Made by a program: the position numbers and the translations under genes. From NCBI GenBank assembly GCA_040769165.1, contig JAXGLP010000001.1, positions 1,091,165-1,155,164 on the forward strand: a DNA stretch of 64,000 nt, in the 5' to 3' direction. This document shows, in pieces, positions 1 to 64,000 of this stretch (position 1 is its first letter; every line of letters begins with the position of its first letter). The notes beneath the pieces are model-generated. The model did no database searches, was not told where the DNA came from, and worked only from the letters and a program-made list of their open reading frames with translations. The stretch comes from Armatimonadota bacterium (GTDB lineage Bacteria; Armatimonadota; UBA5829; DSUL01).

Positions 1-2
1 CC

Positions 3-3000
3 AGCCAGCAGTACATCAAACCGGGAGAGACCACGGCACAGCAGGTCACAATCAAGGACAAGGACGGGAACTCCAAGACCGGCTACTGGTATTACACGCG
101 CTGGGCGTGGACGCTCGATTCGGGCAAGCTGATGACGCCGGGGTCGGAGTATACCATCCAGGCGCAACTCAGGCCGCAGAAGGGCGGGGCCAGCCTTGGG
201 GCCACCATTCCCGTCAGCGCCACGACCTCGCCGTTTGCGAAGAACAGGGGGACCCAGCCAGCCCGGACATTCACCATCAACAACCCGCTCGCCATCTCCT
301 TCCCGGACAGGTATGACCCGAACACGTTTGTCAAACTCTCGGGGGTGGTCGGGCCCGGGTGGAAAGGGATCGCCGGGGAGGGTTTCGGACAGGATCGCCT
401 CACCCCGGGAGCGGAGTTCAACGGGATGGCGAGCGATGTCACGCTCCCTGTCCCTCCGGCGCGGCACGGCAGCAATACCATTCCGCTGAAAGTTGCACTG
501 GCCGACCGGAGCGTCCTGGGGCAGCACATTCGCACGAACCCGCAGCAGAACATCATCAAGACTCTCCGCGTTCAGCCGAGGGACCTCCTGTGGAACAGCA
601 GCGTCGTTCCGCTCAACCCCATGCCGTGGGAGAACGTTCCGCAGCAGAACACCATCAACGACAGCCTCGACTACCCCGATATTTCAAGAGGGAGTGTGGA
701 AGTCATCAAGCGGGGCGATGCGGACCCCGTGCGCACACACGCCCGTCTAATCCCGGCCACGCCGAGCGCGGGCGGGCTTCTTGTGAACCCCGATCCTGTC
801 AGTCTGGTTGTCGAGGTGCCGCGCTACCAGCCTCCGCACGATTACGGCCCCGCGCGAGTGAATGTCTGGATTGATTCCACTGAGTCGAATACGAGCAGGG
901 GCGTTCTCGATCTCGCGGACACCCGGACGACCGGGCGGCCTCTGACCGCCTCGGAGGTCTATCGCTACTTCTACATCGAGACGCGGGTGCCGACTGACGC
1001 GAACATGTACGCGGAGCAGGCGATCATTGATGTCGGCAAACGTCCGATGGGGTTCGGGATCGCGCCTCCGGGCGTGTTCATGCCCTATCCGCCCCCTCTG
1101 GCGGGGCTTATGCCCCCGGCAAACCCGGGAGATCCTCCCATCCCGAGTTCGGGCTTCTTCCGTCCTTTTGTGGTGCGCAACGACGGTAACATCAATCTGG
1201 TGAACCTGCGCCTGGACAACTCGGTCAACCTGGGAAGTGATCAGGTGATGGGCTCTGTCATATCGGGCACCAATGTCGTGTCGTCGCTCGACGCCCGCTT
1301 CGACGCGGCGCTGTCGGCGCCCGAGGTTCTTGTTCCGGGCGCGGGGCATGTGCTGTCGAAGCCGAGGGTGGGGGACCTGGGCCCCACAACCCTCCAGATT
1401 CCGGACCAGAAGCAGTACGAGTTCTACAAACTGGCAAACCCGAACATGCCGGCTCCGTTCCTGCCGCTGGTCTCCGTGCAGGTGCCGATTGGCACGCCGT
1501 CGGGAACGTACGCGGGGGCCGTGCCTGTCGTGGCGGCCGGAGTTCCGCCGCCGAGCGCGAACAACCCGACGCAGAATATGATTGCGGTGAAGGTGACCGC
1601 GCGCGAGGCACGGATCACGGGCGGCCTGACGGCGGGCTCCCTGGCCAATGTTGACTTCCCGCAGGTCGATGGAAGCAACAACCCACCTCCCGATTGGGGC
1701 GACGCGCAGCCGGCTCCTTACCGCATGTGGACAGGCTCAGGCGGAACGCCGGCAGCGGGGGTTCCGAGCGGGCCTCTGGGGCTGTTCTGGGCGAGCAACC
1801 GCGGAGACGCAAACGCCGCCGGGCCGGGTATGCCGTGGTACCTGTATCAGTCGCTGGTCAACGTGGACCAGACGGGCAGCTTCACGCTCACTCCTGTCAC
1901 GGTGTCGGGTGGCCCGGCATTCCAGTGGTGGCGGCCGACCGATCCCGCGTCTGCTCTTCCGGTTGCTTACGGGGCGGCGCTCTCCACGCTTTTCCCTGGT
2001 CAGAGCAATGTGGTTCCGGGCAGCGAGAAGTTCAGCAGCCCGAGCATCGGACAGGATCCGTCCAACGGGGCGACCTGGCTTGTCTTCACAGGGCAGGTGG
2101 ACAAAGACGTCAACGGCCAGATTCTGAGCGAGTACCGGATCATCTACGCGAAGGTGAGGCCGGATGGGAGTGTTGACCCGGCGACGGCGGGTGTGATCCC
2201 GAGCCAGAACTTCACGGTGCCGAAGCACTCGCCGCGCATCTTGCCCGTGGGCGGCGATAAGCTTTATGTCTTCTGGCACGCCGGGCTGGGCAACAAGTAC
2301 AAGCTCTACTACACGTACAATTCCGATAACGGGAACCCGGTCAGGTGGAGTGAGGACACTGAGCTTGTGATTCCGGCTTCTGTTACAGCGGCGGCCGAGC
2401 CTGTGCCTGTGCCGCGGATGATGCCGGTCTACGGGTCGGACGACCGGACGCCGCAGGCTCACATCGATGTCGTTTACAGCGGCATCTCGCGGCGCGGAGG
2501 GGCGGCGGATCTCTTTCTCAGCCGTTATGCCGTTGTCCACTCGGGCAATCGGGTGCGGCTAAACATACAGCCGCTCGCCCGCGTTCAGGATGAGCAGTAC
2601 GCCCCCCTGCCGCTGGTCGAGGGAGAGGACCTGCAGCGCGATACGCGATCTATCGGTCTCTACTATTCGCGGCATCTGGGGTGGGTGCGCCCGAAGAACC
2701 AGCAGGCGCCTCCTGATCCCGCCGCTGTTCGCCCATCGCTGCTGCCGCCCATCATTCGCGTGCTTCGCTGGGATGCCGCGCAGTCGGCGTTCACTGTCGA
2801 GGACGTGACGGATACCCGGCCGATAGTGGACGCTCAGTCAGGAATCGCTGTTTACGAAGACCCAGACTACGGGCGGATTGCGGTTGACTTGTCCGCGGGG
2901 ACGGTCAAGTTCGAGCGGCCGCTCGCGAATCTGGATCGAGTCGTTGCCGAGTACACGCCGCAGACCCTGCGTCTGACCAGCTTCGCGCCGGCGGAGACGG

Positions 3001-3599
3001 GACCGTTTGCGGTGCTCGACAAGTCGCAGCGTCTGGCAAACCGGACGTCGCGCGATCCGGCTGACCGCTACTGGGTGTTCTGGCGCGAGGGGCCGGGCAG
3101 CCAGCCGGGCAACACGATCTACTACAAGACCATGCGGGTAGGGCTGAAGCTGAAACGGGCAGTCGCAATAGACGGTTCGAGCGGCAGCCCGATGCTGAAG
3201 ATCAACATCGGCGGCGGCGGGGCATACAACGGATCGTGGGAGTTCGACCGTGTGAACAACCGGGTTCTCTTCCCCGAGTCTGTTGAGAACACCGACGTGT
3301 GGGTGGAATACACAGGTGTGGACGGTGCTGCCTATCGTGAGCCCGAGGGGCACACCGTGCCGCCTTACAAGGCGCTGACGTTGATTGACGAAATGCCCGC
3401 AACCGCGCTGCTGACGGATTCGGTGGTCAATGAAGGCCAGGTGGCGGCGTTTCCGGATCCGGACGGACTGCGTGCTCCCGGGGATCCGCTGTTCGTGCCT
3501 GGCAGGATGTGGGTCTTCTGGAGCAGTTCCAGAAGCGGCAACGCCGATCTGTATTATCAGACAATCAGCCCGAACTTCGAAGTGCGGACCGGCTGGTAG
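3..3599 (+). CDS. Large secreted/surface protein, 5'-truncated (>1190 aa), beta-rich with propeller-like repeats; possible PilY1-like pilus-associated protein
   Basis: The frame of ORF 132..3599 is open back to base 3 (SQQYIKPGETT...GKLM), so the gene starts outside the window. Recurrent (L/V)FW motifs (LFWASNR, VFWH, VFWRE, VFWSSSR). Lies directly upstream of pilM. Function is inferred from context only. Confidence 0.75.
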   Translation, partial: SQQYIKPGETTAQQVTIKDKDGNSKTGYWYYTRWAWTLDSGKLMTPGSEYTIQAQLRPQKGGASLGATIPVSATTSPFAKNRGTQPARTFTINNPLAISFPDRYDPNTFVKLSGVVGPGWKGIAGEGFGQDRLTPGAEFNGMASDVTLPVPPARHGSNTIPLKVALADRSVLGQHIRTNPQQNIIKTLRVQPRDLLWNSSVVPLNPMPWENVPQQNTINDSLDYPDISRGSVEVIKRGDADPVRTHARLIPATPSAGGLLVNPDPVSLVVEVPRYQPPHDYGPARVNVWIDSTESNTSRGVLDLADTRTTGRPLTASEVYRYFYIETRVPTDANMYAEQAIIDVGKRPMGFGIAPPGVFMPYPPPLAGLMPPANPGDPPIPSSGFFRPFVVRNDGNINLVNLRLDNSVNLGSDQVMGSVISGTNVVSSLDARFDAALSAPEVLVPGAGHVLSKPRVGDLGPTTLQIPDQKQYEFYKLANPNMPAPFLPLVSVQVPIGTPSGTYAGAVPVVAAGVPPPSANNPTQNMIAVKVTAREARITGGLTAGSLANVDFPQVDGSNNPPPDWGDAQPAPYRMWTGSGGTPAAGVPSGPLGLFWASNRGDANAAGPGMPWYLYQSLVNVDQTGSFTLTPVTVSGGPAFQWWRPTDPASALPVAYGAALSTLFPGQSNVVPGSEKFSSPSIGQDPSNGATWLVFTGQVDKDVNGQILSEYRIIYAKVRPDGSVDPATAGVIPSQNFTVPKHSPRILPVGGDKLYVFWHAGLGNKYKLYYTYNSDNGNPVRWSEDTELVIPASVTAAAEPVPVPRMMPVYGSDDRTPQAHIDVVYSGISRRGGAADLFLSRYAVVHSGNRVRLNIQPLARVQDEQYAPLPLVEGEDLQRDTRSIGLYYSRHLGWVRPKNQQAPPDPAAVRPSLLPPIIRVLRWDAAQSAFTVEDVTDTRPIVDAQSGIAVYEDPDYGRIAVDLSAGTVKFERPLANLDRVVAEYTPQTLRLTSFAPAETGPFAVLDKSQRLANRTSRDPADRYWVFWREGPGSQPGNTIYYKTMRVGLKLKRAVAIDGSSGSPMLKINIGGGGAYNGSWEFDRVNNRVLFPESVENTDVWVEYTGVDGAAYREPEGHTVPPYKALTLIDEMPATALLTDSVVNEGQVAAFPDPDGLRAPGDPLFVPGRMWVFWSSSRSGNADLYYQTISPNFEVRTGW

Positions 3600-3669
3600 A
3601 TGTGGGGTGCTTGCCGGAAACGTGGGGGCGGAATCATTGCGATTCCGCGCTCGGCCGGCCGTTTCACCG

Positions 3670-3698
3670 TTGACATGCCATCGCCGGTTTGCTAGACT
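3670..3698 (+). promoter_or_regulatory. Sigma70-type promoter for the pilM operon
   Basis: TTGACA (3670-3675), 17-nt spacer, TAGACT (3693-3698) preceded by an extended -10 TG. Confidence 0.7.
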
Positions 3699-3794
3699 CT
3701 TGTGGCTGAGCGCCGTAGAACCGCGCTCGCCCAAACATGAGTGCGGCTTAGTAACGATGGGGCGAAGAGCAAAGACGCCCGTCAAGGATGAGTA

Positions 3795-5312
3795 TTGGCT
3801 AAGAAAAGGAAGGCCTTCGGGCCGGTAGTCGGCCTGGATATCGGGTCGCGGTGGATCAAGGCGGTGGAGGTTCGTCCGTCCCGTGATGGCGCTACTATCA
3901 CAGGAATTGGATATGAGCCCACACCGCAGGGCGCCGTTGTCGAGGATGCCATCCTTGACTCTGCCGCCATAGCTTCCGCGATCAAACGCCTCTTCAGCAA
4001 TAGCGGCATCAGCATTAAGAAAGTCGTGAGTTCCGTTTCGGGGCAGTCCTCGGTCGTTGTCAGAATTATCGATGTTCCGAAGATGACAGAGCAGGAACTG
4101 GCCGAGACGATGAAATGGGAAGTGGAACGGCATGTCCCATTCCCTGTAAGCCAGACCGTGATGGATTTCCAGATCGTCAACCGCGCCTCCGCGCCGCCGG
4201 ACGCTCAGACCATGGAGGTTCTGCTGGCCGTCTGCCAGGAGGAAGTCGTCAAGAAGCACATTGAGGCCCTCGGCGCGGCAAAACTGGCTCCGCAGGCGAT
4301 CGAAGTCGAGTCCGTTGCGCTTCCCCGGTCGCTGATTGCGGGGGATCCGGAGGCGGAGAGCCACACCACGGTGGCGATAGCGGAGATCGGCAACGAGAGC
4401 ACAAAGCTCTGCATCTACGAAAACAAGACGCTCGTCTTCCCGAGGAGCATACCCATTGCGGGCGGGAATCTTCTGCGCGCGCTCATTGATATGATGGGGA
4501 TGAGCGAAGAAGAAGCCGAAGTGGCGCTGCGCGAGCACGGCTCTGTTGACTTGAGTGTGCTGAGCGGCGTGGCTGAGCCGGCGCCTGATGCGGGTAGATT
4601 TGCGGACCAGGCTGAGGAGACGCAGCTCGGAGGGTTCAGCAGCCCCTTTGCAGCGCCGGAGCCTCCGCCGGCAGGGAGCCCCTTTGCCCCGCCCTCCGCG
4701 GCCCCTGAGCCTCCCGGTGGCCCTGAGCCCCCGGTTGTTCCCCCTCCCATAGGTTTTGACCTTGGGGACGAGTTGATTTCGGCTGCCCCCGGCGCCCCTC
4801 AGGAATCCGTGCCGGAGCCGCCTGAAGCGTACGTGCCAGAGCAGCCCGGCGCGGCCGTGTTCGACCTCGACGACGAGGACCGCCGGACGCAGGCTCCGGT
4901 GTTCGATCTGGACGAAGAGCCTGCGGCGCCGCAGGCCACGGAACCTGCTGAACCTTTTGCTGTTGAGTCGCCGGCGCAGCAGGACAGCGGTGGCTCTTCG
5001 GCCATCAGTTCGACGATTGCTCCCGTGCTGGCGGAACTCGCGGCCGAACTGAAGCGGTCGCTGGATTACTACACGGGCAGGTACCCCGATCCGGTTGATG
5101 CGCTGATTCTGTCCGGCGGCGTGTCGAAGCTGCCGGGCCTGGCGGGGTATATGGAAGCAATGCTGGGCTTGCCCGTAAGTGTGGGGGACCCTGTTTCTCA
5201 TCTGCCTATGCAGGCGAAACGCTATGGTCCGGAGTTTCTTGCCGACATCTCCCCGGTGTTTTCGGTATGCCTGGGCCTGGCGCTTCGCGACTATGCGGGA
5301 GGTAAGGGCTGA
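3795..5312 (+). CDS. pilM: Type IV pilus assembly protein PilM (actin/FtsA-like) with a large Pro/Ala/acidic insertion
   Basis: VGLDIGS..IKAVE N-terminus, WEVERHVPFP, EIGNEST, ELKRSLDYY, ILSGGVSKLPGL, C-terminal GLALR. TTG start. Confidence 0.92.
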   Translation: MAKKRKAFGPVVGLDIGSRWIKAVEVRPSRDGATITGIGYEPTPQGAVVEDAILDSAAIASAIKRLFSNSGISIKKVVSSVSGQSSVVVRIIDVPKMTEQELAETMKWEVERHVPFPVSQTVMDFQIVNRASAPPDAQTMEVLLAVCQEEVVKKHIEALGAAKLAPQAIEVESVALPRSLIAGDPEAESHTTVAIAEIGNESTKLCIYENKTLVFPRSIPIAGGNLLRALIDMMGMSEEEAEVALREHGSVDLSVLSGVAEPAPDAGRFADQAEETQLGGFSSPFAAPEPPPAGSPFAPPSAAPEPPGGPEPPVVPPPIGFDLGDELISAAPGAPQESVPEPPEAYVPEQPGAAVFDLDDEDRRTQAPVFDLDEEPAAPQATEPAEPFAVESPAQQDSGGSSAISSTIAPVLAELAAELKRSLDYYTGRYPDPVDALILSGGVSKLPGLAGYMEAMLGLPVSVGDPVSHLPMQAKRYGPEFLADISPVFSVCLGLALRDYAGGKG

Positions 5313-6043
5313 TGCTGTCCATAAACCTTATCCCTCGCTCTTACTTCGAGGCGCAGTTTGTAAGGCGGCTGATGGTGTTCTTTGGGGTCCTGCTTGGGCT
5401 GGTTCTGCTAGCCATGCTTGCCCTGACAATGATGTACGAGCAGAAGATCGCGCGGACAAACGAACAGCTCCAGCAGGTTGAGGTACGGGCGCAGCAGGTT
5501 GAGGCGCTGGAGAAGCAGGCGGCAGACCTTCGCGCGGAAGTCAAGCCCATCCAGGACAAGATCAAGTACATCCGGGACGTCATGACCTACAACCGCAAGA
5601 TGGTGGGAGTTCTGCAGGAACTGGCGCGTTACACCTACCGCAAGGTCAGCTACGAGTCCGTTACTCCGGGCGAAGGAGGAAGCACTCTGACAATCGTCGG
5701 TGTCGCGCCGAGCATCATGGACTCGGGCCGGTATCTTCTGGGCCTGTACAGGGCGACAAATCTGTTCTCGGGTCTTACGTTTTCGGGTGTTCCTGGATAC
5801 CGGTCGGGGGCTGGCGATAGCGGGCAGCAGGCCGGGGGGGGGCTGGCGGCCCTTCAGGGCGCGCTTTCACCTGTGCGCTTCACGGCTGTGTGTACATTGA
5901 GGGAGCCGCTTGTTGCTCCGACACCACCGGGCGGCGCGGCGCCCGCCGATGCCGGCGCGGCTGCCGGAGTGCCTTCAACGAGTGGCATGCCTCCGCCCGG
6001 AACTCCCGCGGCGCTGGGAGCTGTGCCGGAGCCGGGGCAGTAG
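5312..6043 (+). CDS. pilN: PilN-like type IV pilus assembly protein
   Basis: N-terminal INLIP motif (PilM-binding INLLP-like), one TM helix, coiled coil. TGATG coupling to pilM. Confidence 0.8.
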   Translation: MLSINLIPRSYFEAQFVRRLMVFFGVLLGLVLLAMLALTMMYEQKIARTNEQLQQVEVRAQQVEALEKQAADLRAEVKPIQDKIKYIRDVMTYNRKMVGVLQELARYTYRKVSYESVTPGEGGSTLTIVGVAPSIMDSGRYLLGLYRATNLFSGLTFSGVPGYRSGAGDSGQQAGGGLAALQGALSPVRFTAVCTLREPLVAPTPPGGAAPADAGAAAGVPSTSGMPPPGTPAALGAVPEPGQ

Positions 6044-6110
6044 TGACTCGTCGTTTTAGGGCTGCACTGTCGCAGGGCAGGATCGGGACACGAGACTCAG
6101 AGGAGTCCAT

Positions 6111-6884
6111 TTGAGCAAGTTAACCAGATTACACGTTATTGTGATCGGCGTGGTGCTGAACCTCGTGGCCCTTGTCGGCGCCTACTTCTTCCTGGTGAAG
6201 CCGCGAATGGAGAAGTTCGCGGCGGCAGACGCCAAGTTGAAGGAGCGCACGGCTGTGGCGGACCGTCTGCCTGTGGCCGAGGCTGACAGGCAGAAGGCGG
6301 AGTTGGAGAACCTTCAGGCGCGCCAGGACTATCGCCGTTACGAGGACGCCAAGATGCCGGTCATATCCGTCGCAGACCGAACCCAGGCGATGATCGCGCT
6401 CTGGCGCGAGCAGGCCGAGGTGCTTGGCCCGATGATCGAGAACTGGCCGCGCAGGTATGGAGTGGAACTTCTCAACAATGTGAGCATTCCGCCGGCAACC
6501 ACGAATCCGAACACGCCGATTCCGTCCCCCTATGTGATAGATGTGGGCGCGATGAGTGTGCGGGGTGACTTCTATTCAATACTGAGAAGCATCGAGGGAT
6601 GGAACCAGTTCAACCGCCTCGTGCAGATCAGTCCGATGACGATTCAGGGCGTAAGCCCGTCGCTGACTGCGAACTACGGTCTGAGGGTCATCATCTTTCC
6701 CAGGGGTAAGATGGGACCCGAAGTTGCGATGGCGAAGGGCTCAACGGACGCGGCGGGGGCTGGAGGCGCGGGCGGGGGCATGGCTCCGCCGCCGATGCCG
6801 ATGGGCGCGCCGGACATGGGCGCTGGGCCGCCAGTCGGGGGACCTCCGGGAGAGGTGCCTGGCGGAGGCATGCCTGCGCCATGA
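6111..6884 (+). CDS. PilO-like type IV pilus assembly protein
   Basis: N-terminal TM, coiled coil, then SVRGDFYSILRSIEGWNQFNRLVQI resembling the PilO ferredoxin-like domain. Follows pilN. Confidence 0.7.
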   Translation: MSKLTRLHVIVIGVVLNLVALVGAYFFLVKPRMEKFAAADAKLKERTAVADRLPVAEADRQKAELENLQARQDYRRYEDAKMPVISVADRTQAMIALWREQAEVLGPMIENWPRRYGVELLNNVSIPPATTNPNTPIPSPYVIDVGAMSVRGDFYSILRSIEGWNQFNRLVQISPMTIQGVSPSLTANYGLRVIIFPRGKMGPEVAMAKGSTDAAGAGGAGGGMAPPPMPMGAPDMGAGPPVGGPPGEVPGGGMPAP

Positions 6885-6951
6885 CACCGTTTTCTTTCTC
6901 TGCAGACGATCGAGGTGTCCACGCGTGGCGTGGGCTTGACAGGGTCTATCA

Positions 6952-7734
6952 TTGAGCGAGTGGCTGAACGATAAGAAGAACCAGCCGAAGATCATCGGCG
7001 CATTCGTCGCCGTAATGTTGCTGGTCGCCGGCGTTTTCGTGTTCCCCAGGCTATTCGGCGGGGGAGGGAGCCCCGACGCGGCGGCTCCAGTGGCCCCGGC
7101 GCCGGGTGTCCCCGGCGGAGCGCCGACTCCGGACGCGACGGGCGGGCAGCCCATGCCTCCAGATGCCGCCGCGCCTGCACCCGCACCAGATGCCGGGGGC
7201 GCACCGGCGGCCGCGGCGGCCCCGGCCGAGAAGCAGCCGCCCCTGGAGGAGTTCAAGGCGGACCCGTTCCAGCCATATGTTGGGCCGAAGCCGCCTCGAA
7301 CAAAGCCCACTTTCATGGCCAAGCTCCCGAAACCGGACATCCGCCGGGTTGCCCCGGTAGTGCTGAAGCCCGAAGAGCAGGAGGCGTATATCCAGCCGCC
7401 ACAGGGAAGAATGGCGGGGATATTGAAGAATGATCGCGTGTTTGCGATCATAGAGAGTACAGATGCTACGCCGAAGACTGCGATAGTCAAGCCCGGAGAC
7501 CAGTACCCGTTCAACTCCGACTTTGCCGTTGACCGGATACTCCCGGACCGTGTCGTCCTGCGGACTACGAAGACAAAGGAACCGCGGTTCTTCGATCTGC
7601 CGAAGTCGGCGGGGCGCGTTACGGCGCAGCCTGGAGCGGCAACACGCACGCCGCGCGGGCCGTCGCCCGCAATCCCGGATCCGGGACGGGGCATGCCGGG
7701 ACCGCCGGGAGGTATACCGCCGCCTGCGCCCTGA
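6952..7734 (+). CDS. PilP/GspC-like membrane-anchored pilus assembly protein
   Basis: TM anchor, Pro/Ala linker, DPF motif (KADPFQP), then RMAGIL...AIIE...IVKPGD, typical of the PilP/GspC HR beta domain. Occupies the pilP position. Confidence 0.6.
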   Translation: MSEWLNDKKNQPKIIGAFVAVMLLVAGVFVFPRLFGGGGSPDAAAPVAPAPGVPGGAPTPDATGGQPMPPDAAAPAPAPDAGGAPAAAAAPAEKQPPLEEFKADPFQPYVGPKPPRTKPTFMAKLPKPDIRRVAPVVLKPEEQEAYIQPPQGRMAGILKNDRVFAIIESTDATPKTAIVKPGDQYPFNSDFAVDRILPDRVVLRTTKTKEPRFFDLPKSAGRVTAQPGAATRTPRGPSPAIPDPGRGMPGPPGGIPPPAP

Positions 7735-7908
7735 GTTGGCGAGGCGCCCGGCATTCGGAACTGCCGGGAATGTGGCGGAGTCAGATTGGTAGAGGCTGCT
7801 GACGTGGTTGTTGCGGCCTCGCGCGATTGAGGTAAGAATCCGGTAGGTGAGCGGGTGGGGCTGTTTACTCCGGACGACGGGATCAGACATTACAGATTGA
7901 CCAGATAG

Positions 7909-8709
7909 ATGGTGAAAGCAGGCGCAAAAGTGAAAAAGCAAGGTTCGCTGACAGTTATTTTCGCTCTGGCCGTTGCGGTTCTTGCGCTGTCCGGCCCGGT
8001 TTCGGGTCAGACTGATGCCAATGCGCAGGATTCCCGCAACTCGCCAGTGAGTCTTGAACTGACCAACACCCCGGTGCGGGCGGCAATAGACGCGCTGTTC
8101 AAGTTCGTGCCGTTCAATCACGCGATCGGCAGCGACGTTGAGGGAGTCATTCCCAGCCTGTCGCTCGACAAAGTGCCGTTTGAGCAGGCGCTGCGCACGG
8201 TCTGCCGCATAAACGTGCCGGTGCTTACGTTCACGCGGTCGGAGGGCAACCTCTACGAGATCAAAGTGAAGCCGGCTCCCACAACCGATGGCGGAATGGG
8301 TGTCACGGGCGGCGTTGGCGCTGTTCCGGAAACGCCGGGAGGGGAGGGTGTCGTCGGAACGACCACCGATGAGGAACGCCCTGTCGAACTGCGCAAGATT
8401 ACGCTCAACTATGCGCGCCCCGGCATTATCAGCCAGTTGTTTGGCAATGTGACGGTCGTTCAGGATAACGATGACATGTATGGTGGCGGCGGCGGTTATG
8501 GTGGCGGCTATGGTGGCGGCTACGGCGGAAGCAGTTACGGGGGCGGTTACGGCGGCTACGGCGGCAGCAGCATGGGTGGCGGCTATGGCGGCTACGGTGG
8601 AAGCAGCCGCTATGGTGGCAGCAGCAGTTGGGGCGGCGGCTACGGCGGCAGCAGCCGATACGGCGGCAGCAGCGGCAGTTGGGGAGGGAGCCGCTACGGC
8701 GGTTATTGA
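7909..8709 (+). CDS. Secreted secretin-N-terminal (STN-like) domain protein with a Gly/Tyr/Ser-rich C-terminal tail
   Basis: Signal peptide; VSLELTNTPVRAAIDALF...LSLDKVPFEQALRTV resembles the secretin N0/STN domain; about 75-aa GYGG tail; no secretin barrel domain. Confidence 0.75.
   Translation: MVKAGAKVKKQGSLTVIFALAVAVLALSGPVSGQTDANAQDSRNSPVSLELTNTPVRAAIDALFKFVPFNHAIGSDVEGVIPSLSLDKVPFEQALRTVCRINVPVLTFTRSEGNLYEIKVKPAPTTDGGMGVTGGVGAVPETPGGEGVVGTTTDEERPVELRKITLNYARPGIISQLFGNVTVVQDNDDMYGGGGGYGGGYGGGYGGSSYGGGYGGYGGSSMGGGYGGYGGSSRYGGSSSWGGGYGGSSRYGGSSGSWGGSRYGGY
8477..8706 (+). repeat. Low-complexity coding repeat (GGY/GGYGGSS units)
   Basis: Imperfect tandem ggc/ggt/tac/tat/agc codons encoding YGGGGGYGGGYGGGYGGSSYGGGYGGYGGSSMGGGYGGYGGSSRYGGSSSWGGGYGGSSRYGGSSGSWGGSRYGGY. 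Confidence 0.9.
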
Positions 8710-8912
8710 GACAGCCGGGCCAGAGCGATTATTTTGGGCTGAAGTGCGCTGTATTGGAAGGAAGTTGGCGCCTGTGCGGCCAACAATGCTTGAGCCCGTA
8801 GTCTGGCTGTAGTACGAAGAGTGCTTTGGGGGCCAGTTGGCGGGCCGGAGACGGTATGTTGGCTCATCGTGAACACCCGCGACGCGCGGGTGGTGCCGGT
8901 GAGCAGGAGGAT

Positions 8913-10631
8913 ATGAGTTTGCCTCGTGCATCCAAGATAACTTTGTGCGGAGTCGCCGCGGTTCTGCTTGCGCTCTGCTGGCTCACCGGAGGACTGGTTC
9001 CAGCCGCGTTCTCGGCAGAAGCCGCTGCTCCGGCCGCAGGGGACCTGCTGTCCCTGGATGTGACCGACACGCCGTTGAAGACTGTCGTGCAGTTGCTGAT
9101 GCGGGACAGCGGCATTAACATCATCCTTGCCTCGAACGACAAGATGAATGTTCCGATCACCGCGACACTGAAAAACCTGCCCCTGGAGACGATTCTGAAA
9201 TCGGTTCTGGCATCAGCGGGACTGAATTACGCGCGCACAGAAGATGGCACGTATCTTATCGGGGCAGAGGTGCAACCGGCCGCACCGCCGGACAAGCCCG
9301 AGGTTGCCATGCCCGTTGAGCCTGCCGCTGCGGTTGTTGCCCCTGTGGTGCAGCCCGAGCCACGCAGGCGCTCGAATGTTGAGATGATCAGGCTCCAGAA
9401 CATCAGCCCCAAGGACGCTATGTCCGCCATGGGGCTGATCCGCGCCGAGGATGCATTCAGCCCGAATCCGCGCCCCACGGTTTGGCGGGGCCCGGCCGTT
9501 GCCTCTGTTCCCGTGGATCAGCGCGGCCCACGCGCGGACCTCTACGATTTCTCGCAGCCTGTTGTGACAAACACGAACCCGTACGGGTCAACCGTGAACA
9601 TCAATGTGCCGCCGGCGCCTGCTGCGCCGACAACCGATGCGCCGAATGCTGCGATCGCGAGCCGGGCCGGCGAAGTAGGTGCGACGGCCAGTCAGTACCG
9701 TCCGACTACCACGCGGCCGACAACCACCACAACCACTCGCCCGGGCACCACAGGGACTACCGGCACGACAAGCAGCACGGAAGATAGCCTTCTACCGGAT
9801 GGGGTTGACAGAATCTTCGCTTATCCCGAGCAGAATGCCCTTCTGGTGATGGGAGACGATGAAGGTGTTGCCAAGCTCAAAGACCTTATCACGCAGATTG
9901 ACCTTCCGCCGAGGCAGGTGATCATCAAGGCTGAGTTCGTCCAGGTGAGAACAGAGATCACGAAAAGGCTGGGCCTCGACTGGATGCTCACGAGGCCGAA
10001 CTACACTGTTCAGACGAATTTCGGCCCCGCGGGGAACGTCCTTGCGTATGTCCAGACGGGCAACGTGACGGCGAATCTTCGGGCGGAGTTGACGGAGAAC
10101 GGCGGCAAGGTCGTGAATGCGCCGATCATCTCTACGCTCAACAACCGCCAGGCGATCATCAGCATCACGAACAGCACTCCGTACTATACGCCGGTGATCC
10201 AGACAACGACGACGGGCAACATCACGCAGTACACGCCCGGGTCACTGGACTATCAGAGTGCGCTCGATGTAATGCCGCAGATTAACGGCGACAACTCGAT
10301 TACTCTGACGCTCAGGCCGGAGATCACCGACCAGTCGGGTCTGGTCAAGAGCCCGGATGGCACTCAGGAGCTGCCTGCGACGGTTACTCAGTATCTGTCA
10401 ACGGCGCGCCGGGTGGCTAACGGCGAGACAATCGTGGTCGGCGGGTTCATCAAGAAGAATGACTCGAACAGCGGCACAAAGGTGCCGATTTTGGGTGACC
10501 TTCCCATCATTGGCAAGCTGTTCCGGTCAACGTCCGACGTCAAGCAGGATGTCGAGACGTTGATCTTCATCACGCCGACCGTTGTTCCGGACAAGAGTTC
10601 GACCGAGGCGATAGGAGTCATCTCGCCCTAG
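8913..10631 (+). CDS. Secretin (PilQ/GspD family)
   Basis: GGAGG RBS before ATG 8913; signal peptide; STN domain; IDLPPRQVIIKAEFV; NGETIVVGG; KVPILGDLPIIGKLFRS; TLIFITPTVV. Confidence 0.93.
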   Translation: MSLPRASKITLCGVAAVLLALCWLTGGLVPAAFSAEAAAPAAGDLLSLDVTDTPLKTVVQLLMRDSGINIILASNDKMNVPITATLKNLPLETILKSVLASAGLNYARTEDGTYLIGAEVQPAAPPDKPEVAMPVEPAAAVVAPVVQPEPRRRSNVEMIRLQNISPKDAMSAMGLIRAEDAFSPNPRPTVWRGPAVASVPVDQRGPRADLYDFSQPVVTNTNPYGSTVNINVPPAPAAPTTDAPNAAIASRAGEVGATASQYRPTTTRPTTTTTTRPGTTGTTGTTSSTEDSLLPDGVDRIFAYPEQNALLVMGDDEGVAKLKDLITQIDLPPRQVIIKAEFVQVRTEITKRLGLDWMLTRPNYTVQTNFGPAGNVLAYVQTGNVTANLRAELTENGGKVVNAPIISTLNNRQAIISITNSTPYYTPVIQTTTTGNITQYTPGSLDYQSALDVMPQINGDNSITLTLRPEITDQSGLVKSPDGTQELPATVTQYLSTARRVANGETIVVGGFIKKNDSNSGTKVPILGDLPIIGKLFRSTSDVKQDVETLIFITPTVVPDKSSTEAIGVISP

Positions 10632-10668
10632 CAGTCGTGCTGTTCGCGAGCATCAGGACCGAGTTTAT

Positions 10669-10705
10669 GGAGACGGCAGGCTGGTTCTGCCGTCTCCGTT
10701 CGTTT
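10669..10705 (+). terminator. Intrinsic terminator after the secretin gene
   Basis: Perfect 11-bp stem GGAGACGGCAG / CTGCCGTCTCC with a 7-nt loop, followed by GTTCGTTT. Confidence 0.7.
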
Positions 10706-10824
10706 ATGGGAGCGTTTTGGCTATACTCTCTTCTGGCTAATGTCGGCCGGCCGGTTGCGGAGGCAGTTCGGCGCAGGGGCGCCGCGGGTGCCGCCGTATT
10801 GGGCGTATTTCAAGCGGGGATGCT

Positions 10825-12030
10825 ATGTTTCGATTTCTAACGGCAGGTGAATCGCACGGGCAGGCGCTCAGCGCCATTGTTGATGGCGTGCCGTGTGGCT
10901 TAACGCTCACGGCCGAGTTCATCAATCAGCAGCTCTGGCGGCGCCAGCAGGGGCACGGCCGGGGCGCTCGCATGAAGATCGAGACGGACCAGGTTGAGAT
11001 ACTCTCCGGTGTGCGCTTCGGCCAGACGACGGGAGCGCCGGTGTCTCTGGTAGTGAAGAATACGGACTGGCGGAGCTGGTCGGACAAGATGTCGGTAGAG
11101 CCCCGCGAAGACGCATCGCCCTCGCGGGTTGTGTCGGTGCCGCGTCCGGGACATGCCGATCTGGTGGGGCACGTCAAGTATGGTTTCCACGATATGCGCA
11201 ATGCGCTCGAGCGCGCGAGCGCCCGCGAGACGACGATGCGGGTGGCGGCAGGGGCGATCGCACGGCGTTTGCTGGAGGAAGCTGGAATAGCGCTCTTCAG
11301 CCACGTCGTGAGTATCGGTAGTGTCCGTGCCGCCGCTGCGGCTGGCGGCCTCGCTGATGTTGCCCGGCGGGCTGAGGAGTCGCCGGTGCGCTGCGCCGAT
11401 GCCGAAGCGTCTCAGCGCATGGTGGAGTTGATCGATCAGGCGACCAGGGACCGGAACACCCTGGGCGGCGTCTTCGAGGTGATTGCGACGGGACTGCCCG
11501 TTGGGCTTGGGAGCTACGTCCAGTGGGACCGGCGCCTGGACGGTCGCATCGCCATGGCGTTGATGAGCATTCAGGCGATGAAGGGGGTGGAGATCGGCGA
11601 TGGTTTTGAGCTTGCCAGGCGGATGGGTTCGGAGGTGATGGACGAGATCGGCTGGGACGGCTCGGGTTACACGCGCTCGTCGAACCATCTGGGGGGGCTT
11701 GAGGGCGGCGTGACGAACGGTCAGCCGCTTGTTGTACGGGTGGCGAAGAAGCCGATTTCGACGCTTATGCGCCCACTGGCGAGCGTGAACATCGAGACAA
11801 AGGAACCGTCGCCCGCGCACGTGGAGCGGTCTGATGTCTGCGCGGTCCCGGCGGGAGCGGTTGTGGCCGAGGCGATGCTTGCCATTGTGCTGGCCGATGC
11901 CCTGCTCGAGCGGTTCGGGGGCGACTCCATGGACGACCTGCTGGGGAATCTGCGCGCTGTGCGAGAAAAACACGCGTTGGAAGGCAAGCTCATGTCGTCT
12001 GCCTCGGATGGTGAGATCCTTGGCTCCTGA
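10825..12030 (+). CDS. aroC: Chorismate synthase
   Basis: RFLTAGESHG, PRPGHADL, ERASARET, NHLGGLEGG, ERSDVCAVP. Confidence 0.98.
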   Translation: MFRFLTAGESHGQALSAIVDGVPCGLTLTAEFINQQLWRRQQGHGRGARMKIETDQVEILSGVRFGQTTGAPVSLVVKNTDWRSWSDKMSVEPREDASPSRVVSVPRPGHADLVGHVKYGFHDMRNALERASARETTMRVAAGAIARRLLEEAGIALFSHVVSIGSVRAAAAAGGLADVARRAEESPVRCADAEASQRMVELIDQATRDRNTLGGVFEVIATGLPVGLGSYVQWDRRLDGRIAMALMSIQAMKGVEIGDGFELARRMGSEVMDEIGWDGSGYTRSSNHLGGLEGGVTNGQPLVVRVAKKPISTLMRPLASVNIETKEPSPAHVERSDVCAVPAGAVVAEAMLAIVLADALLERFGGDSMDDLLGNLRAVREKHALEGKLMSSASDGEILGS

Positions 12031-12586
12031 AACGCTGGATGACTGCGGCTGCGCAGTGAAGGTGGGGCGGCCTATCGCGATCATCGGCTTTATGGGCGTT
12101 GGCAAGTCGGCGGTGGGCCGGCGGCTGGCGTCACGGCTGGGCTACGAGTTTGTGGATACGGACGCGACGGTGGAGGCTGACGCGGGCAAGGCCATAGCCC
12201 GCATCTTCGAGGAAGACGGCGAGGAGGAGTTCAGGCGGCGCGAGCGGGCGGCGCTTGAAAAGGCGCTTGGCAGTCCGGGCCGGGTCGTTTCGACGGGGGG
12301 CGGGTTGCCGGGGTGTGCCGAGAACAGGGGGCTCCTGCGTGAGCGTGCGGCGGTTGTGCTCCTGACGGCGGATCCGTCCACGATTCTGCGCCGTGTGCAG
12401 CCGCTGGATAGCCGCCCTCTTCTGGTGGGTTTCGCGGACCCTCTGAAACGGATTGCGGACCTGCTTGCCGAGCGGGCGGATTTCTATGCGGACTACGATC
12501 TGGCGATTGACACAACGCAAGGCAGGCCGGGACTGACCGCCCAGAGAATTGCGCGCTGGTACTGCCGGCGCGAGGAGGACGCCTGA
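12008..12586 (+). CDS. aroK: Shikimate kinase (start uncertain, 12008 or 12056)
   Basis: GFMGVGKS Walker A, FVDTD, GEEEFRRRE, STGGG, RPLL. Confidence 0.93.
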   Translation: MVRSLAPETLDDCGCAVKVGRPIAIIGFMGVGKSAVGRRLASRLGYEFVDTDATVEADAGKAIARIFEEDGEEEFRRRERAALEKALGSPGRVVSTGGGLPGCAENRGLLRERAAVVLLTADPSTILRRVQPLDSRPLLVGFADPLKRIADLLAERADFYADYDLAIDTTQGRPGLTAQRIARWYCRREEDA

Positions 12587-13689
12587 TGGCGAGCGTACGG
12601 GTGGCCCTTGGAGACCGCGGCTACAGCATAAAGATCGGGCGGGGCCTTCTGCACAGCGCGGGCCGCGAGTTGGCCAGAGTCGCCAGAAGCTCCCGTGTGG
12701 CGGTCATCAGCCAGCGGCGTGTGTGGCGCCTGTGGGGCGAGCGGCTGGCGGCCTCGCTTGACCAGGCAGGTCTGATGTGGAGCGCGCATCTGGTGCCCGA
12801 TGGTGAATCGGCAAAGACGCTCGGCCGGGTGCGAAGCCTGTACGCCGAGATGGCGGCCGTGGGGATTGACCGCTCTTCGCTGATCGCCGGTTTCGGCGGA
12901 GGAGCCGTGGGTGATCTGGCCGGGTTCGTTGCCGCGACGTGGCTGCGGGGAGTGGATTTCGCTCAGATTCCGACGACGCTGCTTGCTCAGGTGGATGCCA
13001 GCGTGGGCGGCAAGACAGGAGTCAACCTGCCTGCGGGAAAGAACCTCGTCGGCGCCTTCTGGCAGCCGCGTGTGGTGCTGATTGACTCGGGCACGCTCGC
13101 CACACTTCCGGCGCGCGATTACCGGAGCGGCTTGGCCGAAGTCATCAAGTATGGTATCATCCTCGACGCGCAGTTCTACGATTGGATGAAGAATGAGCGT
13201 GAAGCCCTTGTCGCGCAAGATTCGTCCGCCGTCGGCGTAGCCGTGCGCAGGTCTTGCGAACTGAAGGCAGACGTGGTTCGCGCGGACGAGCGTGAGGCCG
13301 GTCTCAGGGCCCTTCTTAACTATGGCCACACGATCGGGCATGCCGTGGAAGCGGCGGGAGGCTACTGTCGAACTCGGCACGGTGAGGCCGTTGCCATCGG
13401 GATGGTTCTGGAGGCACGGCTTGCGGTAATGCTCGGCCTCATCAGCCAGGCTGTGGCGGAAGACATACGGCAGACTGTCGCAGCATTCGGCCTTCCGGTG
13501 GAAGTGCCCCGGTTGTTCGATGCTGATGTGATGGTAGCAGCCACGGGACTGGACAAGAAATCGAAGGGCGGGCGCCTCCACTGTGTGCTTCCCGTGAGCA
13601 TCGGGCGTGCAGAGACAAGGGCGGGAGTAACCCCGGAGATGATCCGTCGGGTCATAACGGAGAGTCAGGCAAATGCGGGGCAGAGGTAA
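12586..13689 (+). CDS. aroB: 3-dehydroquinate synthase
   Basis: GGGAVGDLAGF, PTTLLAQVDASVGGKTG, KNLVGAF, LNYGHTIGHA, HGEAVAIG. Confidence 0.98.
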   Translation: MASVRVALGDRGYSIKIGRGLLHSAGRELARVARSSRVAVISQRRVWRLWGERLAASLDQAGLMWSAHLVPDGESAKTLGRVRSLYAEMAAVGIDRSSLIAGFGGGAVGDLAGFVAATWLRGVDFAQIPTTLLAQVDASVGGKTGVNLPAGKNLVGAFWQPRVVLIDSGTLATLPARDYRSGLAEVIKYGIILDAQFYDWMKNEREALVAQDSSAVGVAVRRSCELKADVVRADEREAGLRALLNYGHTIGHAVEAAGGYCRTRHGEAVAIGMVLEARLAVMLGLISQAVAEDIRQTVAAFGLPVEVPRLFDADVMVAATGLDKKSKGGRLHCVLPVSIGRAETRAGVTPEMIRRVITESQANAGQR

Positions 13690-13912
13690 CCCGCGCGATG
13701 CTGAGCGAGCGCCATCCGTGCTCGATCTGGTTCTTGTAGGCTGGATCGCTCTCGCGGTAATCATGTGGGGCGCCGTGGCGCTCGGGCCGCTTCTGACGGG
13801 GCGGGCTCTTCAGGCGCCCTCTGCCGCCGCCTATTTGTGGCTGGCGCTTGTGTGCGTGCAGATGGTGTGGGGAGCGATCAGCCTGCTCAGGAAGCTGAGG
13901 AGTCGCGACTGA
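13673..13912 (+). CDS. Small two-TM membrane protein, hypothetical
   Basis: 79 aa with two hydrophobic helices. Fills the aroB-kinase gap; TGATG coupling to the next gene. Confidence 0.55.
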   Translation: MRGRGNPRDAERAPSVLDLVLVGWIALAVIMWGAVALGPLLTGRALQAPSAAAYLWLALVCVQMVWGAISLLRKLRSRD

Positions 13913-15624
13913 TGCCTGCAATCGGTGATTTCATAAACGCCCGCTACGAGATTCTCGAGAAGAGCGGAGAAGGCGGCGTCTTTACGGTGTACCGCACCCG
14001 CGACAAGATTGCAAACCGTCTGATGGCGGTCAAGATCCTGAAGCCCGAGTACGTCTCCGAGCCAGACGTGGCCGGGCAGACAGTGTCCCGCGCCAGCCAA
14101 CTGCTTCCTCTATTTCACACGCACCTGACCCGTGTGTACGATGTTCAGCATGCGGGGGAGACGGTCTACATCGCCGAGGAGCACGTGCGGGGCATGGACC
14201 TGAAGGAGAGAATCCGACGGATAGCCCCGTTCACTGTCGCGTCGGGAGTGGATGTCGCGATTGGCATCGCCAGCGCGCTGGACTACCTCCATCGGGCCGG
14301 GCTTACCCACGGTGACTTGCGGCCGCAGAAGGTTCTGGTCGGCCCGGAGGGTGAGGTGAAGGTAACGGGGGCGGGGCTGTCGGCGGCGATGAGCGGTCAC
14401 GATGACCTCAGGTCCCTGGGGCTCATGAGGGCCGTGCATTACTCGGCTCCAGAGCTGTTCGATGGCTCTCCCGCATCGGCTCAGACCGATATATATGCGC
14501 TTGGCATTATTCTGTACGAGATGCTGACGGGATCTCTGCCTTTCCATGCCGACAGCGCGATAACGGTTGCGACGAAGCACAAGACGGAACCGGTACCCTC
14601 GGCGCGCAATCTCAACGCGGGGATCCCGCGTGAGCTGGACGGTATCGTGATGCGCGCCATGGCCAAGGAGCCGGAGGAGCGCTATGAGACCGCGGCTGAG
14701 ATGCTGGCCGATCTGATGAGCGTCCAGGAGTCGCTTCGGATTGGCAGACCGGCTTCAAGGGCGGATGGAGGAAAGGGTCGGCCGGATGAGACTGAGCACG
14801 GACCTGTGGCGCTGCCGCGCGAGGAGAGCATCTGGAAAGGCCTTGCCAGGGCTCTGCTCCTGGTAGCACTCGTTGCCGCTGTCGTTTTCGCTGGCATCAC
14901 CTTCCTAATGGGGACCTCGCCCGGCGATGTGACCGTTCCCGACCTGACAGGGCTGACAAGCCAGCAAGCCGGAAACAGGCTGTCTCCAATGGGCCTGATG
15001 CTGGAGGTGGAACGTGAAGACTACAATGAGAAGTATGACGAAGGAGAGATATACTTCTCGACACCGCAGTCAGGCGAGCGTGTCAAGCAGGACACGGTGG
15101 TGCGCGTATACGTGAGCAAGGGATCGAAGGAAGCTGTAGTTCCGGACCTCGTGGGGATGTCCGAAAGCAGGGCGATCGAGGCGTTGCAGGAGAGCGATTT
15201 CGTGATCGGCGGCACCGACCAGGCCTACTCGTCCACAGTCCCCGCTGGCAGTGTTGTCAGGCAGACCCCCCGCAGTGGGCGCAAGGCGCCGCGGAAGAGC
15301 CGCGTGAGCCTTGTAGTCAGCCTTGGAACGGACCCGTCATCCGAAGAGCCCGAGGAGGTCGAGACAACACCTCAGGTTGAGCCCGACGAGACAGAAGAGG
15401 ACGATAGTTCGCCTCTGCGCAAATTGCGCGTGCGCTTTGCGTTGCCCGAGGGAGGACAGCGGAAGATACAAATCATCGTGAAGGACGAAACCGGCGAGTG
15501 GACGGCTCTGGATGAGGACCGTGAGGGGGGGGAAGCCGTCGAGACAACTATCAACGCCACGGGCAAGCGTGTCGAGATTCGGACCTACGTGGATGGAAAG
15601 CTGGTAGACAGGCAGGTCAAATGA
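13912..15624 (+). CDS. PknB/PrkC-like Ser/Thr kinase-domain membrane protein with PASTA domains; predicted pseudokinase
   Basis: RYEILEKSGEGG, MAVKIL, YSAPE, DIYALGIILYEMLTG, TM helix, two PASTA repeats (VTVPDLTG, VVPDLVG). Catalytic motifs are altered (HGDLRPQK; GAG in place of DFG). Confidence 0.9.
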   Translation: MPAIGDFINARYEILEKSGEGGVFTVYRTRDKIANRLMAVKILKPEYVSEPDVAGQTVSRASQLLPLFHTHLTRVYDVQHAGETVYIAEEHVRGMDLKERIRRIAPFTVASGVDVAIGIASALDYLHRAGLTHGDLRPQKVLVGPEGEVKVTGAGLSAAMSGHDDLRSLGLMRAVHYSAPELFDGSPASAQTDIYALGIILYEMLTGSLPFHADSAITVATKHKTEPVPSARNLNAGIPRELDGIVMRAMAKEPEERYETAAEMLADLMSVQESLRIGRPASRADGGKGRPDETEHGPVALPREESIWKGLARALLLVALVAAVVFAGITFLMGTSPGDVTVPDLTGLTSQQAGNRLSPMGLMLEVEREDYNEKYDEGEIYFSTPQSGERVKQDTVVRVYVSKGSKEAVVPDLVGMSESRAIEALQESDFVIGGTDQAYSSTVPAGSVVRQTPRSGRKAPRKSRVSLVVSLGTDPSSEEPEEVETTPQVEPDETEEDDSSPLRKLRVRFALPEGGQRKIQIIVKDETGEWTALDEDREGGEAVETTINATGKRVEIRTYVDGKLVDRQVK

Positions 15625-16295
15625 AAGTACGTTTCGCTCCATCTCTTCTGGCCGCCGACTTCTCTCGCCTCGGAGAGCAGGCATGGGAAGCGGCAGAGGC
15701 TGGCGCCGATCTACTCCATTTCGACGTGATGGACGGGCACTTTGTGCCGAACATCACATTTGGGCCGCTCGTCATCAGGGCGCTCAAAGGCAAGATCTCG
15801 CTGCCTTTTCATACGCATCTGATGATCAGCGACCCGGAGAAGTACATAGACGAGTTTGCGGATGCGGGTTGTCATCAGCTCTTCGTGCATCCGGAGACCT
15901 GTACGCATCTCCACAGGGTGCTGCAGCAGATCAGGGACGCTGGCGTGCAGCCCGGTGTCGCGCTCAATCCCGCGACCCCGCTCGAGGCTCTGGACTACGT
16001 GTTGCAGGATATTGACGGCATTCTGCTTATGACCGTGAACCCCGGCTTCGGCGGGCAGGAGTTCATCCCGGCGATGCTGCCGAAGATCGTGCGAACACGC
16101 GAGCTGATCCGGATGAGCGGCAGGGACATTGAGCTTGGGGTGGACGGCGGAATGAACGAGCACACGGTGCAGGCTGTTGTCGAAGCCGGCGCGGACACGA
16201 TTATCGCTGGTTCCAGCGTGTTTGGCGGACCGGGCACGGTCAGGGAAAACCTGGGGCGGCTCGTGGACTGCGTGGCCGTCGTGGCGGCCGGATAG
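15621..16295 (+). CDS. rpe: Ribulose-phosphate 3-epimerase
   Basis: APSLLAADF, HFDVMDGHFVPN, MTVNPGFGGQ, VDGG. Confidence 0.98.
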   Translation: MKVRFAPSLLAADFSRLGEQAWEAAEAGADLLHFDVMDGHFVPNITFGPLVIRALKGKISLPFHTHLMISDPEKYIDEFADAGCHQLFVHPETCTHLHRVLQQIRDAGVQPGVALNPATPLEALDYVLQDIDGILLMTVNPGFGGQEFIPAMLPKIVRTRELIRMSGRDIELGVDGGMNEHTVQAVVEAGADTIIAGSSVFGGPGTVRENLGRLVDCVAVVAAG

Positions 16296-16304
16296 GTCTG
16301 CGCG

Positions 16305-16670
16305 GTGGATGTGCTGCGGCTGGTTCTGATCGGCGCGCTGGTTGCGGTAGCGACCGTTCTGGCCCTTGAGGCCGTACGCCGCAAGCGCTTGGCGGCGCTC
16401 ATCTCGCCGTCGCAGTTCTGGATTCGTGTGGCGGCCGCGCTTGTTATGATCCTCGAACTCGTATTAATCCTGGCGGGTACGTACCTGCTAGCCGGGGCTT
16501 CTCCGTTGCTCCAGATCTTCTATTGGACCGGGTGTCTCATTCTTGCCTTTCTCCTCATCGTGCTCGCCATCCTCGATGTCCGCGGGCTGCTCGTGAACTA
16601 TCTGGTTGAGAGGCGCAGGATCTTCCCGGACAGGTCGTCAAAGCGAAGTGATGACAGGTCATCCCACTGA
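16305..16670 (+). CDS. Hypothetical three-TM membrane protein
   Basis: Three hydrophobic helices; co-directional and closely spaced between rpe and ribD. Confidence 0.65.
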   Translation: MDVLRLVLIGALVAVATVLALEAVRRKRLAALISPSQFWIRVAAALVMILELVLILAGTYLLAGASPLLQIFYWTGCLILAFLLIVLAILDVRGLLVNYLVERRRIFPDRSSKRSDDRSSH

Positions 16671-17763
16671 CGCATTCTATATGCGCAAGGCTGTGGCGCT
16701 GGGGCGGCGGGCATGGCCACGGCCGAATCCGCGTGTGGGAGCGGTGCTTGTCAGGGATGGACACATCGTCGGGCGCGGACGGCATATTGCGGCCGGACGG
16801 GATCACGCGGAGATCTGCGCGTTGAAGGACGCCGTGGCCACTGCCGCGGGGTCTGATCTTTACGTCACGCTCGAGCCTTGCTGTCATTACGGGCGCACCG
16901 GCCCGTGCACTGAGGCGATTATCGCGGCAGGCGTCTCACGGGTTGTGGTGGGATGCCTCGACCCTAATCCGCAGGTTGCCGGGGGCGGAATTCTTGCGTT
17001 GCAGCGTGCGGGACTGGCTGTGGAGGCGGGCGTTCTTCAGTTTGCATGCGAGCGTCTGATTGCCGGCCACGCGAAGTTTATGCGGCGCGGGCTGCCTTAT
17101 GTGGTCTGGAAGTATGCGATGACCATGGATGGCAAGGTTGCGACGGCGGCTGGCGAGTCCCGTTGGATAACCGGCGAGCGCGCCCGCTCGGAAGTGCATC
17201 GCCTGCGGCGAACTGTTGATGCCGTGGCGGTGGGCATTGGGACAGTGCTCGCGGATGATCCCCGTTTGACGCCAAGACCGGCGGGCACGGGGCCCGCACC
17301 GTATCGGCTGGTGTTCGACAGCAAAGCCCGGCTTCCTCTGGACAGCGCCTTGCTTGCTGAGGCCGTCGGACAGGTTGTGGTATTCGTGTCCGAGGATGCG
17401 CCCGCAGCGCGCTGCCGCGCGCTGCGCGATGCCGGCGCTCTGGTCATCGAGGCGGGCAAGGCTCGCGTAAGCGCGGCAGCAGCGTTGAGGACGGCGGCAG
17501 ATCAACTCGATGTGCGCGAGGTGCTGCTCGAAAGCGGTCCGGAACTGTCAGCCTCTTTCCTGGCCGAGGGGCTCGTGGACGAGATCGTCTGCTTTGTGTC
17601 AGGGAAGCTCTTCGGCGGGCGGGATGCTCCAGGGCCGTGTGGAGGCGCGGGCATACGACTCCCTGCTGATGCTCCGGCGGCGAAAATCACGCGCATGCGG
17701 CGCTTTGATGAGGATGTCGCGCTCTACGGATTGCTTGCCAGCGAAGACGGTAAGGAATCCTGA
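16651..17763 (+). CDS. ribD: Bifunctional riboflavin deaminase/reductase RibD
   Basis: PNPRVGAV, HAE, LEPCCHYGRTGPC, KYAMTMDGK, SRWITG, GIGTVLADDPRLT. Confidence 0.96.
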   Translation: MTGHPTDAFYMRKAVALGRRAWPRPNPRVGAVLVRDGHIVGRGRHIAAGRDHAEICALKDAVATAAGSDLYVTLEPCCHYGRTGPCTEAIIAAGVSRVVVGCLDPNPQVAGGGILALQRAGLAVEAGVLQFACERLIAGHAKFMRRGLPYVVWKYAMTMDGKVATAAGESRWITGERARSEVHRLRRTVDAVAVGIGTVLADDPRLTPRPAGTGPAPYRLVFDSKARLPLDSALLAEAVGQVVVFVSEDAPAARCRALRDAGALVIEAGKARVSAAAALRTAADQLDVREVLLESGPELSASFLAEGLVDEIVCFVSGKLFGGRDAPGPCGGAGIRLPADAPAAKITRMRRFDEDVALYGLLASEDGKES

Positions 17764-17857
17764 CAGGTTGTGGTTTTCCGCAAGGCCGGGGCACGCTCGT
17801 GTATAATCTTCTGGCGCCGCCGCAGGCAGCCTGCGCCCGCCGTTCGAGACTTCTCCG

Positions 17858-18487
17858 ATGTTCACCGGTATCATAATGGATGTGGGGCGCGTTTCAAGCG
17901 TGCGCCGGACGGCGTATGGAGCCCGGCTGGCAGTGTCGCCCGGGAACTCTCTGGCCGTCGCTGTGTCCGACAGCGTGGCTGTGAACGGCGTATGCCTGAC
18001 AGTGGCCAAAGCGGGAGAGAATCTTATCGAGTTTGATGTCGTGCGCGAGACGCTGGAGCGCTCCACGCTGAAGGTGCTTAGACCTGGCGGTCCGGTGAAC
18101 CTGGAGACCGCTGTTCCGGCGGGCGCGCCCATGGGCGGCCACTTTGTGCAGGGGCACGTGGACTCCGTCTGTGTGGTATCTGCAATCAACAAGGACGTTC
18201 ACGAACGCGAACTGCGACTGAAGTGCCCTCCGGAGGCCCTGCGGCTGATTGTCGAGAAGGGGTCGGTAGCCGTGGACGGCGTGAGCCTCACTGTTTCGGG
18301 GCTGGACGACTCCTCATTCACGGTCAAGATCGTGCCATACACGTGGGAGGCGACTGCGCTGCGCCATCTGAGCGTGGGGGACAGCGTGAATGTGGAGACG
18401 GACATTCTGGCGAAATACATTGCGAGGCTGCTCGGGGAATCGGGCGGGGGCCTGACACTGGAGAAACTGCGCGAATGCGGTTTCTGA
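17858..18487 (+). CDS. ribE: Riboflavin synthase (alpha chain)
   Basis: MFTGII start, NGVCLTV, GGHFVQGHVD, KGSVAVDGVSLTV, VNVETDILAKY. Confidence 0.97.
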   Translation: MFTGIIMDVGRVSSVRRTAYGARLAVSPGNSLAVAVSDSVAVNGVCLTVAKAGENLIEFDVVRETLERSTLKVLRPGGPVNLETAVPAGAPMGGHFVQGHVDSVCVVSAINKDVHERELRLKCPPEALRLIVEKGSVAVDGVSLTVSGLDDSSFTVKIVPYTWEATALRHLSVGDSVNVETDILAKYIARLLGESGGGLTLEKLRECGF

Positions 18488-18532
18488 GCCGCGCCGAGCG
18501 CCCGGCGCCGCGCGAAAGAGCGAAAGAGTTTT

Positions 18533-19837
18533 ATGTCTGATAGCCGAACCACGGGCTTCTGCACAATAGAAGAAGCCGTCGAAGAACTCAGAAACGGGCG
18601 CATGCTCATCGTCGTGGATGACGAGGATCGCGAGAACGAAGGCGACCTGGTGATGGCCGCGGAGTTCGCGACGCCGGATGCCATCAACTTCATGGCGCAC
18701 GAGGGCTGCGGTCTGATCTGCGTTCCCGCGACGGGCGAACGGCTGGATGAGCTCGGACTGGGGATGATGGTGCAGGACAACACCTCGAAACTCGGCACCC
18801 AGTTTACGGTGTCCGTTGATGCGCGCCACGGCACGACGACGGGTATCTCGGCAGCCGACCGCGCTGTTACCATTCGCCTGTTTGCCGACGATTCCGCGAA
18901 GCCCGACGACTTCTGCATCCCGGGGCATGTGTTCCCGTTGAGAGCGCAGGAGGGCGGGGTGCTGGCCCGAGCGGGGCACACCGAAGGGGTTGTGGACCTC
19001 CTCAAGATGGGCGGCCTGAAGCCCTGCGGGGTGCTGTGCGAGGCGATGGCCGAGAACGGCGAGATGGCCAGGGTGCCCGAACTTCTCGAGATGTCGCGCA
19101 AGTTCAATTTGAAGATCACGACGATCGCTGAGCTGATCAAGTACCGCCGCACGAACGAAAAGCTGATTCATCGCGTTGCGAGCGCGCAGCTCCCAACGCG
19201 GTGGGGGCAGTTTGTCGCGCACGCTTACGAAGCGGCCATTGACGCAAATCCGTACGTTGCTCTCGTAATGGGAGATGTGACGGGAGACGAGCCAGCGCTG
19301 GTCCGCATTCACTCTGGCTGTCTGACGGGCGATGCGCTCGGGTCGCTCAGGTGCGATTGCGGAGATCAGCTTCAGATGGCGATGCAAAGGATCTCAGAAG
19401 AGGGCAGGGGAGTGCTGCTTTACATTGAGCAGGAGGGGCGAGGCATCGGTCTCGTGAACAAACTGAAAGCCTACGTGCTTCAGGACCATGGGGCAGACAC
19501 TGTGGAAGCGAACGAGATGCTGGGTTTCCCGGCGGATATCCGGGACTATGCGCTGGGCGCTCAGGTGCTGGTGGACCTCGGGCTGCGCAGGATCCGGCTG
19601 ATGACGAACAACCCCGCGAAGTTCGCCGCCCTGGACGGCTACGACATAGAGATCGTGGAGCGAGTGCCGCTCATCACGCCTGTGCGTCCTGAGAGCAGGC
19701 GTTATCTCGATACAAAGAGAAGCAAGCTCGGACACCTGCTGGACGATGACGCCGGCGACTGTGAGGCGGCGTGCTGCGGGGTGGGAGATGCCGGGCTCGA
19801 TGAGGCAAAAGCAAAGACCAATGGACAGGAGAACTGA
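18533..19837 (+). CDS. ribBA: Bifunctional DHBP synthase / GTP cyclohydrolase II
   Basis: VDDEDRENEGD, RAGHTEG, RIHSGCLTGD..GSLRCDCG, QEGRGIGL, MTNNP. Confidence 0.98.
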   Translation: MSDSRTTGFCTIEEAVEELRNGRMLIVVDDEDRENEGDLVMAAEFATPDAINFMAHEGCGLICVPATGERLDELGLGMMVQDNTSKLGTQFTVSVDARHGTTTGISAADRAVTIRLFADDSAKPDDFCIPGHVFPLRAQEGGVLARAGHTEGVVDLLKMGGLKPCGVLCEAMAENGEMARVPELLEMSRKFNLKITTIAELIKYRRTNEKLIHRVASAQLPTRWGQFVAHAYEAAIDANPYVALVMGDVTGDEPALVRIHSGCLTGDALGSLRCDCGDQLQMAMQRISEEGRGVLLYIEQEGRGIGLVNKLKAYVLQDHGADTVEANEMLGFPADIRDYALGAQVLVDLGLRRIRLMTNNPAKFAALDGYDIEIVERVPLITPVRPESRRYLDTKRSKLGHLLDDDAGDCEAACCGVGDAGLDEAKAKTNGQEN

Positions 19838-20314
19838 TTGAGCACAACGTTGGAAGGCAAGCTGAATGCGGCCGGACTTAAGTTCGGCATCGTTGTTTCG
19901 CGGTTTAACGATTTCATAACCGCCAGGTTGCTCGACGGGGCGCTGGATGCGTTGCACCGGCACGGAGCCACCGACGAGGATATCTCTGTTGCGTGGGTGC
20001 CAGGCACGTTCGAGATCCCGCTTGTCGCCAGCAAGATGGCTGCGACAGGCGTGGATGCCGTTTTGTGTCTCGGCGCGCTCATCCGCGGGGGGACCCCGCA
20101 TTTTGACTATCTCTCGGCGGAAGTGACCAAGGGTGTTGCTCATGTCGGGCTCGAGTCGGGGTTGCCAGTGATCTACGGGGTCATAACCTGCGACACCATC
20201 GAGCAGGCAGTTGAGCGCGCGGGCACCAAGGCCGGCAACAAGGGCGCCGATGCGGCGATGGCGGGCATCGAGATGGCGAACCTGCTGCGCGAGATGGAAG
20301 GCTGGCGTCCTTGA
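19838..20314 (+). CDS. ribH: 6,7-dimethyl-8-ribityllumazine synthase
   Basis: [36 protein letters not shown]. Confidence 0.98.
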
Positions 20315-21516
20315 AAAGAGCAGCGGCGTTTCTGTTTGCGGTCGTCATTGCCGTGTTCGCGTGGCTCAACTTCCAGCGGATGCAGGAGAACAGAATTACG
20401 GGACTCCCGGGGGGCGATGTCCTGCCGCCACTAAAGCAGACATCTCCGCCTGCCGCCGACGGCGGGAACCTGATGCGCGCGGCGGCCGCCGATGTGGAGC
20501 AGGTCGTCGTCAACATAGACACCGTGATGCGGCCGGTGAGTATTCCGGACTTCGGGTTCCTGGGGTCTCGGTACGCTTTGCCAGAGGGCGCCGGGTCCGG
20601 CGTGGTCATACGGCCCGACGGCTTCATTGTGACGAACAACCACGTCGTGGACAACGCGCAGCAGATTGAGGTGACCTTCCCTAACGGCGATAAGGTGCGG
20701 GGAGAGATATGGGGGCGCGACCCAGCGTATGACCTTGCAGTCGTGAAGGTCGCCCGTTCGGGGCTGCCTGCCGCCCGCCTGGGCGATTCCAGCAAGATTC
20801 GCGTAGGCGACCAGGTGATCGCTGTCGGAAACGCTCTGGGGCTCGGAACGACGGTTACCTCCGGGATCGTGAGTGCTCTGGAGCGCGCGGTAGAGGGCAG
20901 CGAGAAGAGCAAGGGGCTGGCCAAAGCAATACAGACGGATGCAGCCATCAACCGCGGCAATTCGGGAGGAGCGCTCGCGCTTCTGAACGGGGACATCATC
21001 GGAATCAACACCGCCATCCTTTCGACAGGCCCCAACGGCGGCAACATCGGCATAGGATTTGCAATTCCGGCCAACGTTGTGCGCGACATTGCTTCTCAGC
21101 TCATCAAGAACCGGAAGATCGAGCGTCCCGCGGTTGCGTGGGTGGGGCTGCGCTATGCGCCCAACTCCGCCGATATCGCAACGGCGCTCAAGCAGCGTTA
21201 TCAGATCGACTACCCCTCGGTAACCGATGGCGTAATCGTAATGGACGTCGTCTCGGGAGCTCCGGCGGAGAGAGCCGGGGTAAAGGTGTTCGACAACATC
21301 CTGCAGTTGGACGGCAAAGGGGTCAATGGCGAAGACGGTTTCCGGAAGGCGATCACGGCGCACAAGCCCGGCGACAGGGTCAAGTTCGTCATCTATCGCC
21401 CGGGTCTGGGGAAGAAGATCACGCTGGATGTCAGGCTGAGCGCGGCTCCCGAGCCGGTTGAAGAGGAAGAGCAGGAGGAACGGGCGCCTAGAAGAAGCCT
21501 TCCGTTCCCGTTCTGA
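20311..21516 (+). CDS. HtrA/DegP-like trypsin serine protease with a PDZ domain
   Basis: GSGV, TNNHVV (His), DLAVVK (Asp), INRGNSGG (Ser); N-terminal anchor and C-terminal PDZ. Confidence 0.95.
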
Positions 21517-21964
21517 CGTCGGCGCTGACTATGCGCCACACGCGCGCCGGGAGCACCAGCAACCGCTTTCCGTCCTCTTTGCGGAGAGCCAGCGTGACGT
21601 CGCTGTTGATGCGTGTCTCTGAGCCGGGACCCTGGCGAAGTGCCGCCTGAGCGAAGAGTTCAACCGTGGCGCTGTCGCCTGTCACTGTGACAGTGGGAGT
21701 ATTGAGCGTGAGCGAGATGTCTCCTTCGCGCGCGGCTTGAATGAGGAGCAGACGAACCTGTTTCTTCGTGCCTCCGGCCCCGCTGTACTGCTCGGACAGC
21801 GAGTAAAGAACGCGCCGGGTGTTTCCGCTGTTGGCGGCGGCCTGAGTGTCTTTGAGAAGACGGACGATCTGCTCTGCTTCTGAGAGGGGTGGCGGAAAGA
21901 GGAACCAGGTCGCCGCTGCGAGCAAGAGCAGGATTATGATCGCGCCGGATACGGTTTTGTTCAT
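21488..21964 (-). CDS. Membrane-anchored NTF2/SnoaL-like hypothetical protein
   Basis: ATG 21964 with GGAGGG RBS, N-terminal TM, beta-rich domain (VTVTGDSATV ... WRIVSAD). Overlaps the htrA 3' end convergently by 29 nt. Confidence 0.65.
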   Translation of the reverse strand: MNKTVSGAIIILLLLAAATWFLFPPPLSEAEQIVRLLKDTQAAANSGNTRRVLYSLSEQYSGAGGTKKQVRLLLIQAAREGDISLTLNTPTVTVTGDSATVELFAQAALRQGPGSETRINSDVTLALRKEDGKRLLVLPARVWRIVSADVRTGTEGFF

Positions 21965-21987
21965 TCGCTGCAGCCCTCCGGGAATGG

Positions 21988-23094
21988 GTGATTGCGTTGC
22001 CGTTTGCTTTGTCTGACGAGTGGAAGTCTGCCATGTTCCGCCTGCTTGAGACAGGCGGAACGGTTGTTGTCGTGGGCGCCACGGATGTCGGCAAGACAAC
22101 ATTCTGCCTGGCAATGGCGAACGCCTGCCTTGTTCGCGGACACAAGTGCGCCGTTGTGGATGCCGATCTCGGCCAATCCGAAATCGGTCCCCCTGCAACG
22201 GTAGGGTGGGGGCTTCTTGAATCTCCGGCGTCGGCGCTTTCGGATATCGAGTGCCGCGACCTGTTCTTCGTCGGCTCGACGTCTCCGGCCGGACGGCTCC
22301 TGCAGACTGTGGTGGCCGTGCAACGGATGAACGCGGCTGCCGCCGCCGCGGATCCGTTCGTTACTATTGTTGACATGCCAGGACTTGCCGTTGGCCCGGC
22401 GGCGCGGTCGTTGTTCGAGGGAGTCGCTAGCGCAGTTGGCCCGCGCTTTGTGGTGACAATAAGCCGCGGCGGAGAGCTTGCTCCGCTGAGCGCGCCGCTG
22501 CGCGGCCTTTCCGAGCCGGAGATTCTCGGTGTGCGCGCTGCCCCAAATGCGCGGGTCAGATCGCGTGAGGAAAGGACGGCCAGGCGGCGTCTAAAGTTTG
22601 GAGCATACTTCGCCGAGGCGCCCGTGGTGACACTCGACTGCGCCGCGGCCGGTCTGGCGGGTACCAGCCTCTTCTCCGGCAAACCTGTGGCCATGGACGT
22701 GAGGCTGCAGTTGGAGACCGGGCTTGGTATGGAAGTCATCCACGCCGAGGAGAACGAAGAACAGGTGCTTGTCGTAAGTGCGGGAACCCCGGCACAAACG
22801 GCCGGGCGGATGCTGAGCGGTGTCATCGGCAGCCGGGTTTTGAGTGTTGCCGCCCCCCAGTTCTTCGACGGCATCCTGGTTGGACTGGCGGACGACAAAG
22901 GCAGGCACAGGGGTGTGGGCATTGTCGAGCGGGTGGATTTGCGCGGGCGCAAACTGCTTTGCCGCACACCCCTGCGGCGCCCGGGGCTGGTGAGGCAGGT
23001 GCTGTTCGGGGCCATTCGCGTGCGTCCGGACGGGACGGAGGCCGGCAGAGTTGACCCTGCCGAGCTTTATCTCTTTTCCGCCGCGCGCCGGTGA
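21988..23094 (+). CDS. Clp1/Grc3/Nol9-family polynucleotide 5'-hydroxyl kinase
   Basis: VVVVGATDVGKTT (Walker A), VVDADLGQSEIGPP, FVGSTSP, IVDMPG, RSREERTARR, C-terminal GILVGLAD..G...GVGIV...D......RTP. Start may instead be ATG 22033. Confidence 0.85.
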   Translation: MIALPFALSDEWKSAMFRLLETGGTVVVVGATDVGKTTFCLAMANACLVRGHKCAVVDADLGQSEIGPPATVGWGLLESPASALSDIECRDLFFVGSTSPAGRLLQTVVAVQRMNAAAAAADPFVTIVDMPGLAVGPAARSLFEGVASAVGPRFVVTISRGGELAPLSAPLRGLSEPEILGVRAAPNARVRSREERTARRRLKFGAYFAEAPVVTLDCAAAGLAGTSLFSGKPVAMDVRLQLETGLGMEVIHAEENEEQVLVVSAGTPAQTAGRMLSGVIGSRVLSVAAPQFFDGILVGLADDKGRHRGVGIVERVDLRGRKLLCRTPLRRPGLVRQVLFGAIRVRPDGTEAGRVDPAELYLFSAARR

Positions 23095-23124
23095 AGGCCC
23101 GCGGGTTTACAGGATAACTCTGGA

Positions 23125-23775
23125 ATGCTGCGAACACTGTATATGATTCGACACGGTGAGAGCGAGTGGAATGCCTGCCACAAGATACAGGGGCAGCTCG
23201 ACTCGCATCTCTCTGCTTCGGGGCGGCGGCAAGCGCGCGCTCTGTTCTGCAGGCTCAGAAACGAGACCTTCGATGCGGTGTATGCCAGCGATCTTTCCCG
23301 CGCGGCAGACACGGCGCTCATCGCCACGGGTCGTGAGCCATCGGCAATCCATCTTACCCCCGCTCTGAGAGAGGTTTCGTTTGGCGACTGGGAAGGCCTC
23401 ACAATAGACGAGGTGAAGAGGCGATACCCCGAAGCCCTGCAGGCGTTCCGGCAAGATCCTGTCAATTGCCGTCCTGCGACCGGCGAGTCTTTTGACGATC
23501 TGTCGTCCCGCATCGTCGGCCTTCTCGACTACTGGCACGAAAACCACCACGGACAGGGTGTTGCCGCATTCACGCACGGCGGGCCTGTCCGGGCGGCGCT
23601 GATACATCTGCTGGGGATGCCGCCGGAAAACTGGCGCACTCTGCGCGTGGCCAACACGGGTCTCACGCGGGTGGATTTTGGCGAAGGCGGGCCACGGTTG
23701 CATTACTTTGACACGACGGGGCACCTGTGCGTTGCGCGGCCGGGCCGGGCCGGTGGAGAGGATGAGGTATCGTGA
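23125..23775 (+). CDS. Histidine phosphatase family protein (CobC/GpmB-like)
   Basis: IRHGES, ASDLSRA, LREVSFGDWEG, GES, FTHGG. Confidence 0.93.
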   Translation: MLRTLYMIRHGESEWNACHKIQGQLDSHLSASGRRQARALFCRLRNETFDAVYASDLSRAADTALIATGREPSAIHLTPALREVSFGDWEGLTIDEVKRRYPEALQAFRQDPVNCRPATGESFDDLSSRIVGLLDYWHENHHGQGVAAFTHGGPVRAALIHLLGMPPENWRTLRVANTGLTRVDFGEGGPRLHYFDTTGHLCVARPGRAGGEDEVS

Positions 23776-24086
23776 AAGGTCGTTCGCTGGTATCGCTGGG
23801 GCCCGTGGCGCTGTTGAGGTATGCTCTGTACGTTCCGGGTTTCGTAAGAGTGTTTGGCAGGCTTATGCACGATCCCCGCGTGTCGTGGTGGGCAAAGCTG
23901 ATTCCCGCCGCGATACTCGTCTGGTTTGTCTCTCCGTGGGACATTGACTGGATTCCGTTTGTGGGGTGGGTGGACGACCTGGCCATTCTGGCGTTGGGGA
24001 CCCGTCTGTTTGTTCGATGTTGCCCGGCGGAGGCTGTGGCGGAGCATGTGGCGGCGGTGGGCGGAAGGCTGGCCGGGAAGGTTTGA
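23772..24086 (+). CDS. DUF1232/YkvA-family membrane protein
   Basis: DPRV...AK...SPWDIDWIPFVGWVDD motif. Confidence 0.85.
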   Translation: MKGRSLVSLGPVALLRYALYVPGFVRVFGRLMHDPRVSWWAKLIPAAILVWFVSPWDIDWIPFVGWVDDLAILALGTRLFVRCCPAEAVAEHVAAVGGRLAGKV

Positions 24087-24115
24087 GGGAAAGAACACCT
24101 GAGAGGTTACTGAGT

Positions 24116-24526
24116 ATGACGGACTACATAGAAAATGGAATGGGCCTTACGGCCGAACTTGATATCCCTTACGAAGCAGCGATGGAGCGGACGAAGGCGG
24201 CTTTCAAGGAGCAGGGCTTCGGCGTGCTCTCCGAGATTGACGTCAGCGCTACGCTGAAGGCGAAGATCGGGGCGGAGTTCCCGCCGTACAGCCTTCTGGG
24301 CATGTGCAACCCGGAGATTGCCCACAGGGCGCTTCTGACCGACCCGCAGGTGGGCCTGATGCTCCCGTGCACGGTTCTTGTGTACGAGGCTGGGGCGCGC
24401 ACCCGTGTGTCCGCCTTGAACCCCGAGAGGGCGCTTGGCGCTCTGAATTTGCCTGAACTCGCGCCGTTCGCATCGGAGGCCGGACGTCGAATCCGCGCGG
24501 CCATGGCCGCGCTCAGCGTCGGCTGA
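24116..24526 (+). CDS. DUF302 domain protein
   Basis: GFGVLSEID, LGMCNP, GLMLPC.VLVYE. Confidence 0.88.
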   Translation: MTDYIENGMGLTAELDIPYEAAMERTKAAFKEQGFGVLSEIDVSATLKAKIGAEFPPYSLLGMCNPEIAHRALLTDPQVGLMLPCTVLVYEAGARTRVSALNPERALGALNLPELAPFASEAGRRIRAAMAALSVG

Positions 24527-24556
24527 CACGACCTGCCGCGCCGGGCGCGGCAGCAT

Positions 24557-24597
24557 AAAAAGAGCGGGGGCCGGAGATTCGCACTCCGGCCCCCGCT
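24557..24597 (-). terminator. Intrinsic terminator for mscL (possibly bidirectional)
   Basis: 14-bp perfect stem AGCGGGGGCCGGAG / CTCCGGCCCCCGCT; AAAAA at 24557-24561 gives a U-tract on the minus strand. Confidence 0.8.
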
Positions 24598-24616
24598 GCG
24601 CATTTGAACGAGATGT

Positions 24617-25006
24617 TTACGCCGCCGGCGCGGTAATCTCGGACGTGCAGGCCGGGCAGCGCGTGGCTCCCTCGGCGATCTCTGACTTGCAAAACGGGCA
24701 AGTCGGGGCTTCCTTCGGCGCCGCGCGCATCTTGTTGATCTGGCGCACGAGCAGGAAGATCACGAACGCGATGATGACAAAGTCTATCAGGCTGTTGATG
24801 AACAGCCCGTAGCTGACTTTGGCATCGCCTACCTGGAGGGCGAGGCCGGAGAAATCCACCTTACCCAGCAGCAGGCCAATGAGCGGCATGAGGATATCGT
24901 TGACGAACGACGTCACGATTTTGCCGAACGCGGCGCCGATGATGACGCCGATCGCCAGATCCATCACGCTGCCCTGCAGAGCGAACTTCTTGAATTCCTT
25001 GAACAT
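24617..25006 (-). CDS. mscL: Large-conductance mechanosensitive channel with a C-terminal CxxC-CxxC zinc ribbon
   Basis: [41 protein letters not shown]; [11 protein letters not shown]; tail CPFC...CPAC. Confidence 0.96.
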
Positions 25007-25128
25007 AGCAGTAATACCCCCTCCGGAGGTATGTCAGGTTCTTCCGGACGCTTCAGTCGAATTCCTTCTTGCGCAAACATCAAATGGAACGAGGCAGGCG
25101 CATGCGGACGCCGTGGCCGGATTTGGCG

Positions 25129-25158
25129 TTGACGCGCCTGCCGTCAGGTCCCTATAAT
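25129..25158 (+). promoter_or_regulatory. Sigma70-type promoter for the nuoH-N operon
   Basis: TTGACG (25129-25134), 18-nt spacer, TATAAT (25153-25158). Confidence 0.7.
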
Positions 25159-25165
25159 GAGGCTG

Positions 25166-26278
25166 GTGTTTATGCCAGACCCATCTGCATACGGTGTGCC
25201 GCCGGCGGCCGCTGCCGTGTGGCTGACGCTCCTCCGGGAGTTCGCCGTCTCAGTCGTCGTTCTCACGTTCATTCTGCTTGTCGTCCTCTACCCGATGATC
25301 TTTGGGCTGCGGCGCATTATGGCGGCGATGCAGGTGAGGATCGGCCCCAACCGCACCGGCTACCAGGGGCTGCTGCAGACCCCCGCAGATGCCCTCAAAC
25401 TGCTTGCCAAGGAGGATATTATCCCGGCGGCAGCGGACAAGTGGCCGTTCATACTCGCTCCCATCATCGTGTTTGTGCCGGGGTTTCTGGTGTACGTCGT
25501 CATGCCGTTTGGCCGGCACCTGTCCGCGCGCGATCTCAGCGCGGGCATCGTCTATATCAGCGCCGTTACCGCCATGCCTGTTATCGGAATTGTGATGGCG
25601 GGCTGGGCCTCGAACAGCAAGTGGACTCTGCTGGGGGCTTTCCGCGCGGCGGCGCAGCTCATCAGCTACGAAGTGCCCCTCGTGCTGTCGCTGCTTGTGC
25701 CGGTGATGCTCGCTCAGTCCCTCAGCCTGCAGGAGATCGTCAGGGAGCAAGGAGCGGGGTTCCTGGGCGGATACCTCTCGGGCTGGTATATCTTCTACCC
25801 TCCGTGCTGGCTGGCGTTTCTGGTCTACTTCATCGCCGGGATCGCGGAGAGCAACATGACGCCGTTCGACATCATGGAGGCGGAAAGCGAACTGGTTGCC
25901 GGATTCAACACCGAGTACTCGGGCATGAAGTTCGCCCTGTTCTACCTCGCCGAGTTCACCGAGGGGTTCACGCTGGCGGCAATCGCTGTGGCGCTGTTCT
26001 TCGGGGGATGGCAGCCGCTCGTTCCGGCATGGGAGTACTTCGGGCTGGACCTGGTCTTCAGCGCGCTCGGGAGGCCGCTTCCCGCTTTTGCCGCGGCTGC
26101 GGCGCACTTTGCCTGGTTTGTCGGCAAGTCGCTTGTGCTCGTTTTTGTGCTGATGTGGATTCGCAGCACGCTTCCCCGCGTGCGTGTGGACCAGTTGATG
26201 GCTTTCGCATACAAGATTCTGATACCGCTTGCCTTCGCGAATCTGGCGTTCGCCGGCTTCTGGGTGGTGCTCAGGTGA
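25166..26278 (+). CDS. nuoH: NADH-quinone oxidoreductase subunit H (start 25166 or 25172)
   Basis: MQVRIGPNR, ADALKLLAKE, GWASNSKW, RAAAQLISYE, PFDIMEAESELVAGFNTEYSG, IRSTLPRVRVDQLM. Confidence 0.97.
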   Translation: MFMPDPSAYGVPPAAAAVWLTLLREFAVSVVVLTFILLVVLYPMIFGLRRIMAAMQVRIGPNRTGYQGLLQTPADALKLLAKEDIIPAAADKWPFILAPIIVFVPGFLVYVVMPFGRHLSARDLSAGIVYISAVTAMPVIGIVMAGWASNSKWTLLGAFRAAAQLISYEVPLVLSLLVPVMLAQSLSLQEIVREQGAGFLGGYLSGWYIFYPPCWLAFLVYFIAGIAESNMTPFDIMEAESELVAGFNTEYSGMKFALFYLAEFTEGFTLAAIAVALFFGGWQPLVPAWEYFGLDLVFSALGRPLPAFAAAAAHFAWFVGKSLVLVFVLMWIRSTLPRVRVDQLMAFAYKILIPLAFANLAFAGFWVVLR

Positions 26279-26829
26279 ACGCGGCGCGGCGCATTGTCTC
26301 GGGCGCGGTCTCTCTGGCAAAGGGGTTGGGGGTGACCATCAGCTATCTCTTCCGCAAGAAGGTTACGCTGATGTATCCGGAGGAGCGTCCGGTGCTGACC
26401 GAGCGTTTCCGCGGCGTGCCCGCTCTGCCGATTGATCCCGCAACAGGCCGCGACAGGTGCATAGCATGCAGCGCGTGCGCGCGTGTGTGCCCGCAGCGCG
26501 TCATCACCGTCACGCCGGAAGTGGGAGAGGACCGAAAGAGGCGGCTCGGCGACTTCACGCTCGACGTCGCGGGTTGCATCTTCTGCGGATTGTGCGCCGA
26601 AGTCTGCCCCACGGGCGCGCTGACAATGAGCGGCGAGTTCGAGCTGGCTCACGGATCGCGGGTTGACATGGTGCTGGGGCTCGAGAAGCTGCGCGAGATT
26701 GGCGGGCAGTTTCCTGTTGAACCTCCGGGGTCAGAGAGCGCCGAAGGCGAGGCGGGGCAGGATCTCGCAGCTCCGCCCGCTGATGCTCCATCCGGCGAAT
26801 CTGGCGCGGCAGGCAAGGAGGCGCAATGA
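26275..26829 (+). CDS. nuoI: NADH-quinone oxidoreductase subunit I (2x[4Fe-4S])
   Basis: GTG 26275 overlapping the nuoH stop; [35 protein letters not shown]. Confidence 0.95.
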
Positions 26830-27329
26830 TGCCGTCCGTGCTTCAACTGGTGTTTCTGTTTTTTGCGGCGGTGACGGTGGTGGGTGCGCTTGCCGTGGTT
26901 CTGGTGCGGAATCTCTTCCACGCGGCGCTGTGGCTGGCGGTGACTTTTCTCTCGGTCGCGTCGCTGTTCATCGTTCTGAACGCCGATTTCGTGGGACTCA
27001 GCCAGGTCATCGTGTATGTGGGCGCAATCTCGGTGCTGATGCTTTTCGCGATAATGCTGACAGAGGACGTGGTCGGCGCAAGAGGGCTGAGCCTGCGCAG
27101 CGCCTGGCCGGCCGCGCTCCCTGTGGCGGCGGGGGTGTGCGTTGTGCTGGTTCGCTGGTTCGCGCGCTATGCCTGGCTACCGCCCCAGCCGCCGAAGCCG
27201 GGCGGGACGGCCGGCACCATCGGGCTGGCATTCATTCAGAAGTATCTGTTCGCATTCGAGCTGGCGTCGGTGATCCTGCTGGCCGCCCTGATCGGCGCCA
27301 TCTATCTTGCCAAGGAGGAGCGCTCTTGA
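26826..27329 (+). CDS. nuoJ: NADH-quinone oxidoreductase subunit J
   Basis: [35 protein letters not shown]. Confidence 0.95.
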
Positions 27330-27634
27330 TACCCGCATCGTGGTGTGTTGCGCTCTCCGCGGTCCTGTTCTCGATAGGCCTTTTCGGCGTTTTGGCCAGG
27401 CGAAACGCCGTGGCCATCCTTATGTCTATCGAGCTGATGCTGAATGCGGCGAATATCAACTTCGTCGCGTTTTCCCGCTCGGTGAGCCCGGGCGAACTCA
27501 CCGGGCAGATCTTCGCCATCTTCGTGATGGCAATCGCGGCGGGCGAGGCTGCCGTGGGGCTTGCCATTGTTATTGCGCTCTACAGGCGTCGCAGCAACAT
27601 CACTGTGGATGAGGTGAACGTGCTGAAGTGGTGA
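27326..27634 (+). CDS. nuoK: NADH-quinone oxidoreductase subunit K
   Basis: TTG 27326; [28 protein letters not shown]. Confidence 0.95.
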
Positions 27635-29607
27635 ACCTCGTTCCGCTTATTCCCCTGCTGCCTCTTCTCGGAAGCGTCGTTATCGCGTCCGCTGGCGCGC
27701 GGTTGCCGGGTAAGGGCGCGTATCTGGCTGTGGCGACCCTTGCGGCCTCATGGCTGATCTCGGCCGGAATCCTCATCGAGTCTCTGATCTCCGGGGGGCA
27801 TCCTCCGCAGTGGCACCGGTCGGTCGAGTGGCTGCTCACGGGTTCGGCGCCGGTGCGGATGGGCTTTGCTGTGGACGGGCTTGCGCTTGCGATGCTGCTT
27901 GTCGTCGCGACAGTCAGCCTTCTCGTCCACATCTACAGTATCGGGTATATGCACGGCGACCCGCGCTATCCGAGGTTCTTCTCGTTCCTGCAGTTTTTCA
28001 GCTTCAGCATGCTGACTCTGGTGCTGGCGGACAACCTGCTTCTGCTCTATATCGCGTGGGAGCTGGTCGGCCTCTCCAGCTACCTGCTGATCGGATTCTG
28101 GTTCGAGAAGCCGAGCGCCATGCGAGCCGCCAAAAAGGCGTTTGTCGTCACCCGTCTGGGTGATATCGGCCTCTTTCTGGGCCTGCTCACGCTGTACTCG
28201 GCTGTGGGCAGCATTGCGTTTGCCGACGTTTTCGCGGCTGTCGAGCCGAAGCTCGCCGTGACGAACGTCACGTTCTGGCTGCCTGTGGTTGGGCAGGTGG
28301 TGTGGCCGCTCGCCGCCGTGGCGGCGATTCTGATCTTCTTCGGGGCAGTCGGCAAGAGCGCTCAGTTTCCGCTGCACGTCTGGCTTCCGGATGCGATGGA
28401 AGGCCCGACTCCCGTTTCCGCTCTCATCCACGCCGCCACGATGGTGGCCGCGGGGGTCTATCTGGTCGCGCGCATGTATCCCGTGTTCCACTACACCGAC
28501 CACGGCAGCATCGCGCTGCAGTTCGTCGCCATCACAGGATGCGTCACGGCGCTTCTGGCGGCGACAATCGGCATTGTTGTCAACGACATCAAGCGTGTTC
28601 TCGCATACTCTACCGTCAGCCAGCTCGGATATATGATGATGGGTCTGGGGGTGGGGGGCTACACCGCCGGGATGTTTCACCTGTTCACCCACGCGTTCTT
28701 CAAGGCGTGTCTCTTTCTGGGGAGCGGCTCGGTGATACACGGGTCGGGGACTCAGGACATCCACGAGATGGGCGGGCTGGCCAGGAAGATGCCGCGAACC
28801 TACTGGACCTTCGTACTCGCTACCCTCGCGCTGGCCGGGGTGTTTCCGCTTGCCGGCTTCTGGAGCAAGGACGAGATCCTGCTGGAAGCCTTCCATACGA
28901 TGCGGCCGGTGTTCTGGGTGGGCCTGGCGGGGGCCGCGATGACGGCCTTCTATATGGGTCGCCTCGTGATCCTGACATTCCTCGGCAGCCCGCGCAAGCC
29001 GGAGGTCCAGCCCCACGAAAGCCCGGGCGTGATGACCTGGCCTCTCATCGTCCTGTCTTTTCTGTCGGTGACGGCAGGGCTGGCGAACACACCGTGGAAG
29101 CCGATCTTCCATCATTACGTCTCGTTCGGGCACGAGGCGCCGCTGCCGTTCTCGTTCACAGTTATGCTTGCGGGAACCGTAGCGGCCCTGGCTGGCTTTC
29201 TCGGGGCTTTCGCCGTATTCCGCTGGAACTGGGTGTCAGCCGCCGCTTTGAAGAGAGCGTTCCGGCCGCTCTACGTGCTGTTCAAGAACAAGTGGTATGT
29301 GGACGAGATTCTGTACGGCGTCCTGGTCGTCCCGATGTTCGTGGTGTGCCGCGTCGCCGCTGCATTCGACCGCGGTGTGGTTGACGGGGTGGTGAACCTC
29401 GTGGGCTATGTTACCATCGGCCTCTCGTGGATGCATAACTGGGTGGATCGCTGGATCGTGGACGGGCTTGTGAACCTGACCGGCATTGCCTGCCGCCAGT
29501 CGGGCAGGGCGCTGACAAAGCTGCAGACAGGGCTGGCGCAGACGAACATCCTGCTCGCCTTCGCGGGGGTCATCCTTATCATCTGGGCGCTGGTGTACGG
29601 GCAATGA
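27628..29607 (+). CDS. nuoL: NADH-quinone oxidoreductase subunit L
   Basis: [53 protein letters not shown]. Confidence 0.97.
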
Positions 29608-29647
29608 GAGCTTCGTTTGTGGGCTGTGAATCTGATTACGGATCGAG

Positions 29648-31159
29648 GTGCAGATGGATCGCTGGGTGCTGACAGTCATCACGTTCCTTCCTCTGGGGCT
29701 GCTCGCGGCGGTTCTGTTCGTGCCGGGCCGCAGACCAAACGTCATCCGCTGGCTCTCCATCGCCGGGAGCCTGGTTCCTCTGGCGCTTTCGGCGTGGCTG
29801 TGGCTGGACTACAGCGGAGGGGCGCACGGCCTGCAGTACGCGGTGAACAGGCCGTGGATTCCCCTCATCGGCGTGAACTACCACGTTGGCGCCGACGGCC
29901 TCAGCGTCCCGATGATCTTTCTCACGACGCTTCTGACGACCATATCCCTCATATACTCGCTGAATATCAAGGAGCGGGTGAAGGAGTTCTACTGCCTCTT
30001 CTTGCTGCTCGAAACCGGGATGCTCGGCGTATTCGTTGCGCTCGACTACTTCCTGTTCTACGTGTTCTGGGAAGTCAGCCTTGTGCCGATGTACTTCCTC
30101 ATCGGAATCTGGGGCGGGCCCCGGCGCGAGTACGCCGCGATCAAGTTCTTCCTGTACACGCTGGTTGGAAGCGTCGCGATGCTCCTTGCCATCCTCGCGA
30201 TGTACTTCGCCACGGGAGCGAGGACATTCGATATCATCGCCATCGCGGGCGCGCAGCCGTTTGCCGGACAGATGGCTCTGCAGGGCCTGGTGTTCTGGGC
30301 TCTGTTCCTGGGCTTTGCCATCAAGGTGCCTGTGTGGCCGTTCCACACCTGGCTTACGGATGCGCACGTCGAAGCCCCCACGGCAGGGAGCGTCATTCTG
30401 GCGGGTGTGCTGCTGAAGATGGGCTGCTACGGTTTCCTCCGGATTGTGCTCCCGACACTGCCCGAAGCGGCTCAGCAGTATGCAGTCTGGGTGGCGGTGC
30501 TGGCGCTGATCAGCATCGTGTACGGCGCGTTTGTGGCGATGGCGCAGATGGACTTCAAGAAGCTGATCGCATACTCGTCCGTCAACCACATGGGTTATGT
30601 GATGCTCGGTATTGCCGCCGCCTGCTCGCTCGGGCCGGCGAACCTCTCCGACCGTGCCACGGCGCTGAACGGCGCAATGCTGCAGATGTTCTCGCACGGC
30701 GTCATCACAGGCGCCCTGTTCCTGCTTGTCGGGGTGGTCTACGAGCGGGCGCACACGCGCGATCTACGGGAGTTCGGCGGGCTGGGGGCCGTGATGGCGA
30801 AGTACTCGGTTCTCCTCTGGATGTCCTGTTTCGCATCTCTGGGGCTTCCGGGTATGAGCGGCTTCGTGGCGGAGTTCTTCGTGTTTCGGGGCGCGTTCCC
30901 GGCGTATCTGCTGATCACCTGCCTCTCCATGATCGGGTTGGTGGTGACCGCGGCCTACCTGCTCTGGACCATCCAGAGAGTGCTGCTGGGGCCGGTGAAC
31001 CCGAAGTGGGCCGGCCTGAAGGACATGGACTGGCGCGAGATTGTGAGCGTTGTCCCGCTGATTGCACTGATGATACTGTTCGGAGTCTATCCGGCTCCGA
31101 TATTCCGGATTCTCAACGGTTACGCCACAGGGCTGGCGTCGTACTTCGTGGGGGGATAG
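29648..31159 (+). CDS. nuoM: NADH-quinone oxidoreductase subunit M
   Basis: FWEVSLVPMYFLI, KVPVWPFHTWL.DAHVEAPT, LLKMG.YG, KKLIAYSSV.HMG. Confidence 0.97.
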   Translation: MQMDRWVLTVITFLPLGLLAAVLFVPGRRPNVIRWLSIAGSLVPLALSAWLWLDYSGGAHGLQYAVNRPWIPLIGVNYHVGADGLSVPMIFLTTLLTTISLIYSLNIKERVKEFYCLFLLLETGMLGVFVALDYFLFYVFWEVSLVPMYFLIGIWGGPRREYAAIKFFLYTLVGSVAMLLAILAMYFATGARTFDIIAIAGAQPFAGQMALQGLVFWALFLGFAIKVPVWPFHTWLTDAHVEAPTAGSVILAGVLLKMGCYGFLRIVLPTLPEAAQQYAVWVAVLALISIVYGAFVAMAQMDFKKLIAYSSVNHMGYVMLGIAAACSLGPANLSDRATALNGAMLQMFSHGVITGALFLLVGVVYERAHTRDLREFGGLGAVMAKYSVLLWMSCFASLGLPGMSGFVAEFFVFRGAFPAYLLITCLSMIGLVVTAAYLLWTIQRVLLGPVNPKWAGLKDMDWREIVSVVPLIALMILFGVYPAPIFRILNGYATGLASYFVGG

Positions 31160-31174
31160 GACGGGACGAGCGCA

Positions 31175-32680
31175 ATGTCTGACTTCCAGTTGAGCCTCCT
31201 CCTTCCCCAGGTCTTCCTGCTGGTGTTCGGCCTGCTTGCGCTCGCCGTGGGCCTGTGGAGCGCCAGCGACGGCTGGCTGTGGCACAGCCTGACGCCGGGG
31301 CTGATGGCAGTCGCCGGGCTACTGCTGGCGATGTACGGCCAGATTGCGATTGTCCTGTGGCTTCTTCCGCGTTTCCGCCCGCTTCCGGTGACGCAGCTTT
31401 CCGGGGCTCTCACGATTGATGCCGCCGGGACTGCGTTCGGGCTTCTGGCTTGTCTCGGAACCCTCGTTGTCGTCGTGATGTCCATGGAGCATCTGAGCGG
31501 CGATACCAGGAATCAGGGGGAGTACTACTTTCTGCTTCTGTGCGCATGCGGGGCGGCGACCATCGCCGCTCTGGCGGCGGACCTGCTGATAGTCTACCTC
31601 GGCATCGAATTCCTCGGCATCTGCTCGTATGCATTGGCGGGATTCTCGAAAAGCGAGGACAGGGCGGTTGAGGCGGCGCTCAAGTACTTCCTTTTCGGGA
31701 GCGCATGTTCCGCCGCCATGCTGTTCGGCATGAGCCTGTTGTTCGGGGTGACGGGTACGCTGAGCCTCGAGAAGATCGGCGAGCGCCTTGCGGTTGGCGG
31801 TTTGCCTGAGCCGGTTCTGTGGGTCGCGCTGGTTTTGATGTTCGCTGGATTCGGCTTCAAGCTGGCAGCGGCCCCGTTCCATTTCTGGGCGCCGGACGTG
31901 TACGAGGGCGCGCCGACGCCGGTGACCGCCTTCCTTTCCGTTGTCTCGAAGGCGGCCGGTCTGGCTGTGCTCCTTCGCTTCCTCTGGACCGCTCTGCCTT
32001 ACGGCCCCAACTGGCTCGGGCTGATGGTCGCGGCCTCTGCGATCTCGATGACCCTCGGTAACCTCGCGGCCATTCCTCAGCGGAACATCAAGCGGATGCT
32101 GGCGTACTCCTCCATCGCGCAGGCCGGATATCTGCTCATCGGCTACGCAGCGCTGGGGGCAGATCTCGCGAACCCCGGCGGGATCGCCGTGCCGGGCATT
32201 CTCGTCTACCTGCTCGCCTACCTTCTGGCGAATCTGGGGCTGTTTGCGTGTGTCGTAGCCGTCGGGCGGGCGGCTTCGTCGGACGAGATATGGGCTTATG
32301 AGGGAATGATGCGGCGCTCGCCCGTGATCGCTGTTTCGATGGTTGTCTTCTTCCTTTCGCTCGCCGGCATTCCGCCAACGCTCGGCTTTGCAGGCAAGTT
32401 CTATATCTTCGCCGCTGCCATACAAAGCAGGTCGCTGGCGCTCTGGTGCCTGGCGGCGCTGGGTGTGGCAAACAGCGTGGTATCCGTGTACTATTATTTC
32501 AACGTTACGCGGACCATGTTCTTCAATGATCCCCCTGAAGATGAGCACCTCCAACTGCACCCCGCTTCGTTCTGGGCCATCGCAACCACGGCGGTGGCAT
32601 CCATCGTCCTGCTTCTGCTCCTCAACCCTGTGGGGCGCTGGGCGGCGGCGAATGCGTGGATGTCTTTCACGCCCCGCTGA
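31175..32680 (+). CDS. nuoN: NADH-quinone oxidoreductase subunit N
   Basis: EAALKYF, FKLAAAPFHFWAPDVYEGAPTP, KRMLAYSSIAQAGY, SLAGIPP..GF.GKF. Confidence 0.97.
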   Translation: MSDFQLSLLLPQVFLLVFGLLALAVGLWSASDGWLWHSLTPGLMAVAGLLLAMYGQIAIVLWLLPRFRPLPVTQLSGALTIDAAGTAFGLLACLGTLVVVVMSMEHLSGDTRNQGEYYFLLLCACGAATIAALAADLLIVYLGIEFLGICSYALAGFSKSEDRAVEAALKYFLFGSACSAAMLFGMSLLFGVTGTLSLEKIGERLAVGGLPEPVLWVALVLMFAGFGFKLAAAPFHFWAPDVYEGAPTPVTAFLSVVSKAAGLAVLLRFLWTALPYGPNWLGLMVAASAISMTLGNLAAIPQRNIKRMLAYSSIAQAGYLLIGYAALGADLANPGGIAVPGILVYLLAYLLANLGLFACVVAVGRAASSDEIWAYEGMMRRSPVIAVSMVVFFLSLAGIPPTLGFAGKFYIFAAAIQSRSLALWCLAALGVANSVVSVYYYFNVTRTMFFNDPPEDEHLQLHPASFWAIATTAVASIVLLLLLNPVGRWAAANAWMSFTPR

Positions 32681-32701
32681 CACAGCGGCGCGAGCCGGGT
32701 C

Positions 32702-33481
32702 GTGAGCCAGTTTTGCGACAGGGCGTGCCCTTCGGATGGCGTGACCGAGAAGCGCCCCGTTTCGGCGGAGCAGTTCTTCGCTCCGGGGAACAAAGCGGGC
32801 TTCGTCAGGGATGTGTTCGACCGTATTGCCGGGCGCTACGACCTTCTGAACACCGTCACCAGCTTCGGGATGCACCGCCGGTGGCGTTCGCGAGCTATCG
32901 CCCTTACGCAGCTCCCGCCCGGCGGCACGGCTTTGGACATTGCCTGTGGAACGGGCGACTTCCTTCCGGGCCTGCGAAAGCGAGCCGGGAGCGAAGGGCA
33001 GGTGCTCGGTCTGGACTTCAGCGTGCCCATGCTTGCAGTCGCAAAGGAGAAGCTGCGCAAGCGATCGGTGGATGCGCTTCTCCTCAGGGGTGATGCGGAA
33101 AAGCTCCCTTTTCAGTCAGAATCCATCAACGCGGTCACGATCGGGTTCGCGCTCCGGAACCTCACGGATATGGAGCGGGCCTTTCGTGAAATGCACCGCG
33201 TTCTGGCTGTTGGCGGCAGAGCGGTGGCGCTGGAGATAGCGCGCCCTGGCTGGTGGCCGTACAGGCCGCTCTTTCTGCTCTATTTCGAGCGGTTGTTGCC
33301 GCGCCTGGCGGCATGGTTCGGCGGAGAAGAGCTGGCCTATCGCTGGCTGCCGGCATCGCTTGCCGCGTTCTGTTCGCGCAGGGGTGTCGTCACACACATG
33401 GAGCGCGCGGGCTTCTCGAAGGTAAGAACTGAAGACTTGGCTGCAGGCGCAGTATGCATATACATCGGGGAGAAGGAATGA
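32702..33481 (+). CDS. menG: UbiE/MenG-family demethylmenaquinone methyltransferase
   Basis: FDRIAGRYDLLN..SFGMH..W, LDIACGTGD, GDAEKLPF, IGFALRN. Confidence 0.92.
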   Translation: MSQFCDRACPSDGVTEKRPVSAEQFFAPGNKAGFVRDVFDRIAGRYDLLNTVTSFGMHRRWRSRAIALTQLPPGGTALDIACGTGDFLPGLRKRAGSEGQVLGLDFSVPMLAVAKEKLRKRSVDALLLRGDAEKLPFQSESINAVTIGFALRNLTDMERAFREMHRVLAVGGRAVALEIARPGWWPYRPLFLLYFERLLPRLAAWFGGEELAYRWLPASLAAFCSRRGVVTHMERAGFSKVRTEDLAAGAVCIYIGEKE

Positions 33482-34482
33482 GCGCAGTCGGGCGTTCCGT
33501 TCGGCTGGGACCACCATGGCTTGAGTTCCTGGAAGGATCTCTGGCCCAGGTAGAGGCGATCCTCCACGAAGAAGTCTCGTCACCCATACGCGCCATCGAG
33601 TCCATGTGCACCCGCTCGCTGGAGGCCGGCGGCAAGAGACTGCGTCCGGCACTCGTGATTCTGGGCGCCCTCGCGTGCGATTCTGATGCGGATGTGTCCC
33701 GTCCTGTTCGTCTGGGCGCCGCCGTGGAGCTTCTTCATCTCGCCACACTCATCCACGATGACGTTGTTGACGGGGCCGAGTCCCGCAGAGGCACTCCGAG
33801 CGCCAACGCCGTTTATGGCAATAAGGTATCGGTGCTCGTAGGCGACTACTTGCTGGCGCGGGCGTTCAGGATTCTTGCTAACGACGGTGACAGCCGAATC
33901 TTCAAGCGAATGGCTGACGTCGGCGGAGCGCTGAGCGAGGGCGAGATTCTGGAACTCGTGATGCGGGGCACGCTTGGCGAACTGGAGTCGCTGTACTGGC
34001 AGATGATCAAGCGCAAGACCTCGAAACTGCTGGCGGCGTGTCTGGAGGTCGGTAGCATCTCAATCGGCGCGAGCGAACCCGAGATCGAAGCGCTGGCGTC
34101 ATTCGGCGAGCGTCTCGGTCTGGTCTTCCAGATCACGGACGATCTGCTGGACCTGACCGGCGACCGTGCTTCTGTCGGCAAGCCGGTGGGAGCCGATCTG
34201 CTGGACGGCAAGGTTACGCTTCCCTACATTCTGGCGCTCCGCGAGATACCGTCTGAGGTCGCTGACAGCATTCTGGAGAAGGTTTTCAACAGAGGCATTC
34301 AGCCGGACGACGTCAAATACGTCACGGCGCGGGCGCTGTCCGCCGGGGTGCCGGAGCGGTGCCTGAAGCTGGCCGAGGAGCAACTGGACATGGCGCTCAG
34401 GCATCTCAGCCATCTGCCTTCCACCCCCGCCAAGGCGGTTCTCGAGGACATCGGACCCTACCTGCTCACGCGCAGTTTCTGA
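33478..34482 (+). CDS. Polyprenyl diphosphate synthase (HepT/IspB-like)
   Basis: GGKRLRP, HDDVVD (first Asp-rich motif), FQITDDLLD (second), GKP.G.DL.DGK.TLP. Confidence 0.95.
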   Translation: MSAVGRSVRLGPPWLEFLEGSLAQVEAILHEEVSSPIRAIESMCTRSLEAGGKRLRPALVILGALACDSDADVSRPVRLGAAVELLHLATLIHDDVVDGAESRRGTPSANAVYGNKVSVLVGDYLLARAFRILANDGDSRIFKRMADVGGALSEGEILELVMRGTLGELESLYWQMIKRKTSKLLAACLEVGSISIGASEPEIEALASFGERLGLVFQITDDLLDLTGDRASVGKPVGADLLDGKVTLPYILALREIPSEVADSILEKVFNRGIQPDDVKYVTARALSAGVPERCLKLAEEQLDMALRHLSHLPSTPAKAVLEDIGPYLLTRSF

Positions 34483-34487
34483 GCGGG

Positions 34488-35531
34488 CTATCCGGCGCTC
34501 TTGATGTGCTGCCAGATCTCCTTGAGCTGAACCGGCCTCCCCTCGGAGGCGCTCCGGTCCAGGGCGAACGCGACCGCGTGCGTGTGCGCCGCATCCGCGA
34601 GGCTCAGCTCGGCATCCTTGCCCGCCAGGATGCTTCCGACGAAGTCGGCGATCTCTCCGTCAAACGGATGGTGAGTAACGTCGCCGGAGTCCGGACGGAT
34701 AGTCGGCACCTCAACCCAGTCCGTCGCTCCCGGGAACAACTCCGCGGCGAAGATACGGTTGTCGCGGATTGCGCCTTTGTCCCCCAGCAGGTCTATGTTG
34801 AAGGTGTACGGGCATTTGTTGTCGAGGCAGGATGAGAGCTTGCCCACGGCCCCGCCCCTGAACTTCACGACACCGACGCAGGTCGTGGGGTATTCGTAAT
34901 CCGGGTTCGTCTGCACCTGGTAGGCCGAGACCTCTTCGATCTCATCTTGCAAGAACCACCGAAGCGCGTCCACGGCATGAATGCCCGCCGAGAGGAACGA
35001 GCTGCCGGCGATTTCCTTCTTTATGTTCCAGCGGTACTGCGCGTAGTGCGGCCCGATGTTGTGCCAGTAGTCCGCCTCCGCGTAGAAGACTTTTCCTATC
35101 GAGGATTGCTCCATCATCCTTCTGATCCAGATGAACTGCGGGTTCCAGTGGAGGACGAAGCTGACCAGAGTGCGGACGTTCGCGCTCTCGACGGCGGCAA
35201 GCATGCGCCCGAGCGACAGCGGATCGTTCGCGGCGGCTTTCTCAATCAGAATGTGCTTTCCGGCTTCCGCCGCCAGAATCGTCTGCTCCGGGTGCAGGTT
35301 CGGGGGACTGCAGAGCGAGACAGCGCCGATGCCCGGGTCCGCGAGCATCTCGGCATACGACTCGTAGATATTGACGTCTGTGAGTCCGCACGCCCGCGCC
35401 TTCGCCTCGGCTCCTTCTCTGGTGCGGCTGCAGATGCCCGCGACCCTGCTGTGCGGGTGCATGTTGAACGACCTGATGTGCTCGCCGGCTACCCATCCGG
35501 CCCCGACGATACCGACTCCGATTTCTGTCAT
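34488..35531 (-). CDS. Gfo/Idh/MocA-family oxidoreductase
   Basis: GIVGAGWVA Rossmann motif, GKHILIEK, GIHAVD. Confidence 0.92.
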   Translation of the reverse strand: MTEIGVGIVGAGWVAGEHIRSFNMHPHSRVAGICSRTREGAEAKARACGLTDVNIYESYAEMLADPGIGAVSLCSPPNLHPEQTILAAEAGKHILIEKAAANDPLSLGRMLAAVESANVRTLVSFVLHWNPQFIWIRRMMEQSSIGKVFYAEADYWHNIGPHYAQYRWNIKKEIAGSSFLSAGIHAVDALRWFLQDEIEEVSAYQVQTNPDYEYPTTCVGVVKFRGGAVGKLSSCLDNKCPYTFNIDLLGDKGAIRDNRIFAAELFPGATDWVEVPTIRPDSGDVTHHPFDGEIADFVGSILAGKDAELSLADAAHTHAVAFALDRSASEGRPVQLKEIWQHIKSAG

Positions 35532-35621
35532 CTCGCTTGTCCTCTTTTGGCGACGTTTCCGGCTACTGGCAGTGTTCGCCGTGGAAGGCCGGTTCCCTTC
35601 CCGCCGGTAGCTCGAAGAGAG

Positions 35622-37139
35622 TCATCCGGAGGCGCCAAGGCCGTAGATCGCGCCGTATTTCTTCTTGAGGTAGCTGACATAGGGTGCGGCGCTCGGAGGG
35701 TTGCCGGTGATTCGCATGGCAAGCTCGTCTGCCGTGAACTTGCTGCCGTGCCGGTAGATGTTATCCCTCAGCCAGCCGAGAAGCGCTGCGAACTCGCCGC
35801 GTTCGATGTCTGATGGAATCTCCGGATGCGCGCGGGTGGCGGCATCCATGAACAGCGCGGCGAACACGTTGCCGAGCGTGTATCCCTGGAAGGCGCCTCC
35901 GATGATTCCGCCGAACCAGTGAACATCCTGCAGCACGCCGTCACGATTGTCAGGCGGCAGGACTCCGAGATCGCTCCTGTATCGCTCGTTCCACGCCTCG
36001 GGCAGGTCGCGGACGGCGAGCTTGCCCTCCAGCATCGCGGTCTCAAGATCGAAACGGATCATCACATGCAGGTTGTATGTCAGTTCGTCCGCCTCTGTTC
36101 GTATCAGCGACGGCTCCACGCTGTTGACCGCGCGGTAGAAGTCGTCCAGTGTCACGCCAGACAACTGGCCGGGAAACGCGCTTTGCAGGGCGGGGTAGAA
36201 GAACGTCCAGAAATGCCTGCTTCGGCCCACTACGTTCTCCCACAGCCGGGACTGACTTTCGTGAATGCCCGATGATGTGCCGTGCGCCAGAGGCGTTCCG
36301 TCGAACGAGGCGTCTATGCCCTGCTCGTACATAGCGTGCCCGGACTCATGGATCGTGCCGAAGAGCGCCTCGCCAAGGTCGTTTTCGCGCACCCTGGTTG
36401 TTATCCGGACGTCTCCCAGCGAGAACTTGATCATGTACGGATGGTGCGTCAGGTCTTGCCGTCCCCGGCTGAAGTCGTAGCCAAGGCGCTCGATGACCTG
36501 GCGTCCGAACTCGAGCTGGTCTGCCGTCGCGAAAGGCCCTGTGAGACAGGTGTCGTCAACCGGTCCGGCTTCAGCCACGGCGCGCACGAGCGGCACCAGT
36601 TCGCCGCGCAGTTCCGCGAACAGCTTGCGAAGAGAAGCCACGGTCATTCCCTCGTCCTCGAACTCAATGAGAGGGTCAGCGATGTGATCGTAGCCCGGGT
36701 AGAAGCCCGCCAGTTCGCGGCTCATATCGAGGGTCTTCTCCAACAATGGACGAACGCGAGCGAAGTCGTTCGCGGGCCGCGCCTGCGTCCATTCCTGATA
36801 CGTGTGGGCGCAATGAACGGCCAGTGCCTCCTGAAACGCGACCGGGATGCGCGACTCCCTCTCGTACTGCTTGCGTGTGACGCGAATCAGACTTGCGTCG
36901 TCCGAGTCGTAAGGGAGGCTCTGCTCGTACTCGCGCAGGTCCTCGAGCATTTCGCCGATTGCCATCTGAATGAAGCGTTCGTGAGCCAGCCGCTCCAGAA
37001 GGCTGATTTGTCGCGCCCGTGAATCTGCTCCACCCGCAGGCATGTATGTCGTCTGGTCCCAGTGAAGGACGGCCGCCGCCGATCTCAGGTCGGAGACCTC
37101 TGTCAGCATCCCACGCAGTTCCTGAAGCCGTTTGTGCAT
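35622..37139 (-). CDS. Carboxypeptidase, M32 (Taq) family
   Basis: WDQTTYMP, DVRITTR, HESGHAMYEQ (HEXXH), HESQSRLWEN, IRTEADE, GVLQDVHW. Confidence 0.96.
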   Translation of the reverse strand: MHKRLQELRGMLTEVSDLRSAAAVLHWDQTTYMPAGGADSRARQISLLERLAHERFIQMAIGEMLEDLREYEQSLPYDSDDASLIRVTRKQYERESRIPVAFQEALAVHCAHTYQEWTQARPANDFARVRPLLEKTLDMSRELAGFYPGYDHIADPLIEFEDEGMTVASLRKLFAELRGELVPLVRAVAEAGPVDDTCLTGPFATADQLEFGRQVIERLGYDFSRGRQDLTHHPYMIKFSLGDVRITTRVRENDLGEALFGTIHESGHAMYEQGIDASFDGTPLAHGTSSGIHESQSRLWENVVGRSRHFWTFFYPALQSAFPGQLSGVTLDDFYRAVNSVEPSLIRTEADELTYNLHVMIRFDLETAMLEGKLAVRDLPEAWNERYRSDLGVLPPDNRDGVLQDVHWFGGIIGGAFQGYTLGNVFAALFMDAATRAHPEIPSDIERGEFAALLGWLRDNIYRHGSKFTADELAMRITGNPPSAAPYVSYLKKKYGAIYGLGASG

Positions 37140-37302
37140 TGCTGCTCCTCTGCTGTTATCTGCGATTACACTTTGCCAGACTGCGCCAGGCCTCCTTCAC
37201 GAACACCGGATGTAGGCTACGTGCTGCCTTGCAGGGCCGCGGCTCCCCGGAGTGTCGGGAACCGCCGTGTGCCGCCGCTTCTGGTATGGTACAATGATGC
37301 CT

Positions 37303-38046
37303 ATGATCATCAGTTTGGATGGGAAGACCGCCATGGTAACCGGGGCGGCGAGCGGAATCGGACGGGCCATCTCTGAGGCGCTCCAAAGCGCGGGAGCGCG
37401 AGTCGCTATCGCCGATGTGGACTTCGAGGGCGCGCAGGCAGCCGCCGAGGCCCTCGGAGAAGGGGCCTCGGCCGTGTGCCTCGATGTATCGGACGTTCAG
37501 CAGTGCAGACAGGCGTTCGCGGAAGTGATCCGGTCGTACGGCCAACTCGACATCCTTGTCAACAACGCCGGTATCTGCCCCCTGCGGCCCATTGACGAGG
37601 TGGACGAGGCGTTCTTCGACCGGCTTGTTGCCGTGAATCTGCGGGGCACGTTCTTTCTTTCGCAGGCGGCGGCAACCCACATGCGCGCGCGTGAAACGGG
37701 CCGCATCATCAACATCGGCTCCGTTGGCGGCAAAACGGGCGGGTACGCGGACAACTCCATTTACTGCCTGACGAAGGCCGCCATCTTCTCGATGACGAAG
37801 AGCTTCGCGAAGTTCCTTGCTCCTTACGGAACGGCAAATACGATAGCCCCCACGACCACGCGAACCGCGCTGACTGAGGGCTGGAACGATACGGCGCTGC
37901 TCGAAGAACTCAGGGCGACGATCCCGCTGGGGCGGCTGGGCGTCCCGGAGGACATCGCTGGCGCAGCAGTGTTTCTCGCGTCGGAGCACGCGGCTTTCAT
38001 CACGGGCGCGACGATTGATATCAACGGCGGGATGCGCATGGACTGA
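37303..38046 (+). CDS. SDR-family oxidoreductase (FabG-like)
   Basis: TGAASGIG, LVNNAGI, YCLTK (YxxxK), IPLGRLG, ITGATIDINGG. Confidence 0.92.
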   Translation: MIISLDGKTAMVTGAASGIGRAISEALQSAGARVAIADVDFEGAQAAAEALGEGASAVCLDVSDVQQCRQAFAEVIRSYGQLDILVNNAGICPLRPIDEVDEAFFDRLVAVNLRGTFFLSQAAATHMRARETGRIINIGSVGGKTGGYADNSIYCLTKAAIFSMTKSFAKFLAPYGTANTIAPTTTRTALTEGWNDTALLEELRATIPLGRLGVPEDIAGAAVFLASEHAAFITGATIDINGGMRMD

Positions 38047-38084
38047 ACGCACCAGGCGCAGCGGAAGGCAGGCAGGCAGGCAGA

Positions 38085-38876
38085 ATGCAGTACAGAGTAG
38101 ATGTTCTGAAAGTCGGAGAGTTCAGCGCATGCCCGGGCGTGCAGCTCTACTGGATGAGTAACCTCGGCGATGACGAGTGGGAGCCGCTCGCGGTGTACGC
38201 AATGCTGATTCGGGGCGGCGGCCGGACGGTGCTTGTCAACAGCGGGCCGCCGCTCGATGCGCTCGAAGGTCTTAACCGCATCTGGATGGAGGGGACCGGC
38301 GGGCGCCAACGCCTGATCGTTAACCCCGAAGACCACATCGAGCGCAGGCTGGAGGCGCTCGGCGTCAAGCCCGTAGATGTGGATATGCTGATCCTGACGC
38401 CGCTGCAGAGTTATGCCACCGGAGGCCTGGACAAGTTCCCGCGCGCGCAGATCTGCGTCAACCGCTACGGGTGGGGGGAACTCTTCGCGCCGCGCTGGAA
38501 GCCGCACCCGCACGATAAGCTCCACATGTGCATCATCCCCCAGCTGATTACACACGTGTTCACGGATGCCTGGGATCGGGTGACGATGATGGAGAACGAG
38601 CACCAGGTTGCGCCCGATCTGGACGTCTGGTGGACCGGCGTGCATCACCGGAGCAGCGTCGCCGTGCGGGTCGAGACCAGCGAGGGCGTGGTCGTATTCT
38701 CGGACTGCTTCTTCCGCTATGAGAACATAACCGGGAACCGCATTCTGGGCATCAACGAGAGCATGTACGAAGCCCTTGCCGCCTACGAGCGCATACGCCG
38801 GACGGCGGACATCCTTGTGCCCATGTACGATCTCCGCGTCATCCGGGACCATCCCGAAGGAAGGATCGGCGCCTGA
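38085..38876 (+). CDS. MBL-fold (AHL-lactonase-like) protein with a degenerate metal-binding motif
   Basis: AMLIRGGGRTVLVNSG, LEALGVKPVDVDMLILT, TGVHH.SS..V.V.T..G, FSD, P.YD follow the AiiA-like layout, but TPLQSYA replaces THxHxDH. Confidence 0.65.
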   Translation: MQYRVDVLKVGEFSACPGVQLYWMSNLGDDEWEPLAVYAMLIRGGGRTVLVNSGPPLDALEGLNRIWMEGTGGRQRLIVNPEDHIERRLEALGVKPVDVDMLILTPLQSYATGGLDKFPRAQICVNRYGWGELFAPRWKPHPHDKLHMCIIPQLITHVFTDAWDRVTMMENEHQVAPDLDVWWTGVHHRSSVAVRVETSEGVVVFSDCFFRYENITGNRILGINESMYEALAAYERIRRTADILVPMYDLRVIRDHPEGRIGA

Positions 38877-39658
38877 TGCTCGAGTTGTTCTCCTCCCGTC
38901 CGGGCCACCCGCCTGTGTCGCTTGTCACGGGCGCATCGCGTGGCATCGGCGCGGCGATCGCGCGTGCCCTCGCAGCCGGAGGCTCGGATGTGGCCATCAC
39001 GCATCTTGACGACGACGCGAACGCGCGCCGTGTTGTGTATGAAATCCGTCAGATGGGGCGGCGCGCCATACAGATGGATGCTGACGTGGCGAGCGCGACG
39101 GAAGCGGAGTCGGCCGTGCGGAACACCCTTCAGGAGTTCGGGCGCATAGACATTCTCGAGTGCAATGCGGGCATCTGCCCGTTTGCGGAGTTCTTCGACA
39201 TCAGCGAGGAGATGTGGGACCGCGTAATTGCGGTCAACCTGAAGGGAGTCTTCCTGACGGGGCAGATGGTGGCGCGGCATATGGTGGAACGCGGGGGAGG
39301 CGGGCGCATCATCACGACCGGCTCCATATCGAGCATGGTGGGCGGAAGCAGGCAGGCGCACTACTGCGCGTCCAAGGCAGGTGAGAACCTCTTGATCAAG
39401 AGCATGGCCATCAGCCTGTCTCCGCACGGGATCACCTGCAATGCCGTCCTGCCGGGGACTATTGAGACCGACATCAATCGAATGGCTCTGGCCGATCCGG
39501 CTCTCAGGACACGGCTGGAAGAAGGGACCCCGGCGGGCAGGCTGGGGCGGCCCGATGACGTGGCGGCCGCTGCTGTCTGGCTGGCGTCACGCGAAGCCGA
39601 GTGGACAACCGGTTCGCTCGTTGTTGTGGATGGAGGAACTACATCGGTGCTTCAGTAA
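38876..39658 (+). CDS. SDR-family oxidoreductase, L-rhamnose 1-dehydrogenase-like
   Basis: [52 protein letters not shown]; these motifs resemble the LRA1/RhaDH type as I recall it. Confidence 0.75.
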
Positions 39659-39716
39659 CGGGCAGATGGCACGCGCTGCGCGGGTGCTGCAGTATGGGGG
39701 GCGGTGGAGAGGAAGT

Positions 39717-40436
39717 ATGAGAAAACCGGGCATTCGCAGGGGCTTCACCCTTATCGAACTTCTTGTTGTCATCGCCATCATCGCTATTCTGGCGGCGATC
39801 CTGTTTCCAGTGTTCGCCCGCGCTAAGGAAGCGGCCCGCAGGTCGGCCTGTCTGAACAATCTGAAACAGATCGGTATCGCGGTGATGATGTACGTGGACG
39901 ACTGGAAGGGCCACTATCCGCGCGAAGCGCAGCACGTGCCGCCGCCGGGCTTCTCTCAGGGGTCGAATTGGGACTCCACCGGTTCGATGGCGACAGGCTG
40001 CATGTGGACGTTTCGGGGCTACCTCAAAGAGCGGAAGGTCTGGATGTGCCCGTCAGGAGGCCGGCGGAAGTTCAAGGCGACCGTGTACGACCATCCATCG
40101 CGAGTCCCGGTCGGGCAGATATGGGCTCAGGTCGGGTGGATTGTGCATCCCGAACTTGGAGGGGAGATCTGCACCAACTACTCGGCATACGCGTTCGCAA
40201 GGCATCCCGGACAGCCGCACCCTCCCAACGATCCCCTGTGCGCGCTTGGAAAGACGCCGGACGAGTTCTACAGCGACTGCCTTCGCGACGGCTACAACGC
40301 GTGGCTGATCCACGACAGCTACAGCTACAGTCAAGACGCGAGCAAGTACTTCTTCCCGCACAAGGGTGGAATCAGCGGCATCTTCTACGACGGCCACGCG
40401 AAGTGGTTCAAAGACACGCGCGTCAATTTCGACTGA
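39717..40436 (+). CDS. Prepilin-type N-terminal cleavage/methylation protein (DUF1559-like, H-X9-DG)
   Basis: [44 protein letters not shown]; C-terminal [15 protein letters not shown]. Confidence 0.93.
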
Positions 40437-40463
40437 GTAGAGACTGTGGGGGAGGCGGAAGCT

Positions 40464-40613
40464 AAAAGACCTGCCGGGGGGACATCCCTTCTCTCTGGCC
40501 CCGTCTTTCCGATATCCCCCCGGTCAGGTTATGTGAGCGCCCCGGCGCTTCCGGGGCTGATACTTGCTTCCAGACGAGCGCGCCGCATGAACGGCGCCGC
40601 GGTGACTTACCGC
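40464..40613 (-). ncRNA. Candidate ~150-nt structured small RNA, unassigned
   Basis: Extended -10 promoter upstream, four consecutive hairpins, and a terminal 18-bp stem followed by CTTTT. See findings. Confidence 0.55.
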
Positions 40614-40619
40614 AAAGCT

Positions 40620-40646
40620 ATTATACCAGCGATTTCTGTCCGTCAA
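40620..40646 (-). promoter_or_regulatory. Promoter of the candidate small RNA
   Basis: Minus strand: TTGACG (40646-40641), 15-nt spacer ending in TGG, TATAAT (40625-40620). The spacer is short, but the extended -10 is consensus. Confidence 0.55.
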
Positions 40647-40716
40647 ACACAGATGAAGTCAAGGTGCAAGAGAATTCTGCATCGCGTTGGCCTGGGAGGA
40701 GTGCGGTCGCAGGAAG

Positions 40717-40745
40717 AAGCCCCGGAAGGGCTGGTTCCGGGGCTT
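40717..40745. terminator. Hairpin downstream of tRNA-Glu, probable terminator
   Basis: 11-bp stem AAGCCCCGGAA / TTCCGGGGCTT with a 7-nt loop; weak U-tract. Confidence 0.5.
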
Positions 40746-40770
40746 TCTGCGAATGGTCAGGTGTAATGCT

Positions 40771-40843
40771 TACCCCCAACGGGATTCGAACCCGTGCTGC
40801 CGCCGTGAAAGAGCGGTGTGCTAGGCCACTGCACTATGGGGGC
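40771..40843 (-). tRNA. tRNA-Glu (anticodon TTC), CCA not encoded
   Basis: Minus strand GCCCCCATAGTGCAGTGGCCTAGCACACCGCTCTTTCACGGCGGCAGCACGGGTTCGAATCCCGTTGGGGGTA: acceptor stem, anticodon arm CCGCT-CTTTCAC-GGCGG, T-loop GTTCGAATC. Confidence 0.97.
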
Positions 40844-40881
40844 GCGGCTGGCCGGTGCTGCACTGATGTGCGGGCCGAGGG

Positions 40882-40911
40882 ATTTTACCCGCGCCCTGCC
40901 AGGGGTGTCAA
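40882..40911 (-). promoter_or_regulatory. Sigma70-type promoter for tRNA-Glu
   Basis: Minus strand TTGACA (40911-40906), 18-nt spacer, TAAAAT (40887-40882). Confidence 0.65.
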
Positions 40912-40952
40912 CGCGAGGCTTATGAAAAGCTTGAAACGCTGCCCCTCAGGCG

Positions 40953-40982
40953 TTGACAGGAATTCCCGCATTCCGGTAGGAT
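40953..40982 (+). promoter_or_regulatory. Sigma70-type promoter for guaB-guaA-hpt
   Basis: TTGACA (40953-40958), 18-nt spacer, TAGGAT (40977-40982); GGAGG RBS at 40996-41000. Confidence 0.6.
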
Positions 40983-41012
40983 GTCGAAAACGCCAGGAGG
41001 TTCACCCTATAT

Positions 41013-42173
41013 TTGGACATCCTTCTCGGGGGGCATAAATGGGCCCGGCGCAGCTACGGCTTTGACGAGGTGTCGGTAGCTTGCGGGTCCACCACCACTG
41101 ACCCGGATGACACAGACACCTCATTCTCGCTAGGACCGTTCGACTTCCGTATTCCGATCCTTGCCTCCGCGATGGATGGCGCCGTCAGTCCGTCTGTCTG
41201 CCAGCTTATGGGCAGGCTCGGCGGGCTGGCAGTCCTCAACCTGGAAGGCCTCTTCACCCGTCACGCTGACTATCAGGCACAACTTGACCGCGTCATCGGC
41301 GCGTCTCAGGACGAGGTTGTTCCGCTTCTTCAGAGTCTGTACCGTGAGCCGGTAAAGCCGGATCTGGCGGCGGAGCGCGTTCGTGAGATCAAAGCGGACG
41401 GCACCGTTTCGGCAGCGTCTGTCACTCCCGCGGCATTCGCAACGGCCGGGAAGGCGGTACTGGAGGCAGGGCTGGACATCCTTGTCATTCAGTCCACTGT
41501 GACTTCCGCGCACCATCTGTCGCAGAAGGGTTCGGCGGTCGGAATTGCCGATATCTGCCGTAACAGCGGGGTGCCGGTCGTTGTGGGCAATGTTGTGACG
41601 TACGAAGGGGCGTACGCACTTATGGAGGCTGGCGCGGCGGCGATTCTTGTTGGCATCGGGCCCGGCGCCGCATGCACCACAAGGCGTGTGTGCGGGGTGG
41701 GGGTGCCGCAGGTTACCGCGGTTGCCGATGCGGCGGCCGCGCGGGACGACTTTTACAGCCTTACGGGCAGACGGGTCGCGGTGATAGCCGACGGAGGCAT
41801 GCGCACGGGCGGCGATGTCGTGAAGGCGATTGCGGCAGGATCCGACGCCGTCATGATCGGGTCGCCGATTGCGGCCTGCGCCGAGGCGCCGGGCCGAGGG
41901 TGGCACTGGGGCATGGCGACAGCCCACCAGGGGCTGCCCCGCGGAACCCGCATTCGGGTCGGTGAACTGGGGCCTCTCGAACAGATTCTGTACGGGCCCG
42001 CGAAGTCGGACGACGGAACGATGAACTTTATCGGCGCTCTCAAGGTTGCTATGGGCTACTGCGGGAAGCGCACCATCCGAGAGATGCAGACTGCGGATCT
42101 GGTTGTGGCGCCGGCGATTCCGACAGAAGGCAAGGCCCAGCAGCGGGCGCAGAAGGTGGGGCAGGGCAGTTGA
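41013..42173 (+). CDS. guaB: IMP dehydrogenase-related protein, GuaB3 family (no CBS domains)
   Basis: [37 protein letters not shown] (catalytic Cys), IADGG, HWGMAT. Confidence 0.9.
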
Positions 42174-43723
42174 CTAACGCTCACGTGGCAGTCCCGGACG
42201 AACGCATTGTTCTGATTGACTTCGGAGCGCAGTACAGCCAGCTTATCACCCGCCGCGTTCGCGAGTGCCATGTGTACAGCGAACTCGTGTCGTGGGAGAC
42301 TCCCGTCGAAGAGATTGCCGCCCGGAACCCCCGGGGCATCATCCTGAGCGGCGGACCATCGAGCGTCTACGACGAAGGCGCTCCGAGCGCCGACCCCAGG
42401 CTGTTCGAACTGGGCGTGCCCGTGCTTGGCATCTGCTACGGGATGCAGCTCATGGCGTATCAGCTCGGCGGAAAGGTGCTGCCGGGCGACAACCGCGAGT
42501 ATGGCAAGACCGAACTGCGCGTGAGCGACCAGAGTTCCCTTTTTGAAGGCCTGAACCCGGAACTCATCTGCTGGATGAGCCACGGTGATCTGGTGCAGGA
42601 GCCGCCTCCCGGCTTTGATGTAATCGCAAGCACGGCGAGCACTCCTGTGGCCGCCATGGCCAATCCGGAGAAGCGGCAGTTCGGCGTGCAGTTCCATCCC
42701 GAGGTGGTGCACACGCCGTGGGGTATTGAGATTCTGCGCAACTTTCTGTACCGGCAGTGTGGTTGCGAGGGCTCCTGGACCATGGAATCGTTCGTGTCCG
42801 AGGCCACGGACTGGATCCGCGGCAGGGTGGGGGACGGTCGTGTCCTGTGCGCGCTGAGCGGTGGGGTGGATAGCTCCACGACGGCCGCGCTGGTGCACCG
42901 GGCCATAGGCGACCAGATTACCTGCATTTTCGTGAACCATGGACTTCTGCGCGCCGAGGAGCCCGAGCGAGTCCGGGCCACATTCGAGCAAAACTTCAAG
43001 ATGAACCTGGTGTACGTGGATGCGTCCGACAGGTTCCTTGAAAAGCTCGAGGGCGTGGTTGATCCGGAGCGCAAACGCAAGCTTATCGGGGCGGAGTTCG
43101 TGAGTGTGTTCGAGGAAGAAGCGAACAGGCTCGGGAAGTTCAACTTTCTGGCCCAGGGGACTCTCTACCCGGACGTGATCGAGAGCGGCACGAAGAACGC
43201 CGCACTGATCAAGACGCACCACAACGTGGGCGGGCTGCCCGAGAACATGAACTTCGAGCTGCTCGAGCCCATGCGGGACCTCTTTAAGGACGAAGTGCGC
43301 AGCGTGGCAACGGAACTCGGCCTGCCGAGCGAGCTTGTCTGGCGTCAGCCGTTCCCCGGCCCGGGGCTTGCTATCCGGATTATCGGAGAGGTGACACGGG
43401 AGCGGCTCGAAATGCTGAGACGCGCGGACTGGGTCGTTGTGGATGAGGTCAAGCGGGCCGGTCTTTACCGGCAACTCTTCCATGCCTTCGCGGTGCTCCT
43501 CCCGATACGCAGCACGGGCGTGATGGGCGACCAGCGGACTTATGCCTATCCGATCTGCGTCCGTGCAGTCACGAGCGAGGATGTAATGACCGCGGACTGG
43601 GCGCGCCTACCGTACGAAGTGCTGGAGCGGATTTCGAGCCGGATCACAAATGAAGTGCCGGGTGTAAACCGGGTGGTTCTGGACATCAGTTCCAAGCCGC
43701 CGGCAACAATTGAATGGGAATGA
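42170..43723 (+). CDS. guaA: GMP synthase (glutamine-hydrolysing)
   Basis: [62 protein letters not shown]. Confidence 0.99.
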
Positions 43724-43733
43724 TTTAGCGACT

Positions 43734-44288
43734 ATGAATCAACGCGACGACATCGCGCAGATCCTCGTAACGGAGGATCAGATTCGGGAACGTGTCCGTG
43801 AACTGGGCGCGCAGATATCCCGCGACTACGAGGGCAAGGAACTCGTCATGGTGGGCGTTCTGAAGGGCGCCGCCGTTTTTCTGGCCGACCTGGTGCGGGC
43901 GATCAGCATCCCCGTCTCCTACGACTTTGTAGCCATTTCAAGCTATGGGGCAGACAGCAAGTCTTCGGGCGTGGTGCGAATCATCAAGGACCTTGACGAA
44001 AGCGTCGTCAGCAAGCACGTGCTGGTGGTCGAGGATATAGTGGACACAGGCTGGACGCTCAGGCTGTCGTATCTTGTCGAGAACCTGAGGTCACGCAAGG
44101 CGGCAAGCGTCAGGGTGTGCGCTCTTCTCGATAAGCCCAGCCGCCGCGAGATGGGCGTAAACCTGGACTACAACGGCTTTACCGTCGAAGATCGCTACGT
44201 CGTCGGGTACGGGCTCGACTACAACGGCGCCTACCGGAGCCTCCCGTTCATAGGGGTGCTGAAGCCGGAGGTCTACGGGGGCGGGTGA
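43734..44288 (+). CDS. hpt: Hypoxanthine phosphoribosyltransferase
   Basis: GVLKGA..F.ADL, SSYG, VLVVEDIVDTG.TL, LLDKP, VVGYGLDY. Confidence 0.97.
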   Translation: MNQRDDIAQILVTEDQIRERVRELGAQISRDYEGKELVMVGVLKGAAVFLADLVRAISIPVSYDFVAISSYGADSKSSGVVRIIKDLDESVVSKHVLVVEDIVDTGWTLRLSYLVENLRSRKAASVRVCALLDKPSRREMGVNLDYNGFTVEDRYVVGYGLDYNGAYRSLPFIGVLKPEVYGGG

Positions 44289-44341
44289 TCGTCCCGCCCG
44301 CGACCCGCTGGCCAGCACGCGCAAAAAAACATTACAGACTC

Positions 44342-44371
44342 TAGACAAACCGCAGGAGGGGGGTATATAAT
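44342..44371 (+). promoter_or_regulatory. Probable rho promoter
   Basis: TAGACA (44342-44347), 18-nt spacer, TATAAT (44366-44371); A-tract upstream. Confidence 0.6.
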
Positions 44372-44732
44372 CTCGGTGGGTCTGCGTCCTCCCCGTACTC
44401 GCGTAATTCAGCGTTTTTCACATGAGATTTGCAGGTCGTAGACCCCTGTGTGCGCTCGAACTCTGAACTCCTGATATCCCACCGCCAGACCCTGGTGTCT
44501 GCGGGTGCAGTGAGTCTCAGCCGTTTGTGTGCTCCTGTCCCCCGATAACCCCCAGCGTACGACGCGCAGGCGGGGCGGCCGGGGGCGCAAGCCGGGGGGT
44601 GGATCGTCATGCCGAGTCTCATTCTTCTCTGAAGGTGTCCTGAGCGCTCAGAAGGGACTGTCGCTCGGGCTTCTTGCCTCATATCTTGTAATGTTTTCTG
44701 AGGCACAGGTCACAAAAGAGGTGAACCCACAG

Positions 44733-46004
44733 TTGGAAACCCTAGAACTTTCAACTCTCGATTCAAAAGACGTCGAAGAACTCCAGCAGATCGCGCGCGA
44801 TCTCAACATTGATCCGCAGACGCATCGCAAGCAGGACCTTGTCCTCAGGATCATTGAGTGCCAGACCGAGGCCGCCGGTTTCAAGGTGCGGCAGGGCGTC
44901 CTGGAGATACTGCCGGACGGGTGGGGGTTCCTGCGGGGACGCAACTTTGCCCCCGCCGCGGACGACATCTACGTCTCCCAGTCACAAATCAAGCGCTTCG
45001 GGCTCAAGACCGGCGACACGGTTACTGGCCAGGTTCGGCCTCCGAAAGACACTGAGAAGTATTACGGACTCCTGAGGGTGGAACTTGTCAACGGTCTGGA
45101 TCCGGAGACGGCGCGGGCGCGCCGCAACTTCGACGACCTTACTCCGATCTACCCGAACGAGCGCCTGGTCCTCGAGACCGACGCCAAGGGCATCAGCGCG
45201 CGTCTGATAGACCTTATCGCGCCGATTGGCAAAGGGCAGCGCGGACTGATCGTTGCTCCGCCTAAAGCCGGCAAGACGATCCTCCTGAAGACCATCGCCA
45301 ACGCCATCACCATCAACCACTCCGAAGTGCGCCTCATCGTGCTGCTGATAGATGAGCGTCCCGAGGAAGTCACCGACATTCGCCGGTCCGTGGACGGAGA
45401 CGTGGTCAGTTCTACGTTCGACGAGCCGCCGGAGAACCACATGCGGGTGGCGGATATGGTGCTGGAGCAGGCGAAGCGGCTGGTGGAGTCGGGCAAGGAT
45501 GTTGTCGTGCTTCTCGACAGCCTCACGCGTCTCAGCAGGGCGTCCAACCTTACCGTCAACCCGAGCGGACGGACGCTTTCTGGAGGCCTCGACCCTGTGG
45601 CTCTCTATCGCCCGAAGCGCTTCTTCGGGGCAGCCAGAAACATCGAGGAGGGCGGAAGCCTTACGGTGCTGTCCACCTGCCTGGTTGAAACAGGCAGCCG
45701 CATGGACGACATGATCTTCGAAGAATTCAAAGGTACGGGTAATATGGAATTGGCGCTGGACAGATCGCTGGCCGAGCGCCGGATCTACCCGGCAATAGAT
45801 GTGAAGCGGTCCGGGACCCGGCACGACGAGCTGCTCTATGATGAGGACACGCTGAAGCGGATCTGGCAGCTGCATCGGTTGATGGCTGCGCTTGGGACGG
45901 TGGAATCAACTGAGTTGCTGATAGACCGGCTCCAGCACACCAAGTCGAACAAGGAGTTCTTGCAGATCGTTGACAAGACGCTGAAAGCAGCGGACGTGGA
46001 CTAG
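44733..46004 (+). CDS. rho: Transcription termination factor Rho
   Basis: [69 protein letters not shown] 44733 follows a GAGGTG RBS (GTG 44721 is an alternative). Confidence 0.98.
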
Positions 46005-46081
46005 ATTCGCCTGGCTCACCTCCTTCTGCTTTGTACTGTGCGCCCTGGCTGGCGGCCATGGCGTTGAGGAATGTGTACTTC

Positions 46082-46624
46082 GTGAGCGAACCAGAGGAAT
46101 CGCAGGACAAGCCGGAGCGTGACGAAGAGAGCGACCCGTTCAGCGAGACGCCATTTGATGAGCTGAGCGGCCGCTACCCGGATGAGCGGAACCTCGAAGA
46201 GCGTGAGGTCCGGGTCGCCGGAGTCTATGTCCACGCCGACGCCGCCACCGGCGTCAGAGGCGATTTCGTGCTCGTTCGCGACAACCGGGAGCGGTGCGTC
46301 CTCATCTGGGTTGGGCAGTTCGAGGCCTCGGCAATCTCCATGGCATTGCAGGGCCTTACCGGGGACAGACCTCTCACTCACGAACTGTTGAAGAACCTCG
46401 CCGAGCGCCTGGGCGGCGCAATCGAGCGTGTGGTGATTGACGACCTGTGGGGCGAGACTTTTTACGCGAAGATATGGCTTCGGGTGAACGGAAAGTCGCT
46501 GCCAGTTGACTCCCGGCCGAGCGATGCAATAGCGCTGGCGCTGAGAGCCGAAGCGCCGCTCTATATGACAGAAGCAGTGCTCGAAGAGGCGTCGCGACCT
46601 TGCGAAGACCTCGAGGGGGGCTGA
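46082..46624 (+). CDS. Bifunctional nuclease (DUF151/BFN) family protein
   Basis: LIWVGQFEASAI, RPLTHELL, TFYA, DSRPSDAIALALR...P. Start is uncertain. Confidence 0.9.
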   Translation: MSEPEESQDKPERDEESDPFSETPFDELSGRYPDERNLEEREVRVAGVYVHADAATGVRGDFVLVRDNRERCVLIWVGQFEASAISMALQGLTGDRPLTHELLKNLAERLGGAIERVVIDDLWGETFYAKIWLRVNGKSLPVDSRPSDAIALALRAEAPLYMTEAVLEEASRPCEDLEGG

Positions 46625-46645
46625 ACAGTGGGGGAGCGGGTTTTG

Positions 46646-46676
46646 AGCGGCTTCCGCATCAGGCGCGGAAGCCGTT
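46646..46676 (+). terminator. Hairpin after the DUF151 gene, probable terminator
   Basis: Stem AGCGGCTTCCGC / GCGGAAGCCGTT (one G-U pair) with a 7-nt loop; weak U-tract. Confidence 0.5.
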
Positions 46677-46694
46677 AGCTTATCGCGCTGTACG

Positions 46695-46722
46695 ACTCAA
46701 CATAATATATCTTATCAGACGC
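46695..46722 (-). other. dif-like XerC/XerD recombination site
   Basis: Minus strand GCGTCTGATAA-GATATA-TTATGTTGAGT: 11-6-11 layout resembling E. coli dif GGTGCGCATAA-TGTATA-TTATGTTAAAT; AT-rich and intergenic. Confidence 0.75.
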
Positions 46723-46810
46723 ACAGGCGGGCACCCAGAACCGAGCGTTTGGCACTGTCTTGAAAGGGTGTGCGCGGGTCGCGTGAGGGTCTTGGCCGGG
46801 GCCTTAGTGT

Positions 46811-47029
46811 CTAGGCGCGAACGGGCTGGGCGATACGCAGGGCTTTGTCTATCTCCGCAATCGTGCCCTGGCATTCGGAGATGATGTCCGTCACGTCACG
46901 GACGTGGTCTGCTGAGTGCGTCGCTGAGTAAACAGCGCGTCCGACAATGCCCGCCACGGCGAGTGCCGCAATGGCGCCAACCACAAGAACAATAGCGTTA
47001 AGTCCGCAGTCTGTATCCGAATCGTTCAT
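46811..47029 (-). CDS. Small membrane-anchored hypothetical protein
   Basis: 72 aa, one TM helix plus an amphipathic helix; 21 nt downstream of the response regulator. Confidence 0.55.
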   Translation of the reverse strand: MNDSDTDCGLNAIVLVVGAIAALAVAGIVGRAVYSATHSADHVRDVTDIISECQGTIAEIDKALRIAQPVRA

Positions 47030-47050
47030 TGCTGCTGCAGGCGGCTGGTG

Positions 47051-47461
47051 TCAGGATATCTCGAAGCGTCCGCCGCCGTCTCCCATGTCTTCCAATGACT
47101 TAAAGATGCGCTTCACGAAAGATATCAGCTCCATCGGGTTGAAGGGCTTGGTCAGGTAGCAGTCAACGCCCGACTGCCATCCTTTGAAGACGTCAGCATC
47201 CTGGGCCTTTGCCGTGAGCATAATGACCGGGATGTCGCGTGTATTCGCATTGCGCCGCAGGTTCTGAAGGACCTCGAAACCGTCCATGTAGGGCATCATG
47301 ACGTCGAGCACGACAAGGTCCGGCTTCTCGGATTCCACCTTCTCGAGCGCTTCGCGGCCGTCGTTGGCCGTGACGACCTCATACCCCTGCCGCTCCAGGT
47401 TCACCTGGACCAGTCTGACTATGTGCTTCTCGTCATCTACGGCTAATATCTTTTTCGGCAT
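47051..47461 (-). CDS. Single-domain response regulator (receiver only)
   Basis: ILAVDDE, PDLVVLDVMMP.MDG, PVIMLTA, YLTKPF; AAGGA RBS. Confidence 0.96.
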   Translation of the reverse strand: MPKKILAVDDEKHIVRLVQVNLERQGYEVVTANDGREALEKVESEKPDLVVLDVMMPYMDGFEVLQNLRRNANTRDIPVIMLTAKAQDADVFKGWQSGVDCYLTKPFNPMELISFVKRIFKSLEDMGDGGGRFEIS

Positions 47462-47514
47462 CTGCAAATCCTTGAGTTTCGGCTATGCCCCGCCCGGCCT
47501 GGCTCTCGTTGAGG

Positions 47515-47544
47515 AGTTTATCATACCGTAGAATTCCCTGTCAA
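47515..47544 (-). promoter_or_regulatory. Sigma70-type promoter for the response regulator
   Basis: Minus strand TTGACA (47544-47539), 18-nt spacer ending in TGA, TAAACT (47520-47515). Confidence 0.6.
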
Positions 47545-47753
47545 CGAAGCGCGGGCAAACGCATATTCGCTTTTGTTGACAGCGAATGCGCCCGAAGGGT
47601 TCCCCCACCCTGCCGTTTTGATCCTGTGTGGGCGGCCCGGGACGGTCTGGCGCGCATCATTTTGGTGCACACGACGGGGCCGGGTTCGCGTATAATAGCA
47701 GGCGATATGGTTCGAGTTTCTTGCTTCTTCGGAATGGTTTTCGTACGCCTCTC

Positions 47754-49136
47754 GTGACTGCCCTGCCGCGAGCAAGCCGCGAGGCCGCCATCTCCGAAGA
47801 CATCCTGACCGGGCGCCTCTCCAGCACGGTGTGGGCCCTGACCTGGCCCGCCGCTGTAGCCCTCTTCCTTCAGACGCTCACCAATCTGGTGGACAGATTC
47901 TTCGTGGCGCATCTTGGGGGAACGCAGGTTGCGGCGCTGGGTCTTGCGCAGAACCTCTCTAATCTTGTGCTGGGAACGGTTGTGGCGATTTCCGCCGCGA
48001 CAACCGCCATGGTGGCCCGTTTCAGGGGCGCGGGGAACGAGCATGACGCGGTGGAGGCTACCAGGCAATCGCTCTATTTCTGCGTGTTCGCGTCCCTTGC
48101 CGTGATGGCGATGGTGTACCCGGCGGCACGGCCGCTGCTGACGCTCATGGCGGGGCGATCGGAGGCGGTCGTTGACCCGGCGACAACGTATCTGCTGATC
48201 ACGATGCTCGGGCTTGTGCCGCTCTTTGGAATGACTATCATCATCGCTGCCGTTCGCGGTACTGGCGACATGATCACGCCCGTGAAACTGACGCTTGCGA
48301 GCGCCCTGCTCACGGCGGTGCTGGACTGGGTGCTGATCTTCGGGCATCTGGGCCTGCCGGCGCTCGGGTTGAGGGGAGCAGCGATAGCCGTTGTATCGGC
48401 CCGCTGCATGGCGTGTGCGCTGGGCCTCTACCTGCTGTATGGCTCCTGTCTTAAGGATGCGCTCGCTCTGGCGCCCATGAAGCTCTCGTGGCTTCGGCGG
48501 GTTGTTGCGCTCGGACTTCCGGCCGGGCTGCAGGCGCTTCTGAGGTCGGGCGCGGGCATGGTGTACTTCTCTCTTTTGGGAAGGCTTGCGCACAGTGAAC
48601 CCGCCATGGCCGCGCTGACGATTGGACTGGGTATCGAGGCGATTGCATTTATGCCGGGCTTTGCCTTCAGCGCCGCCGCGGCCGCCGTCGTCGGCCAGAA
48701 CCTCGGCGCCGGATCGCCCGCAAGAGCATCCGAGGCCGGATGGACCTGCGCCCGGCAGGCCGTGATCGTAATGACGGTGATGGCCGTGATCTTCTTCGTT
48801 CTGGCGGGGCCGATCGTCAGCCTCTTCACCCGCGATCCTCTGATACATCGCCTGACCGTGGGGTATCTGAGGATCAATGCTCTCTCCGAACCGTTCATTG
48901 GACTGAACATGACGCTGAGCGGCGCGCTTCAGGGGGCCGGGGACACCCACTCCCCGACGATTGTGACCCTGGTGACTATGTGGCTGTTCCGGCTGCCTCT
49001 GACGTATCTTATTGCTGTGCATATGGGATACGGGGTCACCGCTGCGTGGTGGACCATGTGCATCAGCATGGTAATGTCAGGAGTCGTTTCGAGCATTATC
49101 TGGGCGGCCGGCCGCTGGAGGACTATTCAGATATGA
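47754..49136 (+). CDS. MATE-family efflux transporter (start uncertain)
   Basis: LVDRFFVAHLG, RGTGD..TP, LIFG..G.PALGLRGAAIA, VVGQNLGAG, LQGAGDT; multiple TM helices. Confidence 0.93.
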   Translation: MTALPRASREAAISEDILTGRLSSTVWALTWPAAVALFLQTLTNLVDRFFVAHLGGTQVAALGLAQNLSNLVLGTVVAISAATTAMVARFRGAGNEHDAVEATRQSLYFCVFASLAVMAMVYPAARPLLTLMAGRSEAVVDPATTYLLITMLGLVPLFGMTIIIAAVRGTGDMITPVKLTLASALLTAVLDWVLIFGHLGLPALGLRGAAIAVVSARCMACALGLYLLYGSCLKDALALAPMKLSWLRRVVALGLPAGLQALLRSGAGMVYFSLLGRLAHSEPAMAALTIGLGIEAIAFMPGFAFSAAAAAVVGQNLGAGSPARASEAGWTCARQAVIVMTVMAVIFFVLAGPIVSLFTRDPLIHRLTVGYLRINALSEPFIGLNMTLSGALQGAGDTHSPTIVTLVTMWLFRLPLTYLIAVHMGYGVTAAWWTMCISMVMSGVVSSIIWAAGRWRTIQI

Positions 49137-50740
49137 GGCTTGCTGTATTGGCGCTGGCGACCTTCCTGTGCGGCCAGCCTGCAGTGATTCCAGACGAGGC
49201 GCACGTTTGTACGCCCGAGGCGCCCGCTCTTGCGGAGTATGTCATCACCGCGCCCAGCATCGAGCAGATATCAAAGAATCAGGTCGTCGCCAGCGGAGGC
49301 GTCACCGTCGCTTCGCGTGAATGGACCCTGAGGGCGGATGAGGTCCGTGGAGATATAGATACGCAGAGATGGACCGCAACGGGCAATGTGCGCTTCGAGA
49401 GACCCGGGTCGGAACTCTCCGCGGAGTCTGCTGTGTATGATGCGCGCGACGGCTCTGGCGAGCTCACTCAGGCGTCCGGGCGATATGAAGCGTTCAGGTT
49501 CCGGGGAAGCGTGCTCACCCTGAGTCCCGAACGGATAATCCGGTTCGGCGACGCCTTTGGAAGCACGTGCACCCTTGATCGGCCCCACTGGTCCATAACC
49601 GCGCGGAGCCTTGAGGTGTTCGGCGCTGAGACGGACGCGCCCGACGCGCGGGGCCTGCGGGTTGGTGGTGTCACGATCCAGAGCAAATATGCCGTGGCGA
49701 GGGATCTGCGCGTGAAGATCGGCAATACGACCATCTTCGGTCTCCCCAAGTACCGCTTCCGGCTTGACCGCCGCGCAACTTCGCTGCTGCCGACACCCGG
49801 ATTCGACAAGCGCGATGGTGTTTACCTTAAGTACCGCTACCCCGTGCGGCTTCCGTGGGCCTCGGCCAGTGCCGTCTCCGGCCGCCTCACTCAGAAGAAC
49901 GGGGTGCTGTGGGGCCTTGACCTCGAGAGGTCGCTCGATGGCGGCCCAGAGGTGGACGCAGTCCGCGAACCTCGGGCAGAGGTCACGAACGACCTGACGT
50001 CGCTTACGCTGCTAACCACTCGTCCCGATCGGCGGTCGCTGCTCCCTGACGCCGATGAGACGGAAGTGAGCGCCGCGGGAGGTCCTGAGCGCTCCTCGCA
50101 TCTGTTCCTTCGTCTGGCGCACAAGCAACGCGTGTTCGACCCCGATATCGAATATCTGCATGTTGACAGGCTCCCCGAGTTTGGCGTGCGATTGTCGGGC
50201 CTGCAGATTGGCCGGCTCGGCACTCCTGGGAATCCCTTCGTCATAGATACACAGGCCAGTATGGGGCGCTTCCGCGAGCGTCCGGACAAGGTATGGCATT
50301 CGCGTTTCGATGCCCGGGCGGTCGCGCGGCTGAACACGAACATCGGAACGCAGTGGCTGTTCGAGCCGGCCCTGTTCGCGCGCTTCTCCGCCTACTCGGG
50401 CGGAGACACTCAGCAGATTCTCGCCGGCAGCCTGGCCTTCGGACGGGAGATATCGAAGAACTACTTCGCGTCCCTCACATATGTGCGGCACATATCGAGC
50501 GGGCATTCACCCTTCGAGTTCGATGATCTCGACGTAAGGACGAAGCTCGCGACGCGGCTGGAAGCCGATATGGGCAAGACGCGTGGGTCGCTTACGCTGG
50601 ACTTCGACCTGGAGCGCGGCGGGGTGTATGACTGGACGCTGAGCGTGGCTCACGTGTTTCACTGCATCGAGCCGCGCATCAACTACCAGAATCGCTACCG
50701 CGACTTCAGCGTCGGGTTCGCGTTCGTGGTTCCCCGGTAG
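49133..50740 (+). CDS. LptD/OstA-like outer-membrane protein
   Basis: Signal peptide, OstA-like jellyroll (ASGGV...LRAD...ATGNV), STC...PHWSITA, P.PGF...DG.Y, SPFEFD, beta-strand-rich C-terminus. ATGA overlap with MATE. Confidence 0.75.
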   Translation: MRLAVLALATFLCGQPAVIPDEAHVCTPEAPALAEYVITAPSIEQISKNQVVASGGVTVASREWTLRADEVRGDIDTQRWTATGNVRFERPGSELSAESAVYDARDGSGELTQASGRYEAFRFRGSVLTLSPERIIRFGDAFGSTCTLDRPHWSITARSLEVFGAETDAPDARGLRVGGVTIQSKYAVARDLRVKIGNTTIFGLPKYRFRLDRRATSLLPTPGFDKRDGVYLKYRYPVRLPWASASAVSGRLTQKNGVLWGLDLERSLDGGPEVDAVREPRAEVTNDLTSLTLLTTRPDRRSLLPDADETEVSAAGGPERSSHLFLRLAHKQRVFDPDIEYLHVDRLPEFGVRLSGLQIGRLGTPGNPFVIDTQASMGRFRERPDKVWHSRFDARAVARLNTNIGTQWLFEPALFARFSAYSGGDTQQILAGSLAFGREISKNYFASLTYVRHISSGHSPFEFDDLDVRTKLATRLEADMGKTRGSLTLDFDLERGGVYDWTLSVAHVFHCIEPRINYQNRYRDFSVGFAFVVPR

Positions 50741-50749
50741 GCCGCAGCC

Positions 50750-53605
50750 TCAGAACAGGCCGGTTTCTCCCTCAACGTGAAAAACCGGGGCCGACAGGTC
50801 GTGAATCATGTTCCACAGCAGGACGCTGGCCGCGGGTACTCTTCCCGCTTCGCGTCCGGCGGGGAACGTGCACAGGATGACGCGCGAGTTCTCCGAGCCC
50901 GCGCGCATCACCACTGCCGTGGGGCTGCCCGCCCATCCCACGAACAGCCCGCTCTGAACATCATCCCAGTCAATCGAGTCCCCCACCCCTTCGATGACGC
51001 AGGAGGGGATCATCTGCTCAAATGCCCAGTCGAGCATGCGGGAGCGTGAGGGTATTCCCAGGAACATGGAGCGTTCCGCGAGCCATGTGAAGGACGTTGC
51101 CCAGTCGCCCCAACGCCCCTTGTCTTTCCTGCTCTTGATCGAGAGCTTCGGGCCGACAGGGCCGGCGCAGGAGTCGTCCTCGGCGAGGAGCAATACCCGC
51201 CCGCCTTCAGCCGACCAGCTAGCGATCCGGGGCGTCCACTTTCCCGTGACTGCGATGTCAGCGGTGCTGAGAATTTCTGAAACGCTGGCGCCGCGCTCCT
51301 TCAGCCACGCTCCCAGGGCATCGCGTGACACTAGCGAGTCGTCGAGATAGAAACTCTGGGCGCTCTGTCCCCCGTCCGCCGCCGGGAAAAGATACACATC
51401 CTCGTAGTTGCTCGCAAGCTCTTTGCCTTCGCTGAACCAGCGTATCAGAAGCCGGCTCGACCGGCTGGTATTCACTTCCGGCACTGTGAACGCGATGGCG
51501 CCGGAGTCAAAAGCGTCCGGTGAGGCAACGCTGCCGTCGAGGCTTACGGACCCTCTCACTTCGGGGAAGCCGTCCAGCTGCCACTCGATTGTGCTGCCGC
51601 CTTCGACCTGGTCCCCGAAGTTGGACACCCACAATCGCCCGCTGAGATACTCGCCGCTGCGCCCCGAATGTCTCTCGAGGCGTGTGAATACGCATCTGTC
51701 CTTCTGAACCAGCGCCGCGGCCCGGCCGCTCGCCTTGACGTTTCTGCAGAAGTCGAGCAGCCCGTTCGCTTCCCACTGGACGTCCGTCAGTTCCGTCCAG
51801 CAGTAGCCGGCGATCTGGGGATACTTGCGCATTTCCTCGATCTGCCACTTGAATGCCAGCAGCTGCGACTGCTGCGTCGCCCGGGCGAAGCGGCCGAAGT
51901 CTCCGAATACGAGGTCAAGCCCGAGATCACTGAAGCGCTTCTCAACGCCGTCGGGCTGCAGATGGCCGCTGCGCGACCCGAACCACCACGGCAGTTCGCC
52001 TTCGTAGCATTCGCGCAGAAGCGGCACGCTCGGAAGGCCCCAGTTGCCGAACTCAGACACCATCAGGGGTTCTTCGCCCGTTCTCAGAGCGTCGCCGTAG
52101 CCCGAGAAACTCCACGCCGGACGGCTGGCAAAATCCTTCACCCACTCGGCCCATTCCTGCGCGTGATCGGGGATGTTCTTGTAGCAGTGGAAGTCGTCAA
52201 TGTCGGTCTTGATGTGGAAATTGCCGTGGCACGCGCTGTTGTCCACGATCAGCCGCCCGGGCGCGATGTTCCGGGCATAGTCGTAGAACGATACGAGCCA
52301 CTTCCTCTGGTCAACGTTCTTCAGGTCTATACCCCAGCTCTCGTTGAAGAGGCTGATGATAACCAGGCTGGGGTGGTTGTAATCGCGGGTGACGGTATCG
52401 CGCAGGGTGTCGGCCATCCTCGCGCGCGACTTTGGCGTTAGCTTTGCCGGGTTCGGCAGATCGTACCAGACAAGCAGTCCCATTTCGTCGGCAAGGTGCA
52501 GATATACAGGGTCGGGTATCTTGATGTGACAGCGGAGCAGGTTGATGCCCAGCCGCTTCGCCTTGTCGAACTGATCCCGCAGGTACTCCTCCGACGGAAC
52601 CGTGTAGTGAGTGTGCGGGTAGAAGTCCTGGTCCAGCACCCCGGCCAGGAATACGGGCTTGCCGTTGAGCAGTATCTTTCCGTCGCGGGTCTCGATGGAA
52701 CGCATGCCGAACCGCTCGGCGTGATCGTCCACCACCGATCCGCCTTCAGTCACGAGCGAAGTGTTGATTGTGTAGAGCTTCGGGTTGTCCGGGGTCCACA
52801 ACTCCGGGGTCCGGATCGGCACGGTGAACGTGTACTGGAGTGCCGACGACAGCGCGACCTTCACCTCGGCTACTGGAGCGCCCCCGGGGGCGTACACCGA
52901 CGCATACAGCGTCCCGGAGGCGCCCGGCGGCACCTGCGAGAGAGACACATCCACAACGGCCGTGTTGCGGCTCAGATCGGGGGTTACTCTGAGCGACTTG
53001 ACATGCGTTGCGGCGCGCTGCTCCAGATACACCGGCTGCCACGGCCCGCTGACGTTGCCGTACCACGACTGTTTACCGTGCGGTATCTCGTCGAACGGGT
53101 AGCCTTCGGCGGAACCGTTTGGTCCCGAATCAGTCACGTTCAGCGCTATCACCGCCGTTTCGCCGGGCGTGACGTAGTCGTGCAAATCAAAGGCAAACGG
53201 AGTGTATCCGCCTTCGTGCAGCCCGACGTAGCGGTCGTTCACCACGACCCGCGCCGCGTAGTCCACCGCGCCAAACACAATCCACGTGTGCTGCCTCCAA
53301 TCCGCGGGAATCCTCACCGTCTTCTTGTAGACCGCCGAACCCGTGTAGTCGCGAAGGTCCGGGAAGCTCACCTGCCAGCTCGCCGGAATCCGCGCGGTCC
53401 TCCAGGCAACCTCTCCCTCTTTCTGAAACTGCCACTGCCCGTTCAGCGGCAGTCTGGGCCTGGGGCTGATGCTGATAACGCGGCTTGACTCGCGCACGCC
53501 GGCCAGCGGCAGCGTCCCCGGCGCCCGCGGCGCGGCAGATGCTCCGTAAGAGCAAGCTGCGGTCAGAATCAGTGTCATAACGGAGCGAGAGAGTCTCTTG
53601 GTCAT
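50750..53605 (-). CDS. Secreted glycoside hydrolase, family 2
   Basis: Signal peptide, LNGQWQF, FGAVDY, HEGGYTPF, FGMRSI, LDQDFYP, LRCHIK, NESWG (acid/base), SEFG (nucleophile). Confidence 0.92.
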   Translation of the reverse strand: MTKRLSRSVMTLILTAACSYGASAAPRAPGTLPLAGVRESSRVISISPRPRLPLNGQWQFQKEGEVAWRTARIPASWQVSFPDLRDYTGSAVYKKTVRIPADWRQHTWIVFGAVDYAARVVVNDRYVGLHEGGYTPFAFDLHDYVTPGETAVIALNVTDSGPNGSAEGYPFDEIPHGKQSWYGNVSGPWQPVYLEQRAATHVKSLRVTPDLSRNTAVVDVSLSQVPPGASGTLYASVYAPGGAPVAEVKVALSSALQYTFTVPIRTPELWTPDNPKLYTINTSLVTEGGSVVDDHAERFGMRSIETRDGKILLNGKPVFLAGVLDQDFYPHTHYTVPSEEYLRDQFDKAKRLGINLLRCHIKIPDPVYLHLADEMGLLVWYDLPNPAKLTPKSRARMADTLRDTVTRDYNHPSLVIISLFNESWGIDLKNVDQRKWLVSFYDYARNIAPGRLIVDNSACHGNFHIKTDIDDFHCYKNIPDHAQEWAEWVKDFASRPAWSFSGYGDALRTGEEPLMVSEFGNWGLPSVPLLRECYEGELPWWFGSRSGHLQPDGVEKRFSDLGLDLVFGDFGRFARATQQSQLLAFKWQIEEMRKYPQIAGYCWTELTDVQWEANGLLDFCRNVKASGRAAALVQKDRCVFTRLERHSGRSGEYLSGRLWVSNFGDQVEGGSTIEWQLDGFPEVRGSVSLDGSVASPDAFDSGAIAFTVPEVNTSRSSRLLIRWFSEGKELASNYEDVYLFPAADGGQSAQSFYLDDSLVSRDALGAWLKERGASVSEILSTADIAVTGKWTPRIASWSAEGGRVLLLAEDDSCAGPVGPKLSIKSRKDKGRWGDWATSFTWLAERSMFLGIPSRSRMLDWAFEQMIPSCVIEGVGDSIDWDDVQSGLFVGWAGSPTAVVMRAGSENSRVILCTFPAGREAGRVPAASVLLWNMIHDLSAPVFHVEGETGLF

Positions 53606-53606
53606 A

Positions 53607-54866
53607 TCAACTGGTTGGCAGATGCAGTAAGGACGCGGCAAGAAGCGCGCCGGTGAGCAGTATGATCATAACCACCGTAGCCCAGCACACGATGTTGTAC
53701 ACCGGTGAGTTGGTGTGGTCGCCCATAATCTCGCGGTTGTTGACGAGCTTGAGCATAAAGATCAGAACCACAGGCAGCAGAATCCCGTTCACGTCCTGAG
53801 ACAGAATCATGGCTGTGATGAGATGCAGGTCGGGCAGGAGCACCACCGCCGCGCCAATCACAAGCGTGAACGTGAATATGCCGTAAAACAGCGGCGCTTC
53901 GCGCCAGCTTCTTGACAGGCCCATCTCCCACCCGAACGACTCGCAGTAGGTGTAAGCAGTGGTGAGCGGCAGCACTGCGGACGCGAGCAGAGACGCGTTG
54001 AACAGGCCGATGGCGAAAAGCAGTTTGGCGTTTGGTCCGGCAAAGGGCTCGAGCGCTTTGGCGGCGTGTTCGGCGGATTCAATGCGTATTCCGTGGGAAT
54101 AGAGCGTGGCGGCTGTGGCGACAATGATGAAGAACGCAACGAAATCGGTCAGGAACGCGCCGAAGAAGACATCGGCCTTCTGATAGCGGTATTGTCTGAT
54201 CTTGATGCCCTTATCCACCACCGTGGACTGCAGGAAGAACTGCATCCAGGGAGTCACGGTGGTACCGATGGTCGCAATAACGAGCAGGATGTACTCGGGC
54301 GTCTTGTGGAACACGGGGGTCACCGCGGCGCGCGCGACCTCGCCCCAGTCCGGGCCCGCCATGAAGCCGGCGATGATGTATGTCACGAATATGAGCGTCG
54401 CGGCCAGGAACACCCGCTCAACGGCGCGGAAATTGAAGCGGGTTACCAGAAGCCACACGATCAGCCCGGAGACGGTCACCGAAATAGCCTTGTGCACTCC
54501 GAACATCTGCAGGCTCGCGGCGATCCCTGCGAACTCCGCCACCGTGGTTGCGACGTTCGCGACAAGCATGACGACAAGCGCAAACAGAGTCCAGCGTACG
54601 CCGAACTCCTCGCGTATAAGCTCGCCGAGACCCTTCTGAGTGACGGCCCCCATCCGCGCGCACATCTCCTGGACCATGGCCAGAACAACCGTGATGGGAA
54701 TCAGCAGCCACACGAGCGCGTAGCCGAAGTGCGCCCCGCAAATGCTGTACGTCGTGATGCCGCCCGCGTCGTTGTCGGCCGCCGATGTGATGATGCCGGG
54801 TCCCATTACAGCCAGATACGCGAAGAGCGTCTTGCGGAACGGAGCTTTTCTGGCTGTCGTGCTCAC
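53607..54866 (-). CDS. Nramp-family divalent metal transporter, NrmT (Mg2+)-like
   Basis: MGPGIIT..ADNDAGG (not MntH DPGN) and GTTVTPW in TM6. GTG 54866 overlaps the upstream stop. Confidence 0.88.
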   Translation of the reverse strand: MSTTARKAPFRKTLFAYLAVMGPGIITSAADNDAGGITTYSICGAHFGYALVWLLIPITVVLAMVQEMCARMGAVTQKGLGELIREEFGVRWTLFALVVMLVANVATTVAEFAGIAASLQMFGVHKAISVTVSGLIVWLLVTRFNFRAVERVFLAATLIFVTYIIAGFMAGPDWGEVARAAVTPVFHKTPEYILLVIATIGTTVTPWMQFFLQSTVVDKGIKIRQYRYQKADVFFGAFLTDFVAFFIIVATAATLYSHGIRIESAEHAAKALEPFAGPNAKLLFAIGLFNASLLASAVLPLTTAYTYCESFGWEMGLSRSWREAPLFYGIFTFTLVIGAAVVLLPDLHLITAMILSQDVNGILLPVVLIFMLKLVNNREIMGDHTNSPVYNIVCWATVVMIILLTGALLAASLLHLPTS

Positions 54867-56110
54867 TTGTGCTCGCCGCGCAGACCCCGCCTCCATTCAG
54901 CAGGCAGAATCTGCTCGAGAGCATCGTCCACGGTCACAATGCCGAGAAGCCGCTGCTCGGCATCAACCACCGGCAGAGCAAGCAGGTTGTAGCGTCCGAT
55001 GAGCCTGGTGATCTCCTCGATCTCGGCGTCCTCTCGGACCTGTATAACCTCGGTGATGACGAAATCGGAGACCGGGCTGTCTGGCTGCGCCACAATCAGG
55101 TCTCTCAGCGACAGCACGCCGGTGAGCCGCTCGTCCTCGTCAACGACATAGATGTAGTAAATGGTCTCAGCTTCGGGGGAGATCTCACGAAGATGATTGA
55201 TCACCTGCTGGGCGGTCATGTCCGCGCCAATGGCGATGAACTCGTTAGTCATAAGTCCGCCGGCGGTCCAGTCCTCGTAGGCCAGCAGCTCCTTGACCTC
55301 TTCGGCGTCATCCTGATCCATCTTGCTGAGGAGTTCTTCGCTGAGCTCGGCCGGGAGATCTCCCAGCAGGTCCGCCGCCTCGTCCGGTTCCATCTCCTCG
55401 AGGATGTCCGTCGCGACTTCGTCCTCCAGGTTGGTCAGCACCTGCACCTGCACGTCGAGGTCGGCTTCCTGAAGAGCATCGGCAGCCGTTTCGGGATCCA
55501 GGCTCTCGACGACTTCCTTGCGCTCGGCGGGGTCGAGTTCGTTGATGATGTTGCCGATGTCCGCGGGATGGAGCTTGGCGAGCCTCTCTATTGGGACCTT
55601 GAGGCGAATCCTGCCGCCCGCGCGTTCGTACGGCTCCACGTCGTCCCACGAGATCAGTCCAGACGATCGCCTGATCCGCAACAGCTTCAGGATTCGGGAC
55701 GCCAGGCCGTCGGCGCCTATCCTGCGCATCAGGCCCCGCCAGCCGACATCCACCCCGACGACCCGCACGCCCCGCGTGGAGTTCGCGAGCCTGATATCGT
55801 TCACGCGAACGACGCGGTAGTCGTGCACATCGACAAGCTGCTTGTCGAGAATGTCCTTGCGAAGAAGGAGATCCTCTTCCCCGATCTCATACCGCCCCGC
55901 GTCTTTATGTGCGACCTTCAGAACAAGATTGGGGCCGAAGGCGGCAACGTCACAGGCGGGAATCGTGATCTGTCCGTGTCTGGTGTTCAGCACAACTGCC
56001 GACACGAGAGGCATCTTGTCACCGGGCGAAACAACAAGGTCGCGAACGCTGCCAAAGCGCTCGCTCTTGGAGTCAAAAGCCGTTTTGCCGAGTATCTCTG
56101 AGACGAACAT
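54863..56110 (-). CDS. Soluble MgtE N-terminal + CBS-pair protein with PRC-barrel-like N-terminus; no TM domain
   Basis: LHPADI, MEPDEAADLL, YEDWTAGGLMT, YIYVVD...L.GVLSLRDL, LGIVTVDD; ends without the MgtE membrane domain. Confidence 0.88.
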   Translation of the reverse strand: MFVSEILGKTAFDSKSERFGSVRDLVVSPGDKMPLVSAVVLNTRHGQITIPACDVAAFGPNLVLKVAHKDAGRYEIGEEDLLLRKDILDKQLVDVHDYRVVRVNDIRLANSTRGVRVVGVDVGWRGLMRRIGADGLASRILKLLRIRRSSGLISWDDVEPYERAGGRIRLKVPIERLAKLHPADIGNIINELDPAERKEVVESLDPETAADALQEADLDVQVQVLTNLEDEVATDILEEMEPDEAADLLGDLPAELSEELLSKMDQDDAEEVKELLAYEDWTAGGLMTNEFIAIGADMTAQQVINHLREISPEAETIYYIYVVDEDERLTGVLSLRDLIVAQPDSPVSDFVITEVIQVREDAEIEEITRLIGRYNLLALPVVDAEQRLLGIVTVDDALEQILPAEWRRGLRGEHK

Positions 56111-56131
56111 TCCTGCCAGCCTGTCCGGCCC

Positions 56132-56824
56132 TCAGGAGCCCTGTTGTTCGGTCCGGATTCGCAGAGCCTCCGCGATGACCTGCGCCGCCTGATCGTTCGT
56201 AAACTCGTCCATCCGGATGACCACGTCGTAGAAAACCGGATCGCTCCAATCGCGCCCCCAGATACGGCGGCTGAAGTCAGCCCGGGCGCTATCGGAGGCG
56301 TCCATGGCGCGCATGGCCTCGTTCCGGTTCTGGCTCTCGAACTGGATCATGTTGTCGATGCGCAGTTCGCGGCTGGCCACAATCCGGACGTTCAGGGCGT
56401 GGGGCAGAATAAAGTTCGCGCCGCAGCCGAGGATGATCGCGTTGCCAAGACGGGCAATCTGCAGTATGGTGCGCGTAAGGTGGCGCTTATACTGAAACCC
56501 GCCGATGCGGGGTTCGCCCACAAGGTGACGCACCAGGACGTCAATCTCGGATACGGTTCGTTCGTCGAAGCTCTTGACCAGGCGCTCGGCGACGCTCGCG
56601 TCTTTTGCCATCTGCTCGACGAGTTCGGCGTCCCAGATGCTGAATTCCAGCCTGTCCGCCAGCTTCTCGGCCACCCGCCTGCCGCCGCTTCCAAGCTGGC
56701 GCGAGATTGTCACGACAGGCCAGCGCTCTTCGGGCACAGGCCCGGTCTCTTCATCGCTGACAACGTGTGACAACTCTGATCGCCGAATCTGGGCATCCAC
56801 GAGGTCGGTTATGCGCTCGGACAT
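56132..56824 (-). CDS. Cytidylate kinase-like family protein
   Basis: VVTISRQLGSGG..VA..LA, IILG.GANFIL, DP..YD. Confidence 0.85.
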   Translation of the reverse strand: MSERITDLVDAQIRRSELSHVVSDEETGPVPEERWPVVTISRQLGSGGRRVAEKLADRLEFSIWDAELVEQMAKDASVAERLVKSFDERTVSEIDVLVRHLVGEPRIGGFQYKRHLTRTILQIARLGNAIILGCGANFILPHALNVRIVASRELRIDNMIQFESQNRNEAMRAMDASDSARADFSRRIWGRDWSDPVFYDVVIRMDEFTNDQAAQVIAEALRIRTEQQGS

Positions 56825-56828
56825 TGCT

Positions 56829-57557
56829 CTATCTCCTTGTCCAGCATGCGTCCAGCAGCGCCGGGTCCTGGCCCGAGGCGAACCGGGGGGTCATCAGGGC
56901 GACAGCGCGTTCACAGCGCGCCAGCGCGCCGCGCATTGCCGTCAAGCCCTCGTAATACTTTTTGTATGCGAATGCGGACACTTCTCCGCGAAACAGCCCC
57001 TGCTCCATCATCGCGTTGTGCCAGCGGCTGTAGCCGGAGCTGACATCAACAAGGATGTCGCTCCTGAAGCCCGTCATATCCTCCCAGTTCTCCGCATAGA
57101 ACATCTGGCGAATACTGTGAGCGGGATGCTCTCGCTCGACTGTGGCATCCGCGGCGTATGTGGCGGCCTCGACAGTCAGAAGGTGAGTCTTGTAATGGTC
57201 GGGATGGAAGCTGCCTCGCCAGTGCGTGAACACGATGTCGGGCTTCAGCTCACGGAACAGATCCGCAAGCTCCCATTTAACGGCCTCGGTGAGCGGAAGC
57301 TCCGCGTCCTTGTAGGGCATGAAGATGACATCCGCGCCGAGTGCCGCCGCCGAGCGCCGCGCTTCGTCGAGCTTGATCCGCTCGTACTGCGCATAGGGCA
57401 TGGTCGGATGTCCCTTTTCGCCGGGTGTGGCGTGGATGATGGTTGCGCGGTGGCCGGCGGAAGTGTAGGTGGCGAGAATGGCCCCCGCCATGACTTCAGC
57501 GTCGTGTATGTGCGCGCCCACCGCGACGAAGTGGAACTGCTCCGATTTCTGAGTCAT
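56829..57557 (-). CDS. PIG-L/LmbE-family deacetylase
   Basis: VGAHIHDAE, TPGEKG, PDIVFTHW..S.HPDH. Confidence 0.9.
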   Translation of the reverse strand: MTQKSEQFHFVAVGAHIHDAEVMAGAILATYTSAGHRATIIHATPGEKGHPTMPYAQYERIKLDEARRSAAALGADVIFMPYKDAELPLTEAVKWELADLFRELKPDIVFTHWRGSFHPDHYKTHLLTVEAATYAADATVEREHPAHSIRQMFYAENWEDMTGFRSDILVDVSSGYSRWHNAMMEQGLFRGEVSAFAYKKYYEGLTAMRGALARCERAVALMTPRFASGQDPALLDACWTRR

Positions 57558-57604
57558 GGATGTTTACCCTGGAGGCCTCCTTCGGCAGGAAGTACTGACA
57601 GGGC

Positions 57605-57633
57605 CTTATACCACGCCACCCCTCGCCTGTCAA
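57605..57633 (-). promoter_or_regulatory. Probable promoter for the minus-strand deacetylase-to-GH2 gene run
   Basis: Minus strand TTGACA (57633-57628), 17-nt spacer ending in TGG, TATAAG (57610-57605). Confidence 0.5.
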
Positions 57634-57728
57634 TCCTTTTCGGAGCGTGACGGCTTGCCAGAAAGCGGCCCGTTGTCGTAGCATGAAGGTGGGTGTATCG
57701 AACACCCTATGAGGAGGATACCAGACCC

Positions 57729-58748
57729 TTGATTCCGCGCGCTTACGTCTTGTTTGCGATCCTGCTGGCTCTGCCCGGAGCGGCTGTACTGGCCGCGCCA
57801 TCAGGAACTCCCGCCGCAACTCCGGTGATACAGATTGATGCCACTGCCAGCACCGTCCGGGTTGATTCGCCGCTTGCGAGCCTGGGAAGCCCGAGGTGGC
57901 GTGGCAATATGCTGAGGGTTCGCGTTCGCAGCGACGCCTTCAAGCCGGTCACTGCCAGCGTCAGGATTTCGGCGCTGAAGCCAGGCAGCTACGACCTGTA
58001 TGCCGCGGGTGCGTTTGTGGGCAGCTTCACCGCCGAAGCCCTCGCGGCTGGCGTGCCCGTCAAGTTCAGCGGCGGGCTGCTGAAGCCGGCGACGCGCAAG
58101 ACGCTGGAGGCGTACGAGTCGCGCCTGGCGGGAGTCGCGGACAACATGGCCGCTGACAAGTCCGCCTGGCCGCTCTGGGGCGAGTACGCGGCTCAATCGG
58201 ACTGGGTTGCGGGCATACTGACAGAGGACCGGGGCGAGCGCGCCGCCTCGATTTCGGTCGTTGAGAAGGACCGCCCCACCCCGCCTGGCATGTCCGCGAA
58301 TTATCTCGCGTCCGAGGATCTGGCGGGAAGGACCGTTGACCTGCTCGCCGATCTGGAGCGCGTCCGAAAGCTGGCAGCGCAGAAGAAGCTCGGCGCTGAA
58401 AAGGAGGCCCAGCATCTGGGCTGGCTCATTCCGCTTGCGGTGAAGCTGGATCAGTCGGCGGCAGTTGCGGCAGGAAAAGTGACGGTCAGCATAGAGAACT
58501 GCTTCGACCGGCCTGTCAAGGGCGCCGTCAAGATCGCCGGTGCAAGCGGGGAGCCTGCCATCTGCGACTTCTCTCTCGAGCCCGGCAAATCGAAGCTTTG
58601 CAGCTTCAGAGTATCGGGCGTTGGTGTCGGCAGGACGGTCTCAGCCGTCATCACCGGGACAACCGGGCCGTACCGCTTCCGGCAGGAGATCGCCCCTCCC
58701 GCGCCTGCCGGCCCGAAAGACGCGGCGGCGAGCAGCACTCATCAATGA
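57729..58748 (+). CDS. Secreted hypothetical protein
   Basis: GAGGAGG RBS before TTG 57729; signal peptide ending AVLA; no family confidently recognised. Confidence 0.7.
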   Translation: MIPRAYVLFAILLALPGAAVLAAPSGTPAATPVIQIDATASTVRVDSPLASLGSPRWRGNMLRVRVRSDAFKPVTASVRISALKPGSYDLYAAGAFVGSFTAEALAAGVPVKFSGGLLKPATRKTLEAYESRLAGVADNMAADKSAWPLWGEYAAQSDWVAGILTEDRGERAASISVVEKDRPTPPGMSANYLASEDLAGRTVDLLADLERVRKLAAQKKLGAEKEAQHLGWLIPLAVKLDQSAAVAAGKVTVSIENCFDRPVKGAVKIAGASGEPAICDFSLEPGKSKLCSFRVSGVGVGRTVSAVITGTTGPYRFRQEIAPPAPAGPKDAAASSTHQ

Positions 58749-58878
58749 GTTCACCGGCCACTGCGTGCACTGGTTCTCTGGAACAAATGGCTGCCGTCGG
58801 CCGTTGATACTGGATGCCGGTCCAGCCGCTGATGATTAGCGGGCGCGATAGGTTCTCGTGCGTCCGGCAGAGGGGTCT

Positions 58879-59685
58879 ATGAGAGTTCTCGTCCGGCGCC
58901 GGGTGCGGTTCTCCGCGGCGCACAGCTATGAAAACATCAGGGAGCCGGCGTGTGGCTCCAGCGTACGTCCCGGCAGAATCCACGGTCACAACTATACCGT
59001 GGATGTTGCGTACGAGGGGCCCGTGGACGCGGCGACGGGAATGGTCGTCAACATTACCGAGATTGACGCCGCTCTCAAGCGCATAGTAGGACCGCTCGAC
59101 GAGTCCTATCTGGAGAAGGACCATCCCGAGGTTGCCCGGGGCATTCCGACCACGGAGAATCTTGCGCTGTGGATCTGGGAGCAGTGTCTCAGAGCGGGTG
59201 TCAGGGCCGATTTACGGTCGGTGAGGGTGCGGGAGAGTGAGTATTTGTGTTCGGAGTATGATGGAAAGCGGGATGGAGTTGTGAGGGTTACGCGCACATA
59301 CGAGTTTGCGGCGGCACACAGGCTGCACAGCGAAGCTCTTTCGGACGACGAGAACCGCAGGGTGTTCGGGAAGTGCAACAATCCCAACTTCCACGGCCAC
59401 AACTACGGCCTCGAGGTCACGCTGAGTGGGCCGGTGGACCCCCGGACGGGCATGGTCTGCAACCTCGATGAGGTGGACAGCGTCGTCTCGCGTGCGGTGC
59501 TGGACAAACTCGACCACCGGAACCTGAGTGTTGACGTGGACGAGTTCCGGGGCGTCAACCCGACGGCAGAGAATATCGCGGCCGTAATCTGGTCGTTGCT
59601 TCGCCCGGAACTGGGCGACATCCTGGACCGGATCGGCGTGCACGAAACAGAAAGAAACTACTTTGAGTACAGTGGAGAAGGTTGA
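58879..59685 (+). CDS. Tandem-domain 6-pyruvoyl-tetrahydropterin synthase (PTPS/QueD fold)
   Basis: Two T-fold domains: FSAAH...IHGHNY...PTTENLA and FAAAHRL...[13 protein letters not shown]...PTAENIA. Confidence 0.9.
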
Positions 59686-60244
59686 GGCCCTGCAGGGGCC
59701 ATTCGAAGCAATAATCCGCGGCGTCGGCGAGGATCCTTCGCGCGAGGGTCTCGTCAAGACGCCGCACCGTGCTGCCACAGCGTTCAGCTTCCTGACGAGC
59801 GGCTACAGTCTCACCGTGGAAGACGTGCTCAACCAGGCCGTCTTTCAGGAAGACTACGGCAACATGGTGATCGTTAAGGACATCGAGTTCTACAGCCTGT
59901 GCGAGCATCACCTGCTGCCGTTCTTCGGGAAGGCACATGTTGCCTATATCCCGGACGGCAAGATCGTCGGACTGAGCAAGATTGCCCGGCTGGTTGATAT
60001 GTTTGCCCGCAGGCTTCAAGTGCAGGAACGGCTCACCAAACAGGTGGCCGATGCGCTGGAACAGGCGATCAATCCGGCTGGCGTCGCGGTCGTGATGGAG
60101 GCGCAGCATCTCTGCATGATGACGCGCGGTGTGCAGAAGCAGGGCTCGTTCATGGTCACCAGTTCTGTCTCGGGCGAGTTCCATGAAGACGAGAAGACAC
60201 GCATGGAGCTGTTCGAGCTGCTGCAGGTGGCACGGGGCGGCTGA
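59663..60244 (+). CDS. folE: GTP cyclohydrolase I
   Basis: [34 protein letters not shown]...[18 protein letters not shown]. Confidence 0.97.
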
Positions 60245-60247
60245 AGC

Positions 60248-60964
60248 GTGGTCAAGCCGGGAGAGATATCGGGACGCGTCGCGCTTGTGACTGGCGCCGG
60301 GCGAGGCATTGGGCGCGAGATTGCACTGGCTCTTGCGTCCGAAGGTGCGCGGGTGGCCGCAGTTTCACGTTCGCTGAACGATCTGGAACAGCTTGCCCTC
60401 GCTTCCGAGGGCTACGTCTTCCCCTGCGCCGCCGACGTCTCACAAGATGCTGAAGTTGATGGCGCGTTCGCCAAGGTCCGGAGCCAGCTCGGTCCGGTAA
60501 CGATTCTTGTGGCGGCGGCGGGGGTCGCGAGGTTCGGCAACACTCTGGATCTCACACACGAGGACTGGCACGAGCAGATTGCCACAAACCTGACCGGCAT
60601 GTTCCTCACAAATGCGGCGGCGCTGAAGGACATGGTCGAGAGCGGCGGGGACATTGTGAACGTGCTGTCCATGTCATCTACCATCGCCCTGCCGGGGTCA
60701 GCGGCGTACACTGCGTCCAAGTACGGGGCTCTCGGCCTCACGCGAGCGCTGAGCGCCGAGTACCGCTCGCGGGGCATCCGCATATCGGCGGTTCTGCCCG
60801 GAGCGACGGGGACATCGTTGTGGGACTACGCCGGTTCGAATCTGGACCGGAGCCGCATGATGACGCCTCAGGATGTCGCGGACGCCGTTATGTGGGCGCT
60901 TGAGCGGCCTGCGTCGGCGCATGTGGACGAGATACGCATCATGCCGCCGGACGGAGTGCTGTAG
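60248..60964 (+). CDS. SDR oxidoreductase, probable bacterial sepiapterin reductase
   Basis: TGAGRGIG, SRS (NADP-type), AGVARFG, YTASK, LPGAT.TSLW, MMTPQDVA, VDEIRIMP..G; follows PTPS-folE. Confidence 0.65.
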   Translation: MVKPGEISGRVALVTGAGRGIGREIALALASEGARVAAVSRSLNDLEQLALASEGYVFPCAADVSQDAEVDGAFAKVRSQLGPVTILVAAAGVARFGNTLDLTHEDWHEQIATNLTGMFLTNAAALKDMVESGGDIVNVLSMSSTIALPGSAAYTASKYGALGLTRALSAEYRSRGIRISAVLPGATGTSLWDYAGSNLDRSRMMTPQDVADAVMWALERPASAHVDEIRIMPPDGVL

Positions 60965-61022
60965 CCGGGTGCTTTGCGGTTTTCGACTGCTGGCATTACT
61001 ATAGCTGAAGGAGAAGATCACG

Positions 61023-62450
61023 ATGGCACCCATTTCACTGGCTGACAGCCTCACCGAGAAACTCGCAGCTATCGTGGGGCCCGAAAACGTCGCGCGGACT
61101 GCTACAGACCGTCTCGTGTACGAGGTTGACGCTTTTACGATGGCGAAGCAGCCTCCCGCCGCCGTTGTGCATCCCGGCTCCACGGAGGAAGTGCAGGAGA
61201 TCGTGCGCCTTGCGAACCGTGAAGGTATACCGTTCGTGGCGCGGGGTGCGGGCACCGGATTGTCGGGCGGGGCTCTGGTTCACGCGGGGGGCATCGTGAT
61301 ATCTCTCACGAGGATGCGCCGCATTCTCGATATTGATATCCGCAACAGACGAGCGACCGCCGAAGCCGGCGTAGTGAACCTGCGACTGACTCAGCAGGTT
61401 GTTGGCAGGCACTTCCACTATGCTCCCGACCCGTCGTCGCAGATGGCGTGTACGCTGGGCGGCAACGTCGCAGAGAACGCCGGTGGGCCGCACACGCTCA
61501 AGTACGGCGTTACCACGAACCACCTTCTGGGACTGAAGATGGTACTGGGCAACGGCGAGATCCTCGACATCCCCGGCGACACCGACGAACCCGCCGGGTA
61601 CGATCTGCTCGGCATCATCGCGGGTTCCGAAGGGACCTTCGGCATAGTTACCGAGGTGACGGTTAGGCTCACGAGGCTCCCCGAAGCAGCACAGACCGCC
61701 CTGGTTGTCTTTTCGTCTGTCGCCGATGCCACCAGGTGCGTCTCGGATATCATCGCGGCCGGAGTTGTCCCGGCAGCGCTTGAGTTGATGGACGCCACGA
61801 TAATCAAGTCCGTCGAGGGGGCCTTTCATTTCGGCTTCCCGCTCGACGCGGGGGCGGTGCTGATCATCGAGATTGATGGCGTCGCCGCCGGGCTGGACAA
61901 GGTCGGCCTGGATGTGGAGGCGATCTGCAAACGCAACAACGCGCGGGAGGTGCGCGTGGCCAGGGACGAGAACGAGCGTGAGCGGCTGTGGATGTGCAGA
62001 AAGAAGGCCGTGGGCACACTGGGTCGCATCGCACCCAGCCACTGCACTATGGACGGCGTCATTCCGCGAAGCAAGCTGCCGGATGTTCTCGAACTGATCG
62101 CTGACGTTGCCGAGCGTCACAACCTGCTCATTGCGAACCTCTTCCATGCTGGCGATGGCAGCCTGCATCCGTTGATTCTCTTCGATGAGAGGAATCCGGA
62201 GGAGGTGGAGCGCGTGCAGAAAGCTGGCGGCGAAGTCCTGAAGGCCTGCGTCGAAGTGGGGGGCACGATCACCGGTGAGCACGGCGTGGGCGTGGAAAAG
62301 CTTGAGTACATGAGGTTTGTCTTCTCAGAAAACGACATCGACACGATGGCAAGGATCAGGGATGTGTTCAATCCCGCCCGGCTCTGCAACCCGGACAAGG
62401 TGGTGCCCCCGGCGGCTGGCTTGCTCGAACAAGCCGAAGGTGTGAATTGA
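61023..62450 (+). CDS. glcD: Glycolate oxidase subunit GlcD (FAD-linked oxidase)
   Basis: RGAGTGLSGG, YAPDPSSQ.ACTLGGNVAENAGG.H.LKYGVT, GSEGT, FHAGDG.LHP, ITGEHGVG.EK. Confidence 0.9.
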   Translation: MAPISLADSLTEKLAAIVGPENVARTATDRLVYEVDAFTMAKQPPAAVVHPGSTEEVQEIVRLANREGIPFVARGAGTGLSGGALVHAGGIVISLTRMRRILDIDIRNRRATAEAGVVNLRLTQQVVGRHFHYAPDPSSQMACTLGGNVAENAGGPHTLKYGVTTNHLLGLKMVLGNGEILDIPGDTDEPAGYDLLGIIAGSEGTFGIVTEVTVRLTRLPEAAQTALVVFSSVADATRCVSDIIAAGVVPAALELMDATIIKSVEGAFHFGFPLDAGAVLIIEIDGVAAGLDKVGLDVEAICKRNNAREVRVARDENERERLWMCRKKAVGTLGRIAPSHCTMDGVIPRSKLPDVLELIADVAERHNLLIANLFHAGDGSLHPLILFDERNPEEVERVQKAGGEVLKACVEVGGTITGEHGVGVEKLEYMRFVFSENDIDTMARIRDVFNPARLCNPDKVVPPAAGLLEQAEGVN

Positions 62451-63772
62451 CCGCGGACCAGCACTTCGCCCAGCTTCAGGGCATACTCGGATCGGGCAAT
62501 GTTCTGGGGCCAGAAGCGGCAGCCGGGTTACGTGTGTCGGGCTGCACTCCCGCAGTTGCGGTGGTGCTGCCGGGGTCTGTTGAGGAAGTTCAGGCAGTCA
62601 TCCGATTCTGCGCCGAGCAGCGTCTGAGTGTGATCCCCTCCGGCGGCGGCGCGATGCTGAGCCAGGGCGGCCGCCCTGATTCGTATGACGTGGCGCTTTC
62701 CACCAGACGCCTGACCGCGGTGACAGACTATCAGCCGGAGAACCTTGTTTTCGCCTCCGAGCCCGGTGTTACGGGATCGGCCGTCGCGTCGCTTCTCGAG
62801 GAACACCGGCAACTCCTGACGCTGGATCCACCGCTGTTCGCCAGGAGCACCATGGGTGGAATCGCGGCCGCAAGGGCCTGCGGCCCTTCCAGATTTCAGT
62901 ACGGCACCCCTCGGGACCTCGTCATCGGAATCACCGTGGTGGATGCGGCTGGCGAGCTCGTGAAGGCTGGCGGCAAGGTGGTCAAGAGCGTGTCGGGCTA
63001 CGACCTGTGCAAGCTCTACACGGGCAGTATGGGCACGCTCGGCGTGATCGTCGAAGCTGTTTACCGCCTCTCGCCGCTGCCCGAGCAGTCGTGCGCCCTG
63101 GTGTTCGGCCTGGACGAGTGGGGGCAGGCTGACGATATTACGGCACGATTGCTTGACTCGGTGCTGCAGCCCCGCTGCATCGAGGTCCTTAACGCGCCCG
63201 CCGCCGTCAGGCTGGCGCACGGCGCAGGGCGCCAGTGCCCGGTGAGCCTGCTTGTCGGATTCGATGGGTCGCCCGAGCAGCTTGCTTTTCAGCGAAAGCA
63301 GGCTTCTGACATCGGGGGGCAGTGCGGAGCCCGAGAGATTGGCGAAATGGGCCTGCAGTGGAATGGCGCCGAGCATGAGCGCCTCTGCAACCTCGACGCG
63401 CGCGGAACGAAAGATAACCTGTTTGTCATCCGAAGCCTGTCGTCGGATGTCCCTGTCATCTGTGAACGGCTCGAAGCGCTGTTCGGCGAGAAGGGGGTGA
63501 GACCGTTTGTCATTGCGAGCGCCGGGAACGGCATCATCCGCGCGCTGTGTGAGGAGTGCGAGGCGGAGTTGTGCCGAAATGTGATGCGCGCCGTGCGCGA
63601 TGCGATCTCTACCTGCCGGGGCGTTACCCTGAACTGGTTCCCGCCGTCCGAAGCTTCGCATGAGGAGGTGTGGGGAGATTCCATCCCCGGGATTGATGTG
63701 ATGCGGGGGATCAAGTCAACGCTCGACCCGAACGGCGTCTTTGCTTCGGGAAGATATGCCGGAGGGATATGA
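62447..63772 (+). CDS. glcE: Glycolate oxidase FAD-binding subunit GlcE
   Basis: DYQPENL, L.LDPP, GP.R..YG..RD, GGKVVKSVSGYDLCKL..GS.GTLG, K..LDP.G.F. Confidence 0.88.
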   Translation: MTADQHFAQLQGILGSGNVLGPEAAAGLRVSGCTPAVAVVLPGSVEEVQAVIRFCAEQRLSVIPSGGGAMLSQGGRPDSYDVALSTRRLTAVTDYQPENLVFASEPGVTGSAVASLLEEHRQLLTLDPPLFARSTMGGIAAARACGPSRFQYGTPRDLVIGITVVDAAGELVKAGGKVVKSVSGYDLCKLYTGSMGTLGVIVEAVYRLSPLPEQSCALVFGLDEWGQADDITARLLDSVLQPRCIEVLNAPAAVRLAHGAGRQCPVSLLVGFDGSPEQLAFQRKQASDIGGQCGAREIGEMGLQWNGAEHERLCNLDARGTKDNLFVIRSLSSDVPVICERLEALFGEKGVRPFVIASAGNGIIRALCEECEAELCRNVMRAVRDAISTCRGVTLNWFPPSEASHEEVWGDSIPGIDVMRGIKSTLDPNGVFASGRYAGGI

Positions 63773-64000
63773 ACACACCGAACACAAAGCCAGGGAAGCC
63801 GTGCGAAGAGTCCGATTCTATTGCTCTCGCCAGGCTGACCGATCAGATCGTCGAGTGCATCCATTGCGGTCTCTGCCTCGAGTCGTGTCCCACGTACGTG
63901 GAACTCGGGCGCGAAGAGGACTCGCCCCGTGGCCGAATCTACTTTATGCGCGCCGTCGCCGAAGGCAAGGTCGAGATTGACGAGTCCGTCCGGCGCCATC
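63769..64000 (+). CDS. glcF: Glycolate oxidase Fe-S subunit GlcF, 3'-truncated (missing from the ORF track)
   Basis: GGAGG RBS, ATG 63769; my translation MNTPNTKPGKPCEESDSIALARLTDQIVECIHCGLCLESCPTYVELGREEDSPRGRIYFM..., open to the window end. Confidence 0.9.
   Translation, partial: MNTPNTKPGKPCEESDSIALARLTDQIVECIHCGLCLESCPTYVELGREEDSPRGRIYFMRAVAEGKVEIDESVRRH

Follow-up and report, generated by a model that had tools for sequence, protein, structure and literature searches.

Results

A pil operon with an additional gene in front of the secretin gene

The window, that is the whole 64,000-nucleotide stretch of Armatimonadota DNA analyzed here, contains a gene cluster with the order pilM-N-O-P-[N0-tail gene]-Q, all genes having one orientation (+ strand). 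The pilM gene (3795-5312) was recognized by its matches to PilM_2 (3.6e-52) and TIGR01175 (2.3e-61), and the pilN-like (5312-6043, +) and pilO-like (6111-6884, +) genes, for which Pfam and NCBIfam scans gave no family match, were named by their position and by the synteny in related loci. The next gene (6952-7734, +) encodes a protein with a transmembrane helix, a Pro/Ala-rich linker, a DPFxP motif and a C-terminal HR-type beta domain (residues 152-218 in the AF2 model). The top nine Foldseek rows consist entirely of HR domains from PilP or GspC/PulC (E 0.05-0.2; TMt about 0.6) and a profile search against PDB sequences gave 3oss_C (GspC HR) at E 0.037 and nothing better, so that its assignment as PilP/GspC-like rests on fold matches that are weak singly but uniform. 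The pilQ-like gene (8826-10631, +) codes for a secretin (Pfam Secretin, 4.3e-38; TIGR02515, 2.8e-51) whose true start is likely the ATG at 8913. STN, Secretin_N and Secretin are the only domains that Pfam scans revealed in this protein, the STN match marking an N0 domain of its own. It provides the sole PF00263 match of the genome and adjoins the N0-tail gene directly downstream; the genome has one secretin and one member of the N0-tail family (E ≤ 1e-15), adjacent to each other. Pfam scans found no peptidoglycan-binding family in the operon, nor was a TPR or lipoprotein pilotin seen there.

A promoter and terminator scan around the N0-tail gene gave no usable signal and no convincing terminator; of the two promoter-like sites nearby, one is antisense within the gene and the other lies just past its stop codon. 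Metatranscriptome contigs from four of four runs, belonging to four studies, match parts of 7695-8491 with zero differing letters, showing that the sequence is present in RNA libraries, by which transcription is not yet proven. The segment at about 8492-8577, comprising most of the repeat tail, is uncovered in all four runs, which is uninformative given that these are contigs and that the segment is repetitive.

Domain organization of the N0-tail protein

Located between the pilP-like and the secretin gene, the N0-tail gene (7909-8709, +; ATG start, stop codon at 8707-8709) encodes a protein of 266 amino acids, and the list of open reading frames, the sequence and homologues of the same layout identify it as a real gene. 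Residues 1 to about 33 (7909-8007, +) consist of a K-rich n-region followed by a hydrophobic core, LTVIFALAVAVLAL, and then by VSG↓QT; lacking a lipobox Cys, this N-terminus reads as a predicted Sec/SPase I signal. An equivalent N-terminus is found in 27 of 27 aligned homologues, and a lipobox-type Cys at the cleavage site in none of them.

Residues 44-120 (8038-8268, +) form a secretin N0/STN-like domain, which AF2 models with pLDDT >90 and the element order b-a-b-b-a-b-b. The top Foldseek match is the N0 domain of Neisseria PilQ (4ar0; E 1.4e-5, rmsd 1.8 Å, 76 columns), and the GspD N0 domain (4jtm) and the STN folds of FecA/PupR are also among the rows. Pfam STN (PF07660) scored 13.5 bits (E 0.064) on the protein of the window, the gathering cut-off being 28.4 bits, and exceeded this cut-off in six of six orphan homologues scanned (30.2-44 bits). 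Matches to the N-terminal regions of NCBIfam HofQ/PilQ models reached E values of about 1e-6, under the full-length cut-offs, and the best of them was the DNA-uptake porin HofQ. Among PDB sequences, a profile of the family matched the T4aP chains of V. cholerae PilQ (6w6m, E 1.3e-13), P. aeruginosa PilQ (E 5e-13) and HofQ (2y3m, E 1.6e-8).

The N0-like domain is followed by a variable Gly/Thr/Pro/Glu-rich linker (residues 121-158; 8269-8382, +) with pLDDT <50 and poorly conserved columns and by a remnant of a secretin N1 domain, comprising its first strand and helix (ELRKITLNYARPGIISQLFG...; residues 159-185; 8383-8463, +). The profile alignments to the V. cholerae and P. aeruginosa PilQ proteins span N0, the linker and this first strand and helix of N1, KIxLNfa..a.eIa being aligned with IkiNfAkAsdIA. 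K163 within the remnant is invariant across 27 sequences and the helix at 171-177 was modelled by AF2 at low confidence (pLDDT about 52). Pfam matches to Secretin or Secretin_N were absent at E ≤ 1, as was any TPR family; the chain stops after the tail, at residue 266. An HR-type beta-sandwich domain is absent from the N0-tail protein and is present in the product of the upstream PilP-like gene.

A unique and conserved Gly/aromatic tail

The low-complexity tail occupies residues 186-266 (8464-8706, +) and ends with SRYGGY. Thus, the architecture given in a preliminary description of this DNA, namely a signal peptide (now also seen as an AF2 helix at residues 11-27), an STN/N0-like domain, the start of a secretin N-domain and a G/Y/S tail directly before the full secretin, is borne out in all its parts. 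The 81 residues of the tail comprise 51% G, 20% aromatic residues, 19% S, three R, no K, no E and three D, all of them at the tail start. The AF2 model is devoid of secondary structure in this region (pLDDT <45), and the tail is predicted to be intrinsically disordered. The underlying DNA consists of imperfect repeats with periods of 9, 12, 27 and 36. When all stop-to-stop open reading frames of at least 60 amino acids in the six frames of the 4.01-Mb genome were searched for a 40-residue window with at least 45% Gly and at least 12% aromatic residues, the tail was the sole match. A general 'Gly/Tyr tail tag' carried by many proteins of the organism is ruled out by this uniqueness.

Every one of the 27 aligned homologues keeps the tail composition (Gly 32-70%, aromatic residues 12-26%, no Lys and no Pro), with one to seven Arg per tail, which disposes of the objection that it might not be conserved. 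In 47 of 58 tails, the gaps between aromatic residues are more even than those in at least 95% of shuffled versions, and adjacent aromatic pairs occurred twice compared to 190.7 expected, an evenness that is in part a trivial consequence of the tandem-repeat origin of the tail. The earlier designation of the tail as prion-like holds for this spacing and for its [G/S]Y[G/S] grammar but not for Q/N enrichment, N and Q accounting for 4.5% and 0.8%, respectively, across the 27 tails. Of 71 family members, 57 end with an aromatic residue, 61 have R among their five final positions, and 51 carry R-x(0-3)-[WFY] exactly at the C-terminal end. The family profile matched the low-complexity domain of hnRNPA1 (E 3.3e-4), a match that is compositional and does not reflect homology, and when only the tail was looked up in the Atlas, no score exceeded 0.79, a value expected by chance. 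Sorting signals of the lipoprotein, PEP-CTERM and LPXTG types were ruled out, as there is neither a lipobox nor a C-terminal hydrophobic helix.

Distribution and ancestry in Armatimonadota

Relatives of the same layout were found at E ≤ 1e-15 in 141 of 201 sampled Armatimonadota genomes, in 125 of 170 genomes of high quality and in 89 of 117 genera. At E ≤ 1e-3, the count of 307 of 401 genomes should be read as an upper bound, since this threshold also admits weak matches to N0 alone, and subfamily-specific sequence patterns run across genome contigs recovered only three loci. A search for similar genes beside secretins across genomes had been suggested earlier; a secretin gene lies immediately 3' in 15 of 30 loci from the phylum search, and the complete order pilM-N-O-P-[gene]-Q recurs in the related loci L002-L004 and L043-L045. 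In six of six orphan loci that were extended, pil and secretin genes are absent from the surrounding sequence out to about 6 kb, indicating that the N0-tail protein is not strictly bound to the operon. Secretin matches range from 1 to 8 or more per genome, and tandem multi-N0 proteins make up 84 of the 149 top representatives of the relatives. In lineage f8, a family member was found in none of 18 genomes, yet a secretin in 27 of 27; family members were likewise absent from the sampled genomes of f12 (0/4), f19 (0/6), f21 (0/5) and f22 (0/5), where secretins are present. The N0-tail protein is therefore not a universal requirement of secretins.

In a phylogenetic tree, the accessory clade (31 rows) was separated from the N-terminal regions of the secretins themselves (17 rows) by a split at 100/100, and its branching tracks taxonomic families that also structure the secretin side. 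The gene had previously been called a secretin paralogue, and this designation stands in the sense that it probably arose as an ancient partial duplicate of the 5' part of a secretin gene. With regard to the parallel drawn between its N-domain and that of the adjacent secretin, the register was right but the pairwise likeness is weak: a BLASTP comparison of the N0-tail protein with its own secretin did not reach significance and placed the best segment in a different register, and phmmer with the secretin, run on a small set of open reading frames, found the N0-tail protein at E 3.7e-4 and homologues down to 4.6e-13. The nearest Atlas clusters are labelled Viruses/Uroviricota, with the phylum known for merely 6-15 members; three scans of IMG/VR viral contigs yielded no relatives and tblastn no match in 50,697 GenBank phage records, and the label was given no weight since it was not reproduced in either collection.

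Predicted contact with the PilP-like HR domain

Secretin N0 domains bind the HR domain of PilP/GspC, and a complex of GspC HR with GspD N0 (3OSS) has already been solved. Complex prediction was performed for one pair, namely residues 95-225 of the PilP-like protein together with the N-domain of the N0-tail protein. An ipSAE of 0.40 was obtained in three runs, the best of three controls reaching 0.00; the runs share at least 91% of contacts and the partner pLDDT is at least 59. In a benchmark whose counts are only approximate here because our own alignments were used, 116 of 157 solved complexes passed the mark, as did 2 of 215 mismatched pairs; those passing at ipSAE ≤ 0.60 comprised only 18 of the 157 solved complexes and both of the passing mismatches. 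The score obtained falls into the band in which a pass is wrong more often than it is right, unless the pairing was likely beforehand, and the pass may reflect memory of 3OSS, given that a similar complex has been solved. The prediction thus provides weak support for a contact between the N0-like domain and the PilP-like HR domain. The retention of an N0 domain by the secretin itself speaks against the need for a second one, and the two might compete for PilP.

Discussion

A possible accessory subunit of the pilus/secretin machine

Domain identities, conservation, synteny and the sequence grammar of the tail were all observed, and from them we infer, with about an even chance of being right, that the N0-tail protein is a functional periplasmic accessory protein of a type IVa-like pilus/secretin machine which combines N0 docking with a self-associating disordered tail. 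Its gene would have originated when the 5' part of a secretin gene, coding from N0 through the linker into N1 (first strand and helix), was duplicated in an ancient event, and would have been retained as a separate gene. After Sec export into the periplasm, the N0-like domain might serve as docking module, as the binding of secretin N0 to the HR domain of PilP/GspC and the single weak in silico result suggest; the most likely docking sites would be the PilP-like ring, the N-terminal ring of the secretin, or both, and such docking would bring one copy to each machine subunit. The tail of about 80 residues, made of Gly, aromatic residues, Ser and Arg, would then offer aromatic 'stickers' evenly placed between Gly/Ser 'spacers', and many tails gathered on the ring could associate into an elastic and cohesive mesh where the channel opens into the periplasm. 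We consider it unlikely that twelve or more tails, reaching into or surrounding the periplasmic opening of the secretin, make up an FG-nucleoporin-like gel, acting as a selective gasket that seals a moving pilus (or DNA) and holds periplasmic contents at the open gate; if true, the secretin would be the first bacterial envelope channel for which a permeability barrier or seal of the condensate type is described.

Other roles of the protein have to be weighed against docking combined with self-association. In Proteobacteria, wall anchoring is provided by AMIN domains of PilQ or by LysM proteins (TsaP, FimV), and with N0 sitting on the machine, the Gly/Tyr/Trp/Arg tail might bind or thread peptidoglycan and anchor the machine to the wall in trans. 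The lack of a peptidoglycan-binding family in Pfam scans of the adjacent secretin and the operon would fit such a tether, as would the tail itself, which is rich in aromatic residues and Arg, free of Lys, acidic only in its first few residues and hence compatible with stacking on sugars, and similar in composition to plant glycine-rich wall proteins. However, no known peptidoglycan-binding motif is found in the tail and the absence of AMIN and LysM is a mere Pfam negative, which leaves this role with a low probability. Rather improbable, too, is an assembly factor directed to the outer membrane, for which the R-x-aromatic end would be a beta-signal or PDZ ligand, bringing the protein to the machinery of outer-membrane assembly or to a PDZ protein of the periplasm, and N0 would chaperone or nucleate secretin oligomerization in the manner of a pilotin without lipid anchor. 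The frequency of the terminal aromatic residue (57/71) and of the R-x(0-3)-[WFY] end (51/71) and an operon without TPR or lipoprotein pilotin speak for it, and BfpG promotes multimerization of BfpB (PMC12531336). The tail, however, is modelled as disordered, its hydrophobic residues do not alternate as in membrane beta strands, and the protein has no lipobox.

The orphan copies in unrelated neighborhoods, the 1 to 8 or more secretin matches per genome, the tandem multi-N0 relatives (84/149) and the FecA/PupR STN folds among the Foldseek rows could point to an adaptor of general use, made of STN/N0 alone and not tied to pili, that would serve other secretins (type II secretion-like) or TonB-dependent or anti-sigma signalling modules, in which the STN fold is also found. 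This is very unlikely in view of the best profile matches, which are T4aP PilQ/HofQ and include the N1 start, and of the location of the single copy of this genome in a pil operon next to the single secretin. Nucleic-acid binding is a property of RGG and [G/S]Y[G/S] domains in eukaryotes, and a tail of RGG/GYG type might bind incoming DNA at the secretin during uptake. Beyond the tail start, Arg is the only charged residue and the tail is net positive; its profile resembles that of hnRNPA1 (by composition, E 3.3e-4) and the best NCBIfam match of the N-domain is HofQ. With merely one to seven Arg per tail and a HofQ match that mirrors N0 homology and not function, a nucleic-acid binder has a chance slightly smaller still. 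Finally, the protein does resemble a secretin truncated inside N1 and continued by simple repeats, and a decayed duplicate absent in relatives had been named earlier as a ground for refutation. Intact frames of the same layout in 141 of 201 genomes, belonging to an old clade that tracks taxonomic families, and the conservation of signal peptide, invariant residues and tail grammar make a functionless decaying remnant a negligible prospect.

Secretin machines rank among the bacterial envelope complexes studied best, yet to our knowledge nearly all of their structures are from Proteobacteria, Thermus and Myxococcus. No description of an N0-plus-Gly/Tyr-tail protein was found in the literature searched, and the earlier proposal of an extra, possibly undescribed subunit agrees with a protein that is conserved, encoded with the secretin and apparently undescribed there. 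If our preferred reading of an accessory protein docking via N0 is true, it would constitute a conserved extra subunit of the secretin machine across much of one phylum, and a free N0 module, so far known from type IVb BfpG/TcpQ, would have evolved independently, out of PilQ itself, in a type IVa-like system. Sticker-and-spacer low-complexity domains are best known from eukaryotic condensates, and the literature searched holds no description of one in a periplasmic machine. If the tail is a gel, a wall tether or a seal, it would offer a handle on how large gated outer-membrane channels stay anchored and leak-tight during filament movement, and the C-terminal R-x-aromatic motif of the family is simple and easily mutated.

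Relation to known systems

The N0-tail protein is homologous to the N-terminal region of T4aP PilQ/HofQ from N0 through the linker into N1, of which the first strand and helix are included; it shares the N0 fold of PilQ (4ar0), and its gene adjoins a secretin gene. In contrast to PilQ/HofQ, it lacks the remaining N1, the beta-barrel and the S-domain and has a Gly/aromatic tail instead, and the family is a clade separate from the N-terminal regions of the Armatimonadota secretins. As in the HR-N0 pairing of PilP/GspC (3OSS, 6HCG, 3JC8), an HR-type domain is encoded upstream and a contact with N0 is weakly predicted, but in those systems N0 is within the secretin chain, whereas here a free second N0 exists beside that of the secretin.

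With regard to the tail, its resemblance to Tyr/Gly-rich low-complexity domains of the FUS/hnRNPA1 type, FG-nucleoporins and plant glycine-rich wall proteins lies in [G/S]Y[G/S], GFGG and GWGG repeats with aromatic residues at even intervals, in a paucity of charges other than Arg and in predicted disorder. Unlike them, the N0-tail protein is bacterial, predicted to be exported by Sec into the periplasm, and not Q/N-rich.

An N0-like fold as a separate ring subunit is also present in DotD and in VirB7's C-terminal domain (Foldseek 7mud, 6x62, 3ady), but these are lipoproteins of type IV secretion outer-membrane complexes that match by fold only, in rows of high rmsd, and have no tail. Pilotins (PilF/PilW/Tgl, PulS, MxiM), which are lipoproteins built as TPR or as small helical/beta folds, differ from the N0-tail protein, which has no lipobox Cys and no TPR and whose fold is N0.

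The closest known kind is represented by BfpG and TcpQ, which together with CofC and LngC are described as free-standing N0-like proteins that partner the secretins of type IVb pili (PMC12531336). According to the same source, BfpG is made up of a signal peptide followed by an N0-like domain and pairs 17:17 with the T4b secretin BfpB. The BfpG chain 9u5s_R occurs among the Foldseek rows of the N0-tail protein (E 1.6e-2, rmsd 2.4 Å, 85 columns, 8% identity) and is not among the PDB sequence matches of the family profile at E ≤ 1. BfpG/TcpQ share with the N0-tail protein a signal peptide, a single N0-like domain, the absence of a barrel and the encoding together with a secretin, whereas in BfpG a sequence-detectable likeness to secretin N0 is absent, as are an N1 remnant and a low-complexity tail. 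BfpG belongs to a type IVb system and binds the LG domain of a lipoprotein secretin, whereas the N0-tail protein is encoded in a pilM-N-O-P-Q operon that is type IVa-like.

An Additional Gene Between pilP and pilQ

In the source genome (4.01 Mb, 8 contigs, 64% GC), where a single secretin match was found, the forward strand of the window carries pilM (3795-5312; PilM_2 3.6e-52; TIGR01175 2.3e-61), two genes named by position as pilN (5312-6043) and pilO (6111-6884), each encoding a bitopic coiled-coil protein, a gene for a 260-aa PilP/GspC-like protein (6952-7734), the ORF for the tailed N0 protein (7909-8709; ATG start, 266 codons) and the secretin gene (8826-10631; Pfam Secretin 4.3e-38, Secretin_N and STN; TIGR02515 2.8e-51). 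Alignment and an AF2 model of the 6952-7734 product revealed a transmembrane helix, a linker rich in Pro and Ala, the conserved motif DPFxP and, at the C-terminus, a beta domain of six strands. In Foldseek its nine best matches were PilP or GspC/PulC HR domains without exception (E 0.05-0.2; TMt near 0.6), and 3OSS, 6HCG and 3JC8 were among the fold matches. The operon therefore already holds a PilP equivalent, and the ORF at 7909-8709 is an extra gene.

The 505-aa PilM has a Pro/Glu/Ala-rich stretch that splits the two halves of its actin-like fold, with the PilM_2 match at residues 13-247 and an FtsA match extending to residue 472. Directly upstream of pilM lies a very large ORF (3-3599, forward strand; at least 1198 aa) that continues past the start of the window and has no Pfam family at E ≤ 1.

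The N-Terminal Half Resembles the N-Terminus of PilQ

Residues 1-33 of the tailed N0 protein form, as judged from the sequence, a Sec/SPase I signal peptide without lipobox (AF2 helix at 11-27), and residues 44-120 were modeled with pLDDT above 90 in the order b-a-b-b-a-b-b. Foldseek matched this model best to 4ar0, the Neisseria PilQ N0 domain (E 1.4e-5, rmsd 1.8 Å, 76 columns); LspD and GspD N0 domains came next, and other N0/STN folds (BfpG, DotD, FecA, PupR and phage baseplate proteins) ranked lower. A sequence profile built from 27 family members and searched against the PDB matched the T4aP secretins, namely PilQ of V. cholerae (1.3e-13), P. aeruginosa (5e-13), N. meningitidis (5.8e-12) and M. 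xanthus (1.6e-9), as well as HofQ (1.6e-8). These alignments extend past N0 through a linker to the first strand and helix of N1, which bears out the start of a secretin N-domain (ELRKITLNYARP) recognized in the preliminary description; K163, inside this region, is invariant in the alignment of the 27 members. The Pfam STN score was 13.5 bits for the ORF product and 30.2-44 bits in all six orphan homologues scanned.

The register proposed earlier between the ORF product and the N-domain of the adjoining secretin was recovered by phmmer searches of a small ORF set with the secretin as query (E 3.7e-4, secretin residues 45-127 against ORF residues 19-98; ORF homologues down to 4.6e-13), and pairwise BLASTP between the two neighbors was not significant. 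In the secretin, N0 at about 73-150 is followed by a linker and by a strand and helix at about 184-215, which are parted from the rest of N1/N3 by a Pro/Thr-rich low-complexity stretch at about 216-345 that includes TTTRPTTTTTTRPGTTGTTGTT; the Pfam Secretin_N match spans residues 186-364 though the profile has 69 positions. The ORF product mirrors the secretin exactly as far as the insertion point of this stretch, a pattern consistent with the gene having originated as a partial copy of pilQ from its 5' end.

In a maximum-likelihood tree computed from 48 N-terminal regions, rooted at midpoint only and with several long branches flagged, 31 accessory proteins were split from 17 secretin N-termini with support of 100/100. 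The accessory clade branched by taxonomic family, in parallel to the secretin side, which places the split before the sampled families and thereby rules out a recent, decaying secretin duplicate, the reading that the preliminary description had set against its own. Orphan copies grouped with the operon copies of their own family and so arose several times.

A Gly/Aromatic Tail of Conserved Composition

The tail (residues 186-266) consists of 51% Gly, 20% aromatic residues and 19% Ser, with three Arg and neither Lys nor Glu; in the AF2 model it had pLDDT below 45 and no assigned secondary structure. The underlying DNA is an imperfect repeat array with periods of 9, 12, 27 and 36. A six-frame scan of the whole source genome yielded no other ORF with a tail-like window, so the tail is not a general tag of this organism. 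P0001, a metagenome variant of 263 aa with 99% identity, differs mainly by small indels in the Gly/Tyr repeats, which indicates that tail length is polymorphic among close strains.

The compositional conservation on which the initial proposal depended holds in 27 aligned homologues, whose tails of 63-114 residues contain 32-70% Gly, 12-26% aromatic residues and 1-7 Arg, lack Lys and Pro, and have acidic residues at the first positions only. The dominant aromatic residue (Tyr, Phe or Trp) differs by lineage, with motifs such as GYGG, GFGG, GWGG and GSSW; the tail sequence drifts while its composition is kept. In 47 of 58 tails the spacing of aromatic residues was more even than in 95% or more of the shuffles, partly a trivial consequence of the repeat origin; gaps of 3-5 residues were commonest, and adjacent aromatic pairs occurred twice when 190.7 were expected. 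Among 71 members the C-terminal residue is aromatic in 57, Arg occurs within the last five residues in 61, and R-x(0-3)-[WFY] forms the very end of 51.

Distribution in the Armatimonadota

A word-index search found six relatives (47-99% identity), all with a tail. At E ≤ 1e-15 the 27-sequence profile had a match in 141 of 201 genomes sampled evenly from the phylum (125 of 170 high-quality genomes; 89 of 117 genera). The count of 307 of 401 genomes obtained with a first profile at E ≤ 1e-3 is an upper bound, since this threshold also lets through weak matches to N0 alone, two further ones in the source genome among them. At E ≤ 1e-15 no match was found among the sampled genomes of families f8 (0/18), f12 (0/4), f19 (0/6), f21 (0/5), f22 (0/5) and f30 (0/2); of 401 genomes 400 contained secretins, among them all 27 from f8. 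The tailed N0 protein is widespread, yet not a universal companion of secretins.

A secretin gene lay immediately downstream in 15 of 30 loci fetched from the phylum search; the other 15 showed no secretin within the 1.5-kb flank, though several of their family genes reach a contig end and are uninformative on this point. Each of six copies retrieved with about 8 kb per side proved to be a true orphan, with unrelated neighbors such as genes for glycosidases, kinases and UvrB, and three of these genomes also have an operon copy in the full order pilM-N-O-P-[gene]-Q. The observation in the preliminary description is confirmed, and its interpretation is supported in part, as regards an extra, conserved subunit; stacking on the secretin, a mesh or DNA binding would be hypothetical properties of it.

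In draft genomes many family genes end at a contig end inside the repeat tail (G028:C68:1-618, G132:C261:1-642, G068:C83:4-561, G079:C14:1-606); the repeats appear to break short-read assemblies, and copy counts and synteny from drafts are accordingly underestimates. One locus (L046, G314:C13, about 7125-9552, reverse strand) holds three tandem paralogues, two of them highly divergent with long tree branches.

The stretch was found letter for letter in six RNA-library runs and in DNA contigs from sludge, bioreactor and digester metagenomes, which may themselves include its source. Contigs from four RNA runs of four studies cover parts of 7695-8491 with zero differing letters, only a hint of expression, given that DNA may be present in such libraries.

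Related N0-Like Proteins

When the profile of an exhaustive search was restricted to the N-domain, the number of representatives was 9243 at E ≤ 1e-3, 1873 at ≤ 1e-10 and 151 at ≤ 1e-30. The best 149 (P0007-P0155) comprised 45 single-N0 proteins with a Gly/aromatic tail, 13 single-N0 proteins with an absent or short tail (several truncated), 7 multi-N0 proteins with a tail and 84 proteins that lack a Gly/aromatic tail and carry 2-6 N0/STN-like domains in tandem. Alongside the tailed protein with one such domain, there seems to be a family of free multi-N0 proteins. Source annotations of family members read only 'hypothetical protein'. The nearest Atlas clusters were labeled Viruses/Uroviricota on few members, a label unsupported by three scans of viral contigs and by GenBank phages, in which no relatives were found.

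The source genome encodes a second stand-alone protein with a signal peptide and a weak N0-like match (E 2.9e-4) on contig C2 around 272.5 kb (L035:1432-2148, forward strand), with a Tyr/Pro/Arg-rich end (…YPATYIPRRYLPAGW) that also terminates in Trp. Another weak match (E 4.3e-4) is a 309-aa ORF on contig C3 around 212.3 kb (L036:1330-2259, forward strand), overlapping a 302-aa ORF upstream at the end of the latter.

Possible Docking and Comparison With Known N0-Like Partners

Secretins contact the HR domain of PilP/GspC through their N0 domain. Complex prediction for PilP-like residues 95-225 and the ORF N-domain, both entered as alignments, was graded 'weak support'; three runs gave an ipSAE of 0.40, against 0.00 for the best of three controls, with at least 91% contact agreement between runs and a partner pLDDT of at least 59. 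Of 157 solved complexes 116 attained the mark applied, as did 2 of 215 mismatched pairs, and the passes at 0.60 or under included only 18 of the solved complexes and both of these mismatches, counts that are rough because own alignments were used. The pass may reflect likeness to a solved complex rather than binding.

According to one report (PMC12531336), secretins of type IVb pili are known to have ring-forming, stand-alone N0-like partners; one of these, BfpG, associates 17:17 with BfpB and promotes BfpB multimerization, and TcpQ, CofC and LngC are BfpG homologues. Given such partners and the N0-HR contacts of secretins, the N0 module is read as the part by which the tailed N0 protein would dock. 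Many tails would then be gathered at the periplasmic ring, and from their sticker-and-spacer make-up they are predicted to self-associate into a cohesive, elastic mesh. Alternatively, the tail may act as a wall tether, in outer-membrane targeting or in DNA binding.

A full-text literature search, with subscription journals and supplements outside its scope, found no description of the tailed N0 family or of a Gly/Tyr-tailed secretin partner. As a free N0-like secretin partner, the protein belongs to a kind already known. In contrast to the type IVb partners, it probably derives from PilQ itself and is encoded in a type IVa-like operon, and its N0 module is fused to a disordered tail of conserved Gly/aromatic composition that ends in an R-x-aromatic motif.

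Follow-up and report, generated by a model that had tools for sequence, protein, structure and literature searches.

GadY of Escherichia coli is a cis-antisense small RNA (sRNA) that lies opposite the 3' end of gadX. In a stretch of 64,000 nucleotides from an Armatimonadota genome (the window), we analyzed a candidate RNA gene of about 150 nt, located on the minus strand at 40464 to 40646, with a tRNA-Glu gene on one side and a pilin-like gene on the other. Like GadY, it would be a small RNA with its own promoter, placed in the gap after a convergent gene and complementary to the 3' end of the convergent mRNA. It differs from GadY in that the two share no sequence or Rfam similarity, the candidate is more structured, and its overlap with the mRNA is predicted here from sequence. 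The candidate also resembles Hfq-type sRNAs, such as Spot 42 and RyhB, in its sigma-70-type promoter, in an open stretch resembling a seed, in an A/U-rich patch (ACAUAA) that precedes the terminator hairpin, and in its U tail, with an Hfq gene in the genome, whereas its U tail is only 4 nt long, its terminator loop is 24 nt, and no target enrichment was observed. Besides, its position directly downstream of a tRNA gene recalls the tRNA-linked spacer RNAs 3'ETS-leuZ and rtT; unlike in those cases, the candidate is set apart from the tRNA by a terminator hairpin and by a conserved promoter of its own. The multihairpin architecture, the presence of some GGA motifs, and a CsrA gene in the genome are reminiscent of CsrB and RsmZ, but the GGA motifs of the candidate are not enriched and are neither conserved nor placed in loops.

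We put at about even the chance that this locus is an independent, lineage-specific small noncoding RNA gene, ~150 nt long and read from the minus strand, that has an extended -10 promoter and ends in a terminator-like hairpin. Such an RNA probably acts by base pairing, and the most concrete mechanism is that it is possibly antisense to the convergent DUF1559 mRNA. A first-pass annotation, made from the letters of the DNA, had described the locus as a stand-alone sRNA; the promoter, the single copy, and the strand assignment were borne out in our analysis, whereas a discrete transcript and covariation were not.

The two flanks agree with their earlier description. The upstream neighbor, on the same strand, is tRNA-Glu(UUC) (40771 to 40843, minus strand), for which a consensus promoter scan found TTGACA-18-TAAAAT (40911 to 40882, minus strand). 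This site and another promoter-like site, TTGACA-18-TAGGAT (40953 to 40982, plus strand), which belongs to an IMPDH-family gene, are arranged back to back. The CCA end of the tRNA is not encoded, the acceptor stem being followed by A and then AGC (40768 to 40771, minus strand). The tRNA terminator hairpin, GCCCCGGAA...TTCCGGGGC (40719 to 40743), carries a U-rich run on each strand, UUCUUCC (minus) and UUUCUGCG (plus), and could stop transcripts arriving from both sides, including the DUF1559 mRNA. Farther out, the IMPDH-family gene, GMP synthase, SDR, and M32 carboxypeptidase provide a housekeeping context.

On the other side of the candidate is a convergent gene (39717 to 40436, plus strand) with a prepilin-type N_methyl domain (Pfam PF07963) and a DUF1559 domain (PF07596). 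The long open reading frame (ORF) over this gene spans 39441 to 40436 (plus strand); the true start is likely M93 of this frame (39717), since the N-terminal methylation motif and an SD sequence (GGAGAGGAAG) point to this position; the long frame begins ~92 codons too early. Its N terminus gave 42 tblastn matches (N-terminal look-alikes) in the genome. The stop codon lies 27 nt from the predicted 3' end of the RNA and 32 nt from the terminator stem, and no good terminator is seen in the 3' untranslated end ahead of the two-way hairpin of the tRNA. The 3' end of the DUF1559 mRNA must run into the RNA locus. Because no minus-strand gene follows downstream, the RNA is not a leader.

The first-pass annotation had placed a TGG-TATAAT motif, a start at G40613, four hairpins, a 24-nt loop, and a terminal CUUUU on the minus strand, and all of these elements were found where they had been placed. 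The extended -10 promoter TGGTATAAT occupies 40620 to 40628 (TGG at 40628 to 40626 and TATAAT at 40625 to 40620, minus strand) and is identical in the homologue from the only other species of the genus. From promoter geometry, transcription is predicted to start at G40613, 7 nt after the -10 element (a 6-nt AGCTTT spacer). A -35-like TTGACG is present at 40641 to 40646, for which the homologue has CTGATA; a simple consensus promoter scan did not flag the RNA promoter because TTGACG is only 15 nt from the -10 element. The 33 nt around the extended -10 element contain one change in the homologue. Farther upstream, a 27-nt block (40649 to 40675, minus strand) is identical at 26 of 27 positions, compared with 104 of 124 for the whole spacer. 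The TTGACT inside this block is too distant from the -10 element to be its -35. A TCTGT...ACAGA inverted repeat begins in the block, with the ACAGA arm at 40635 to 40639, so that its arms bracket the -35 position, and the block with its repeat is a possible regulator site.

Genome-wide, TGNTATAAT occurs at 66 sites, compared with 14.6 expected from composition (4.5-fold overrepresentation). Put differently, TGN precedes 66 of the 224 TATAAT hexamers, and the full sequence is TGGTATAAT in 29 cases. Most of the sites have no recognizable -35, and four stand directly before tRNA genes. A tRNA or an ORF with an SD sequence was found within 250 nt downstream for 26 of the 66 sites, compared with 16 of 66 when the wrong strand was examined and 203 of 1,000 random positions. 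Judged from these counts, TGNTATAAT is a real, overrepresented promoter type in this genome, and it seems to be the organism's principal promoter type. With the motif overrepresented genome-wide and TGGTATAAT kept in the homologue, sequence evidence indicates that the candidate RNA has its own promoter.

RNAfold recovered the same four helices as the first-pass annotation had described. Hairpin 1 (GCGGT/AAGTC/ACCGC; 40599 to 40613, minus strand, as for all elements of the RNA) has 5 bp and a 5-nt loop and begins at +1. Hairpin 2 (40580 to 40597) is present with the 6 bp and 6-nt loop first assigned to it, to which the minimum free energy (MFE) fold adds a terminal U·G pair, giving 7 bp and a 4-nt loop. 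It is followed by a 22-nt linker, GCUCGUCUGGAAGCAAGUAUCA (40558 to 40579), which is unpaired in the centroid fold and is a candidate seed. Hairpin 3 (GCCCCGG/AAGCG/CCGGGGC; 40539 to 40557) has seven G-C-rich pairs and a 5-nt loop. The terminator-like hairpin 4 (40469 to 40529) consists of 18 bp with one bulged A, includes a U·G pair (alignment columns 100/132), and closes the purine-rich 24-nt loop GGAAAGACGGGGCCAGAGAGAAGG (40487 to 40510). The CUUUU tail (40464 to 40468) forms the predicted 3' end, and the homologue has a U-rich CUUUCUGUUCUGCUU here. The 18-bp stem and CUUUU are terminator features, but the loop is 24 nt and the tail has only 4 U; a terminator scan did not flag the hairpin because its loop exceeds 8 nt, and a loop of this size is unusual for an intrinsic terminator.

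The fold of the RNA exceeds chance. Its MFE is -75.5 kcal/mol, compared with -60.4 ± 3.7 kcal/mol for 200 dinucleotide shuffles (z = -4.14), none of which folded as well. Among native 150-nt segments of the same genome (64.4% GC), 41 of 3,000 chosen at random folded as well, as did 2 of the 1,539 among these that matched the RNA to within ±3% GC. The plus strand of the locus folds more weakly (-69.0 kcal/mol; z = -3.26).

The candidate does not belong to a known RNA class as far as Rfam can tell, in accordance with the first-pass annotation, which had recognized no known pattern. At the gathering threshold, Rfam 15 gave only the tRNA, and at E ≤ 10 there was no credible match in the RNA; the best were Guanidine-III on the opposite strand, with 16.2 bits against a 36-bit cutoff, and MIR1507. 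The SRP RNA is located elsewhere in the genome (C2:413315-413414). We rejected 6S RNA as an identity, given that the candidate has four local hairpins rather than a rod with a central bubble and that the 6S model (RF00013) has no match in either the genome or the window, although this model matched only 5 of 14 control genomes and missed the other 9. The genome, which is 96.8% complete, has no Rfam 6S match. A dispersed REP-like repeat was also rejected, since both BLAST and a covariance model found a single copy in the 4.0-Mb genome.

BLAST over 41 genomes, including the genome of origin, found one true relative, in the only other species of the genus (G001). This homologue is 88% identical over 234 nt and is syntenic, with tRNA-Glu upstream and a DUF1559 gene downstream. 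The covariance model matched 2 of 53 genomes of the class, and in a 151-genome sample of the phylum it gave four hits at E ≤ 0.1, namely, the two known copies and two hits in coding sequence. No homologue was found outside the genus in 4 other genomes of the family or in 51 other genomes of the class, and there was no true hit in the phylum sample. The additional covariance hits, two marginal ones at the family level among them, were discarded as spurious: G001:C74 falls where the coding region of an ankyrin-repeat protein ends (its 3' end), and G003:C6, G096:C8, and G071:C5 are inside or on coding regions. Scanning public collections for a 20-mer of the 24-nt loop yielded one hit in metagenome contigs and two in genome contigs, of which one is the known homologue and the other two are without the surrounding structure. 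All five other genomes of the family have the tRNA-Glu, and the DNA downstream of it is unrelated in the four that are outside the genus. As judged from these genomes, the synteny is limited to the genus.

The RNA is identical at 136 of 150 positions between the two species, compared with 73 of 73 for the tRNA, 270 of 320 for three flanking intergenic pieces, and 473 of 612 for third codon positions (first and second codon positions, 96 to 99%). Its conservation exceeds that of the intergenic DNA (binomial P = 0.018) and that of third codon positions (P = 1.6 × 10^-5). From this two-sequence alignment, conservation of the RNA appears modestly above the intergenic level and far below that of the tRNA. 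Of 74 paired positions, 4 carry a substitution, as do 10 of the 76 unpaired ones, a difference that is not significant (P = 0.16); one loop also contains an indel.

Conserved, covarying homologues had been named as a check on the proposal, and the single same-genus homologue does not provide them. None of the 37 pairs shows a compensatory change between the two available sequences; 33 pairs are unchanged, one U-A pair became U-G, and three are broken (U-A to G·A, C-G to C·A, and G-C to G·G). In the homologue, hairpin 1 has lost its closing U-A pair, and hairpin 2 has the C-G to C·A change together with changes in three of its four loop bases. The linker is conserved at 21 of 22 positions. All seven pairs of hairpin 3 are unchanged, with one change in the loop, and 16 of the 18 pairs of hairpin 4 are unchanged, the other two being the U-A to U-G and G-C to G·G changes; the 24-nt loop has one substitution and a 1-nt insertion. 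The homologue folds into four hairpins with an unexceptional energy (-69.1 kcal/mol; z = -1.52; 15 of 200 shuffles as good), and its opposite strand reaches -58.9 kcal/mol, i.e., 10 kcal/mol worse. Besides, the U-A to U-G change retains pairing on the minus strand only. The minus strand is favored in both species, which upholds the strand choice that the first reading had drawn from G-U pairing.

The 19-codon ORF pointed out at first is present and reads MRRARLEASISPGSAGALT followed by a stop codon, but it is not conserved: its ATG is AGG in the homologue, a TGA stands immediately before it, and the frame has three nonsynonymous changes and one synonymous change. With its start lost in the homologue, this small ORF was rejected as a gene. 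Moreover, any frame across the RNA is broken because of the 1-nt indel in the loop. Comparison of the two sequences indicates that the RNA is noncoding.

For expression, we turned to public sequencing runs selected by words from 40300 to 41000, whose contigs were placed on 39900 to 41300 by exact matches only, with no strand information and at a depth of 2 to 4. Among the 24 runs listed, 20 contain at least part of the selected region, 14 of them being DNA runs that contain all of it, and three activated-sludge metatranscriptome runs contain 26 to 48% of its words. Exact contigs were obtained from run X15 (40422 to 40678, 257 nt, and 40754 to 40904), run X16 (40271 to 40453, 40518 to 40668, and 40738 to 40888), and run X17 (40616 to 40766). 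Run X19 showed the tRNA only, within an otherwise unlike contig. Over the three runs, the exact contigs fall within 40271 to 40904, with no cover at 39900 to 40228 or 40934 to 41300; this confinement is a weak hint of expression, the runs having been chosen on 40300 to 41000.

A discrete transcript from 40613, as predicted in the first-pass annotation, was not apparent in these contigs, which continue through the promoter as well as the terminator. The predicted start is overrun by each of the two contigs that cover the RNA body, by 65 nt (to 40678) and 55 nt (to 40668), and the contig at 40422 to 40678 also passes the U tract by 42 nt, bridging the DUF1559 coding end and the whole RNA locus. 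The contig at 40616 to 40766 is wholly upstream of the predicted start, between the tRNA and the start, and runs through the tRNA terminator region. These contigs fit a plus-strand DUF1559 mRNA whose 3' end extends to the two-way terminator of the tRNA, read-through from the tRNA, or DNA carry-over; being strandless, they are compatible with a discrete minus-strand RNA but do not demonstrate one. A 760-nt contig of run X17 matches exactly only over 40860 to 40926 (67 bases) and then continues into unlike sequence, and it may come from a related strain with a different neighbor or be a chimera.

If the locus is an independent sRNA gene, transcription would start at or near G40613 from the -35-less extended -10 promoter TGGTATAAT and would end in the U tract at about 40464 to 40467. 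The transcript would then consist of two 5' hairpins, the 22-nt open linker, the third hairpin, and the long terminator-like hairpin. Provided that both are made, this RNA and the DUF1559 mRNA would be perfectly complementary in cis, and their mirrored hairpin loops could start the pairing. Targets in trans might also be reached through the conserved linker or loop.

A target search with the exposed loop, as suggested at first, brought out no target that stands apart, nor did a search with the linker. Complements of the linker in the genome include three 15-mers and two 14-mers, with the sites in coding regions. We discounted these matches as ordinary, since 12-mers present in seven or more copies occur at 12% of genome positions; on the RNA-sense strand, the sites plausibly encode L-V-W-K/N. 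The linker, spacer, and loop paired no better with the 42 DUF1559-like 5' regions than with 600 random segments. Over 3,239 crudely called translation start regions, the linker and the loop did no better than 12 shuffled seeds each: the best duplex of the linker (-30.1 kcal/mol) was matched or beaten by 2 of 12 shuffled seeds and that of the loop (-31.1 kcal/mol) was beaten by 9 of 12. These searches point to no trans target, and the convergent mRNA is the only partner that the sequence suggests.

Several other explanations of the locus were weighed against an independent sRNA gene. The region could contain no separate sRNA at all and instead be a structured 3' untranslated region or terminator of the plus-strand DUF1559 mRNA, or a trailer of tRNA-Glu, with TGGTATAAT silent or incidental. 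Convergent genes need terminators, and the tRNA terminator hairpin is followed by UUUCU on the plus strand; the contigs tile 40271 to 40766 continuously, from the DUF1559 gene to just past that hairpin, ignoring the sRNA boundaries, and the three stem pairs broken in the homologue fit this explanation as well. However, in both species the plus strand forms the less stable fold, and hairpin 4 is followed on that strand by UAUGUGAG, with no U tract. The tRNA has its own terminator, which argues against a trailer, and the promoter is unlikely to be incidental, being a perfect copy of a motif supported genome-wide, kept in the sister species, and correctly spaced from a hairpin whose first base is +1. 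Overall, we regard this explanation as a real but rather unlikely possibility, and a structured 3' end can coexist with an sRNA in the form of overlapping transcripts. It is quite improbable that the locus is nonfunctional recent sequence, e.g., a relic beside a tRNA gene, where insertions are common, with a promoter-like motif and GC-rich hairpins present by chance. The occurrence in one genus only, the differing DNA after tRNA-Glu in all four other genomes of the family, the lack of covariation, and a conservation only modestly above the intergenic level would be expected of such a relic, but conservation is above the neutral proxies, and the promoter and U-rich tail are kept. Besides, plasmid and phage records gave no match to the RNA, and an integration-site relic gained no support, since the tRNA 3' end is not repeated in the window.

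A protein sponge had been suggested in the first-pass annotation together with a check for csrA and hfq, and both genes are indeed present in the genome. Such a decoy, of the CsrA type or similar, would use the GGA motifs and the large purine-rich loop. The RNA contains five GGA motifs, and the loop end AAGGGAUGU resembles the CsrA SELEX consensus. This number is nevertheless at the level of composition (3.9 ± 1.6 by chance; at least five in 33% of shuffles), and only three of the five are kept in place in the homologue, where GGAUGU became GGGUGU. Moreover, three motifs fall within a stem or overlap the junction of stem and loop in hairpins 3 and 4, one is in the linker, and one is in the 24-nt loop, whereas CsrA/RsmA sponges carry many GGA motifs, mostly in hairpin loops. 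We thus consider a sponge very unlikely. An orphan sensor-terminator, riboswitch-like or protein controlled, in which hairpin 4 gates antisense transcription into the DUF1559 gene, would account for the order of promoter, structured region, and terminator, for a target that is antisense with no downstream gene, for the well-conserved linker and 24-nt loop, and for contigs that extend past the terminator. Yet no riboswitch family was matched at E ≤ 10, and the covariation and wide distribution that true aptamers usually show are lacking, leaving this explanation highly improbable. We likewise see only a slight chance that the locus represents a new structured RNA class, in which the linker and 24-nt loop would sense a signal, decide termination at hairpin 4, and so gate antisense transcription into the DUF1559 gene, and which would be the first regulatory RNA described for this little-studied phylum.

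As it stands, an independent sRNA gene at this locus is a plausible but unproven, ordinary lineage-specific candidate, one of many, and it would not surprise a specialist. Among the titles and abstract openings that we consulted, no paper on small RNAs in this phylum was found; if real, the RNA would, as far as those titles and openings go, be the first concrete sRNA candidate in the phylum, and it would link RNA regulation to the large family of DUF1559 pilin-like genes. The locus is worth annotating and would make a useful target in stranded transcriptomics. Of wider use is the finding that TGNTATAAT promoters lacking a -35 are frequent in this genome (G000), where example sites lie at C1:83747, C1:1708066, C2:830035, and C4:50349.
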